A stretch of DNA of 64,000 bases from Hemiscyllium ocellatum. Taxonomy: Eukaryota. A program made the position numbers and the translations under genes. Below are positions 1 through 64,000 of this stretch, one piece after another; positions within the stretch are counted from its first letter, which is position 1, and each line of letters begins with the position of its first letter. The notes under the pieces were generated by a model. The model was not told the DNA's origin. It made no database searches and worked only from the letters and a program-made list of their open reading frames with translations. The stretch covers positions 103,641,164-103,705,163 of the forward strand of contig NC_083406.1 in assembly GCF_020745735.1 (NCBI RefSeq), written 5' to 3'.

Positions 1-52
1 TTAAAGGAGATTGGAAGATTATGGCCACTTCCAATACCTCTGCAATTTGTTG

Positions 53-330
53 GTGACTCAGTTGGTAGCACTTGCACCTTTAAGTCCCAAGATTCTAGGT
101 TTCAAGTCCTACTCAAGGCTGGAGCACAAAAATCTAAGGTCACAATTAATGTGGTATTGAGGGAAGTGTTCACTGTTGGAAGTGAGGTCATTTGGATGGG
201 ACCTTAAAGTTACATCTATGTATTTGGCTGGATACAATGTATTTCTCCACATTATCTTTGAAAGGCAGGGAAGCTATCCTGGCTCTACTGGACGGGATCT
301 ACCACTCAATTAACAGCACAGAAATAGATT
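53..330 (+). mobile_element. Decayed tRNA-head SINE, DeuSINE/SacSINE1-like
   Basis: A-box-like GACTCAGTTGGTAGCAC and B-box-like GGTTTCAAGTCC, followed by GTATTGAGGGAAGTG...CACTGTTGGAAG...TTTGGATG resembling the Deu central domain. Recognised by eye. Confidence 0.6.
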
Positions 331-657
331 TTTTACTTTGGAGATTAAATGTGGTGAAGGTTGTCTGAGATGGTATCACTCCTGCCATGGTCTGTGTTGA
401 CTTCTCAGGAGTGATCAATTATTTTACAGCTTTTCATATGCAGGTGAATGTTTCTTGGCCTGTATTTCTTGTCAGAATGGCATTACTTTATTGTTGGCAA
501 CGTAATCATTGAGAACACCTTAACCTGACTGTTCATCCACTGGGCTCCTGAAACAATTGGACAACCTCTCAAATGACCACAACATGAAATTTGTAACTAC
601 ATCCTCATGAAATCTCCTCCCACTCTGGGTGTAACCATTTCTGCTTCAATAAAGTGT

Positions 658-1441
658 TAGAACATAGAACATAGAACAATACAGCACAGAACAGGCCCTT
701 CGGCCCACGATGTTGTGCTGAACATTTGTCCTAGCTTAAGCACCTATCCATGTACCTATCCAATTGCCGCTTAAAGGTTACCAATGATTCTGACTCTGCC
801 ACTCCCACAGGCAGCGCATTCCATGCCCCCACCACTCTCTGGGTAAAGAACCTACCCCTGACATCCCCCCTAAACCTTCCACCCTTCACCTTAAATTTAT
901 GTCCCCTTGTAACACTCTGTTGTACCCGGGGAAAAAGTCTCTGACTGTCTACTCTATCTATTCCCCTGATCATCTTATAAACCTCGATCAAGTCACCCCA
1001 TATCCTTCGCCATTCCAATGAGAAAAGGCCTAGCACTCTCAACCCATTCTCGTACAACCTATTCTCCATTCCAGGCAACAGCCTGGTAAATCTCCTCTGC
1101 ACCCTCTCCAAAGCTTCCACATCTTTCCTAAAGTGAGGCGACCGGAACTGCACACAATACTCCAAATGTGGCCTTACCAAGGTCCTGTACAGCTGCAACA
1201 TCACCTCACGACTCTTGAATTCAATCCCTCTGCTAATGAACGCTAATACACCATAGGCCTTCTTACAAGCTCTATCCGCCTGAGTGGCAATTTTCAAAGA
1301 GCTATGAACATAGACCCCAAGATCCCTCTGCTCCTCCACCTTACTAAGAACCCTACCGTTAACCCTGTATTCTGCATCCTTATTTGTCCTTCCAAAATGG
1401 ACAACCTTAACTTGACAGGGTTGAATTCCATCTGCCACTCC
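658..1441 (-). mobile_element. 5'-truncated CR1 LINE 3' end
   Basis: ORF 731..1492 encodes the CR1 ORF2 C-terminus (LYRTLVRPHLEYCVQF, LERVQRRFTR, RGHKFK, FFTQRVV.AWNALP). (TTCTATG)n tail at 658-677. Confidence 0.92.
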
Positions 1442-1802
1442 CATTGCACCTGCCACCTGTTGCACAGCTATTTTGAAAGGAAGGTAAAACAAAATTCAAG
1501 AAAGAAAGAAAAGCGAGATTGCTTTCTCATTGGGCAATTTATGTGCCAAACTATCACTTCCCTGCCTCTGCTCCCCCCCACCCCCCATCATTTTCCCACT
1601 ATTCTGTTCATCTTCACCATCTTGTTCTGACCCCATCCTCCATCCTATCTACAGTGTTGCCCATCATTGTCACTACTGAGGACTCCAATTTTTCCCTGGA
1701 GCCCCTCACAATTGAGGCATCTGCTGAACCTCTTGCCTTGCAAATCAAAGCCATCTGAAGTCTTAGATTGATTGACCCCACAGACTTCATGAGCCTATAG
1801 AC

Positions 1803-1885
1803 CTGATGAAGGGCTTATGCCCAAAATGTCGATTCTCCTGCTCAAATGCTGCCTGACCTGCTGTATTTTTCCAGCACCACATTCT
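1803..1885 (+). mobile_element. Penelope-type mini-element with mutated minimal hammerhead core
   Basis: CTGATGA-A-GGGC-TTAT-GCCC-AAAA-TGTC (the expected GAAAC-GTC is altered at both CpGs), followed by GATTCTCCTGCTC..ATGCTGCCTGACCTGCTG..TTTTCCAGCA shared with other copies in the window. Confidence 0.6.
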
Positions 1886-2129
1886 TGAGACTGTACACCA
1901 CCCAACCTTCAGCTTCCAATACCCAGACCCCAAAATTCAACTGCTAGCTATCACAGTGACCATTCCCTCCACTACACTAGGCTCCCAGAAATGGATTGGC
2001 CTCGTTATTGATGATATCCTGGACAGACAATTCACTACTCTGAACTGACGACTGACTAATACTCCGCAGGCACTTTGGACCCCAGTCCTGGGCTGACCAC
2101 AGAAAAGCATATGCTTTAGAATTAATCAT

Positions 2130-3085
2130 AAAGAATGCAATAACTGGACAGTTAGAAAAGAATGATAAAACTGGCAGAGACAACATGGATTTATGAGAGG
2201 AAAATCACGTTTGGCAAACCTATTGTAGTCTTTTGAAAAGGAGATAGTGTGTGTGGTGTATTTAGATGTTTAGAAGACTTCTGACAAAGCTCTTCAGAAG
2301 TTATGAAATAAAATTAGATCACATGGTATGAGAAGAAATATACCAGACTGGATTGACAGTTGGTTAACAGGCAGAAAGCAGAGAGTAGGAGGAAATGGAT
2401 CATTCTCCGAATAGCATGCTGTTACTAGTTGATTACTGCAGTTACTAATAATTCTAGGTCTACAGCTCTTCACAATTTCTGTAAATAATTTGCATGTGGG
2501 GACAAATAGTAATTTTCCCAAGTTTGCTGATGACCCTAATCTTGGTGAGAATATAAGCTGTAAGGATAATGCAAGGAAGCTTCAGGTGGACTTGGAAAAG
2601 CTGTGTCAATTGGATAGGACATGGCAGGTAGAATATAAGAAGTCTGAAGTTCTTCATTTTGGTTGGAAAAAAGTTAATGCCAAAGTATTTCCTAAATGGT
2701 AGGAGGTTGGAAACTGCGACTGTCTGAAGGAACCTAGGTGTATTTATTCAAGTACCACTAAAAGTCAGCATGCAGTTTCACACAGTAATTGGGAAGGTAA
2801 ATTGTATGTTGACCTCTATTACAAAGGTATTTGAGTACAGAGTAAAGCTGTCTTGGTGCAGTTGTGTACAGCATTGATGAAACGTCACCCGGAGTATTGT
2901 ATAGTTTTGCCTGCCTTATCAAAGGAGGGATATACTCACCACAGAGGAACTGCAACAGGTTCATCAGATTAATCCCTGGGATGATGAAATTGTTGAATGA
3001 GAGGTTCAGGAGACTGGATCTGTATTTGCTGTCATTTTGAAGAATGAGCTATGAGCAGATTGTAAATTATAAAATTCTTCCAGGT
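2130..3085 (+). mobile_element. Decayed CR1 RT-region fragment
   Basis: Remnants such as HGFMRGKS, KFADD (ORF 2490..2702) and LQVDLEKL...WQ, with many stops. Confidence 0.8.
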
Positions 3086-3474
3086 TGTTATATCTCACTG
3101 GGATAGCACCACGGTACTCAAGATCAGTTAGCCCCAGAACCATTGCAAATGTTAAAGATTTTAAAATGTACACAAAGTTCCCCAATTTACTTGGTTTTCA
3201 GACTCACGTTCAGGATTCTGTACTTAATAAGAATTACAGTTGATTATGAATAAATAGACTCTCACTACAGAAAAAAAATTACGAACTGCTGGCATATAAC
3301 TCAAGGATTAAAACTTTAATTCCTTTATAAACTCTTTCTTACATACATATACACAGACAGGAAAAAAACATAAGTGTTATGAACAGAGAGAAGACTGGGA
3401 ATGCAGGTCAGTGGGCTCTGTTCACAAGATATTGCCCTTGACCTTGTCTAATGTGTTTGAGGTTCTGGCTCTAG

Positions 3475-4810
3475 GGTGGATGGGCAAACTGATTATAGCC
3501 CTGTGGTACAAAGAGCCAAAGATCCAGTTGTCATGGTCCACATTGTTATCGGTAATAACGGTTTCTGCTGAAGGAATATGAACAGCTAGGTACTAAATTG
3601 AAAAGCAGAACCAAAAACATCATAATTTCCTGATTACTAACTGAGCCACAAGCTAATTGACATAGGGTCAACAAGATTAAAGAGCTAAACATGTGGCTCA
3701 AAGATTGGTGTGAAAGAAGTGGGTTTTAATTCATGGGACATTGTCACCATGTACTGGGGAAGGAAAGGACTATTCCAGTGGGGCAGGCCGCACCTGAATC
3801 ATGCTGGGTCCTGATGAATCGTAAAAACCAGGGCAATGGAAAGGGCTTAAAATTAAATGGGCGGGGTGGGGGGGGGGGGGGGGGGGGGGTCCAGTTCATG
3901 AAAAAGTATAAAATCAAAGGCAAAAGAGAAGATAGGATTGTAATTTGGTGATGGGGCTGACTGTCACCAGAAAATAAAAAGGGACAGAATGTGCTAACGT
4001 CATATTGGACCAGGAAACCATAAAAGTGTAGAGAAATGTGATACAACATATTTGAAGGCTTTGTATCATAATTCATGAGGCTTTCGGAATAAGGTAGTTG
4101 AATTGATGGCACAAATCCATGTAACTGAGAATGATCTCATAGCCATTATGGAAACATAGTTACAAGGAGATTAAAATTGGGATCTAAACATTCAGACAGA
4201 CAGGAGGGTTGAAAAAGATGGGTAACACCATTAATCAGATGAAATGAGGGGAGTTGATCTAGACTCAGATGATGTAGAGTCCATTTGGGCAGAGTAAAAC
4301 AAAACAAGGAAGAGAAGGCATAGGTAGGAGAAGTGTACATGTCCCTAAACAATAGCCACTCTGTGGGAAATGCTATTAGTCAATAAATAAAAGGAGCATA
4401 TAAAAAGAATAGAGCTGTAACTATGTGTGACCTTAATCTTCATGTTGATTAATCAAATTGGAAATGGTAGCCATGACAACAAATTCATAGAATGCATTGT
4501 AGGATCACTGAGCCAACCAGAGAGCAGGCTATCTTGGATCTGATAGTGTTAGATGAGGCAGTTTTAATAAATGGCCTCAGAATACAAGATCCACTTGGAA
4601 GTAGTGATCATAACATGACAGAATTTAATATTCAGTTTGAGAATGAGAAATTTGGATTGGAAACAATTGTGTTTAACTTACAAAAAGGAAATTACAATGA
4701 AATGAGGATAGAGTTAGCTAAAGTGAACTGGGCGGATGGATTAGAAGAAATGAACAGAGAGAAAGCAATGGCAAACCTTTAAGCAGGTTTTTCATGACTC
4801 TGAGCAATAA
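3475..4810 (+). mobile_element. Decayed CR1: ORF1 esterase end, ORF junction and endonuclease
   Basis: PVVMVHI remnant near 3525, FMGH..YWG near 3730, junction GGGCTTAAAATTAA at 3843-3856, then EN motifs EPTREQAILDL and LGSSDHNM (ORF 4492..4782). Confidence 0.75.
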
Positions 4811-5310
4811 TGGGAAGCTAGAGAAGTGATTGGTGGACCTCTTGTTGAGATACTTGTATCATCGATAGTCACAGGTGAAGTGCCGGAAGACTGGAGGTTG
4901 GCTAACATGATGCCACTGTTTAGGAAGGGTGATAAAGACAAGCCAGGGAACTATAGACCAGAGAGCCTGACACCGGTGGTGGGCAAGTTGTTGAAGGGAA
5001 TCCTGAATGACAGGATGTACATGTATTTGGAAAGGTAAGGACTTATTAGGGATAGTCAACATGGCTTTGTGAGTGGGAAATCGTGTCTTGATTGGGTTTT
5101 TTGAAGAAGTAACAAAGAGGACTAATGAGGGCAGAACGGTAGATGTTATCTATATGGACTTCAGTAAGGTGTTCAATAAGGTTCCCCATGGGAGACTGGT
5201 TAGCAAGGTTAAATCTCATGGAATACAGGGGGAACTAGCCATTTGGATACAGAACTGGCTCAAAGGTAGAAGACAGAGGGTGGTGGTAGAGGGCTGTTTT
5301 TCAGACTGGA
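4810..5310 (+). mobile_element. CR1 RT fragment
   Basis: VPEDWRLAN, PGNYRP, VDVIYMDFSKVFNKVPHGRL, WIQNWL..RRQRVVV in ORFs 4826..5038 and 5073..5357. Confidence 0.88.
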
Positions 5311-5664
5311 GCTGTAACATAACCTCTCTGCTTTTTTTTTGTAGATATTTTTATTGAAATTTAACATTTTTGCAAATTTACAAAAATAAACAAAACTCTC
5401 AAATACAAACATTGATGTACAATTAAATCATATATACAATAGTCATAATTTAACAAAGAAAAGAGAAAGAAAACAAAAAAAGAAAAAAAAATGAAAAAAG
5501 AAAAAAAAACTCAACTTTCTACTATTCTAACCTATAACTAACCAGAGTGTATACCTAAGTCTCTTACATGCTCGGAATGTATAAACATCAAATATAATAA
5601 AACCCGTATTCGCGCAGGATTCCTCTTCCAAGGGGCCCCGGAGCAGCCCGGTCTGAAATCTTCA

Positions 5665-8600
5665 CTAAATAAAAGCCCTTGTTAGGATAGCCGAAATATC
5701 TGCATTTATATAATTCAAAAAGGGCTGCCATATTTTATAAAATAATTCAGTCTTTCGGTGCACCATATTTGTGAGGAAGTCAAGGGGGATATATTCCATA
5801 ATTAATCTGTGCCAATTTGAAAGTCCAGGGGGGCCCTCAGCCACCCAGTTCACCAAAATATTTTTCCTTGCACAGAAAGAGAGAATAGAAAATAGTCTCT
5901 TCCCATGCATATCTAGAGATGAGAGGTTCAAAAAGCCCAAAAGGAGAGATACAGGGTCCACCCTAATTTCCGTTCCTAAAATTTCTGTCAGGGTATTTGC
6001 CACTTTAGTCCAGTATCTGCGGATTTTCTGACAAGTCCACAGACAATGTACAAGAGTACCCACCTCTATTTTGCATTTAGGACACATTGGAGATGCTCCT
6101 GCCTTAAATTTTGCCAGTCGAGTCGGAGCTATATGGGCCCTATGAAGTATCTTTAGTTGGATAGCCTGAGTTCTGTTACAGATAGCAATTCTTCCAGCAT
6201 TTTCCCAAATGTCATTCCACATATCCTCAGAGATTTCTAGCCCCAAGTCCTGTTCCCATGTTTTAAGCAGGTCATCCATGTCTCCTGAGACTCCATCATG
6301 TAGCAAATGGTATATAGTACTAACGGAGGATGCCCCCGCTGGTCGTAAGACATTACGTTCTATGTCTGATTTATAAAGACTATCTATTAATGTAGTCTTC
6401 CTCTGTATATAATCTCGAACTTGGAAGTATCGAAAGAGATCCCCATTAGGTATTCCGAATTTCAGACGCAACTGCTCAAAGGACATCAGGATCCCATCTT
6501 TAAATAGGTCCCCTAAGCATGAGATGCCCCTGGATCTCCAGAGTTTAAAGGTGGCATCTGTAATCCCCGGTTGGAATCCCCATGCGCCTACTATTGGTGC
6601 ATGGGGGGATGTTTTATGTGAGTTACCCTCATTTTGCCGCATTATATTCCAGGCCTTAATTGTGTTTAATATTATGGGATTTTTACAGTGGTCTGTAATG
6701 ATTTTCCTCTTATCTGAAAATAAAAGGTTAATAAGTGGGTATTTTACTTGGGAGGCTTCGATATCCAGCCAAATTGATTGTGGATCAGATGAAACCCAAT
6801 CAGCTATGTAACTTAGTAGGGAGCTTAACTGATATTTCCTAAAGTCTGGGAAGTCCAGTCCTCCCCTTGCCTGTGGAAGCTGTAGCTTCTTCAGCTTAAT
6901 AAGGGGCCGTCTATGGTTCCAAATAAAGGAGCCCAACCAGCCATATAATTTACGTAGGGCTAGTCTTGGCAGCATCAGCGGGAGCATTCTCATAGGATAT
7001 AAGAGACGGGGCAGAACATTCATTTTAATTAATGCTATTCTCCCTAGCCAGGAAATTGGAAGGTCTCTCCATTGCTGGAGGTCCTGCCTTATCCTTTCCA
7101 TTAATTGTACAAAATTAGCCCTATACAGCTGATCAAATACTGGCGTGATAAAAATACCTAAATATAAGAAGCCCTCCAGGGACCAACGGAAGGGAAAAGG
7201 GGATCCGTCCATTAAGTGGGGTATCATAGCCAGACCACCCATTGGCATGGCTTCTGATTTTGAAAAATTAATTTTATAGCCTGAGAATGCACTAAATGTA
7301 TTAATAACTTGAATTAGACGAGGCACTGACATTAAAGGATTACTGAGGAATAAGAGAACGTCATCTGCATAGAGGGTAATTTTGTGTTTACCTGTACCAA
7401 TCCTCGGGGCCGTTATATTAGGATCAGTCCGGATGGCTTCTGCTAATGGTTCGATTATCAGTGTAAACAACAATGGTGAGAGAGGACATCCTTGACGGCA
7501 GCCCCTACCCACACTGAAGCCATCCGATCTTAACCCATTAGTAATAACAGCTGCTTTGGGGTCATTATACAATGTTGAAACCCATTTGGTAAACACCTGT
7601 CCAACGCCAAACCTTTCCAATGTGTAAAATAAATATGACCATTCAACCCTATCAAATGCCTTTTCCGCATCCAATGAAATTACTACTCCTGGTATCTTTC
7701 CCTGATGACAGGCTTGGATCATATTCAAGACCCTTCTGATATTATTGGATGATCTGTGGCCCTTAATAAATCCCGTCTGGTCCTCCTTTATAATATATGG
7801 CAGTACCCTTTCTAGTCTTAGTGCTAACATTTTTGAGAGAATTTTAAAGTCTACATTTAGTAAGGATATTGGTCTGTAAGTTGCACAATCTTCTGGGTCT
7901 TTTCCTTTTTTGAGGATAAGAGAAATATTTGCTTCTTTCAGCGTGGGCGGGAGACAGACCTGACTATGCGCAAAATTATACATATCCATAAGTGGGTCAA
8001 CCAATATTCCTGTAAATTCTTTATAGAATTCAGCTTGAAAACCATCCGGGCCCGGTGCTTTTCCGCTCTGAAGTTGCCTAATTGCCTCAAGTATTTCTTG
8101 GACTATTAAAGGGGTATTTAGGGCCGACACCTGTTCCGGAGTCAGGGCCGGGAAGGTCAAATTTTTTAAAAATGACTGCATCCTCCTAATCCTATCTTCA
8201 CAATCCTGCGATCTATATAGTTCAGAATAAAATTCTTTAAAGGTCGCATTGATCTTTTTATGATCATGAGTCAGGGTACCTGTACTTTCCTTGATGGTCG
8301 GAATAGTTTGAGGGGCTTTCTTTTTCTTTGCAAGAAATGCTAAGTATCTACCCGGTTTGTCGCCATATTCATATAATCTTTGTTTCGCAAATAATATTTC
8401 CCTTTTAGCCGTTTGAGTAAGCGCGGTGTTTAAAGCTGTCCTAAGAGCTGTAATCCTCTGCAATTTTGTGATAGAAGGTCTATCAGCGTATGCTGTTTCG
8501 GCTGCTTTTAGGCGAGCTTCGAGCAGACGCTGTTGCTCTCCCTTCATTTTCCTCTGGGTCGCTGAATAGGAGATGATCAAACCTCGTGCATAAGCTTTGA

Positions 8601-9477
8601 TGGTCTCCCACATCATTGACGGATTGCTAGCCGTACCAGTATTAATTTCTAAAAAAGTTTTAAGTTCTTGGGAGAAGTACTTTAAAAATTTGCTATCTTT
8701 TATCAGGAAGGGGTCCATACGCCAATGCCGAGCAGATGTCCCATTGTTCTTTACCTTAGTTTCCACGTATACAGCGGCATGGTCAGAGATTGCTATAGTA
8801 CCTATTTTACAGGTTGCTATAGAGTTTAGAAAAATCGATGGGGCAAAAAACATATCAATTCTTGTGTGACATTTATGTGGATTAGAGTAGAAAGAAAAAT
8901 CTCTACCCTGTGGATGGAGACATCTCCATACATCTACCAATCCTAATTCTTTATTCAGGTCCGCCAGTTGTCTAGATCTGGGAGATACTCCAGCGGCACT
9001 CTTGGGAATCCTGTCTATTTCCGGGTCCATAATACAATTAAAGTCTCCCCCTATAATTGTATGACGGGCACCAAAGGCCATCAGTTTTGAAAAAGCTTCC
9101 GTTATGAATTTAAAGGGGTGTGCCGGGGGGCAGTATACATTTAAGATCCCATATTCCTCTCCATTTATGAGGGCTTTAATCAAAATATATCGTCCAGATT
9201 CGTCTTTTATCTGATTTAGAATTTTCAAAGGGAAGTTCTTCCGGACAAGGATAACGACTCCCCTGCTTTTTGAATTAAAAGAGGAGAAAAAGGCCTGATC
9301 AAATCCGCCCTGTCGTAATTTTAAGTGTTCTTTATCCGACAGGTGTGTCTCCTGTAGGAGAGCTATATCAACTCTCTCCTTCTTAAGATTTGATAATATT
9401 TTCTTCCTTTTAACTGGCGAATTACTCCCCCTGACATTCCAGGTGCACCACTTAACCGACTGTTCAGCCATAATCAT
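5665..9477 (-). CDS. L1 ORF2p (APE endonuclease, reverse transcriptase, CCHC domain), 1270 aa
   Basis: EN motifs TWNVRG, LQETHL, GGDFN, RID, SDH. RT motifs GPDG, YRPISLLN, LDAEKAFD, QGCPLSP, YADD, YLGI. C-terminal CPKC...HCLWTC. Uninterrupted. Confidence 0.97.
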   Translation of the reverse strand: MIMAEQSVKWCTWNVRGSNSPVKRKKILSNLKKERVDIALLQETHLSDKEHLKLRQGGFDQAFFSSFNSKSRGVVILVRKNFPLKILNQIKDESGRYILIKALINGEEYGILNVYCPPAHPFKFITEAFSKLMAFGARHTIIGGDFNCIMDPEIDRIPKSAAGVSPRSRQLADLNKELGLVDVWRCLHPQGRDFSFYSNPHKCHTRIDMFFAPSIFLNSIATCKIGTIAISDHAAVYVETKVKNNGTSARHWRMDPFLIKDSKFLKYFSQELKTFLEINTGTASNPSMMWETIKAYARGLIISYSATQRKMKGEQQRLLEARLKAAETAYADRPSITKLQRITALRTALNTALTQTAKREILFAKQRLYEYGDKPGRYLAFLAKKKKAPQTIPTIKESTGTLTHDHKKINATFKEFYSELYRSQDCEDRIRRMQSFLKNLTFPALTPEQVSALNTPLIVQEILEAIRQLQSGKAPGPDGFQAEFYKEFTGILVDPLMDMYNFAHSQVCLPPTLKEANISLILKKGKDPEDCATYRPISLLNVDFKILSKMLALRLERVLPYIIKEDQTGFIKGHRSSNNIRRVLNMIQACHQGKIPGVVISLDAEKAFDRVEWSYLFYTLERFGVGQVFTKWVSTLYNDPKAAVITNGLRSDGFSVGRGCRQGCPLSPLLFTLIIEPLAEAIRTDPNITAPRIGTGKHKITLYADDVLLFLSNPLMSVPRLIQVINTFSAFSGYKINFSKSEAMPMGGLAMIPHLMDGSPFPFRWSLEGFLYLGIFITPVFDQLYRANFVQLMERIRQDLQQWRDLPISWLGRIALIKMNVLPRLLYPMRMLPLMLPRLALRKLYGWLGSFIWNHRRPLIKLKKLQLPQARGGLDFPDFRKYQLSSLLSYIADWVSSDPQSIWLDIEASQVKYPLINLLFSDKRKIITDHCKNPIILNTIKAWNIMRQNEGNSHKTSPHAPIVGAWGFQPGITDATFKLWRSRGISCLGDLFKDGILMSFEQLRLKFGIPNGDLFRYFQVRDYIQRKTTLIDSLYKSDIERNVLRPAGASSVSTIYHLLHDGVSGDMDDLLKTWEQDLGLEISEDMWNDIWENAGRIAICNRTQAIQLKILHRAHIAPTRLAKFKAGASPMCPKCKIEVGTLVHCLWTCQKIRRYWTKVANTLTEILGTEIRVDPVSLLLGFLNLSSLDMHGKRLFSILSFCARKNILVNWVAEGPPGLSNWHRLIMEYIPLDFLTNMVHRKTELFYKIWQPFLNYINADISAILTRAFI

Positions 9478-9993
9478 CTGGACAGATCCGAGACCCCTCG
9501 GGAGGGGAAACCCTATCTAGAACATCCCGAGCATGGAGCATACAAGATTTACAAAAGTAAAGATTCTCTGATACACTCAAAACAATATAACAAAAAACTC
9601 TTTCTAAGTATAAAAAATATAAAACATTCCGAATTGGAGATTTTCTCCCTTGTTCCCAGGGAGCGTCACTTCCTCTCCCACAGTCCATCTTACCCTCTTC
9701 CAACCAGTGCCCCACCCTTGACCCAGGTGTTCCTCAATAAAATGAGGAGAATTCAAATATAATATAAAGCTAGAGTTAATAGTGAACACCCCACCCCCAC
9801 CCACACCCACATCTAAATATATTTGGGAATATTAATACCATATATAACTACAAGATTACAATCTCAACATGTAATACTTAAATATAATACCACAAAATAA
9901 CAGGGGAAAGAAAAACAACCCCGCTCCTAAAAACAGAAGTAAAATAGAATAAGGTAACCACCTCTCCCCATCAACATTAACCAAACGCCCCAA

Positions 9994-9994
9994 C

Positions 9995-10027
<33 letters not shown>

Positions 10028-10036
10028 TACACACAT
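9994..10036. repeat. (TA)n(CA)n microsatellite in the L1 inter-ORF spacer
   Basis: Directly visible. Confidence 0.95.
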
Positions 10037-10117
10037 AGGGGGAAAGATAAGAAAAGATGAAGGGATGTAAACCAAAATAATGGGAAAGGCAGACCAGCGT
10101 CCACAATCTCTTACAGT

Positions 10118-10981
10118 TTATTTAAGAGAGTCCAAGAATTCCTTAGCCTTCTCCGGTGATCCGAAGTTATATATGGGTCCTTCGTGGCTAAGGCGTAGCG
10201 TCGCTGGATATCGTAAGGAGTACTGGATATTTAAGTCCCTTAAACGCTTCTTCGCCTCATCGAATGCCTTCCTCTTTCGGACCAAAGCTGGTGAGAAGTC
10301 CTGGAACAGCATGATCCTGGATCCTTTGTGGGTCATAGCTTGGGGATCTTTTCCCAGATTTCTTGAGGCTTCCAGGAGCATCTGCCTCTCCCTATAGCTC
10401 TGCAGCTGGAACAGGACCGGGCGTGGGCGCTGGGTTGAGCCGGGCCCACGTACTGTGACCCGGTAGGCCCATTCTACCCTTACCTGGCCTGATCCAGCCT
10501 GCAGATTTAAAAGTTGTGGCAGCCAATGCTCTAAGAATGCTGTCAGCTGACCTCCCTCTTCCTGCTCGGGCAGGCCCAACAACCGAATATTTTTTCTACG
10601 ACATCGATTTTCGAGGTCATCAATGTGGTTTTCTAGGTTCTGGACTCGATTCTCAAGAAAACGGATGTGGTCGGCTGTTGATTTTATCCCAGTCTCTGAG
10701 GCTGTGGCCTTCGACTCCATCTCTCTGACTCGGCACTCCAATTCCTGAATGTCTCTGCCCTGCTTCTGCAGCTCGGCTGATTGAGTCTCGGCAGAGCAGA
10801 GAAGCACTTCGATAAAAGCATCAATCTTCGCCTCCCACCTGGCAAACATCTCCTCAAAGCTCATCTTCATTGGTAAATCTCCTGAAGTAGCTGAAGACAC
10901 CTTTGTTGCAGCTGAAGAGGGAGAGGGTGGGGGAGGGGTCCCTGCTTTCTTAGAGCCGCCTGTTCCCTTCCCTTTACTCAT
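10118..10981 (-). CDS. L1 ORF1p (coiled coil, RRM, CTD), 287 aa
   Basis: Heptad region ending DDLENRCRRKNIRLLGLPE, then RPRPVLFQL, FQDFS and YPATLRL, typical of vertebrate L1 ORF1p. Confidence 0.93.
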   Translation of the reverse strand: MSKGKGTGGSKKAGTPPPPSPSSAATKVSSATSGDLPMKMSFEEMFARWEAKIDAFIEVLLCSAETQSAELQKQGRDIQELECRVREMESKATASETGIKSTADHIRFLENRVQNLENHIDDLENRCRRKNIRLLGLPEQEEGGQLTAFLEHWLPQLLNLQAGSGQVRVEWAYRVTVRGPGSTQRPRPVLFQLQSYRERQMLLEASRNLGKDPQAMTHKGSRIMLFQDFSPALVRKRKAFDEAKKRLRDLNIQYSLRYPATLRLSHEGPIYNFGSPEKAKEFLDSLK

Positions 10982-11153
10982 TTTCCAGCTAGTATTAGAC
11001 TATTTAAATGTACTAATAGGTAACTCTTTAAGGTTAACAACTATTATAAATGGTTTAGTGAGTGTGGTGGGGGTGGATAGCCCACTTTTCCCAAGTTTTG
11101 GGTAGAGCACTGTGGACTCAGTCTTGCTGGGTCGCCGCCATCTTGGATCCCCT

Positions 11154-11530
11154 CCTCTCTGCTTTTAAAATCAACCCCTTAAGCAATGAAGGACAATATT
11201 CCATTAGCCTTCCTAATTACTTGTTGTACCTACAGACCAACCTTCTGCGATTCATGCACAAGGATACCCAGGCCCCTCTGCAAATCAGCATGCTGCAACT
11301 TTTTGCCATGCAAGTAATAACCTATTTTGCTGTTACTCCGACCAAAATGTATGACTTCACATTTACTAACATTGTATTCCATCTGCCAGACCTTTGCCCA
11401 GTCACTGAATGTATTTATATTCCTCTGCAAAGTTTAACAGTCCTCTGCACATTTTGCTCTGCCACTCATCTGTGTTATCGGTAGATTTTGACACTGTGGT
11501 GCCTAATTCCAAATCATCTGTATAAATTGT
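11154..11530 (-). mobile_element. CR1 fragment interrupted by the L1 (continues at 5311-5335)
   Basis: ORF 11230..11430 has WAKVWQMEYNVSKCEVIHFG. Removing the L1 and one TSD copy restores continuous CR1 sequence (GTAACATAACCTCTCTGCTTTTAAAATCAACCCC). Confidence 0.85.
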
Positions 11531-11599
11531 AAATAAAAGTAAAGTAAATTGTAAATAAAATGAAAGCAAAAACATTTAAAGAGGCCACAGTGATAGCCG

Positions 11600-12390
11600 A
11601 AAAAAACTGGAATAAATTGAAATTCCTGCAGAGGAGGACTAGAAAGATAGTGAAGACGGAGAAAATAAACTGAGGGCAAACTAGCGAGGAATGTAAAAAC
11701 TGACAGTAAGATCTTCTTTAAATATATAAAAAGGAAGAGAGGTCAAAATGAACAATAGGCCCCTCAGAAAATGAACAAAGAAATATGGTGGTGTTAAACG
11801 GAAATTTTGCATCAGTTTTTATGGTGGAAGATAATTTAAACATCACTTTATTAAAGATGATGGGGCAGGAATTAAGAACCATCACCATCACTGAGACAAA
11901 CTAATGGGGCTAAAAGCAGATAAGTTCCCTGACCCTGACACTTGCATTCTAGGATCCTTACAGAGGTAGCCACAGAGATGTGGATGCATTGGTTGCAATT
12001 TTCCTTAACGTCTTTGGATTCTGGAAAAGTGCCAGAAGATTGTTAAACTGTGAATGTGACACCCCTATTCAAACAGGAAGGGGGGGGGGGGCAAAAAGTG
12101 GATAACTATAGGCCATTTAGCTTAACATCTATTGTTGGAAAAATGCTGGAATCATTACTTAATCAAGCAGAATCAGCATGGCTTCATGAAAAGGAAATCA
12201 TGCCTAACCAATCTATTAGAGTTTTACAAGGAAGCTTCAACCAGAGTGGATAGAGGGGAACCAATAGATTCACTCTATTTGGACTTAAATGGCATTTGAC
12301 AAAGTATCTCACAAAAGATAAAGTTATAAGATAGAGCTCACAATGTTGGAGGTAATATATTGGCAAAGGGCAAGAAAGAGCAACTGGGGA
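11600..12390 (+). mobile_element. Decayed CR1 ORF2 fragment
   Basis: NVTPLFK...NYRPFSLTSIVGKMLES (ORF 12050..12253) and QHGFMK remnant. Confidence 0.8.
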
Positions 12391-13179
12391 TAAGGTCTTA
12401 TGATTTCAGGAGATGGTTCTTGAGCTGATCAGAATGCTGCTTCTTGGTCTTCCTTCACTGGAAGTTTTCATTGGTTTTCAAGAAGTAAAGGTGGCTGGTT
12501 CACACATATAAAATTTCTCATTTTTAACTGCAAGTCACAACTTAGAGCAACTGCAAAGATGAGGTGGTTTTCCTTACTTAAAGTGGCTTCATTGCAGAGA
12601 ACAGAGAAAGCTTCTGACGTGAAGGAGATCAGTTGGCTTCCCACTATTCTGTTCATAGTCCCAAGCTGCTGTTCAGGTCCCAGACAGCCAATCACATAAT
12701 TGATTACAGGCAGAAGACCTTCATCATTGATAACTGGTCACTCACCGATAGACCAATCAAATACTTGCTGCCAGCTGAATCATTATCTGTATACACATGT
12801 GGCTCCAGCTCATTTGCAAACTACTTTTCAACTACTGCTCAAACAATTAGCTGTGTAAATGATGCTTGCAATGAATGTCAGTCTACTTGTATTTAAAATT
12901 TGCAGCAATCCTTACTTTTTAAAGCCATTCTTTAATCCGCACTCATAAAAATAGAAAAATAAAAAGATGTAGTCTTTACGAGTGTGATAGGATGAATGTA
13001 AATATCATGTTTCCTCTGGGCGATGAGTGTAAAACCAGAAAACATAGTGCCATGAGTAATATATGCAAGACTGAGAGGCAGAGGAATTTTCGCATTCAGA
13101 GGTTACAGAAACTCAATCAGTGAGCATGATCAAGTCAAAAAATGAATAGATTTCTGGAGGCAAATGGCATCAGGAATTT

Positions 13180-14730
13180 CGAATCATAGAGTCCTACAGC
13201 ATACAGACAAATCCTTTGGCCCAAACTGATCCATGCTGACCAAAATGTCTACTAACACTAATCCCATTTCTCTGCACTTTGCCCATATCCTTCTAAACCT
13301 TTCCTATCCATGTATTTGCTCAAATGCCTTTTAAATGTTATTAATCCACCTCAACCACTTCCACTAGCAGCTCATTCCAAATACGTACCACACTGCGTGT
13401 AAAAAGGTTGTCCCTCAGGTTCCTTTTTATTCTTTCCCCTCTAACCTGATGACCTCTAGCCCTTGATTCCCCAAACCTGGGAAAAAGACTGAAAGCATTC
13501 ACCCTATCCATGTCTGTCAATGATCTTATACACTTGTATAAGATTCCCCCCTCAGTCTCCTATGCTCTAGCTTGTCCAACCTCTTCCTATAACTCAGACC
13601 ATTAAGTCCTGGCAACATCATTGTAAATTTCTTCGGCACTCTTTCCAGTTTAATAACATCCTTCCTTTAGCAAGGTGACCAAAACTGAACACAATATTCC
13701 AAGTGCAGCCTCACCAACGTCCTGTACAACTGCAACATAGGTTCCCAACTTCTATACTCAATGCCCTGACTGATGAAGGCCAGTGTGCCAAAAGCCTTCT
13801 TCACTGCCATCTACCTGTGACTCTATTTTCAGAGAACCTGAACTCCAAGGTCCCTTGGTTCAACTACACTTGATTAGATTAGATTACTTACTTAGTGTGG
13901 AAACAGGCCCTTCAGCCCAACAAGTCCACACCGAAACTCTGAAGAGCAACCCACCCAGACCCATTCCCCTACATTTACCCCTTCACCTAACTACGGCAAT
14001 TTAGCATTGGCCAATTCACTTAACCTGCACATTTTTGGACTGTGGGAGGAAACCGAAGCACCCAGAGGGACCGCACGCAGACACAGGGAGAATGTGCAAA
14101 CTCCACACAGACAATTGCCTGAGGCGGGAATTGAACCCGGATCTCTGGCACTGTGAAGCAGCAGTGCTAACCACTGTCCCACCATGCCGTCCACTTCTTA
14201 AAGCTTTATCATTCACCATAAAACTCCTACCTCGATTTGACTTTACAAAATGCAAGACTTATTAAATTCTGTTTGCCATTTCTCCTCCCACTTCCTCAGC
14301 TGAATAAGGTGTTGCTGCAATTCCTGACAACCTTTCTCACTGTCCACAATACCTCAAGCTTTAGTGTCATCTGCAAACTTACTAATCATGCCTTATACAT
14401 TCTCATCCAAATCGTTGATATATATAACAAACTGCAATGGGCCCAGCATTAACACCGGAGGCATTCCACTAGTCACAAGCCTCCAGTCCGACAAGAATCC
14501 TTCCACTATTACCCTCTGTTTCCTACTGTCAAACCAACTGGGTATCCAATTTGCCAACTCGCCCTGGATTCCATGCAATCTAATCTTCCAAAACAGCCTA
14601 CCACGTGGAACCTTATCAAAAGCCTTACTGAAATCTATTTAGACTACATCTACCATCCTGCCCTTGTCAACCTTCCTGGTCACTTCATCAAAGAACTCTT
14701 AACAAGTTTGTGAAGCATGATCTCTCATGA
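13180..14730 (-). mobile_element. CR1 (HER1-like) 3' fragment containing a nested SINE
   Basis: Tail near 13180-13190. HGIQGELANWI..RKQRV..LGPLQFVIYINDLD (ORF 14393..14578). Confidence 0.85.
13872..14191 (-). mobile_element. HE1-like V-SINE
   Basis: tRNA-like head (GGCATGGTGGGACAGTGGTTAGCAC..GGTTCAATTCC), V-domain TGTGTGGAGTTTGCACATTCTCCC and (AATCT)n tail. TSD CACTT at 13867-13871 and 14192-14196. Confidence 0.92.
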
Positions 14731-14869
14731 AATCATGTGCAGGAAAATGGCATAGACCAGCTACGATCTCATTGATGGTGAAGCAGGCTCAGAAGACCGA
14801 ATGTCTTGTTCCTGTTCTTAAGTGTCTAACATCACAATTATAAAACATTTATTCTTTTTTAAATTTTCC

Positions 14870-15162
14870 CAACATTTAATCCCTTCTTGCCTTTGTAATC
14901 CCGAGAGCTATGTGCCCTTCCAATTTGGTTGCTTCCACTTAAAACTTCCATTAAACCATATCTGGTAATTATGCTTTTAGCTGTCTAGGTCAAGCTCTAG
15001 TGAGCCCCAGCCCCTCTCTCTGGTTTAATGGTACTGCTCAAAGCCAACATTTTTGACCAAACTGTATCATCTGTCCAATTTCTTGTTATATAGGAAGCGT
15101 TGAATTTTGTTTGATATGCAGTTTAGTATATTAAAGCACCATTTATGTCTAAGTTGTTGTTA
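14870..15162 (+). mobile_element. Highly decayed L2-like 3' end
   Basis: Ends TTAAAGCACCATTTATGTCTAAGTTGTTGTT, resembling L2 tails. Recognised by eye only. Confidence 0.4.
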
Positions 15163-16094
15163 CAGCACCCTATTACCTGGTGATTTCAATACTTTAATAC
15201 ACAAGCAACCTCACATCTCTAATCATTTATATAATTAAGTTCACAGAAGAAATTAGCATTAGTCTTTGTTCGCATCAATACTTTATTTTTGATAAAAATG
15301 TATACCTTCTGGTAGGCCTTCGAATGTTTAAACACACAAACTGGTCAGATAATACTACCTGAATATTTGTTTCCCATTCCCCTTGCCCACCCCCCAACCA
15401 AAGAAAAACATAATTTAACCAGTTTTGCAGCTTGCATAGGAAGTGTGAGCGAGCAGGCTCACATGTGGAGACTTTAAGAATTCATTCAGTTTTTGTTTAA
15501 CCTATCATATGCTTTAACTGGAAAGGAGAGAATTTCATTAACCAAGACCAAGGAAACATAAATTGAAAATTAAAAGACAACTTCCTTCCCCTTTCCCCAT
15601 TCTCCCCACAGTCCCCTTCACTCAGGAATAAGTGCTGCCCAGTCCCTTCCAGATGGAATTCTCACTCTCCCTTCCCTCTCCTATGAGTACATTCATAGAC
15701 ACAATAGCTCAAGTAGGGAAAGACAGAAAGAAAATATTTATTAAAGATTCCTAATAAAAGGTTATGACCTGTAAAAAAATTGTCAGATCTATTGCTAATA
15801 AAGGAATGCACTTCATTGAAAGGTTTGATCAATATAAAATATACAATCTGATCTGGTATCTGGGTTCAATGATCAACCATTCACACAATAGAAAACGTTC
15901 TGCCACAATTGAGTAAACATTTAAAAACAAAGCAATTCTCCTCTTGGAAATATCCCTTAAATATCTCTGGGTGTGTAGATATCAGTATGTACTTATTTAC
16001 AAATCATACAAATGTTAAAGCTGCATTACACATCGTCAACACAGCAAAAGCAACCATAATATTTAGCAACTGTTTTATTAGATAATTGAATCTT

Positions 16095-16231
16095 CTACTG
16101 AACTCTGTACTTGTAGAACCAGCACAGTCCTTTCGTGAAGTTCCATCCCAGTCCCAGCGATAACAAGAACAAAAGGATGAGGAGGCCAAATGGATATAGT
16201 AGGGCAACTGTGTTCTTCAGAAATGGCAATG
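16095..16231 (-). CDS. UNC50: UNC50 coding exon 5 (last), 137 nt
   Basis: ttcttttag acceptor; (A)LPFLKNTVALLYPF...LGWNFTKGLCWFYKYRVQ*. The five exons sum to 280+121+140+102+137=780 nt, i.e. 259 aa plus stop. Confidence 0.96.
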
Positions 16232-16618
16232 CTAAAAGAAGAAAAATGCTAAATAAGTGCATGGCCACATAAGGGAGAAAGGAATTGAATATGCTGCTGG
16301 AGTCAAATGATGAAGGATAGGAGGCTTGTGTGCAGCACAACATCAACAAAGAATAGGTGGGCTGAAGGGCTTGTTTCTGAGCTGCAAAATAAATAGGTAG
16401 CTACATGAAATGAAAACTGTTCAAAGGAAAATAAACCATGTGGGTTATTATATGGACTAACTCCAGTCTATTTCTTGTAATTCAACAACAAATCATTATA
16501 TATTCAGCTAATAGCAGCTGCATACTTCATGTAAACTGGTCCAATTCCTCTCACAATAACTGAAGTCTTCAAACTCAGCTTGGTATAATCCAAATGGCTT
16601 GCTGCGGAGTGTGGATTA

Positions 16619-16915
16619 GGCACAGTGGTTAGCACTGCTGCCTCACAGCGCCTGAAGACCCGGGTTCAATTCCCGACTCAGGCGACTGACTGTGTGGAGT
16701 TTGCACGTTCTCCCCGTGTCTGCGTGGGTTTCCTCCGGGTGCTCCGGTTTCCTCCCACAGTCCAAAGATGTGCGGGTCAGGTGAATTGGCCATGCTAAAT
16801 TGCCCGTAGTGTTAGGTAAGGGGTAATGTAGGGGTATGGGTGGGTTTCGCTTCGGCGGGTCGGTGTGGACTTGTTGGGCCGAAGGGCCTGTTTCCACACT
16901 GTAAGTCTAATCTAA
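16619..16915 (+). mobile_element. HE1-like V-SINE in UNC50 intron
   Basis: GGCACAGTGGTTAGCACTGCTGCCTCAC head, V-domain and GTCTAATCTAA tail. Confidence 0.93.
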
Positions 16916-17239
16916 ACACATAAATCACTGCACAGCAGGACAGGATCATATGGATTAGGAAAGGCATTGTCCTGGGTGGATATTTTTACTAGTTCTTCTC
17001 AGAGCAAATATCAAAACAAGCAGTATTGTGTGACCTCTCCTGAAAAGCACAAGTGAATGTTAAGCAAAGACATGCTTGCCCAGCCTCCCATTCAGAGTTG
17101 AACTTTCAGTGAATGTCAGCGCCTGAGGACAATATTCTTAGATAATAACTAAGCAAAGGAATTAAACGTGGACAACCTAGCTCCTTTCATTTTGGGTTCA
17201 TAAAAAAGTTCATAAAACATTTTAAAACTTAATATTTAC

Positions 17240-17341
17240 CGCTATATCCAAGAAAAGTAATATAGATGTAATATCCAACGCCAACCAGCCAGAAGATGTT
17301 ACCAACAAAGTAAGCAAGAAACCCATCTCTGATGATAATGT
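17240..17341 (-). CDS. UNC50: UNC50 coding exon 4, 102 nt
   Basis: tttgcag acceptor and GTAAAT donor; HIIIRDGFLAYFVGNIFWLVGVGYYIYITFLGYS; phases match the neighbouring exons. Confidence 0.95.
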
Positions 17342-17594
17342 CTGCAAAGCAAATATTCAAGATTAATTACTTGCTTATATACAACTACAACCTTCACAAA
17401 ACGTTATAATCTTGGCTGCATTTGCAGCACAAACATCACTGTTACAATAACTGCATGAACAAACATTTGAGCAGCAACATACAGCAAGAAACTGGTCAGT
17501 TTAAGAAACAGGGCACCTTGGATTATTTTGTTTAATTCAGTAATGCAACCAAACCTAGTTATTTTATCAATAGATTCTGGCTCAGATTCCCTAA

Positions 17595-17790
17595 CAGTTA
17601 GCTCGGATGGCTGATTTGCATTGCAAAGCGATGCTAACAAAGTGGGTTCAATTCCCACACCGGTTGAGGTTACCATGAAGATCCCACCTTCTCAGACTTG
17701 TCCCTGACCTGATATTAAACTCACCACCAGTTGTCTCTCTAATGAGAGAGCAGACCAATGTTTTGCTGGAACTAAGGCAACTTTACTTTT
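17595..17790 (+). mobile_element. tRNA-head SINE (family unassigned)
   Basis: GTTAGCTCGGATGG A-box-like, GGGTTCAATTCC B-box, CTTTACTTTT tail. Confidence 0.55.
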
Positions 17791-18795
17791 CTACCCTGAA
17801 AAGACAATATTGAGTCTCTTCCTCCATTCTGCTATTGAACAATCTTTGATCAGAATTAACAGAGTATAGTGTGCAAGTGTAGTGATGATTTAACTGATCA
17901 TCATGACGTTTGAAATAAAAACTTAACTTTGAAAACGTAAGCCGAGATGGAGCAACTTTGGTAATCAAGATGATTTAGTGAAAATCGGAGCTAACAATTA
18001 TGGTGGTCTTCCCTCCCATGACACATGATTACTATCAATGACATCATTGCAATGAATAACATATTTATTGCAAATAAAGAACATAATCAGTGAACGCATC
18101 ATAGCTTAAATTTAGACAAAACCAATAAAGACCAATAGCGGTAATTTATTGCGACATTGTAAATATAGTAGAATGGAGTCTGGGCAAATGTCTGATTTAA
18201 AAATTTTCTATTCTTTTTCCACCATTTGGCTCCTTTTCTCCTGAATGACAGGTTTCGCCAAGCACTCTCCAGCACCATTTCCATAATCTGTTATAGAGTC
18301 TGAGCATCAGCCAAACTTACTGATCTCAGGAACATCACAACTGAGTCCAACACTGAACCAATGCCAGCATTTGTATACTTCCAGCGGTAATTGCTGGGTA
18401 GGAACTTGGTGTAGGACCTCAGTCCAATTTGTATCTTCATAACCAGTATTATTCAGCCCCCACTGTAGCACCTTTGCTGCTAGTGGGGCTGAGATTAACT
18501 CTGAAATTTGTAAAATACAGTTTCTCCCAAGATACATTTAAACAAATCAATAGCAAAGACTTGTGAGCAATTTCTAAAGAACTGTAGTGCAATTAAAGGT
18601 TGGGTGGTACCAGAATGCATATACCTACAGTAACATTAATTGTGCCACACTTAACTTCAAGACCGTACAATTCAAAAGTAAGTTTGGCCCTTCTCTTTTT
18701 TCAGTGTTTTAGGTACACAGAGGCAGGAACAACGATGAAGAATTTTAATGTGCTCAAAAAATTAACCTTTGTAAACAAGTAAATAGTACACTTAC

Positions 18796-18935
18796 GATTA
18801 ATAAAGAACAGTTGAATAAAATGCAAGATCACAAGGAGTGGATAGAAAGCATTCAGGTGAATGTCAAATGCGTATCCCCATTCCACATCATAGCCTTTAC
18901 TCTGAGGCTTCATCAAATATTTGTTGGTAATAAAC
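18796..18935 (-). CDS. UNC50: UNC50 coding exon 3, 140 nt
   Basis: gtttctag acceptor and GTAAGT donor; FITNKYLMKPQSKGYDVEWGYAFDIHLNAFYPLLVILHFIQLFFIN. Confidence 0.97.
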
Positions 18936-19090
18936 CTAGAAACAAAATATCACAGTGTACTCATAACAGAACAGCTGATTGGACTTTTATCAATGTTTTA
19001 ACATTAAGATGGTCCCAATACTTGAGGATAAACAAACAACTACTAAGACTAAGAACCATTTTACTTGAGGACCCTTGTGAAGAAAGTGAT

Positions 19091-19397
19091 GATTAGATTC
19101 CCTTAAGTGTGGAAACAGGCCCTTTGGCCGAACAAGTTTACACCGACCTTCCAAAGAGCAACCCACCCAGTCCCATTCCCCTACATTTACCCTTGACTAA
19201 TGCTCCTAGTACTATGGACAATTTAGCATGGCCAATTCACCTAACCTGCACATCTTTGGACTGCAGGAGGAAACCGGTGCACCCGGAGGAAACCCACGCA
19301 GAAACGGGGAGAATGTGCAAACTCCACACAGCCAGTTGCCCGAGACGGGAATTGAACCTGGGTCAGCAATGCTCATCACTGAGCCACCGTGCCACCC
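19091..19397 (-). mobile_element. HE1-like V-SINE with an internal deletion in the head
   Basis: V-domain and 3' GGCCAAAGGGCCTGTTTCCACAC tail. Confidence 0.9.
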
Positions 19398-20284
19398 CAT
19401 CATATTGAAGAAAAATAGAGGGGATTGGAAATTTATTCCAGAGTTTAAGGGCATGACAATCTAAGGATCAACATCAACAGTGGCACAACACAGAGGAAGA
19501 AATGGAAGGACACAGATTGGAGTCAAAGCAGAGGAGTTACAAACTGGGAGACAGGACTGGAAGAGGTTCAAAGTATGCACAGCATGTCAGGAAAGAATGT
19601 TCAGGTATAAAGTTTAAGTGTTGTCTGTGTATGTGTATATGTGTCTGACGGGGGCTTGCGGGGGGAAGAGAGAGACGGGGGAAGAGAAATAAATGACAAT
19701 ATCTGTACAGTTTTGTTCACACAGTGTGGAGTAGGAGGCAATTCAAGACAATGAAAAAAAAGAGTTGGGGAAGGGTAGGGAAGTTTAGAAGGTTTTGTTG
19801 TAGGGGACTTGAAAATTACAGTAACATCCCTGTTGTTTTACACAATGGGCCAAATGATCTTCTTCCAAACAGCAGCAATCTGTGAATCTGATTATCATGC
19901 AATCAAGAGCCAAAGAGGGGTAGATTGGTTCTCACAGCAAATGATAGACCAGTGGCAAAAGAACGAACAGAAATGAGGCCCTGCTTTTTAAAACTTCATC
20001 TATTTTTCTAATAAAGCTGTTCAAAGATGTTATTACACAACTCTAAAGCAGATGGGACTTGAACCTAGGCCTCCCAGTTAAGTGGAGGGAGACTATCATT
20101 ACTCCACAAGAGGGCCTAAAGTAGTATTTAACATTTAAGACAGTAGTTGCCATACATTTATTAAGTTACATTGCTCTTTGCTGAAAAGCACATGTTAATA
20201 AATTATTTTATTAGCATCAAATCAGGCTACCGTTGCCTGTTTATTCCTGGTGCAATTACTTAAATTAATATTGCTCCACATCTC

Positions 20285-20620
20285 TACTTCCTATCGGAAA
20301 GATGTTGTGAAACTTGAAAGGGTTCAGAAAAGATTTACAAGGATGTTGCCAGGTTTGGATGATCTAAGCTACAGGGAGAGGCTGAACAGGCTGGGGCTGT
20401 TTTCCCTGGAGCGTCAGAAGTTGAGGGGTGAAATTATAGAGGTTTACAAAATTATGAGGGGAATGGATAGGATAAATAGACAAAGTCTTTTCTCTGGGGT
20501 CGGGGAGTCCAGAACTAGAGGGCATAGGTTTAGGGTGAGAGGGGAAAGATATAAAAGAGACCTAAGGACGGGTTGGACCGAAGGGTCTGTTTCCATGCTG
20601 TACATTTCTATGATTCTATG
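20285..20620 (+). mobile_element. CR1 (HER1-like) 3' end with internal deletion
   Basis: KLERVQKRFTRMLPG...RTRGHRFRVRG (ORF 20250..20663) and TTCTATGATTCTATG tail. Confidence 0.9.
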
Positions 20621-20685
20621 TCTCCTGCACTCGATATGCCTAGTAGCAAGGGCAAGGTACTAAAATGAAATGTTTTAAATCTTAC

Positions 20686-20806
20686 CACATTAATGTTGCG
20701 ATCAGTAATCCAACTCCCACACAATCAATGAAGACAACCCAAAGTAAAAGCTTCATTGTTTCAAAAAATCCCATTCCTAATACAAATCCAAAACCTATGG
20801 TAGAGA
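20686..20806 (-). CDS. UNC50: UNC50 coding exon 2, 121 nt
   Basis: ctttctag acceptor and GTAAGA donor; VSTIGFGFVLGMGFFETMKLLLWVVFIDCVGVGLLIATLMW. Confidence 0.97.
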
Positions 20807-21303
20807 CTAGAAAGAACAAATAAAAACATTATTATACTGCATTCTTACAAATTTTCACCACAATGCATTGTTTCACAAATGTTTTTTAACCCAAGGACTA
20901 ATTTGCAACAGACATCATAAAGGTTGAACATTGAATCATGAAAATTATAGCACAGACAGGCCATTTGGCCACTCAAATCAGTAACTCAGTAAAATGCAAA
21001 TTATGAACAAACAACATATTTGTAGCAGTCCTTTGATCTTTTATTGTGCATGTTATTAGGAAATGAATGCATTGCAGAAGAGATTATTGAAGTTGAAACA
21101 ATGAAAGGGCCTAAAAGGGATTTAAATACACATTTGGAAAATTATAGGCAGGAGTACAGAATAAAAGTTGACACTGGAAATCAGACTGGATGAATAGATC
21201 TAATTTACATTGAGACTTCTAGAATTCCATACTAAGGGTACAGTAGCATAATGGATATGTTACTGGACCAATAACTAACAGTTTTGGACCAATAGCTCAG
21301 AGA

Positions 21304-21451
21304 TTGCAGTTGAAAATGTGTTGCTGGTTGAAGCATTTCCTATTTCCTATAGGAATTTCCTATTCCTTGGATGCTGCCTAACCTGCTGTGCTTTAACCAG
21401 TAACACATTTTCAACTGTGATCTCCAGCATCTGCAGACCTCATTTTTTACC
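21304..21451. mobile_element. Penelope-type inverted mini-element inserted in a tRNA-like head
   Basis: About 36-bp imperfect inverted arms (21300-21335 and 21389-21424), flanked by the direct repeat CCAATAGCTCAGAGA (21289-21303 and 21452-21466). Confidence 0.65.
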
Positions 21452-22019
21452 CCAATAGCTCAGAGACACAAGTTCAAATCCCCCTTAAACAGTTGAAGAA
21501 TTTAAATTTAAAATAAATTGTCTGAGGCCAATTTAAGATAGTTGAATAAGTATGTATTGGAGTTTATTTACATACATGTATACACAGAGGCCCTTTCTGT
21601 GCCATCAAAAGTGATATGTTTAAGCATTAATCTGAGCGACCTGGGAATCCTACAGTTCCCATTGCTTGTTCAATGATATTGGCTCAGCCAAACAGATTTT
21701 ATTTGCTAAACCATTAACACTTCATTCTTCTGTGGTATAAATGGTCATGATTGTTTGAAACCTGGCAATGTAGCATTAATGGCCTAATGCGCGAGAGAGG
21801 AAAAGCTTCAACATGTTTCTCTTTTCAGCAATGTTCAAGTTTTGTACAACTGTTTACAAAATTCTCAAACTAAACCTAAGAATTGTTTATGTTACTGTCA
21901 ATCTTAGAGTGACATTAGTCATGAATAATCATGCAACAGTCAGTATGTTCTACTTCACATCACAATTCATGTCCATTAATAGGGCGTCTTGCAATGGAAT
22001 TTTTTTTAAGGACACTCAC

Positions 22020-22299
22020 CACATAACCAGATACTGAGCAAAACTAGGAAAGCAGGGTCATCTCTGGCCCACTGGTCCTTTGTCTGTTTTCTGTAATGAA
22101 AATTTCTGTATACCATCTGTGGGGATGTAAACAGGTACAACATCTGCCACATGGCAAATTCAAAATCCATCTGCTTAAAACGAAAGAGCCGCCTGAGGTA
22201 TTTGTACCGCTTGGCTCCAGCTGTGTGTCGTGCAGCATCCCGGGAACTTAGTGCACCATTCCCTTGACTGATGGGACTATAACTTGTCGTTGGTAACAT
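22020..22299 (-). CDS. UNC50: UNC50 coding exon 1 (ATG at 22299), 280 nt
   Basis: MLPTTS...RDAARHTAGAKRYKYLRRLFRFKQMDFEFAMWQMLYLF...QWARDDPAFLVLLSIWLC; donor G|GTGAGT at 22020/22019; CAGCAG acceptor just upstream of the ATG. Confidence 0.98.
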
Positions 22300-23869
22300 A
22301 TCTGCTGCATAAAATAGCACAAAATCCAAATCAGAACATTTTTATATTACACTTCCAATCATCACTTTCCTGCACTGTTCAGTTTCCAAACATGTACACC
22401 AATTGCTAACCAATCTTCTGTTGCTTGGCAATAACATGTTTGCCTGAATTATTCTTATTTGTAAGAAATCTGCCATCAAACTGGTGAAGTGACTGTAATA
22501 CCTTGACTGACACTATATGTTTGCTGAATTTTGCTTTCATCACTTTTAACTTAAGCCAATAAATATCAAATCTGGATTGTGACTATATAGAAATGTACAT
22601 TCAATAATAACTATGTTAAAGTACCAGTATTAACACTGCATACATTACATTTGCAATATTTTAAAAAGCAATTTATTTTTCAACACAGCCAGATGGTGCA
22701 AAGCTGCAACAGCAGTGTATTCACTGAACCAACTGAATAGGTTAGTGAGGTCATTTCCACAAATCTGCAGTCAGAAATGTTGTTTAGGAGTGTAGGTCAG
22801 AGGACATCACAAAGCATCTTTTAACTGCTGATGGTACTCTTTCATTAATTCCTTTTAACATCTTGAAAGTTAGTTATCAAAAACAGGAGCACCCTTTGTT
22901 ATAAATTATTACTTGCAACCATTGCAAAGTTATTTTAAAAATTCCAGAATCTATTACCAGAATTTTTCCCAGCAAACTTGTTTAAGCTCAAAACAGAGCT
23001 TGAGCAAATGAAGCGAGCTACCCACTATGGCAAGTAGCGACAAAAAGGCTTCAGACTATAGTTTCCGAAAGATAGCCACCTCTCAAGTATACAACCTGAA
23101 GCAGAGAAGACAATCCTTAGAAATCATTACAAAGCAGTAAAATGGCCCCCATGTCCACATTTGCCTGCATATAACCAAAGCAATTCTTCAAAAGTATGTA
23201 ACGACATGAAATTTCTGAGGCATGCTGACATGACAAGTGCAAGCGTTAGCACATAACCAGCGGAGTCCCTGAAATGATCGACATTTTTCTGTTGAATAAC
23301 AACATATCATATTGAAAACATTTTTTTTTAAATCTCAGAAGTTTTGAAATTGATAGAATTGCATTTTGCTTTTTTTCCCTTCAAGTCTTCAATTCAGGTT
23401 AATTCCTCAACAAATTACCCTGTTCCATGCATACAGTAGACAATAACAAAGGTAGCAATGAATATCACAAAGATCACAAATATGATCTCAGACACAGCTT
23501 CCAACAGGTACTACTATTCAGCAACTGAAATGAACATCCTGCTCATTAGTTTTGCACTTCATCATAACAACAGAAATAAATAAAATTGAATGTGAACATC
23601 ATATAATCAACGATATTAATGCAGAAGGATGGCATTTGGCCAATTGTTCCTGATACAGCTTTCCAAATGAGGAATTCATTTATCGACATTCTCCCACCTT
23701 CTCCCTGTCAGCTAACACATCCACTGTAGGTGAATTTTCTACATATCATACACAGACAGAAAGATAAATGAAGAATGCTAGAAATGGCTGAAGAAAAATA
23801 GAATCTAATAACAAAATGAGAGAAAGATACAATACTATAGTCATATCATTACAGCAGACAGTAGACAGA

Positions 23870-23990
23870 TCCAAAGAAGGGTCACTGGTCACAAAACATA
23901 ACTCTAATTTTTCTTCACTGATTCTGCCATATCTGTTGAGCGTTTCCAGTCATTTCTGTTTATGTTTCTGATTCAAGCAACTGCAGTTCA
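23870..23990 (+). mobile_element. Decayed Penelope-type mini-element
   Basis: AAGAAGGGTCACTGGTCACAAAAC...CTGCCATATCTGTTGAG..TTTCCAG; same family as 40720-40812 and 50880-50982. Confidence 0.5.
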
Positions 23991-24148
23991 TTGAGTTCTG
24001 TTTTGTTTTAGACAGAGACAGTTTTTAAGAGGGTGAAGATCGACAGAACACATTAGAGGGAGGAATTGAGAAGAAAATGGATGGCACATACAATTCCACA
24101 TTTTATCTCTTATGAAATGTGTAAAGAGTAGGTACAGAGCAGAATTTA

Positions 24149-24296
24149 GGAGAAAGTGAGGACTGCAGATGCTGGAGATCAGATCTGAAAATATGTTGCT
24201 GGAAAAGCACAGCAGGTCAGGCAGCATCCAAGGAGCAGGAGAATCGACATTTCGGGCTTCAGGAATGACAACTCAGACAACTCTTCCCTGACAACT
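24149..24296 (-). mobile_element. Penelope-type mini-element
   Basis: CTGCAGATGCTGGAGATCAGA...GCTGGAAAAGCACAGCAGGTCAGGCAGCATCC...TCGACATTTCGGGC, flanked by CAGAG(C/T)AGAATTTA at 24135-24148 and 24297-24310. Confidence 0.65.
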
Positions 24297-24554
24297 CAGA
24301 GTAGAATTTAACTCATTGGCAGTTAATTCTCTGAAAACACGATGTGAATGAATGAACGGAGAAAAGATGAATCCAAAACCATTTGTGAATTATGCAGCAG
24401 AATAATGTTCAACAATGGGATAAGACAGCCAGACTCCCAAATTAAAACTAAAACAAAGAACTGCGGGTGCTAGAAATCTTAAACAAAAACAGAAGGCTCA
24501 ATGGATATTAAATGCACATTAACGTTGCTAACTTTGCTTTCTCTCAACTGAGGA

Positions 24555-24730
24555 GATGGCGAGAACAGCAGATGCTGGAGAGTCAGAGTGGATAAAGAGT
24601 TGAGCTGGAAAAAGCACAGCAGATCAAGCAGCATCAAAGGAGAAGGGGAGTCGACGCTTCTCTCCACAGATGCTGCTCGACCTGCTCAGTTTCTCCAGCG
24701 ATTCCTGTTTCAGAATTTCACATCTATAAG
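24555..24730. mobile_element. Penelope-type mini-element with inverted halves
   Basis: GCTGGAAAAAGCACAGCAGATCAAGCAGCATC faces GATGCTGCTCGACCTGCTCAGTTTCTCCAGC. Confidence 0.55.
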
Positions 24731-24760
24731 GTGCAGCTCCTAACTGCACACCCTGGAGGA

Positions 24761-24985
24761 GATCCTTCTGACCAAATGATCTCCCCAGGACGGATCCTTC
24801 TGACCAAATGATCTCCCCGGGACGGATCCTTCTGACCAGGGGAGGCCCAGTGATCTCCCCGGGACGGATCCTTCTGACCAGGGGAGGCCCAGTGATCTCC
24901 CCGGGACGGATCCTTCTGACCAGGGGAGGCCCAGTGATCTCCCCGGGACGGATCCTTCTGACCAGGGGAGGCCCAGTGATCTCCC
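24761..24985. repeat. 42-bp minisatellite: 4 identical copies plus shorter variants
   Basis: TGATCTCCCCGGGACGGATCCTTCTGACCAGGGGAGGCCCAG starts at 24809, 24851, 24893 and 24935. A 32-bp variant lies at 24777-24808, with partial units at both ends. Confidence 0.98.
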
Positions 24986-25054
24986 TCGGCCTCCCTGACA
25001 ACCCCGTCCGGAAACAGCGTCCGTCCGCCCATTGCCCCAGTGTTCCCATCTTAC

Positions 25055-25200
25055 CTCAGGGCACCACTAACCCAGGCCCCAAGGCTGGTGGTGGAGTTGG
25101 GGGGGGGGTAAGGGGGTGGGGAAGTATAAGGTGCTACCCTTCCCCCCAAACCTTCAGCCGAAATCCGAAAACAAACCCCGACCGTCGCAGGTAACGGCGC
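25055..25200 (-). other. UNC50: Putative non-coding first exon of UNC50 (5' end uncertain)
   Basis: Consensus-like minus-strand donor GAG|GTAAGA at 25055/25054 in the CpG island. The ATG exon begins with an acceptor, so an upstream exon is required. Confidence 0.55.
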
Positions 25201-25642
25201 CGACGTCGCGCTGCCGCGGGGCTGCCTGGGTGTTGTGGTCCTTTGCTAGGCGCATGCGCCACCACGTGGAGCCAGCCGGACGGCGAACGCCTTGGCGCGG
25301 TGCCGCATGGGTGCTGTAGTCTTTCGCGGGCCGGCAAGGGGAACAGATGCGTTAAGGAGGAACTACAAGCCCCAAGGTTCCATGCGGCATTGACTTGGCG
25401 AGTTCCCCGCTGCATTCCCCCCCCCTCCCTCATCCCAGCAGTCAGCGGGCGGGAAGGTGAAAGGTCGTGGTTAGTTGACGTCGACAAGATGTTGTGCCTG
25501 TGTCCCAATGTAGTGGGGAAGGGGATGTTCTGGTGATCGGAGAGCGGGGCGCGACATTTGTACAGGATTAGGGACTCTGTGGGCGGGCGAACGAACCAGC
25601 GAGGGAGGCTCGTCCTTGTGTTGACTTCCCGGCGGCCCAGTG

Positions 25643-25744
25643 ATGCCGAAGTATTATGAGGAGAAGGAGGAGGACGGCAGAGCGTGTGCCGGGGTCAGGG
25701 AGGACCTGAGGAGCTGCTTACTGGAACATGACTGTGTGCTGAAG
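25643..25744 (+). CDS. COA5: COA5 (cytochrome c oxidase assembly factor 5, Pet191 family) exon 1
   Basis: MPKYYEEKEEDGRACAGVREDLRSCLLEHDCVLK with a CX9C motif; donor AAG|GTGCGG. Confidence 0.96.
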
Positions 25745-25940
25745 GTGCGGAACGACACCCAAACCTTCAACACTTTCTGTTTTTTCCTGCTCCTCGGATG
25801 CCGATGGTTTCTCTATCGTTCTAAGGATGGCAGGAAATTTACCGTAACACTTATATGGCACTGAGTGTAAGGCTGTACAACTGAGGTTGATAATATGTTA
25901 GAATAATTTCTTAAATTATAATGTGATAAGAATCACATTG

Positions 25941-26240
25941 GGTGGCACAGTGGTTAGCACTGCTGCCTCACAGCGCCAGAGACCCGGGTTCAATTCACAC
26001 CTCAGGCGACTGACTGTGTGGAGTTTACACGTTCTCCCCGTGTCTGCGTGGGTTTCCCCCTGGTGCTCTGGTTTCCTCCCACAGTCCAAAAATTTGCAGG
26101 TTAGGAGAATTGGCCATGCTAAATTGTCCGTAGTGTTAGGTAACGGGTAAATTTAGGAGAATGGGGTCTGGGTGGGTTGCGCTTCGGCGGGTCAGTGTGG
26201 ACTTGTTGGGCTAAAGGGCCTGTTTCCATACAGTAACTAA
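25941..26240 (+). mobile_element. HE1-like V-SINE in COA5 intron 1
   Basis: Head, V-domain and 3' tail as in the other copies. Confidence 0.92.
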
Positions 26241-26683
26241 ATTTGCCTGAACACAGGTGAAAAGGTATGTGGCCTTTTTGGTTTTGTAATTGAAGTCGTG
26301 GAATACAAAAAATAGAAGCAGTGCAAAAGCAAATGACTAGCTGTGCTGACAATATTCAGTAGGTAACTGTGCTGAATTATTCCTATGACATTATTCAGTT
26401 CTGGACATCGCATATTTTCTGACGACTTTACACCAGGGACCTGGAGCTTTGTTACATAACCCCTTTCTGTGCCCCATCCATTGTATGATTCAATGGAGCA
26501 AAGCAAGACTTCCTGAGTGCAAACTGTGAGCAATTTTGTTGGTACACCTTTGGAAGCAATACCCAGCTAAATTACTCCCAAAATGCCAATAGTCAGTGGA
26601 CTAGCTCTCTTCATGTCTTATTTAGCAAACAGACAAATCTAATCCAATACACCTAAATTTTAATTCCTTTGTATTTCAAGTAG

Positions 26684-26767
26684 GAAGGAAAGACACCAAA
26701 ACAGTGCCTAAAAGAAGGACATTGCACGGCATTACAACGTACTTTCTTTGAATGTAAAAGGTCAATG
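26684..26767 (+). CDS. COA5: COA5 exon 2
   Basis: tag|EGKTPKQCLKEGHCTALQRTFFECKRSM|gtatgt; second CX9C motif; phase 0 at both ends. Confidence 0.96.
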
Positions 26768-27973
26768 GTATGTATCAATCTTAAATAGCCATTTTTAGGG
26801 TTTTTTAAATCCATGACCATATTACGGCATCATTTTTGGAGGATTTCACAAAATTTCAAAGCACCTTCTTACAAGTTTTGAGTTGAGAGTTTAGTGATAG
26901 CCAATCTTCCAACTCTCTTGGATCTCATATAGCATGTTGATGCTTTTCATTTGGTGACTGTTGCCCACAAAATTATGTTGGTAATTCTGACATTGTAGCC
27001 CATGACAGATATTGAGGAATGACTTCAAAATAAACTCAGTGTTGGCCATTATTACCCCTCTGAAACTAGTTGTATCTTCAGGATTTAGCATGTGGCAGGT
27101 AAATTCCGGAAATGCTGAAGGTGATGGTCTGTTATTGTCAGCTTCACTATAGGCTGAATTGCCAGTCTCCCCCAACTACATAATGTGGTCACTCATAATG
27201 TGAAGATTTCCCTTCGCTCTAGCAAAGTTATTAGAAACCTATAACAGGTGTAGCCAAGTTTTTAACAGTGCATGAGTAGTAATTATTATTGGTCAATTGA
27301 CCTGGGCTTGAAAAATAATTCTGTGTATGGATCATTACTAATAACTAGATATTTTTAAAAATTTCAAGATATTTTAGCTTCTTTCTCTACGTGTTATTTG
27401 TTTCTCGATCTTTATTTATCCCTTTAATTGATTTTCCTGCTACACTTGGTCACATGTTTTTCGGATTTTTAATGTGATTGTACGTTTTTACAGCCTGATC
27501 ACATTACTGTAGCACCCTAATCATGATCCCCATTACAGACTGCTACAATCTGCTGCATGGCAGGAAAGTCAAAGTGCTTGTCTCAGACATTGTTGCTTTT
27601 CTTAGCAGCACTTTATTTTGAGGCACTTGCTTTGCCGCTCACTGCGAATTCCAGATTTATGACTTGGCATGGTTTTGAAAAGTGTGAGACAGAATGGGAT
27701 TGATAAGGAAATGATAACTCAGGATAGTGCAGATATGTTCAATAAGAGTGTTGATCTTCAGGATACTGTCTCAAAATATAAAAGGCTTATTCTATTGGTA
27801 CCTTTTTCAATTTATAGTGCAAAAACAAGTTGGGAATTTGGAAGAAACTAATGGAGTATAATGTTTCATCATACATGAAAGATATGACTGTACTAACACC
27901 TAATTTGTCCCAGTAGCTGCTTCAGCATTATAACATTGCACTTTATTAATGTCCAATTAATTTTGTTTTAAAG

Positions 27974-28015
27974 CTGGATAACAGAACTCGGTTCAGAGGA
28001 AGAAAAGGATATTAG
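27974..28015 (+). CDS. COA5: COA5 exon 3 (last)
   Basis: ttttaaag|LDNRTRFRGRKGY*; total protein 75 aa. Confidence 0.96.
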   Translation: MDNRTRFRGRKGY

Positions 28016-28089
28016 CGATTCAAATGCAATAGAGGAATACTTCAAAATTTAAGTGCATTGATGGCTTCAAATCAACATTTTGAATAATG

Positions 28090-28095
28090 AATAAA
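28090..28095 (+). terminator. Candidate COA5 polyadenylation signal
   Basis: AATAAA about 75 nt after the stop codon, with U/GU-rich sequence downstream. Confidence 0.6.
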
Positions 28096-28659
28096 ATAGT
28101 TCTCATTTGATTTAGAAAATCACTTCTCAATGTTTGTTCTTTTTGTATGAGAATTTAGTAAGGGGATCATTTTTAAGTACAACTGTTTGGATTATTTGGC
28201 TTCTGGAATGGCTTTAAGATTAAGAGGGAGAAAAATGATCCAGGTGTCTTTGCCATAAATTTCAGCAGTTGTCAGTTTCCTACATTAAACATAAAGCTGC
28301 TTATATTACAGGGAGAGGTATAATCACTGAAGAGCTTTAAGAAATTGGAATAAGACAATTTTGGGGTACTTTCCTGTATTGTGTGTAGGATAAAGTAAAT
28401 GGAATGAAGCAAAAAACTTGTGGAGAAGGGCCATTGGGCTCAACATTAACTCCCCTGCTTTCCCCCCCCCCACAAAACTAATGGATTTTGCTGATATTCT
28501 AAAGCCAGAAAAGAATTCTAGGTAGATTGGGAATGAGAATGTATCTCAACATAGTATTTGCAATGTATCATTTTGCAATTAAAATAACTACAATCTTGAT
28601 GAGTGTCATAGTTAAGTACTTTAGAATGTGTCACTTGTTATGTGTGAAAATAAATCAGT

Positions 28660-28840
28660 AAGGAGACTGGTACAATTGCAATATTTAAGAGACATTTGGA
28701 TGGGTATATGAATAGGAAGGGTTGGAGGGATATGGGCGGGGTGCTGGCAGGAGGGACTAGATTAGGTTGGGATATCTGGTCAGCATAGACTGATTGGACC
28801 GAAGGGTCTGTTTCTGTGCTGTACACCTCTATGACTCTAA
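28660..28840 (+). mobile_element. CR1 (HER1-like) extreme 3' end
   Basis: TTTAAGAGACATTTGGATGGGTATATG...GGACCGAAGGGTCTGTTTCTGTGCTGTAC..CTATGACTCTA. Confidence 0.85.
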
Positions 28841-29109
28841 GTGGCACACGGCAAGGCTCATGAAAAAACACGTGAACTAAATGGCTAGTTCGCTTTTTAA
28901 TTTGACTGCCCTATGGGTTTGATTGTTGACCGCTTTTTAAAATAATGATATAGGATCATTTATGATTATTTGAACAGACAAGATTTTTATGAATACATTA
29001 CTAGAAGCTTAACAATGTAGTAAATGGAGCTTAAACATACACCTTACATACATCCAGCAATATCCAGTTGACATCACGAACTCACCACAGAAATATCTAC
29101 AGCAATAAT

Positions 29110-29410
29110 GTTATTCCAAGGTTTGAGTGCCTGGAACATGTTGCCAGAGGATGTGATGAAGGCAGACCCAATATCAGCATTCTAGATTAGACTGGTGCTG
29201 GAAAAGCACAACAGTTCAGGCAGCATCCGAGGAGCAGGAAAATCGACGTTTAGGGCAAAAGAAGCACCTGGACGAATACATGAATAGGAAGGGGATGGAG
29301 GGATACAGATCCTGTAAGTGAAGACAGTTTTACTACGGAAGGACAAAATGTGTTAATGCAGGCTTGGAGGGCTGAAGGGAAGTTCCTGGGCTGTATTGTT
29401 CTGTATAGCT
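29110..29410 (+). mobile_element. CR1 3' end interrupted by a Penelope-type fragment (about 29185-29260)
   Basis: The CR1 ...AGCATTC|AAGCACCTGGAC junction is split by GTGCTGGAAAAGCAC...TCGACGTTTAGGGC. Confidence 0.7.
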
Positions 29411-29459
29411 AAGTGCCTTAATTTTAATAGAAATGCCTTGCAAACAATAGGTCACATAT

Positions 29460-29731
29460 TAGATTACAGAAACAGGCCCTTTGGCCCAAGAACTCCACAC
29501 CGACCCACCGAAGCACAACCCACCCAGACCCATTCTCCTACATTTACCCCTTCACCTAACACTTCAGGCAATTTAGCCTGGCCAATTCACCTAACCTGCA
29601 CATTTTTGGACTGTGGGAGGAAACCCACACAGACACAGGGAGAATGTGCAAACTCTACACAGTTGCCTGAGGCAGGAATTGAACTCGGGTCTCTGGCGCT
29701 GTGAGGCAACAGTGCTAGCCACCGTGCCGCG
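29460..29731 (-). mobile_element. HE1-like V-SINE with TSD
   Basis: TSD CACATAT at 29453-29459 and 29732-29738; V-domain present. Confidence 0.92.
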
Positions 29732-29869
29732 CACATATCTTCACATGCCTATTTAAAAGTTTGCCAAAATTCAATCTGATCCATTACAGCCTTTCCTGTT
29801 CAGCGAAATTTGGGATTGTGAAATGGATTTCTATATCCTTCAATCCATTAAACTTGCTGTGGCATGAGA

Positions 29870-31650
29870 CCATACTCATATCATCCACATCAATGCGTCC
29901 TTCCTTCCCCCCCCCCCATTATTCCCATGTTCTTTAATATAAATGGTATTTAGAAGTCTGTCAATTTCTATTTTAAACAGACTCAAATGACTGAGCCCCT
30001 GCAGCCTTTTGGGTAAGAGAATTTCAACAATTCACAAACCTCCGAGTTAAACGTTCTCTTCGCCTCAGTTTTGAGTAGCCAAATCCTTCTCTGATATTGT
30101 GTTCACCTGACTATTCCTTTAGGTATTTTGTAGGTTTCAATTAAATCGCCCCTTTAGAGAACACAGACCAGGCTTTGCCAATATCTCTTCGTAAGCCCTG
30201 CCATTCTGTGAACATGTCTGGTGAATTTTCATTGCATTCCTTCAATAACAATAATAGCCTTCCTTAGCTAAGGGGACCAAATCTACTCGCTAATCCAGGT
30301 GCTGTCTGTCTGGTATTTTATACAACTAAAGTAATATTTTACCATTCCTGTACTCTCATTATCTTGTGATGAATACTTAACATAATATTAGCTACCTGTA
30401 TTGCTTGCTGCACCTGTATGTTAGGCTTCTTTGATTTATTAATAAGGATGCTCAGGTCACTGAATATTTACCCTGTTCTCTTACTATTTAAGACTTTGTA
30501 CATCTGATCTTCCTACCAAAAGCACACCATTTTTCTACATTACATTCCTCTGCCATGTTCTTGCTCACTCACTCAGTCCAAATTTTTTTGAAACTCCCAT
30601 TTCCACCTAGCTTTGTGTCATCTGCAAACTTGGAAAATATTACATTGGTTTCTATCTCCAATTCATTGATGTGTTTTGAACATTTGAGCCCCCATGTCTG
30701 GATCCTTGTGGTACCTTGCTCGTTGCAGCCTATCAATGTGAGAATGTTTATTCTTACTGTTTTCTGCCTTTTCTCCCTAACCCATGCCAGTATAATACCT
30801 CAACACATGCTTTAATTTTGCTAAACCATCTTCTGTGGGGCCCTTTATCAAATTCTACAAGTTAAAGTATACTTTTTCCACTAACTACTCTTCACTAAAC
30901 CCTGTGAATTCTGTTGATATCCTCAAAGGTGCCCATTTTGTCCAACATGATTTCCCCTTCACTCATCCATGCTGACTATACAAATTAGATCATTATTACA
31001 AATGTCATTTATCATGTCCTTCATAATATATTCTAGCATTTTTCCTACAATTACTGTAAGACTGACAGGTCTGTAATTCCACATTTTCTCTCTCCCTTCT
31101 AAAAACTTTATCTTTCAATTTGCAGGTAGCTCTCACAACCTATAGCATTTTGGAAGATGATCACCAATACACTCACTATTTCCACAGCTACCTCTTTCAA
31201 TATATTGTGTTGTGGAATATTAGACCACTTACCAACTTCAATACCATTCATCCACTCAACCTTCACAGACATACTAAATTCCTTATATTTTGCATTTTCC
31301 CAGGTTCTTTAAATCTCTAATTCTGGGAGATAACTTGTATCTTCCTCAGTGAAGATACTAAGTAATGATTTGGTTTCTCTGCCATATCTGTATTCTCCAT
31401 TATAAATTCTTCTAACCCTGCTTGTTTGTCTGTCTTAGCCAGATGTTTCTTTTTCATGCATGAATAGAAACTTTTATACTTCATTCAATGTCTTTTGCTG
31501 GCTTACATTCATACTCTGTTCCCTTTATTAGTTTCTTGGTCCTCCTTTGTTATATTCTAAAGTCCTTCAACTACTTCGGTTTGTTGCTATTTCTATTACT
31601 TTATAGGCCTCCTCTTAATCTTATGCAGGTTTTAACTTTTTATTTGTCCT
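29870..31650 (-). mobile_element. Old decayed CR1 ORF2
   Basis: Reverse-strand KFADD (TCATCTGCAAACTT at about 30618) and other RT remnants. Confidence 0.7.
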
Positions 31651-32269
31651 GAATTTATGGACCACTGCATTGCAGTGTTATCACATCAGAACCACCGCAT
31701 GCTCTGCATGCAAAACAGCTGGAACTGTTCATTATGCCTGTTTTTCTTTCATGTCTAGCTAATTGGAATGGCCATTCCTTTCTCAATAAAATGATGCTGA
31801 AGCCTCATTTGTGTTAGCACATTAAAATCATGTGCCTAATAACTTTTTTATTTGCCATGACTGAATTGCCAATTAGCCACATGTGACACTGGCTAATGTC
31901 TATCGGCACCATAAGTACAAAAGTTCCATAAATCCTTTGGTTGTGTTGAGGCTTTGATAGCATCCAGGAAATGATACACTGAAATACATTAAACAAAATA
32001 AGAATGCTTATGTAAGAAGCATATGACAAGAGTAAGTCTGTGTCTGCAAGCAGTGAGACCTGATTAACAATCCAGCTTGAGTTAATACGTGGTAAGTGTC
32101 ATTCACACCATAATTGCCAGACAATGACCAATAAAATGTCACTCCTTAATGGTCAACAGTATTATCATTACTGAATTCCCTGCCATCAACATTCTGGGGT
32201 TGTTATTGACTAGGAATTTAGTTGACCAGGTACAAGAAAAAAGTCCAGGTATTCTGTGACAAATTAGGG

Positions 32270-32730
32270 GTAGGGCAATAGTGTAATGGTATTGCCACTA
32301 AACTAGTAAGCCAGATACCTAGGTAGTGCTTGGAGAACCCAGGTTCCGGCCCCTCCATGGCAGTTAGTGGAATTTGAAGTCATCGAAGTCTGGAATTAAG
32401 TATCTAATGTTACCAATGTAACCCCTATCAATTGTCAATTTTTTAAAAAAATCCATCTTGTTCACTAATGTTCTTTAGGAAAGGATTACTGCCACCCTTA
32501 CTTGGTTTGACCTTAGTTGGCTTTTACTTACCTTGTGAAATGGCCCACCAAATCATTCAGTTGTATCAGCTACTAATAAAGATCCAAGAAAGGAATGAAA
32601 CTGAATGCACCACCTGGCCTTGTCTAAGACACTGGAAATCACAGCAGCAAACTCAGCTCTGTCAACCCTGTAAATTCCTCCTGACCAATACCTCGGGACT
32701 TGTGCCAAAACTGGGAGAGCAATACTAGTC
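32270..32730 (+). mobile_element. tRNA-like head running into the start of a LINE endonuclease
   Basis: A-box-like TAGTGTAATGG and degenerate B-box. ORF 32468..32728 ends KFLLTNTSGLVPKLGE, resembling APE motif I. Confidence 0.55.
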
Positions 32731-33099
32731 TAGTGATAATACCGCTATGCCAACATCTCCCCTATCGCTAATCTTATTTATTTTATGCCAATTTGTTTTT
32801 GGCTTAAGTAGCATTTACATCACATTTCCATTGGCCAGGGCTAATCCTGTGTTGGAGAGGCCTGGAAAATTTCTGTTAGTGTCTCTGCTATTTGAATTAG
32901 GTTTATTGTTGAATGTACTCACATGGAGTACAGTGGAAAGTTTACAAGTCACCAGTTATGGCATCATTTTAGTACAAAGGTACCTAGATATGGAACATTG
33001 GTCCGAAGCAGAAAAATAAAACAAAGTTAAAACGTTTAGCATTACAATCCTTCTTTGTAAAAAGTAGAAAAACAAAGAAACACAGTTAACAATCCAACA

Positions 33100-34150
33100 T
33101 CACAGTCTGCTCTGTTCTATTTCCTCCCCACTATTTGGAGATCTATAATAAATACCCAACAAGTCACCACTCCCTTCCTGTTTCTCACCAACCATGTAGA
33201 TTCTAATTCAGAAACTGCATCTCGTTCAAGGGTTACCTTTGACTAAGACTGCTACATCTCCTTCCTTTTTACCACCCCCAACTCCACTACACTATCTTTC
33301 AGCCCGGAGATTCATTCCATTTCTGCTCAAATGAAGCCCATCTTTTCTGAATAGCTTTTCCCAAAAGTGTTCCTAATATCTCAAAAATCTAAACGCCTCC
33401 CTTCTACATGATCCCTTACGCCATGTATTTACCTCCCTGACCTGCCTTTGGCCAAATGGTGAAGGTCTGAGATTACTACCATGTAGGTCATATGTTTCAG
33501 TCAATTCCCTAACTCCTGAAACTGATCCTGACACATCTCCAAGCTGTCCCTCCCAATGAACCACAACCACTGGATGTTCACCCTCCCTTTCCAGAAGTTA
33601 ATCCAACTGTCCTGTTATGTTGAACCTTTGCACCCAGGAGGCATCAGACCACATGTGACTCATAATCCTGGCTGCAAACTAGACTGTCTTTCCCTCAAAC
33701 TACAGAGTCACCTTTCTAATCTGCCTACTAGCTTCTTGCTGTTTTCCCAGACTAGCCTTGGGCACCATGATATTGTGGTGTTCCCTGGAGTCAATAGCCC
33801 TGACTCAATTGTATTGCTCAGTAAATAGGCATCTAAAATCTCATACCTGTTAGACAGCTTCAAGAAGTCCTGGATTTCCCCAACCATCTGTCTTCTTCTC
33901 CTTTTCGGCAAATAGTCACCTATTCTCCTGTCATCTCTACCCCTCTCCCTGCCTGCCTAACACAATGTGGAGTGACTACCATCTGGTCCAACTGTTCCAG
34001 AAACCTCTCCTTGTGTAGCACACAATGAAGAGACACTGCTCCGAATCAGTCTATGTTGTTCAAGGGCCGGTCCTGTCTAGCACTTTGTGCAAATGTGACT
34101 GCCCTGGTTGTCTTGTGGATCCAAACCCCCTCACATTTTAAACACTGCAC
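33100..34150 (-). mobile_element. Decayed CR1 5' region (ORF1 zinc-finger/esterase and start of EN)
   Basis: HICTKC at about 34081-34098, LSNRYEIL, CLLGAKV, PVVVVH and VNTWRKGSCRREAFRFL remnants. Confidence 0.65.
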
Positions 34151-34354
34151 ATATTACAAGATTTTCCAGAGTCCTGTCCTTTGAAACCAGGTCCTCTGTG
34201 ATCCCCATCTCAGTTGTGGTGAGCAAGCCATCTTCTCCAAAATCCTCCTCAGTCACTTCTCACTGCCACTCACTGTTGGATGCTCTTCTTCCTGTTGAGA
34301 ATCGGGTCATCTGTCATCCCCTCATTGGCATTTGTTTTTGACAATCAAAGTTGA

Positions 34355-34500
34355 GCTGTGATTTGGAGATGCTGGTGTTGGCTGTACAAAGTTAAAAATC
34401 ACACAACACCAGGTTATAGTCCAACAGGTTTAATTGGAAGCACTAGCTTTCGGAGCGCCGCTCCTTGAAGGACTATAACCTGGTGTTGTGTGATTTTAAA
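34355..34500. mobile_element. Penelope-type fragment with a perfect 28-bp inverted repeat
   Basis: AAAATCACACAACACCAGGTTATAGTCC (34395-34422) and its reverse complement (34470-34497). The spacer holds a hammerhead 3' half, GGAGC-GGC-GCTCC-GAAAGCTA (-). Confidence 0.7.
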
Positions 34501-36199
34501 AGTTGAGTTATTTCCACTCCTCTGCTTAGATATTAACCACTTTAGCCAGAAGAGGGCAGTAAATATGCAATTTATAACAAAAGCAGTCCTTTGCAGGTGA
34601 ACATTTAAATGGTCAGCAGAACAGATCCTTCCATGAATATTAATGTAATTACAATGATGCAGTACAGACGAGGATCAAGCCTGTGATGAAATAATGCTGC
34701 AGAATATTGAAGTTTTCTATAAGGGAGCATCAACATCTCAGTGGCCCTCATTGCAGCTGTGTAAGGAAAATACACAGCAATTAACGTCAGTAAGAAAGTA
34801 AAGAATGCAAGGAACAACAATATGGTACTCTAACTGTGCTATCGTTTTGCTATGAAGTATGTTAAATCTGCATCCTTTTCACCAATATAACAGCACAGGG
34901 TTGCATCCTAAGGTCAGTGAAAAAAAGAGAGTATTATTTATTTAATAGTCAATTAAGAGAAGATAGTTGTGGAGAAGGGAGAAACACAAGTCCAATGGGG
35001 AAAGAACCTTAATCCTGAGGCCTAGATCTGTGCAGTCTGCAAAGTTTATCACGTAAATCTGTTCTCTGTCAGGTATTTTATAGTTAGGCTGGTAATAGAG
35101 CATTTATAAAAGGTGTGGCATTCTACTTTAAAAATGGTTGGGTAGTGTAATTGTTCTACATTTCTTCAATGTCAGGAAATGTAGATTTATCTAATGACTG
35201 AAAAAATCAGTTTTGTTGGAATGATATTTTCCATTATAAATATGTTTTCAGTAGTAAAGATTTCTTAAAATATTAATTTACAAGTTATTAATTGTAAAGT
35301 TACTTAATCAATTACATTGGCTGAATATTGTGGTTTATTACATATATATATATCATTTTAATTAAGTTATTGGATCACATAAACTTCTTGAGAAGCCAAA
35401 TTAATGGGTTTTGCAACATGGTACACTACAGTTAAAAAAAGACTGGCTAAATAATACTCTAGAGTCTTGTTTCAGGCTACAGCAATGAAAAAAACTGTGT
35501 GAAAATAATGATTTAAAAGGAAATAAAATACTACTGGGTAGCACAATGAAAGGTATGTCATTTATAGTTTTAATAGTTTTAGAGTTTGGATTTCAACCAG
35601 TGACCTATGAGTGTTGGGCACATTTTTGAAGAATTTGGAAAAAAATCATCAGAGAGAGCCCTTGCCAGAACAATGACCTAATTCAGTATGTGTCAGAAAG
35701 CAGGGATGTCCAGAGTGCTAATGAAAGATTATTAGTACTTGGATTTTGACAGTGTATGTAAAATTGAGGGTCATTAGTCTGTTTTTGGTTCAGGAAAATC
35801 AAGGAAACAGCTAAAGAAATCCAGAGATTAGAGTTTTTGAACAGGTTTTGGAGAATGTGTAATTAGGATCAAAAACATACTATAGTTTTGTTCCTACAAA
35901 GAAGTGTCGGAGAGTCCAGGGAGCTCAATTACCTTGGTGTAAAAGCTTAGTTTGTGTGAATTCCAGATCAGGAGTGTTTAGTTCAAAATCTGCAGGTTAT
36001 AGAAAGTTGCAGAAGCCTAAGCTCTTAGTTTTGTGAGTGTTCATGTAAGAAGACTTTATACTTAAGCGAACCAGTTCAGTTGAACTTAAAAATTTGAGAT
36101 ATGGGGTAATCTTTCTAGAATTGAATTTCTGTGAAATGATGGTGTTTGGAAGTAGATCGAAGATATTTAAGATTTTTCTAAACTAATTTCTGTACTTCT

Positions 36200-38060
36200 T
36201 TCATTGTGGTGCACAAGAAAGCCATTTTGCCCATCATGCTTTCACCAGTTCTATCACCTCTCCTGCTTTTCCCCATAACCCAGCATACTTTTCTATCCAA
36301 ATATTCATCCAATGCCCTCTTGAATGTCTTAATTGAACCAGACTCCACCACATTTCCTAACAACTGGCTGTGAAAAAGCTTTTCTCACATCACTTTGCTT
36401 CATTTGCACAGCTGTTTAAATTTATGCCCTCTCATTCTTGTTTTCTGTTACATTATAGGAAAGATGTGAATGTACTGGGGACTTGCAAAAGCTGTATTCT
36501 GTCCAGTTCATGCATGGATTTGAAACATCTGTCAAATCTGCCCTCAGCCACTTTCTCTTCATGAGAAACAGCCCCACCTTCTTCAATCTATTTTGACAGG
36601 CTCTTGTGATACCTCTGAGCCAGGTGGCCTGGGTTCAATTCCCACCTGCTGTGTCATAATATCTCTGAAAGGTTGATTAGAAAATATCCATTCTCATAAC
36701 TGAAGTTTCTCATTCCTGGAATCATTCTTGTAAATTTTTTCTGCACTCTCCTCAGTGCTTTCACATCTTTCCTAGGATGTGGCACCCACAACTGTATCCA
36801 ATACTTCAGCTGAGGTCTAACAGTGTTTCGTACAGGGTCAACATTATCTCTTTGCTCTTGTCTATGCCCTTATTAATAAAGTCAAGAATACTGTATACTT
36901 TATTCTCTGCTCCCTCCACCCATGCTGCCACTTTCAATGGTCTGTGCAAATATACACTCAGGTCCCTCAGCATCACCTTTAGAACTGTATAACCTATTTC
37001 ATATTGTATTTCAATGTTCTTCCAAGCAAAGTGCATCACTTCTTACTTATCTGCATTGAATCTCATCTGCAACCTATCTGCCCACTCCACCATTTTGTCA
37101 ACATCCATTTTGGGTTCCACACTGTTCTCCTCACAGTTTATAATTCATTCAACTTTTCTGTCATCTGCAATCGTTGAAATTGTCCCTGGCAGGCAGATTG
37201 CAGATTACCAGGAAAAACAAGGGACCTAATACTGACCCCGGGGGATTCCTGTGCAAACCCTCCCCCAGCCATCAGTGTTGCTACTGTCCTACGACCTATA
37301 ACTTTCCTCTCAAGTCTGTTGAGTGACATTGTTTTAAATGCCTTCTGGAAATCCATGGATAGGACATCAATTGTGTGACCCTCATCAATCCTTACAGTTA
37401 CCTTTTCAAAAAATTCCAGCTAGTTGGTTAAACACAATTTCTCTTTTGAAATCCATGCCGACTCTCCATAAACAACTGTCATTTTTCCGTGTGCTTACTA
37501 ATTCTATCATACATAATTATTTCCAGAAGTTTCCTCCACCAACAAAGTTAAATGAACTGGTCTGTATTCCTGGAATTATCTTTACAACTCTTTTTGAACA
37601 AGGCAATAATATTTGTAATTGTCCAGTCTTCTGGCACCTCCTGAGTCCAGGGAAGACTGTAAGATTATGGCCCGTGCCCATACAATTCCTACTCTTGCTT
37701 CCTTCAAAATTCTTGGATGAATTCTCATCTGAACCCAGTGCCCTGTCAACTTTAATTACCAACAATCTATCCAAAACTTCTTCCTTATTAATTTGGAACT
37801 TTTCTGGTGACAGAATTTCCTTCTCTGTCACCATAGCCTGGGTAGCATCCTTTTCTTTTGTAAAGACAGATGCAAAGTGTTCATTGAACACCTCAGCCAC
37901 AAGCCCCTGCCTCCGTGTCTAAATCCCCTTTTGGATCTCTCATTGGCCCTACTCCTCCTTTAACCACTCTCTTACCATTTGAATGCTGAGAGAAGAATTT
38001 ATGATTTCCCTTTCGGTTATCTGGTAAACATTCCTCATTCTGCCTCTTTGCTCCTCTTAT
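36200..38060 (-). mobile_element. Decayed CR1 ORF2 and 3' end
   Basis: MAEVFNEHFASVFTKE, MDFQKAF, LTLYETL and FKRALDEYLD remnants in the ORF track. Confidence 0.8.
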
Positions 38061-38088
38061 TTGTTTTTTTTTAAATTAGACTTTTTTT

Positions 38089-38379
38089 TTAGATTAGACT
38101 TACAGTGTGGAAGCAGGCCCTTCGGCCCAACAAGTCCACACCGACCCGCCGAAGCGCAACCCACCCATACCCCTACATTTACCCCTACCTACACTACGGG
38201 CAATTTAGCATGGCCAATTTACCTGACTGTGGGAGGAAACCAGAGCACCCGGAGGAAACCCACGCAGACACAGGGAGAATGTGCAAACTCCACACAGTCA
38301 GTCGCCTGAGGCGGGAATCGAACCCGGGTCTCAGGCGCTGTGAGGCAGCAGTGCTAACCACTGTGCCACCGTGCCGCCC
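38089..38379 (-). mobile_element. HE1-like V-SINE with complete head
   Basis: GGGCGGCACGGTGGCACAGTGGTTAGC..GGTTCGATTCC head, V-domain and tail. Confidence 0.93.
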
Positions 38380-39278
38380 ACGAAGTATCCACCAAGTAAA
38401 CCTTTGGTGTTTCTGTTGATATTGATTGTTTACTTTTTACTTATTTCTTCTTTTGTAATAAAACCCTGTCATTAAATCATGTCTTCCAGCTACATGTGAC
38501 TGTGTTGCTGTAAATGACCACCAGTTTAAAACAAAATGATGCATCAAACCTCATTTCATTCTGGGATCTGACTTGTTCTGTGGCATGGAATCATAACAAC
38601 AGTTGTGTAATGCTTTGGAGGAATATTGTCTCTTTTACATTCTTACTGCATTTTCATGTTCCAAACTGCACTTCAGAATAACTAACACCTGCCACCCCCA
38701 AGGATGCGTCAACATTAAGTTCCACTCATACCATGAGTAACAATGGTGGAAAGTACTCTCTTTTCACTATGTGACTAGAATAGAAGTTAATTGATAGTAA
38801 ATCATTTATATTTCATGGAAAATATGAGTTAAATGTAAATTTATAATTTTTAAATCGCTGTCATGAGTCACAAAGCTCACTTGGGTGGCATCGTGGCAAT
38901 TCTATGAGCAATATAGCTTCAACCAGCTAGTTACTTTCAAATTGGAAAATTATAACAAAATAGTGCTGATCTCCATTTTATGTTTAACCCTTGCCTCAAG
39001 TTCAGGATGTGGAACTTCAGTTACAGACGGAACGTTTAGGAAGATTGGAACACAACTACTAGGAAAAGCTTTGAGATCCAGTTGTTGGTTCAAATATAAA
39101 TTCTATGTGAAGATTTTAAACGTTGTATAAAATCAAGTAGGTAAATACTTACATCTTATTCTAACCACTGAACATTTGGGTAACATGATCTGATCACACA
39201 GTTTCAGCTTGAATTGTTAATTTAATGTCTAATGAACTGAGATGAGTTCTTTGAGGAGGTAGTCATGTACTTCATTTT

Positions 39279-40365
39279 GAGAGAGAGAGAGTAGCTTTTT
39301 ATTTGTCATTTCTATCATATACAACTGATACAGTAAAAATGAGACAGTGGTCCTCCAGGACCGAGGGTGCTGCATGGGCAGCACAGATTGCACACTCATA
39401 CACAGCATAAAGCGCAGAAGTGCAAAACACACAAGTTACAGTGTAATAGAAGAATGATGAATAATAGACATTTTTCCAGCAGTAATTCAAAGTCGTGCAA
39501 AGAATTTCAGATGGGAAAGAGTGCGATCATATTATGTTAAGGAGCTTGATGGCTTGAGGAAAGAAACTGTTGAACAGTATGGTTGTGAGAGACCAAATGC
39601 TGTGGTATCTTCTGCTAGATGGCAGGAGGGAATGAGTTTGAGTGAGGGGTGTGTAGGGACTTCCACAATGCTGTTAGTCTTTTGGATGCAGCGTGTGGTG
39701 TAAGATCTGTAATGGAGAGAAGAGAGACCCCGATGATCATCTCAGCTGTCCTCACTATCCATTGTATGGTCTTACGATTCAAAACAGTGCAATTCCTGAA
39801 CCAGGCAGTGATGCAGCAGCTCAGGGTACTCTCAATGAACCCTCTATAGAATGTGGTGAGGATGGGGGTGGGAGGTGGGCTTTTCTCAGCCTGTGCAGAG
39901 AGTAGATACACTGCTGGGCTTTTTGGGCTATGGGGCTGGTGTTGAGGGTGCAGGTGAGATTCTCCACCAGGTGTATGCCAAGAAATTTGGTGCTCTTCAC
40001 GTTCTCCATGGGGGAGTCATTGATGTCCAGCAGAGAGTAGTCACTCCGTGTCCTCCTGAAGTCAACAACCATCTTTTTCGTTTTGTCCATGTTCAGAGAC
40101 AGCTTGTTGGCTCTGCACCAGTCCATTAGCCACTGCAACTCCTCTCTGTGTGCTGATTCATCGTTCCTGCTGATGAGATGCACTACAGTCATGTCATCAG
40201 CGAACTTGATGATGTGATTCAATCTGTACATCACTGCACAGACATGTGTCAGCAGGGTGAACAGCAGTGGACTGAACACTCAGCCCTGGGGGGCCCCTGT
40301 GCTCAGTGTGTTGGTGATGCTGTTCCCAATCCGGACTGACTGAGGTCTCCCAGTCAGAAAAATCC
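39279..40365 (-). mobile_element. Rex1/Babar-clade LINE 3' fragment
   Basis: APQG..SPLLFTLLTH..IIKFADD.TVV..ISRNDESA.REE..WCRAN.LSLN..KTK.MVVDFRR, then FYRGFIESTLSCCITAWF; AATAAA plus (TC)n tail. Confidence 0.88.
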
Positions 40366-40469
40366 AGGATCATAAGGTAGTCTATGGATAGTGTATTTAT
40401 TCAATACCAGAAGACATGCAACAAGAGACATAAGAGACTATTAACAAAGAAATCAAAGTGCATGGATGT

Positions 40470-42347
40470 GGAGGCAACCTATATAGCTTGACATATTTAT
40501 ATTCTCAGAATCATACCTGTTAGACAATGTCCTAGACAACACCATCACCATTCCTGAATATGTACTGTCCCACCAGCAGGACAGACACAGCAGAGGTGGT
40601 GGCTCAGTGGGATACAGTTGGGAGAGAGTCACCGCAATCTTCATCCAGAAGTGCCAAGTTGATAATCCATCTTGGCTTCCTCTAGCAGTCTCCAGCATCA
40701 CAGATACCAGTCTTCAGCCACAAAAACAGAAATTGCCAGCAAAACTCAGCTGGTCTGGCAGCATCTGTGGCGAAAAATCAGAGTTAACATTTTAGGTCCA
40801 GTGATCCTTCTACAATACGATCTTTGGCCAATTCGATTCACTCCATGTGATATCAAGAAGTGGTTGGAGGCATTGGACACTGCAAAGGCTTGACAATATT
40901 CCAGCAATAGTCCTGAAAACTTGTGCTCTAGAACTTGCCACTTCCCCAGCCAAGCTGTTCCTGTACAATTACAGCACTGGCATCAACCCAACAACGTGGA
41001 AAGTTGCCAGGGTATGTCCTGTAAACAAAAAGCAGGACAAATCCTACCCGGCCAATTACCGTCCCATCAATGTACTCTTGATCGTTAATAAAAAGCTGGA
41101 AGGTGTCATCAACAGTTCTATCAAGTAGCACCTGCTCAGCAGTAACCTGCGCAGTGATACTGTTTGGGTTCTGCTAAAGTGACACAGCTCCTGCCCTTAT
41201 TACAGCCTTCATTCAAACTTACACAAACTTACCTCTGAATTCCAAAGGTGAGGAGAGCATGACAGGCCTTGACGTTAAGGCTGCATTTGACTGAGTGTGG
41301 CTTCAAGGAGCCCTAGCAAAACTGGAATCAATGGGTATCAGGGGAAAACTCTCAGGTGGTTAGAGTCATACCTGACACATAGGAAGGTGGTCGTGGTTGT
41401 TGAGGTCAGTCATCTCAGCTCCAGGACATCTCAGCAGGAGTTCCTCAGGGTAGTGTCCTGGCTCCAACCATCTTCAGCTGCTTCATTGATGACCTATCCT
41501 CTGTCATACGTTCAGAAGTGAGGATGTTCACCAAGGATTGCTCAACATGTAGCATGATTCGTGATTCCTCTGGTACTGAAGCAGTCCATGATCAAAATAC
41601 CACACAAATGGCAGGCAATGACCATCTCCAATAAGAGACACTCTAATCACTGCCCTTTTGTCATTCAATGGTGTTACCATCACTAATCCCCCCACTATCA
41701 ACATCCTTGGAGTTACCATTGACCAGAAAGTCAACGTGACCCGTCATATAAACACAGTGGCTACAAGAACAGGTCAGATGCTAGAAATATTGTGGTACCT
41801 AACTCACTTCCTGACTCACTCCTGACACCATCTTCAAGGCAAATGTTAAAAATGTGATGGAATACTCCCCACTTGCCTGGATGGGTGTAGCTCCAACAGC
41901 ACTCAAAAAGCTTGACATCATTCAGGACAAAGCAACTCACTCAATTGGCACTAAGCATCCATTCTCTCCACCACTGACCATTAGCAACAGTGCGTCCTAG
42001 CTACAAGAAAGAAACTACTACAGAAATTCACCAAGGATCATCAGATAGCACCTTCCAAACCCATGACCACTTCCACCTAGAAGGACAAGGAACAACCATC
42101 ACCTGCAAATTCTCCTCCAAGCTACTCAGCATCCAGACTTGGAAATATATCACTGTTCCTTCATGGCTGTTGGGTCAGAATCCTGGAAATGCCTTCTTAA
42201 GGGCATTATGGGCCAGCCTACAGCATGTGGACTGCAGTGGTTCAAGAACACAGCTCACCAGTACCTTCTCAAGGACAACTAGGGATGAACAATAAAAAAT
42301 ACTGACCAGCCAGCAATGTGAACGTCCCATAAGTGAATTAAAAAAAG
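40470..42347 (+). mobile_element. Internally deleted, decayed EN/RT LINE (CR1-group or RTEX-like; clade uncertain)
   Basis: DIFIFSESYL..TITIPEY...QDR..RGGG (EN); WKVARVCPV.KK..NYRPI; LDVKAAFD.VW; GVPQGSVL; A-rich 3' end at about 42340. Confidence 0.8.
40720..40812 (-). mobile_element. Penelope-type mini-element nested in the LINE
   Basis: AAAACAGAAATTGC...GGTCTGGCAGCATCTGTGG...GTTAACATTTTAGGTCCAGTGATCCTTC, with similar flanks TCTTCAGCCA / TCTTTGGCCA. Confidence 0.6.
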
Positions 42348-43438
42348 AGCTTTCGGGAATGGCCAGAGGGCTTTGGTTAGCATGGGGCGAAGGGGTTGTA
42401 TTTTATGGTTTAATCTTTATTTTTAGCTTGGTAATTGATGGAAATTCCTGGAAACATCCAACTGGCCCATTCTATGGTCAATAACAGTCATTTTAATTCC
42501 AAGAGTAATTTTAAAAATTAAACAAGCATTGCCTTTTAAAAAGAAAGAATGTAGAATCTAACTTCATGCCTTTTTGGTATGTCATTTCATACTGAGAGTG
42601 CGCAGGGTGGAGATAGGGTATTCTGTGTACAGACACTGGTAATGATTAGGCTTGCACTCCCATTTTATTGACCCTGTTCACACTGTTTCATTTATAATAA
42701 TATTTTATTCTTGAAAGATGGTGGACTCCTGAAAATCTTCAGACCAATTTGGGGAGCTTGGCTCCCCAGTTGACAATCCTTGTTATTTGTAATTGTTTTA
42801 TTTTATTATGGATTGCTTGAGCTAAATCACGGTGGTGGGTACAAAACACAAGTGTGATGGATTTTTTTTAATGGACACGTCAGGGAAATAAGCTTTTGAA
42901 CTAATTTCAATTATTATTAGCTAGTCTATAATAGGTTTCCTCCATTCCTGAATTCTCCAATGGAAATTACACATGGCACAAATATAAGATTAATTACAGA
43001 TTTTACATGTGACCTGTTTGTTTTCCATTTTTCATTTGTTTGTCATTCCACCTTAAATATATATTTAGCTTTCTGGCAAAACATTTAATCAATTTAAAAC
43101 TATCATGCTACCATTATTTTAAAATTTGGTATGACCTAGCAGTCATACTGAATTACTCATTAGATGGTGACTTGTCAGAATCCTGCTGTAATTCCAAACA
43201 GATCTACAAATGGTAGAAATCCAAAACAAAACCATAATGGAGTTGTATAGCACTGTTTCCTCTCTTTAGAGGAGAATGACTACTCAAAAATGGAATCATA
43301 AAAAAAGTCTTATCAAATGAATCAATATTGTAAGCAGTGTTGACTATGCCCATCCCACTGGATAAGGAGGACCTTAAGCATACAAATGGGCATTGAGTGC
43401 TCTTTCTGCAGCCTTACATGCTGATTGACCAGCTGTAT

Positions 43439-43751
43439 GATTAGATTAGATTACTTACAGTGTGGAAACAGGCCCTTCGGTCCAACAAGTCCACACTGAC
43501 CCACCGAAGCGCAACTCACCCAGACCCAATCCCCTATATTTACCTCTTCACCTAACACTACAGACAATTTAGCATGGCCAATTCACCTAACCTATACATT
43601 TTTGGACTGTGGGAGGAAACCGGAGCAAACCCATGCAGACACGGGGAGAATGTGCAAATTCCACACAGTCAGTCGCCCTGAGGCGGGAATTGAACCCGGG
43701 TCCCTGGTGCTGTGAGGCAGCAGTGCTAACCACTGAGTGACTGTGCTGCCC
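43439..43751 (-). mobile_element. HE1-like V-SINE
   Basis: (AATCT)n tail, V-domain and head; flanking CTGTAT at 43433-43438 and 43756-43761. Confidence 0.93.
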
Positions 43752-44522
43752 ACCACTGTATATTTGTATAATTTTCTGGTTTTGGCTGTAGGATATACTT
43801 TCTGTTTTCAGTTAGGTGAATGTCATTGGTGATAAAGAGTTCCATATTATTATGGAACACTTTAGCTAAATAAAAGTGCAAAAACCTGTTATCATCCAGC
43901 TCTATGTTTGTTCAGTATTCGTCATGACTTAACATTGAGCAGCATATAGGGTTATGTAATCGCCTAGCTGGTGTTGGATACTGCATTCATGCTGGTGATA
44001 AAAGCCTAACTGATTTACCTTATTCAGTTAGAACTGACATTTTAGCTCTAATGAAAATCACAGAACAATTAGAAATTGTAGAATTAAATTTAATTGATTA
44101 AATTAACCACATGGATTTAAAAGCAATGCAATATTCAAAAGCACAATGGAAAAGGCTTTGAGTGTGGACAGTTAAGTATCCAATAGTGTAAAACTGGTTC
44201 ATCAGGTCAGACTGTGGGTTGAATCTTTACAAAAGTGTGAATTTTGGTGAGTTTCAGAAGGATTTCTAACCGTGAGTCCCAGCAGGTTTCCACATGCACT
44301 TTTATGTTGCTCATCTCATTGGTATGCACCATGTCTCCATAGTGCCATGCACGCACAATCTGAAACTCAGCAGCAGCAGCAGAACTGCTCAGTAGTGCCA
44401 CAATCTTCCAGCATTCATTCCACTGACACCATATTCAGGCCCCAGCTAAACACCAGTTTTCCAACACCACAAGCCAGGAATTCTCCTTCCCAGTTCCAGT
44501 TTGCAAAGCATTTCCAAGGGAG

Positions 44523-45100
44523 ATGGCTCATAGAGGCAAACTGGCACCCTGTTTTGTGTACAGTGATCTGGAGGGCTTGGTTGCCAGGATGGTGCAAAGG
44601 TAGTGCATCTTGTCTCCCCAGGGTCACCAAAGGGCGCTGCCAGCCTGGTCTGTAGTTGCCAACAAGTATTTTTCGTAGACTGGATGGATGTCCAGTGGTA
44701 TAAGAAGATGGTTAATGACCATCTTCTGTGCTCCATAAGAGTAAGTGCCACCATTTTCTCTCTGTTACTTCACACTTCCTCTAACTACTACTTGCCAAAG
44801 CTCATGGACTATCCCTGCCTCTATTGCATGCACATCTTTCTTCATTTGTCCTCATCTATCATACTCCCCAGTCCCTTCTCCAGAAAACTAACCCTCCACA
44901 TCCTCTGTATTTCCTCTTCATTCACACAGAACCTTTCCTGCAGCTGTGCCAGTACTAACAGGTCATGTCAGCCACATTCATCTTAACCCCTCCCCTTGTC
45001 TCTCTTTTCAGGAGAAAATGACCTACAATAAATTTGAAAAGGACAAGGCATGTGCTGGGATGGCCAACATACTTCTCCTTACCCCCAGTGAGCTCATGTA
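44523..45100 (+). pseudogene. PIF/Harbinger Myb/SANT-like accessory gene remnant (2 exons)
   Basis: MAHRGKLAPCFVYSDLEGLV..VQR*..L.P...PAWSVVA..QWYKKMVND.L..IR, donor GTAAGT at 44741, acceptor ttttcag at 45011, then EKMTYNK.EKDK...G...ILLLTPSE. Resembles the Myb_DNA-bind_5/NAIF1 pattern. Confidence 0.6.
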
Positions 45101-45544
45101 GTGACCCTGTGACCTTAATGTCCCAGCAACCATGTTCAAGTTCATTGTGATGTGCTGCATCACTCCCCCATTACTAACACGGTGAATGCATTCTTAAGAT
45201 GCTCAAGCTTCTAAACTTTTTATGTTATCAGGAGACAGCAGATTCCCTCTCTTGTCTTCTGTCTCTTGGAAGAGATTAGCTTCTGCAGCCCTCTCCTCTA
45301 TCTCTGAGGAAGAAGTCAGTGATCACTCAAAGGAAGTACCGACAAAGCTATTTGACTGCTTTTCAGATGGACCTTATGCTTCAGTTATAATAAAAACTTT
45401 GGAAAAATGTAAAATTAAACTCCCAGAACTCTATAAATAAATTAATTAAATAAATTGATCAGATGTACTTAAAATCAGCTCTCTCAGAGGGTAGTGAATC
45501 TATGGAATTCTTTAACGTGGAGGTCTGGAGAGGCTGTGTTCTTA

Positions 45545-46505
45545 AGTCATAGAGTCATAGATTCACACAACAGGGAAACAGACCCTTTTGTCCAGCCAGT
45601 CCATGTTGAACATAATCTCAAACTGAACTAGTCCCACCTACCTGCTGTTGGACCATATCCCTCCAAACCTTTCCTATGAATGTACTGATTCAAATGTTTT
45701 TTAAATATAATGGTGCCCACATCAACCACTTCCTCAAGAAGTTCATTCCAGACGCAAACCACCCTCTGTGTAAAAAAAATTGTCCTTCCTGTCTTTTTAA
45801 ACCTCTCTGCTCTCACCTTAAAAATGTGCCCACTAGTGTTGAAATCGCCCATCCTAACAAAAAGACACCTACCATTAACTCCACCCATACCTCTCATTAT
45901 TTTATAAACTTCTATCAGGTCACCTGTCAACTTCTCTCGCTCTAAGGAAACATGGTCCTAGCCTATCCTCCTTTTCTTTATAACTCAAACTTTCCATACC
46001 TGGCCATCCTGGTAAATCTCTTCTGAACCCTCTTCAGCTTAATAATATCCTTCCTATGATTGGGTTCCCAGAACTGGATACACTATTCCAGAAGAGGCCT
46101 CACCAATGTCCTGTACAACCTCAACATGACTTCCCAGTTGCTATACTCAAAGGACTGAGCATTAAATGCCTTTTTAATCACCCTATCTATATGCGTCACA
46201 AACTTCAAAGAATTATGTATCTGAACTCCTGGTTCCCTTTGCTCTACAACACTACCCAAAGCCCGACCATTAATTGTATAAACCCTACCTTTGTTTGTTG
46301 TACCAAAATGCAATGCTTCACATTTATTCAGATTGAACTCCATTTGCCATTTTTAGCCCATTGACCCATTTGATCAAAATCCCTTTGTAATCTGAGAAAA
46401 CATTTTTCACTGTCTACTGTGTCACCAATTTTGGTGTCATACGCAAACTTACTAACCATGCTTCCTATATTCTCGTCCAAATCATTTACGTAAATGTCAA
46501 ACAAA
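45545..46505 (-). mobile_element. CR1 (HER1-like) 3' fragment
   Basis: SKFAYDTKIG, MEFNLNKCEALHFG, LYRTLVRPLLE, GDLIEVYKIM; (GACTCTAT) tail at about 45546-45562. Confidence 0.9.
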
Positions 46506-47104
46506 ATATGTTCAAAGCTGAGATAAACATTCTTTGCCTTGTGCCTATCGTAGCATAACATCTTGTCATGTTTGAATGTAGCATCATTAAACACTGTGAA
46601 GCCTTCCAAGTATTCTTAATGCTAACTTGTATTACACAACAGGAAGAGCGAGGACAGAACAATGCAAAAAGCTGCATTTTGTTTGGCACTAAACAGAGGC
46701 TGTTTGCCATTCCAGCATGAACACATTTGCTGTTAATGAATGATGACTTCACCCAACTCAGTTCCATTCAAAGTGGTTGTCAAATAACTCCTATCTGGCT
46801 TGTTGCAGCTGATGCATCATGGTGAAGGTGATTCTCCACCTGCAGAACATTCTCATCTTCCTCCTCAGAGGAGTTCTGCTTTGCACATAGCTTCTCATCA
46901 CCTTCCCTTTTGCTGGCTGCAGGTGACTAGTGCACAGTGATAGAGTTAAGGTTAGAGTACGGATTATGGTCAGGGTATGGGTATAACCTAGGGTAAGGTT
47001 ATGGGGCTCACCCTGTCAATAGAGTACTACAAGGTAACTCCAGGTCAATCCAAGTATGAGAACCTCAACTCAACTCAACTCAACCTCAACCACTACCTTG
47101 TCTG

Positions 47105-47225
47105 TCCGACAGTGGCCCTGCTTGAAGAATAGGCAGCATTGTATCCTTGTTGGGATTCAGTCAAGTGCATGTGCAATGGAATCATCAGTCATGAATGGAG
47201 AAGATTGCTTTTGTCCACAGCATTC
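47105..47225 (-). pseudogene. Harbinger (HARBI1-like) DDE transposase remnant
   Basis: VDKSNLLHS*LMIPL....TESQQGYNAAYSSSRATV matches the GDxGY..WLMTP...E..YN.AH..R..VE region. Confidence 0.55.
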
Positions 47226-48409
47226 ATCCTTGTAAGGCACTCAGCCCTTGGAATAAAGCAGGAGCCTCAGAATTATTAAAGCGATAGCCATCATGGCAAC
47301 TTACAACTTACCTGGCACAGATCTCTAAAGTTTGGTACCAATGGTCAGAGACAAGTTAGACAATGATTGAATGAAATCCTTTCCTATTAATGATCTTAAT
47401 CATATTATGACATGGAGCATTCAACACTTCGTCTATACTGTCTATTGTGCCCTGCACCCTTAAGGCTCCAGCAAATGACACTATTATGTTATGATGTTCC
47501 CAGCTGCCCTCATTCAGTGGTGGCACTTGCATTGTTCATTTGGATGAAATGGCATTGAAGCATCCTACATTTTCTCTGCATCCTAAGGGACCTTCTGTGG
47601 CAAATTCATCAACTGGAGGTTGGTTGGCGACCCCAGAGGTTGCTGCTGGTCATCCTGGTCTTGCAATGCATCTGTTCTCCCTCAATTCCTGTGGCTGTTT
47701 ATAGGCACCAGCCACAATGTCAATAGCACCTGCCATGCCTGCATCTATTGGTGATGGTTCCAATCAGCTTATGTGGCAAATATCAGAAACCAAGCAGCAC
47801 CTTAGTATTGTGATCAGTCAGTAGTTGCAACACACAAAAATGATAACTTATATAGAAGCTTGATATGTTGTCACATGGTGTCTTCCAAGAAAGAGGACCA
47901 TTGGATGCAACCAGATGGACCTTTAATGTAATAGACCTTATTCAGGAGGAATTAGTAGTTGTGGGAGGATCAATGACACATTCTTCCCTGAACCCCAACA
48001 CCGAAGTAACCCAAGAAAGGCAGCTTTGTGTTTAGGAGAAGTACATTCAGGAGGTGGTGGTATTGTGATCATGTCACTGGACTCTGTTCTGTGGACCTGA
48101 GTTTGATTAGGTAGATGGTGAAATTTGAACTCAACAAAAATCACGAATGAAGAAAAATCTAGCCTAGGTAAGGATAGGTAAAGACCGAGTAAGGTTAGTC
48201 AATTTCCTCTCTGAAGGGCAGTGGTGAATCAGATGGGATGTTTTTTGCTTATGTGGTTGCCATTAGCCCCATATTACCAGAATATTAAACTGGGGTTCAT
48301 TTCCACTACATCACCACCTCCCCACATACAGTGTGCTTTTCACCGAAGTTGCTGGCACATGCAATAGGTGTGATAATGAGATAACATAATGCCATACAGC
48401 AACCTCGCT

Positions 48410-49700
48410 CTTGATTGATCACAGAATTTGTGTACAAGGAGGCCACTTGGCCCATCAGGTTTGCACCAGCTCTCTGAGCAGTTTAGCCTCATGCTAATCT
48501 CTTGCCTTTTTCCCACAGCCCTGTACATTATTTCTAGTTAAATAAACATCTAATGGCCTCTTAAATAATTCAGTTGAATCTGCCTCAACTACGCTTTTGG
48601 GCCATGCATTACAGATCCTAAATACTTCCTGCTTGAAAACATTTTTTTCTCCATATCATGTAGGAGCAGAAGTAGGCCATTTGGTTCATTGAGTCTACTC
48701 TGCCATTCAATTAGATTATGGTCAATCTGATAATCTTCAGCTTTCTGCCTTTTCCCTATAACCTTTGATTCCCTTCCTGATTAAAATCTATTTATTTCAG
48801 CCTTGAATATACTTAACAACCCAATCTCTACAACCCCTTGTAGTAAATAATTCTACGGATTCACTATCCTCTGAGAGAAGAAATTCCTTCTCATCTCTGT
48901 CTCAAATGGGTAAACCGTTGCTCTGAAATTATACTCTCTGGTCCTAAGCTCTCCTACAAGGAAAAGCAATCTATCCATATATACTCTGTCAAGCCCCCTA
49001 GAATCTTGTATGTTACAATAAGGTCATTTCTCATTCATTTAAATTCCAATGAATACAGGCCCAACCTGCTCAACCTCTCCTCATGAGACAGTCCCTCCAT
49101 GTTTTAGACATCAGCGAAGTGAACCTTGTCTGGACTGCCTTCAGTATGGGTATATATGAGATAAGGTGCCAAAAACTGTTCTCAGCTCATGTTTACCTTT
49201 TCAGCAAAACACTTTAAAACTGTGCCCTCTAGTTTATGAGTGGGAATAGTTTCTACCAATCCATTGCTTCTTGAATGCTCATGGTTTTGAAATATTTCTA
49301 TTAATTTTTTAAATTCAGTCCTGGGACAAGGCTGTCACTGGCTGTGCCAACATTTACTGCCTGTTTCAAATTGCTCTGGAGAAGTGGTAGAGAGCTGCTT
49401 CTTGAACTGCTGTGGTCCATGTGCTGTGGGTACACCCATGATGATGTTGTTGGGGTTGGAGGGGGGGGGGGGGTGCAAATCTCTTCTTACTTTCTCTTTC
49501 CCAGGGAAAACATTCCCAACCTCTCTAATATTTCCTTTTAACTGAAATGTCTCATCCCTGGTATGATCCTTTTACACCTCTTCTGCAATCTTTCCAATTC
49601 ATCCATATCCTTCCTGTAGTGTGGATTCTCCAGCTGAGTCTAACCATTATATAGATTCATCATAATGTCCCTGCTGCTATTTATGAAGTCTGGAGTACCA
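48410..49700 (-). mobile_element. Cluster of decayed CR1 3' ends
   Basis: GGAGCAGAAGTAGGCCATT tail at about 48662 and reverse-strand FFSQR.V remnants. Confidence 0.65.
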
Positions 49701-50879
49701 AGTACTGATCATTGCTGACAAACACAACAAGCTGCCTGGCTTTCCATCTGCAACAAAACACATGGCAAGACAGAACCATAGTGCGCCTGTAAGTTATGAA
49801 TGAAGCAGCAATGCTCTAAAAATCAAGGAAAGGCAAGACAGGGATGCTGTGAGTATCCAGGCAAATGCAAATTGAGTCCAAAGAAGACAATGTTGGCCAG
49901 GAGCTGCTCACACATAGAAACAGCAGCTTGTGAACTCAAGTTACCTGAGCCCCAGCTACTTTCAACAAGTTCAAATCAGGTCAGCTCAGAGGAAAACAAG
50001 GGAAGTGACATAAGGTAGAAATCGTTACTTTGTGGGAGAGTAATGAGGTAACATTAATGGTGTCCTTGGGCTGGAGATTATGATGAAAAGACACAGGCTT
50101 GCCAGATGAGCCAGAATCAACAAGAGTAAGACACCTCAGTTTGTAAAGATAAAAAGAAAGGATAAAAATGAAGGATTTGGGGTGTGCCAGCAATAAAAAT
50201 GCCAGAGATCAACCTTTACGAAAGTGGAGGACCTTATGCCTGGAAGCACGGAGATTATATCAATGAACTGAGGGATCACCTGGCCAATGTGAGCTACTGT
50301 TTTTGAGTATTTAGTCTTTATTTACGTTGACTGGTCAGGGAACACCAGAGAAACTTATTGGTTGTGCACATAGATTTTAGTCTCGTATGAATTGCTTGCC
50401 TGTTTTTAACCCTTTCTTAACCAAACTGTGTGAATTGCATTTCTATTTTAACTAACCAATAAAGTTGATTGTTCATTGATACAGATTTGACATTTTTCTT
50501 CTTTGTGCCGAACCAATATTATTGTTGAGGACGGAAATCAGGCAAAAGCAATCTAAGAGCCCAGAGGTGCATCTTGTTCCGTTGCATGAGATGGATACCT
50601 GTTTCTGCACGTAAGGTGGCCTGTTAACAGCATTACAATGAAAGATGTTGATGAGGCCCAAAATGTGGTGCAGAAGTGTTGCATTGAAGTGTAATGCCAG
50701 TGAGTCTGAAAGGTGCCATTCTGATATGATGAGGCTGATGCTTTGCCAACGTCAATCTCCTGGACTGAGAGTGCACGTGGTTGCTGCCCTGTGTTTTTAG
50801 TTTACCCTGAGAATTTGGGGAATGATGGAAAAAAATGGAGATGTGGAGATGATGCTAGAGGCCTGTGGTTACTTGGTAA

Positions 50880-50982
50880 TACAAAACAAAAACAAATTGC
50901 TGGAACAACTCATCAGGTCTGGCAGCACATGTGGAGAAAGAGAAGAGTTAATGTTTCAGGTCCAGTGACCCTTCTTCAGAAC
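50880..50982 (-). mobile_element. Penelope-type mini-element with hammerhead core
   Basis: The minus strand reads CTGAAGA-A-GGGTC-ACTG-GACCT-GAAAC (core 50979-50953), followed by the same downstream sequence as other copies. Confidence 0.65.
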
Positions 50983-51059
50983 CAAGTAACTGTTCTGCCT
51001 TTCATATTGGAAATTGACGCTGTCTTATTTCTCTCTAATAGGAAAATAGCAACCATTTT

Positions 51060-52470
51060 TTAAAATAGAAGTGGGATTAGGCCATTCAACTCTTTGATCC
51101 TGATACACCATTCATAGAGTCATACAGCGCGGAAACTTATACTTTGGTCTAATTCATCTGCGCCAACCAGATATCCTAAAATAGCTAGTCCCATTTGCCA
51201 GCATTTGGCCCATATCCACATAAACCCTTCTAATTCATGTATCCATCCAGATGCCTTTTAGACATTGTAATTGTACTTGCTGCTACCGCCTTCCCTGGCA
51301 TACATGTATCACCCTCTGTTAAAAAAGTTGCCACTCAGGTACCTTTTAAATATTTCCCCGCTCACCGTAAAATGATGTCCTCTATTTTGGACTTCCCTAC
51401 CCTGAGAAAAGACTTTGACTATTCACCTTATCCATGCCCCTCATGATTTGATAAACCTCTATTAACCTCACCCTTCAGCCTCTGACACTCTAGGGAAACC
51501 AGCCCCAGCCTACTCAGCCTCTCCCTATGGTTCAAACCATCCCAGCAATATCCTCGTAGATCTTTTCCAAACCATGTCAACTTTAACAACATTTTTCCTA
51601 TAGCAGGAAGACCAGAATTGAATGCAGTATTCTTAAGGTCACCTCTCCAATGTCCTGTTCATGACATCCCAATTTCTATACTCAATGCACTGGCTAATGA
51701 AGGCAAGAGTACCAAATGCCTTCCTCACTATCCTGTCTACCTGTGACTCACTCTCAAGGAACTATGCACCTGCTCCCCTGGGTTCCTCTGTTCAGCAACA
51801 CTCCCCCAGGACCTTAACATTAATTGGATAAATCCTGTCCTGGTTTGCCTTACCAAAATGCAATACTTCACATTTATCTAAATTAAACTCCATCTGCCAC
51901 TCCTGGGCCCATTGGCCCATCTGATCAAGATCCCATTGTACTTTGAGATAATCTTCTTCACAGTCACATTCACTATGATCATCACTGATCATCCCATTCA
52001 ATATCCTGTTCCTGCTTTTCTCTGTATTCTTTGATCCTTTTAGCCTCAAGTACTATATCCAACTCCTTCTTGAAAGCATGCAATATTTTAGCCTCAACTA
52101 CTTTCCGTGGTAGTCAATTTCACAAGCTCACCACTGTCATCTCAGTCCTAAATTGTTTTATTAGACGGCAATCCCGGTTCTGGACTCTTGGCCATTGAGA
52201 ACATCATTTTAGCAGCTAAGCTGTATAGTCCTGTTAGCATTTCATTGGTTTCTATATTGCAATAAAAATGTTGATTATCCTTCATTTTTTTGAACTCCAG
52301 CAAATATAATCCTAATTGATTCAACCTCTCCTTGTATGTTAGACCCGTTATCTCAGGAATTAGTATGGTAAGTCTTCACTGCATACCCTCTAGAACAAGT
52401 TCCTCAGATACAGAGACCAAAACTGCATATAATAATCCAGATGCGGTCTCACCAAAGCCCTGTATAACTG
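51060..52470 (-). mobile_element. Stacked CR1 3' fragments
   Basis: WAQEWQMEFNLDKCEVLHFG (ORF 51792..52049); tail at about 51112-51125. Confidence 0.8.
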
Positions 52471-54139
52471 AGGTGATGAGATTGGGTATTGTTGAGATAT
52501 TAATGCATGCAAATAGGCCCTTCACTGGTGAAATTCTCAAATATCTCTGGAAACCTTCAGGAGAAAATTGGACATTTTTTTCTTGACTTGGAATGTCTCA
52601 GTATTTTCATTCATACTTATTATTTTATTCACCTTTGCCTTTTTTGTTTAGAGGTCAAGAAAGTTTCACCTACATGACAGCGACAAGTGGTATCACATGA
52701 ATTACACACAAAGTGAACTTGAAAGATAAGTGGATTTTAAATATGTATAAAAGTACAAGATTGTGTCCACTAGTACAGGTGAAAAAAATGTGGATGGAAT
52801 GATCAATCATTTCTTGAAATCCGCATCAATGTAAAGTTTGTATCAGCAGGACAAATTAAGTGCTGTCACACATTTCAAATGCTTTTTATCTCAGGCTGTA
52901 TAAGGCCTCTCCAACTTTTTTGTGTAGCCAAATATGGAAACTAACAACTCTAGGTTTCAACCTTTAAATGTACATTATAGATTAGAGACTTCATGTCATT
53001 GTACCGAGCTGATTCTTATTTTGGCTAAGTATGAATTGCATCAAGTTTTTTGGAGGGCTTTTCACCATGAGTTGTAGCAAGATTTCTCATGAATCCTACA
53101 AAGTCGCATAGCTATTCCACTCCTATAGTGCCCCTTTCTTCTGATTCCATCCACATCTTGCTACGTGCCATTCCTGGAACAACCTGCCTCTCAGCAGATA
53201 TCTGCCAAAGGACTGGCTTCCCCGTTCCATCTTTGAAAGGCCACTGTGCACCCGGACAAGCATTGGCAATCAAGCATTGCCCCTAACCAGCAAAGTAATG
53301 GCACAACAGCCAGAAAACGACATTCCTCACAGCATAGAGTTGGCACGGCTGATGTTCCCTTGCACAAACAACATCAGTTTCTCATCTTCATAGCTGTTAA
53401 ATTAAAAGGCCATGCAGATAACCTGTCTGTAGCTACATCCCATCTAATACCCACTCTAAACCACCACTACTCTGTCCCCAGTGCCTGCTCCTTGGTCTCA
53501 ACACTAGCATCCTGCTGCTTGGGCTTGCTGTTGGACCTCATTCTCCTGTAATCGCCTTTGTCTTCCTGGGAAAGCCAACGCAGGAAACAACATCCCAGTG
53601 GCTGGGTGCAAGACTTTTACTGGAAATGACCAATATTAGGGACTAAAGAATCAGAATATATATCTAGGTCTCAGAGGAGTCAATGGTTATGTACCCTGCA
53701 GATGAGGGATGCAAGCATTCCTCCATACAGTAAGACATGCTGCACCCTGACAACAAGAGCCATGTCTTCACCATTCATCAGCTTCTGCCTCAGTGTGTGC
53801 ATCAACTTGATGTAGGAGTCATTGCAGGCTGACGAACCAACAAATTACAATAAAGAGAGTGGCTGCTTTTCTCTGAACTCCTTCCCAATCCAATTCTATA
53901 TTAATATTTCAATATTTCACTGAATTCAGAAAAGACTATTGTTAGACTTTCATGACAGATAGTGAAACAATGGTCTCTGGGTCCCACAGTGTGACAAGTT
54001 TCACAAGGTCACCTTTAGCCAGCATTCACCTCTTTTTAAGTCAGTGCTGCTAATTTCAGTATCATTCAGAATCCTGCATATTGCAAATAAACCTTGGCAT
54101 GATTGTAACTTATATGAAGCTGGGACTCGATGGACTCAT

Positions 54140-54500
54140 TGAGTCATAGAGTCATACAACATAGAAACAGACCCTTCAGTCCAACCAGTCCCTGCTGAGG
54201 ATAATCTCAAACTAAACTAGTCCCACCTGCCTGCTCCTGGCCATATCACTCGAAACCTTTCCTACTCATGTACTTATCCAAATGTCTTTTAAAAGTTGTA
54301 ATTGTACCCACATTCATCATTTCCTCATGAAATTCATTCATTCTTTCTAAAAGATTTGCCCTCATGTCTTTTTTTTCAAATCTCTCTCTTCTCACCTTTA
54401 AAATGTTCCCTCTATTCTTGAAGTCTCCACATCCTAGGAAAAAGACAACTACCATTAACCCTATCTATACCCCTCATTATTTTCTAAACCTCTCTATGTA
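54140..54500 (-). mobile_element. CR1 (HER1-like) 3' end
   Basis: FKRHLDKYM.RKG; (GACTCTAT) tail. Confidence 0.85.
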
Positions 54501-57192
54501 TTTGCTTCTTCGATATCCTAGTGTCCTAGAATGTGGATCCTGCACTCACGTCCATCAGTAATGCTGTCTCCATCACCCTGAGCTGTGTCCCAGCCATTTT
54601 CTAATTGCATTTCACTCTAGAAAATGGCAAGTAATGGCAGGGCCAAGCTCCACGTGGTCATGGGTATCCCTCCAGAGCCTCCAAATCATCTTTTACCTCG
54701 TTCTACCTGACAATCCGTTTTCACTAATCACCTCCCATTTGGAGACCCAGCACATTGAACTGCACCTCGAATTATCCTCCCTGTCCCTAAAGCTAATGTA
54801 ATACCTTAACAATGCCGACACTCCTTGACCTTCTCATTGTGGAGGCCTTAGAGGTGATGACTGCCAATAACACCCTCCTGAAGTTTGACCATGGTGAATA
54901 TTAGGTGAGTTGACATGGATACGGGACTGCAAAGAATGATGGTGGGCTTATGTGTTGACGTGCTAGCACTAAGTTTGCGTGGGGCTATATGGGGGAATTG
55001 TTTGTTATGGAGAAACAATAGAGGTTGGTACAATGGCTTAGGGTGGCTTGGGAGTACAGGGGAACATTGGGTGTATATAGGAGCACAGGATGGTATGTAG
55101 TTTATAAGGATTGGGATTGGGTGGATGCAGATCACTAGTGACATGATGAGAATGAATGAGGAACTGGCAGTGTATGTCAGAGAGAGGAGATACCAGAAGG
55201 TGGAGAGCTGTCTTTGGTTTCAATCATTTTGTTTTACTCTCTTATTCAGTTCCTGATCATACAGGCATGCCTTCCACCCAGCCTGCGTCTATGTACAGTC
55301 TTAGCTCTTGTTCCAAGGTCATCAATCCCATCTTCCAAGGAACTCTATCTCTCCAGAGCTAAGATCCATCTGCTTGGGTGAAGTTTTGAATTTGTGGAGC
55401 TGTGGAATGTCTTTTCTCTGCATTTCCACATCCGTGAATGGAAATTGGGCCCAAAGGTGTATCGTATATCCAGGTGACCAAACAAAAGGGGGTTAGGCAG
55501 TTTTCTGGGAATCATTTTTTAAAAATTCCTGATGTCCAGCAGAAATTCACTGAGCTAGATCACTGATGTTTACCATTGGATATCCATCTTACTCAGCACA
55601 TTAAGGTGTGTTTTGTACATTGATATTCCCTGAGAAGGAGCAGATTCATTTGATCAAATTATTTTATTTCATCCCATGAGCCTTTTAATTCTCGTTTTAT
55701 TATTCTTAAAAGAATCAATTCAAATATGGTAATGAGAAAATGTGAGACCACTGATTGGATTGATTAAGTGCTAGATAGAACAATGAAGTCTCAAAGCCTT
55801 GAAACATTCTGTAATCCACAGGGCTTCAAGAAATGACATTGTAGACTTGAATGTTGAATATTTAGACTTGTAGGTCTGACACAATCCAATCCCACTGGCT
55901 CTTTCTTTTTTATCCTCTGACTTATCTTTCCATTCTAAAAAATTATATTTCACATTATTCCTTCTATCATTTGAATTATTTCCTTCTCTGTTTCAAACAT
56001 TGGGATCTTGCTCTCATTTCAATGTGTATCAGAAATTTAATTCAACTGTGCCCTAGATTACTGAAAATTAATGAGGATTAAATTAATTTGGGTCTAAAGA
56101 AATAAATATCCATTTGATTTCAGCAGGGTCTAATTAGCTCTGCTCCATCTAAAACAATGAAACATTTTGCTTCAGCTTTGCACACCAGAGTGATTTTTTT
56201 AGGTCATTGTTAGCTAGAAGAATCCTGTTATAAACTGAATAATGCAGGGTGCAGGAGGTGGAAGAAGTTATTGATTACCCAGTACTGTAGCTGAAAAAAG
56301 TACTGAAAAAAGATTTTCCACTTGCATTCATTTTAGCCACCTTTCATAATCACCAACATAGACATTTTGTATGCTTGACCTTCCAATCTGTCAGGCAAAG
56401 AAACAGGGCAATGCTATTTAGCATTTCACATTAAAAAAACGTGAAAATGAATTGGGATGGAATCTTCTATAAAGGGAGACCAGAAAATCAACAATTGTGG
56501 GCTTTGGCAGATCATTTAATTATTAAATTGTGTAATTAATAGCACAGTTCATCAAATTTAAGAATTTAATGAATGGTACTTTTGTCATTTTAATAATGTG
56601 CTTTTGAATGGAGCATTAGTATTGTCAAAGAGAGTGTCAGTCTGGCTAAAAATTGAAATTTCTTTTAAGAAGAATTTGGAAGCTGCCAGTAATATCCAAC
56701 AAGGGCTCTGATCGTTTACAAAATTATACAGCTTGTCAGGAAATGTTACACAGTGACTGAATACATGATGAAACGAAATACATGAGTGAATGTAGTTACT
56801 AAAGGGAAAAATAATGATAATCTTTTAAGGTTTTATTTATATTTAATTCAAACTACTTGACATATAACAAATTGTATGGGTTTTTACTAATTCATGTGAC
56901 AAGAGTTGAAACTACAATATATTCCTCTGTGAGGGAATATTATTTTTGAAAGATTCTTATGGACATGGAGGTTTTCTAAATCATCTTGATCCACCTTCCA
57001 AAACAGCCAAACAACATTCTGCCTCCAGCCATTATTACATTATTCTTGAGTTTTGTTTATCTAGAAACCAAATTCAAGTTTCTCCATGAAGAAGTTTCAA
57101 AGTTATTCTACATAGAACATAGAACATAGAAAAATACAGCGCAGTACAGGCCCTTCGGCCCTCGATGTTGCGCCAATCCAAGCCCACCTAAC

Positions 57193-59961
57193 CTACACTA
57201 GCCCAATAACCTCCATATGCCTATCCAATGCCCGTTTAAATGCCCATAAAGAGGGAGAGTCCACCACTGCTACTGGCAGGGCATTCCATGAACTCACGAC
57301 TCGCTGAGTAAAGAATCTACCTCTAACATCTGTCCTATACCTACCACCCCTTACTTTAAAGCTATGCCCCCTCATAATATCTGACTCCATACGTGGAAAA
57401 AGGTTCTCATGGTCAACCCTATCTAAACCCCTAATCATCTTGTACACCTCGATCAAGTCACCCCTAAACCTTCTTTTCTCCAATGAAAACAGCCCCAAGT
57501 GCCTCAGCCTTTCCTCATATGATCTTCCTACCATACTAGGCAACATCCTGGTAAACCTCCTCTGCACCTGTTCCAGTGCCTCCACATCCTTCCTATAGTA
57601 TGGCGACCAAAACTGCACACAATACTCTAGATGCGGCCGCACCAGTATCATATACAACTGCAACATGACCTCAGGACTCCGGAACTCAATTCCTCTACCA
57701 ATAAAAGCTAGTACGCCATATGCCTTCTTCACAGCACTATTTACCTGGGTGGCAACTTTCAGAGATCTGTGTATATGGACACCATGATCCCTCTGCTCAT
57801 CCACACTACCAAGTATCCGACCATTAGCCCAGTACTTCATCTTCTTGTTACTCTTACCAAAGTGAATCACTTCACACTCAGCTACAGTGAACTCCATTTG
57901 CCACCTTTCTGCCCAGCTCTGCAGCTTATCTATATCCCGCTGTAACCTGCCACATCCTTCCTCACTGTCAAAAACTCCAGCGACTTTCGTATCATCTGCA
58001 AACTTGCTCACCCAACCTTCTAGCCCCTCCTCCAGGTCATTTATAAAAATGACAAACAGCAATGGTCCCAAAACAGATCCTTGCGGAACACTGCTGGTAA
58101 CTGCACTCCAAGATGAACCTTTACCATCAACTACTACCCTCTGTCTTCTTCCAGCCAGCCAATTCCTAATCCAAACATCCAACTCCCCCTCAATGCCATA
58201 CCTCCGTATTTTTTGCAGTAGCCTACCATGGGGAACCTTATCAAATGCCTTACTAAAATCCAAATACACCACATCAACCGCTTTACCCTCATCCACCTCC
58301 TTAGTCACCTTCTCAAAGAATTCAATAAGGTTTGTGAGGCACGACTTGCCCTTCACAAAACCATGCTGACTATCCTTGATCGCATTACTCCTATCCAGAT
58401 GTTCATAAATCCTATCCCTTACAATTCTCTCTAAGACTTTGCCCACAACAGAGGTAAGACTCACCGGTCTATAGTTACTATGGTTATCCCCACTCCCCTT
58501 CTTGAACAAGGGAACCACATTTGCTATCCTCCAGTCTTCTGGCACTATTCCTGTAGACAACAAGGACATAAAAATCAAGGCCAATAGCTCTGCAATCTCC
58601 TCCCTTGCTTCCCAAAGAATCCTAGGATAAATGCCATCAGGCCCAGGGGACTTATCTACATTCACCCTTTCCAGAATTTCCAACACCTCTTCCCTACATA
58701 TCTCAAAGCCATCCATTCTAATTAATTGTGACTCAATATTCACATCGGCAACAATGTCCTGTTCCTGAGTGAATACTGATGAAAAGTATTCATTCAGTGT
58801 CTCCCCAATTTCTTCAGCCTCCACACGCAATTTCCCACTACTATCCTTGAATGGACCTATTCCTACCCTCGTCATCCTTTTATTCCTGACATACCTATAG
58901 AAAGCTTTTGGGTTTTCCCTAATCCTACCAACCAAGGACTTTTCATGTCCCCTCCTTGCTGCTCTTAGCTCTCTCTTTAGATCCTTCCTGGCTACCTTAT
59001 AACTCTCAATCGCCCCAATTGAACCTTCACGCCTCATCTTTACATAGGCCGCCCTCTTCCCTTTAACAAGGGATTCCAATTCCTTATTAAACCATGGCTC
59101 CCTCACACGACTCTTTCCTCCCTGCCTGACAGGTACATACTTATCAAGGACACTCAGTAGTTGCTCCTTGAACAAGCTCCACATATCGATTGCACCCTTC
59201 CCTTGAAGCCTACTTTTCCAATCCACGCATCCTAAGTCATGCCTCACCGCATCATAATTTCCCTGCCCCCAGCTATAACTCTTGCCCTGTAGTGCACACT
59301 TATCCCTCTCCATCACTAGAGTAAAAGTCACCAAATTGTGGTCACTGTCCCCAAAGTGCTCACCTACCTCCAATTCTAACACCTGGCCTGGTTCGTTACC
59401 CAGAACCAAATCCAGTATGGCCTCACCTCTTGTTGGCTTGTCTACATATTGTGTCAGGAAACCCTCCTGCACACATTGGACAAACACCGTTCCATCTAAC
59501 GTACTCGAGCTATAGCTTTCCCAGTCAATATCTGGAAAGTTAAAGTCCCCCATAACAACCACCCTATTACTTTTACCCTTCTCCTGAATCATCCTCGCAA
59601 TCTTTTCTTCTAAGTCTCTAGGACTATTAGGAGGCCTGTAAAAAACTCCTAACAGGGTGACCTCACCTTTCCTATTTCTAAGCTCAGCCCAAACTACCTC
59701 AGATGGCGAGTCTTCATCCATCGTCCTTTCCACTGCTGTAATACTATCTTTGACAAGCAATGCCACACCTCCCCCTCTTTTACCACCACCTCTGACCCTA
59801 CTAAAACATTTAAACCCTGGAACCTGCAACAACCAATCTTGTCCCTGTTCTACCCATGTCTCTGTAATGGCCACAACATCGAAGTCCCAGGTACCAACCC
59901 ACGCTGCAAGTTCACCTACCTTATTTCGTATACTTCTCGCATTGAAGTATACACACTTCAA
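57193..59961 (-). CDS. CR1 ORF2 (APE endonuclease and RT), 922 codons open, no ATG at its 5' end
   Basis: YFNARS, ITETW, MGDFN, SDHN, SPGPDG, NYRPVSLT, DFSKAFDKVPH, PQGSVLGP, KFADD, LVRPHLEYC. The track start at 59961 is TTG, with an in-frame stop at 60024-60022. Confidence 0.93.
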   Translation of the reverse strand: MKCVYFNARSIRNKVGELAAWVGTWDFDVVAITETWVEQGQDWLLQVPGFKCFSRVRGGGKRGGGVALLVKDSITAVERTMDEDSPSEVVWAELRNRKGEVTLLGVFYRPPNSPRDLEEKIARMIQEKGKSNRVVVMGDFNFPDIDWESYSSSTLDGTVFVQCVQEGFLTQYVDKPTRGEAILDLVLGNEPGQVLELEVGEHFGDSDHNLVTFTLVMERDKCALQGKSYSWGQGNYDAVRHDLGCVDWKSRLQGKGAIDMWSLFKEQLLSVLDKYVPVRQGGKSRVREPWFNKELESLVKGKRAAYVKMRREGSIGAIESYKVARKDLKRELRAARRGHEKSLVGRIRENPKAFYRYVRNKRMTRVGIGPFKDSSGKLRVEAEEIGETLNEYFSSVFTQEQDIVADVNIESQLIRMDGFEICREEVLEILERVNVDKSPGPDGIYPRILWEAREEIAELLALIFMSLLSTGIVPEDWRIANVVPLFKKGSGDNHSNYRPVSLTSVVGKVLERIVRDRIYEHLDRSNAIKDSQHGFVKGKSCLTNLIEFFEKVTKEVDEGKAVDVVYLDFSKAFDKVPHGRLLQKIRRYGIEGELDVWIRNWLAGRRQRVVVDGKGSSWSAVTSSVPQGSVLGPLLFVIFINDLEEGLEGWVSKFADDTKVAGVFDSEEGCGRLQRDIDKLQSWAERWQMEFTVAECEVIHFGKSNKKMKYWANGRILGSVDEQRDHGVHIHRSLKVATQVNSAVKKAYGVLAFIGRGIEFRSPEVMLQLYMILVRPHLEYCVQFWSPYYRKDVEALEQVQRRFTRMLPSMVGRSYEERLRHLGLFSLEKRRFRGDLIEVYKMIRGLDRVDHENLFPRMESDIMRGHSFKVRGGRYRTDVRGRFFTQRVVSSWNALPVAVVDSPSLWAFKRALDRHMEVIGLV

Positions 59962-60073
59962 GTCACCTTCCTGTTTACAGGCACCCTCCTTCGAGATTGA
60001 TGTCTGGTTCCTAACCTCCCTTTAAGGTCCTGCACCTTAAAACTACAGTCTAGGTTCCCATGCCCCTGCAGAG

Positions 60074-60645
60074 TTAGTTTAAACCCCCCAAAAGAGCACT
60101 AGCAAACCTCCCCCCAAGGATACTGGTGCCCCTCAGGTTCCGGTGTAGACCATCCTGTTTATAGAGGTCCCACCTTCCCCAGAAAGAACCCCAGTTATCC
60201 AGAAACTGGAATCCCTCCCTCCTGCACCATCCCTGTAGCCACGCATTTAACTGATCTCTCTCCCTATTTCTTGACTCTCTATCACGTGGCACGGGTAACA
60301 AACCAGAGACAACAACTCTGCTTGTTCTAACTCTGAGCTTCCAACCTAGCTCCCTGAAAGCCTGCCTAACATCCTCATCCCTCTTCCTACCTATGTCGTT
60401 GGTGCCAATGTGGACCATGACTTCGGGCTGCTCCCCCTCCTCCTTAAGGACCCGGAAAACACGATCAGAGACATCACGTACCCTTGCACCTGGGAGGCAA
60501 CATACCAAACGTGAGTCTCTCTCGCCCCCACAAAACCGCCTATCTGTGCCCCGACTATCAAGTCTCCAATAACTATTGCTCTGCTCTTCTCCACCCTTCC
60601 CTTCTGAGCAACGGGGATAGGCTCCGTGCCAGAGGCCTGAACCCC
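60074..60645 (-). pseudogene. CR1 ORF1 SGNH/GDSL esterase domain, truncated and frameshifted
   Basis: VIGDL(S)IV block I (Ser replaced by Leu, TTG at 60561-60559), frameshift near 60550, then CLPGA, VHIGTND, DGLH, ending GGLN*. Confidence 0.88.
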
Positions 60646-61149
60646 ATTCTGTACTGGTTTAAATTTATGTGCCATTCTCCAAACCCATCATTTAATCCAA
60701 AGATACAAATATCAAGGTATAATCTAACGAAAATATCTTACAATTTGATCATGTCTTCCTGTGCCATGTTATAGTGTGTTTATGGCAGCACTGATAACTC
60801 GTATTACTAGCTTTATGGTGCCCTATATCAGCAAGGCGTAGTGCATATTGATCCTACTAAGAATCATTCTCTTTCAATATAATTTTTGACTCTTTAACAC
60901 AATTACAGATATTGCCCATTAATCATTCCTGTTAAATTTGTATGCATTAAATGTTATCAAAATGAATTAATGGAAGAAACATGGAGGTATCTATTTAATA
61001 GAGCTTGCTATTGATTGGAGAATGATGCTACCTGAAAACTTTCTTAATGAGATAATTCGTTTTGTCTGCAATACAGTATAGTGGTTATTATTGTCTGAAA
61101 TTGGATCAGCGATTGAAAAATTTAATTGACTGACTTGGAATGATGGATA

Positions 61150-61330
61150 ATGTTGCTGTATCCCATCATTTGCCCCACAGCGTAAAAGGCTACTTTGAGG
61201 GAAGGACGCGGTGACGTCTGGGAGTTGTAGTCTAATATAGGCTGGGCCCAATCGAAGTATAAAGAGCGTGACTACAACTCCCACGACCCTTTTCCGCGGG
61301 CCAGCGAGGCGCGTGCGCATTGAGTGGAGT
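61150..61330. promoter_or_regulatory. CpG-rich promoter with paired ZNF143/THAP11-type sites
   Basis: TGGGAGTTGTAGTC (61219-61232) and GACTACAACTCCCA (61270-61283), CRE-like TGACGTC (61212-61218), CCAAT at about 61248, and NRF1-like GCGCGTGCGCA (61309-61319). Confidence 0.82.
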
Positions 61331-61438
61331 CGGTGGGCGTTGAGCGGGATGGTTACTGCATCCGCCGCTGGTACTGGTCTATGTTTGTCGCCGGCGTGAA
61401 GGGGCAGGGAGGAGGGAGGGAAGAGAAGACAGCCCCAG
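61320..61438 (+). other. Putative first exon of an unidentified gene (5' end uncertain)
   Basis: Consensus donor CAG|GTAAGA at 61438/61439, directly downstream of the promoter motifs. Confidence 0.6.
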
Positions 61439-61884
61439 GTAAGAGGTGATGTTATGGCAAGGATTAGAATTCGCGTTTACTTTGATGGGAACGGGCTCGG
61501 AGAATACTGGTCCCGATGGAGAATCCGTTTGATGAAGGGATGAGCTCCTTCACCCTCCACCCGCTCAGTTGCTAGCCGCAGGAGGAAAGCATTAGGCCTC
61601 TGCTGATGGGAGGGAACCTGTCAACTGGAGCAGCAGAACCATTTGTTGCAAAAGTGGTGCAATCATGAGTTGCAGTTCATGAACAGCGCAGAAACGGATT
61701 CTCGTCTTTTTATTTGGAAGAGGTTGAGGGAGGCGGTGTTCACTTGCTGTTAATTTAAAACCAGCTGAGACCACTCATTTCTATTTCCACACTTATGCTA
61801 CATATCTCCTAATTAATTCTCTTCCTCTGTCTCGATTGAAGCAGTCTGCGTCCTTACGTGCAGCAGGCACCTTTCTACTGTACA

Positions 61885-61995
61885 GAAGGACTTTCATTTA
61901 TATAGAGCCCTTTTTTTTTAAACCTCACCATCCCAAAGTGCTTCACAACCAATTAAGTAACTTTGCAAGTGTCAACACTGTTGCAGTGTAGGACA
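61885..61995 (-). mobile_element. L2-type / DeuSINE 3' tail fragment
   Basis: The minus strand reads ...GCACTTTGGGATG...GCTCTATATAAATGAAAGTCCTTC. Confidence 0.55.
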
Positions 61996-62729
61996 TGAAT
62001 GAAGCAAATAAGCTTTCACTAACATAAATTGAATACATAAACGTTGGTTTATAAAATGAGAGAAATGCAGAAACAGCCTTTCAGCTCATCTTGTTTGTAC
62101 TGGTTCTCTGAGTGAGCTTCTCATTAAGTGATATCAGCACTCTTGCAATCATTAGGGCAATTTATGAGAATTCCAGCACAAGGAGAAACCAACATGCAAT
62201 ATTGCACGAGAAGCAAGTGCTGATTGGCAAGTGGACTCATTGGTAGAGGTGTTGTCATGGTGAAAATACCAGTTAACTGGTCAGCTTTGTTTAAATTTTA
62301 AACCAGTCACCTTGACTCTGATTGTGGCATTATCCTGAGAAGTAAACTAACAAATGAGTTGAAATAGTGTGGTGTGTGTTCTAGCATTTAAATATCAATC
62401 ATTATTAGTACATTCTTCATGGCAATGCATTTGCCAAGCAAACAACACCATCATGCTCTGTAAATGTTCATTTTCCCCTTGACTTGATGTTGCAAATTGC
62501 TTTGGTGAGTGTAGCTGTAAAAGCAATGAGTGATCATGCCTTGAAAGACTTCAGGCCTAAGTTCTAGATTTACCTTTTATGCCCCTGTAACTGGTATTCT
62601 TTCTTTAAGATGTTCCTCAAAACTACTATCCAGTCATCTGATCCAATATCTTATGAGGCTTGATGTTTGTTTTGTTTATGATCTTCCTGTGAAGCATCTT
62701 GGGAGTTTTATGTTAAAAGCTTCAGAAAT

Positions 62730-63905
62730 ATTTTGTGAAGAAGTAACAAAGAGGAGGATTGATGAGGGCAGACTATTTGAACTTTAGTCAGGCATTCAAC
62801 AAGATTCCTCATGATTGCAAGGTTAGATCACACGAGATTTAGGGAGAACTAGCTATCTGGATACAGAACTGGCTTGAAGGTATAAGATGTTGGTGGACAG
62901 TTGCTTTTCAGACTGTAGGCCTGAGGTGTGTCACAAGGATCGGTGCTGGGTCAACTGTTTTTTGTCACTTATACAATGGATGTGAACATAGGAGATACGG
63001 TTACTGTGTTTTCAGATGACACTAAAATTGGAGATACAGTGAACGGAGTGGAAGGTTGCCTCAGTAAAACGGGATCTTGATCAGATGGGCCATTGGGCTG
63101 AGGAGTGGCAGATGGAGTTTAATTTTAGATAAATATGAGGTACTACAATTTGGAAAGGCAAATCAAGGCAGAGCTTATACACTTAATGATAAGATCCTGG
63201 GGAATGTTGCTGAACAATGACCTTGGTGTTGCAGGTTCATAGTTCTTTAAAGGTGGAGTCACAGGTAGGTAAGATAATGAAGGTGTTTGATATGCTTTCC
63301 TTTATTGGTCAGTGCATTGAGTATAGGAGTTGGGGGGTCACGTTATGGCTGTACAAGGCATTGGTTTGGCCACTTTGGAGTTATGTGTGCAGTTCTAGCC
63401 TCCCTCCTATAGTATGGATATTATGAAACTTGAAAGGGTTCAGAAAAGATTTACAAGAATGTTATCATGATTGGAGGCTTTGAGCTACAAGGAGAGGCTG
63501 GATAGGTTGGGCCTATTTTCCCTGGAGTGTCAGAGGCTGAGAGGTGACCTTGTAGAGATTTTAAAAATTAAAGTGCGTGGATAGAGTAAGTAGACAGGTC
63601 TTTTCTCTGGGGACGTAGGAGTCCAAAACTAGAGGGCATAGATTTAAGGTGAGAGGGAAAAGATATAAAAGCACCTGAGGGACAACCTTTTCATGCAGAG
63701 GGTGGTGTATTTATGGAATGAGCTGCCAGAGGAAGTGGTGGCGGCTGGTGTGATTACAACATTTAAGTCATCTAGATGGTTGTATGAATAGGATGGAGTT
63801 TGAGGGATATAGGCCAAATGGGGCTAGATTAATTTAAATATCTGGTTGGCATGGATGAGTTGGACTGAAGGATCTGTTTCTGTGCTGTGTATCTCTGACT
63901 CTATG
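62730..63905 (+). mobile_element. CR1 (HER1-like) RT and 3' end
   Basis: FSDDTKIG, WAEEWQMEF, LERVQKRFTRML remnants; CTCTGACTCTATG tail. Confidence 0.9.
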
Positions 63906-64000
63906 AAATAGAAGGTGTTGATGGATGTTGACTAAAGAATTAATTTGACAATGAAATCAAAACAACGTTTGAAAACTATTTTTAGTTAGTAACTAGCCAA

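Follow-up and report, generated by a model that had tools for sequence, protein, structure and literature searches.

A candidate −1 ribosomal frameshift site, U_UUA_AAC, is conserved at the nucleotide level at the ORF1/ORF2 junction of CR1 retrotransposons

How ORF2 is translated in bicistronic LINEs is described as an open question in passages of PMC3894237. L1 and SART1, the two LINEs that have been studied experimentally, both reinitiate, according to sections of PMC2881922. Another route is given for the Dictyostelium elements TRE5-A and TRE3-A, for which the legend of a review figure (PMC5911963) states that ORF2 translation requires a −1 frameshift. The four heptamers listed in parts of PMC5009743 as most prone to shifting on mammalian ribosomes include U_UUA_AAC, G_GGA_AAC and A_AAA_AAC. 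Elements of the CR1 group are dominant in many vertebrates, and in sharks and rays they account for 22-34% of the genome; canonical CR1 elements as a rule have an esterase ORF1 (excerpts of PMC13343379). The main text of that paper does not discuss the ORF1/ORF2 junction, frameshifting, start codons or translation, and CR1 has 0 occurrences in the searched portion of PMC5009743. In the literature searched we found no frameshift proposal for CR1; the chicken and turtle CR1 papers of the 1990s, which lie outside it, may mention the overlap.

We analysed a 64,000-nucleotide stretch of Hemiscyllium ocellatum DNA (hereafter the window) that holds a 5'-truncated CR1-type LINE copy on the minus strand (57110..60645, limits judged by eye). 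The 3' part of its ORF1 (60074..60645, minus) encodes an SGNH/GDSL esterase (Pfam Lipase_GDSL_2, E 3.4e-12) with the C-terminus Gly-Leu-Asn-stop. Its ORF2 (57193..60021, minus) comprises 942 open codons with an APE endonuclease (Exo_endo_phos, E 3.1e-21) and a reverse transcriptase (RVT_1, E 9.3e-33). A canonical CR1 LINE carries a short tandem repeat at its 3' end and no poly(A), and the copy has a short (TTCTATG)n tail at about 57130-57110. The canonical combination of an SGNH esterase ORF1, an APE endonuclease and reverse transcriptase in ORF2 and a short tandem 3' tail is thus present; judged by its domains and by the likeness of its junction to consensus rows labelled CR1, the element is a CR1 LINE. 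Its closest named ORF1 homologs come from sharks and rays. A 5-bp AGAAT repeat at 60650-60646 and 57109-57105 may be the target-site duplication of the copy, although a repeat this short could arise by chance. The copy is decayed and has a private frameshift in ORF1 near 60555.

Other sequences of this kind lie in the window. A second, older CR1-like copy (about 3540-5330, plus strand) has a decayed junction near 3843-3890 that reads GCT TAA AAT TAA; it differs from the motif described below by two changes and is followed by a G-run expanded to ~20 G. A third esterase-ORF1 fragment (about 33650-33100, minus) runs into endonuclease-like sequence, its junction apparently deleted. Both strands also carry many more reverse transcriptase fragments (tblastn with ORF2 gave 44 pieces in addition to the self match), as would be expected of a LINE-dense genome. 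A GC-rich, promoter-like stretch (61218-61283), about 570 bp away from the 5' end of the CR1 copy, contains two inverted ACTACAA-TCCCA motifs (61283-61270 and 61232-61218), which we take to resemble ZNF143-type sites. Outside the window, CR1 ORF1/ORF2 proteins 60-78% identical to the window element are filed under the names Pseudomonas, Proteus and Carnobacterium (P0006, P0043 and P0094) and are likely host-DNA contamination of bacterial assemblies.

The last ORF1 codons of the window copy are GGT TTA AAC TAA (60085-60074). A first-pass annotation of this DNA had pointed to TTTAAAC at 60083-60077, in X_XXY_YYZ phase and directly 5' of the ORF1 stop, and the sequence bears this out: the slippery heptamer U_UUA_AAC (60077..60083, minus) is in ORF1 phase and is abutted by TAA (60074..60076, minus), a stop for which other families have TAG or TGA. 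By itself the heptamer is no rarity: TTTAAAC occurs 20 times on the two strands of the window; one further occurrence (60663-60657, minus), in the flank just beyond the 5' truncation point, is probably due to chance. The significance of the junctional heptamer comes from its conservation and not from its rarity.

To assess this conservation, we used an ORF1 alignment search that was blind to the motif codons and returned 32 loci. The junction was inspected in 15 of them, the other 17 stopping short of the ORF1 C-terminus. These 15 comprise nine close relatives with an ORF1 end, four distant loci, and two (L008 and L010) that end before the stop. NNT TTA AAC formed the ORF1 end in all nine close relatives, making the heptamer invariant among them; the next codon is TAG in eight and AAG in the ninth, a decayed copy. 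TTA is preceded by CAT, GCT, TGT or TCT (GGT in the window), so that the residue varies while the third-position T is constant. Given a background in which TTA accounts for 7.7% of Leu codons, AAC for 45% of Asn codons and T for 26% of third positions, the expectation is 0.009 per lineage, a value that may not be multiplied across lineages because they share ancestry. The motif is absent from the four distant loci, which are 25-30% identical and have no downstream ORF2 match.

Consensus rows in the supplement of PMC13343379, as far as the searched parts extend, widen this picture. There, 17 of 23 TTTAAACTA matches sit at ORF1 ends, a count that gives breadth and not a conservation rate because the rows were found by the motif itself and in 400-character cells. 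The row prefixes at those ORF1 ends read as sharks, rays, chimaera, coelacanth, bowfin, halosaur, frog and crocodilians, and one lizard-prefixed row of the same parts has a TGA-stop version of the motif. Two parts of the supplement taken whole contained two junction-spanning CR1 rows, both with the motif. The searched passages of the PMC4316615 supplement yielded 3'-end matches only. In viral contigs, four protein or alignment queries returned no CR1 relatives, and a motif scan gave 62 matches, none with a tblastn match to ORF1 or ORF2; plasmids and phages gave no match.

A chance heptamer in a decayed copy with scrambled frames would be in keeping with the 20 occurrences of TTTAAAC in the window, the private frameshifts and a hairpin at chance level (see below). 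This explanation is refuted at the family level, where the motif is kept across many vertebrate lineages and the ORF2 frame is −1, and we give it next to no credence.

At the protein level, 50 of 91 near homologs have a Leu-Asn (LN) C-terminus; 56 of the 91 extend to the C-terminal motif, and the 50 are among these. The residue before LN is never Lys, Glu, Gln, Met or Trp (0/50), that is, never one unable to supply the T. A broader set of 150 representatives (50% clustering) included 93 with a DGxHL motif, of which 44 end in LN, 7 in GN, 3 in KN and 39 otherwise, with tails of 24 to 64 residues. The preceding residue is compatible with X_XXA_AAC in 53 of the 54 LN, GN and KN ends. The GN and KN ends would correspond to G_GGA_AAC and A_AAA_AAC heptamers, a reading drawn from protein alone; our searches of viral contigs, plasmids, phages and the covered parts of the PMC13343379 supplement retrieved no DNA of these families, and the supplement search no G_GGA_AAC or A_AAA_AAC junctions.

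Leu-Asn might instead be kept for protein reasons, or the nucleotides might serve as a non-translational DNA motif (a TATA-like TTTAAA, a splice branch and acceptor, or a palindromic binding site), the −1 frame being incidental. The window junction, CTAAC...TGCAG|G, resembles a branch point followed by an acceptor, which speaks for such a role, as does the Leu-Asn encoded by other codons near the C-terminus of one locus (L032). In addition, two dogfish-prefixed rows in the parts of the PMC13343379 supplement covered, SquAca_CR1-18 and SquAca_CR1-3, carry GGTTTAAACTA in their 5' UTR, ahead of ORF1. However, the codon choice is fixed far past any protein need, which largely answers this alternative, and LN remains at the stop across tails of 25 to 39 residues. 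As for a DNA signal, it would fix neither the reading phase nor an open −1 frame, and the crocodilian-prefixed rows in the searched parts of that supplement have no AG|G acceptor. We therefore regard both versions as very improbable.

For a −1 frameshift to yield a fusion, ORF2 must lie in the −1 frame, and in the window copy it does not. The −1 frame, anticipated to stay open for about 40 codons, runs for 41, reading FKLTLQGHGNLDCSFKVQDL..., and is out of register with ORF2 (60021-57193), which is in +1. An ORF1-ORF2 fusion is consequently impossible from the window copy itself. The first-pass annotation had recognized this mismatch and assumed a copy-specific indel of 1 mod 3 nt near 60020-60030. 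We compared positions 59850-60250 at 80% likeness with four public runs, namely three contig sets (two organism labels) and one RNA read set (a third label), and the assumption held: other copies have eight letters where the window copy has four (60021..60024, minus), a private lesion that shifts ORF2 from −1 to +1.

Several lines of evidence locate this lesion. In run X1 the summed depth, which is not a copy number, is 98,516 at 60037 and 179,823 at 60006 and collapses to ~2,150 at 60022-60023. All indels among those listed for the four runs fall within 60022-60024. Loose-end consensuses built from 7, 5 and 12 contigs read eight letters instead of four, with an agreement of 0.97-0.99. Both bridging contigs among those listed (2/2) carry +4, and three of four RNA reads have a 4-letter insertion at the lesion. 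A 2-letter insertion was seen in one contig per run in two runs (depth 380 and 400) and may sum to +3, not +4. With four additional letters the 52-nt gap becomes 56 nt and contains no stop (hand count), and therefore ORF2 is in the −1 frame in the other copies. The continuity of the −1 frame with ORF2, checked on the aligned public runs, thus holds for the family. Across the heptamer and stop (60074-60083), there is no variant among the 40 of 105 rows listed for the four runs.

The lesion falls within an inverted repeat, perfect over 8 bp (60021-60028 with 60034-60041), which depends on the window copy's own letters at 60037 and 60021-60024. It has the appearance of a template-switch mutation by which a quasi-palindrome became perfect. 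A second hairpin at 60041-60021 was considered as a family feature and rejected, as it depends on these private letters.

The relatives point to the same frame. From the heptamer onwards, ORF2 lies in −1 over 33-88 codons without stops in six of the seven relatives that reach the endonuclease, and the remaining frames of those relatives carry 1-10 stops; the exception (L017), a decayed locus, has ORF2 in +1. In 6 of 10 junctions the −1 frame opens just 1-2 codons 5' of the heptamer, and none of the 10 has an upstream ATG in that frame. Because of this late opening and the lack of an upstream ATG, ribosomes must enter the −1 frame no earlier than the heptamer. The gene models P0077, P0098 and P0108 each join ORF1, FKL, a linker and the endonuclease in a single frame. 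With the −1 frame of the family, a heptamer kept at the nucleotide level and no room upstream for a start, a −1 frameshift yielding an ORF1-ORF2 fusion is a well supported reading of these sequences.

Entry after the heptamer could also take the form of termination-reinitiation in the style of SART1 and L1, at UAAUG, at a nearby AUG or at a non-AUG codon, with UUUAAAC, the stop and the G-run acting as a cis signal for ribosome retention. The first-pass annotation had stated that ORF2 has no in-frame ATG before the endonuclease. This is true of the window copy, which has CAG at 60004..60006 (minus), and false for most family copies, which have an ATG there, in frame with ORF2 and in good context (AAC ATG G), 71 nt behind the stop and 15 codons 5' of the endonuclease. 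The change at 60005 that creates it accounts for 80%, 68% and 87% of the depth in the three contig runs and appears in all seven RNA reads (7/7); part of the family has AAG instead. Reinitiation stays a live rival because most family copies carry this ATG. An ATG also lies 2 nt behind the stop in four relatives (L003, L004, L007 and L009), and a linker Met is present in five of six intact relatives, four of which have it at codon +4, immediately after the stop. The stop-start UAAUG itself was found in three shark-prefixed consensus rows in the covered parts of the PMC13343379 supplement and in one loose end; the window copy has TAA-CT and none of the nine relatives (0/9) has the overlap. The precedent of SART1 and L1, in the passages cited above, and the lack of any 3' structure found at the junctions also favor this alternative.

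Nevertheless, the AUG does not keep its place. Its codon position across relatives is 4, 11, 16, 22, 24, 28 or 58; one relative (L001) has no AUG at all, one gene model (P0077) has it elsewhere, and AAG replaces it in part of the family. A conserved AUG of ORF2's own upstream of the endonuclease, which the annotation had named as evidence against frameshifting, is thus present in most copies of the window's family, but its position is not conserved between families. Reinitiation also leaves unexplained the open −1 frame between the heptamer and the first AUG, the third-position T before TTA, and the fit of LN, GN and KN ends alike to X_XXA_AAC. We consider it unlikely as the explanation of the junction, though far from negligible. 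Frameshifting accordingly remains our preferred reading, and the sequence comparisons make it probable that −1 ribosomal frameshifting is a real expression route at the CR1 ORF1/ORF2 junction.

Most efficient −1 sites have a 3' structure, and a hairpin had been proposed as the stimulator here. Its components are where they had been placed, a TAACT spacer followed by the arms CTGCAG (60071-60066) and CTGTAG (60048-60043), and the CUGCAG/CUGUAG hairpin (60043..60071, minus) is in the minimum-energy fold. As a stimulator, however, it fails: its folding is not significant against shuffles (z −0.11 to −1.08 at four lengths, and +0.17 to −1.0 in a second test), nor is it conserved. The heptamer is kept in all nine close relatives and the stem is not, as RNAalifold found no consensus pair in eight aligned junctions. 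Fold z-scores of the individual junctions were mostly between −1.4 and +1.6, with one at −2.2. Pseudoknots were probed only as best duplexes between the G-tract and the following sequence, as far as 400 nt downstream, and the z-scores of −1.0 to +1.1 gave no significant partner. A search of Rfam over 59700-60300 returned just two chance matches (E 2.4 and 3.6).

A better candidate for a 3' stimulator is a G-run (60063..60066, minus) that starts 10 nt after the heptamer and is followed by a second GGG at 60059-60057. The first run of at least four G lies at offset 10 in eight of nine junctions and at offset 9 in the remaining one. At the G-run, the Gly codon in the −1 frame is GGG in 9/9, compared with a background of 30%. 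In several noisy consensus rows of the covered PMC13343379 supplement parts, the G-run is displaced or missing.

Taken together, these observations suggest the following mechanism. Most ribosomes would terminate at the ORF1 stop and release ORF1p, while a small share would slip back one base on U_UUA_AAC, presumably with tRNA-Leu and tRNA-Asn slipping in tandem, as tRNA pairs do at other X_XXY_YYZ sites. The slipped ribosomes would then read through the variable linker to produce an esterase-endonuclease-reverse transcriptase fusion. The efficiency is expected to be low, matching a small need for ORF2p, and the stimulation may come from the G-run 10 nt downstream, from the abutting stop or from both, and not from a hairpin. 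Reinitiation could operate in parallel where a family has an AUG close by, as that of the window copy does. A wider generalization is possible but doubtful, namely that vertebrate esterase-ORF1 CR1s and their distant G_GGA_AAC/A_AAA_AAC relatives all make a gag-pol-like fusion by a structure-free −1 frameshift that relies on the abutting stop and on a protein-bound G-run 10 nt downstream.

If frameshifting is indeed used, CR1 would provide an ancient example of recoding in animals, its ORF2p would have to be redefined at the N-terminus as an esterase fusion, and the −1 site would set the ratio of ORF1p to ORF2p. It would also explain how these very abundant elements, from sharks to crocodilians, make their reverse transcriptase, in a manner similar to retroviruses. 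The junction is a short cassette that is directly testable in a reporter.

Among viral systems, a close counterpart is the 1a/1b site of the coronavirus IBV, whose heptamer, U_UUA_AAC, is identical to that of CR1, and in RSV gag-pol the non-shifting ribosomes terminate soon after the site, another likeness to CR1 (both from excerpts of PMC5009743). The IBV and RSV sites have a pseudoknot; the CR1 junctions yielded no conserved structure, and their stop follows the heptamer directly. The arterivirus PRRSV offers a parallel for the G-run, as a short unstructured CCCANCUCC located 11 nt 3' of its shift site is bound by nsp1beta and PCBP (PMC5009743, same excerpts). The CR1 G-run, 10 nt after the heptamer, resembles this motif in its spacing and could likewise be a candidate for protein binding, but it is G-rich whereas the PRRSV motif is C-rich, so that the comparison is an analogy only.

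Among retrotransposons, TRE5-A and TRE3-A share with CR1 the APE-type non-LTR organization, with an ORF1 followed by an APE-RT ORF. They differ in belonging to an amoeba and to another clade and in targeting tRNA genes, whereas CR1 has an esterase ORF1 and a site conserved across vertebrates. SART1 and L1, like CR1, have a bicistronic LINE RNA, and their ORF2 depends on translation of ORF1 (passages of PMC2881922, PMC3708506 and PMC3894237). The UAAUG of SART1 is shared by some shark CR1 families, while the family of the window copy has TAA-CT; what CR1 keeps across its families is the heptamer, not the AUG.
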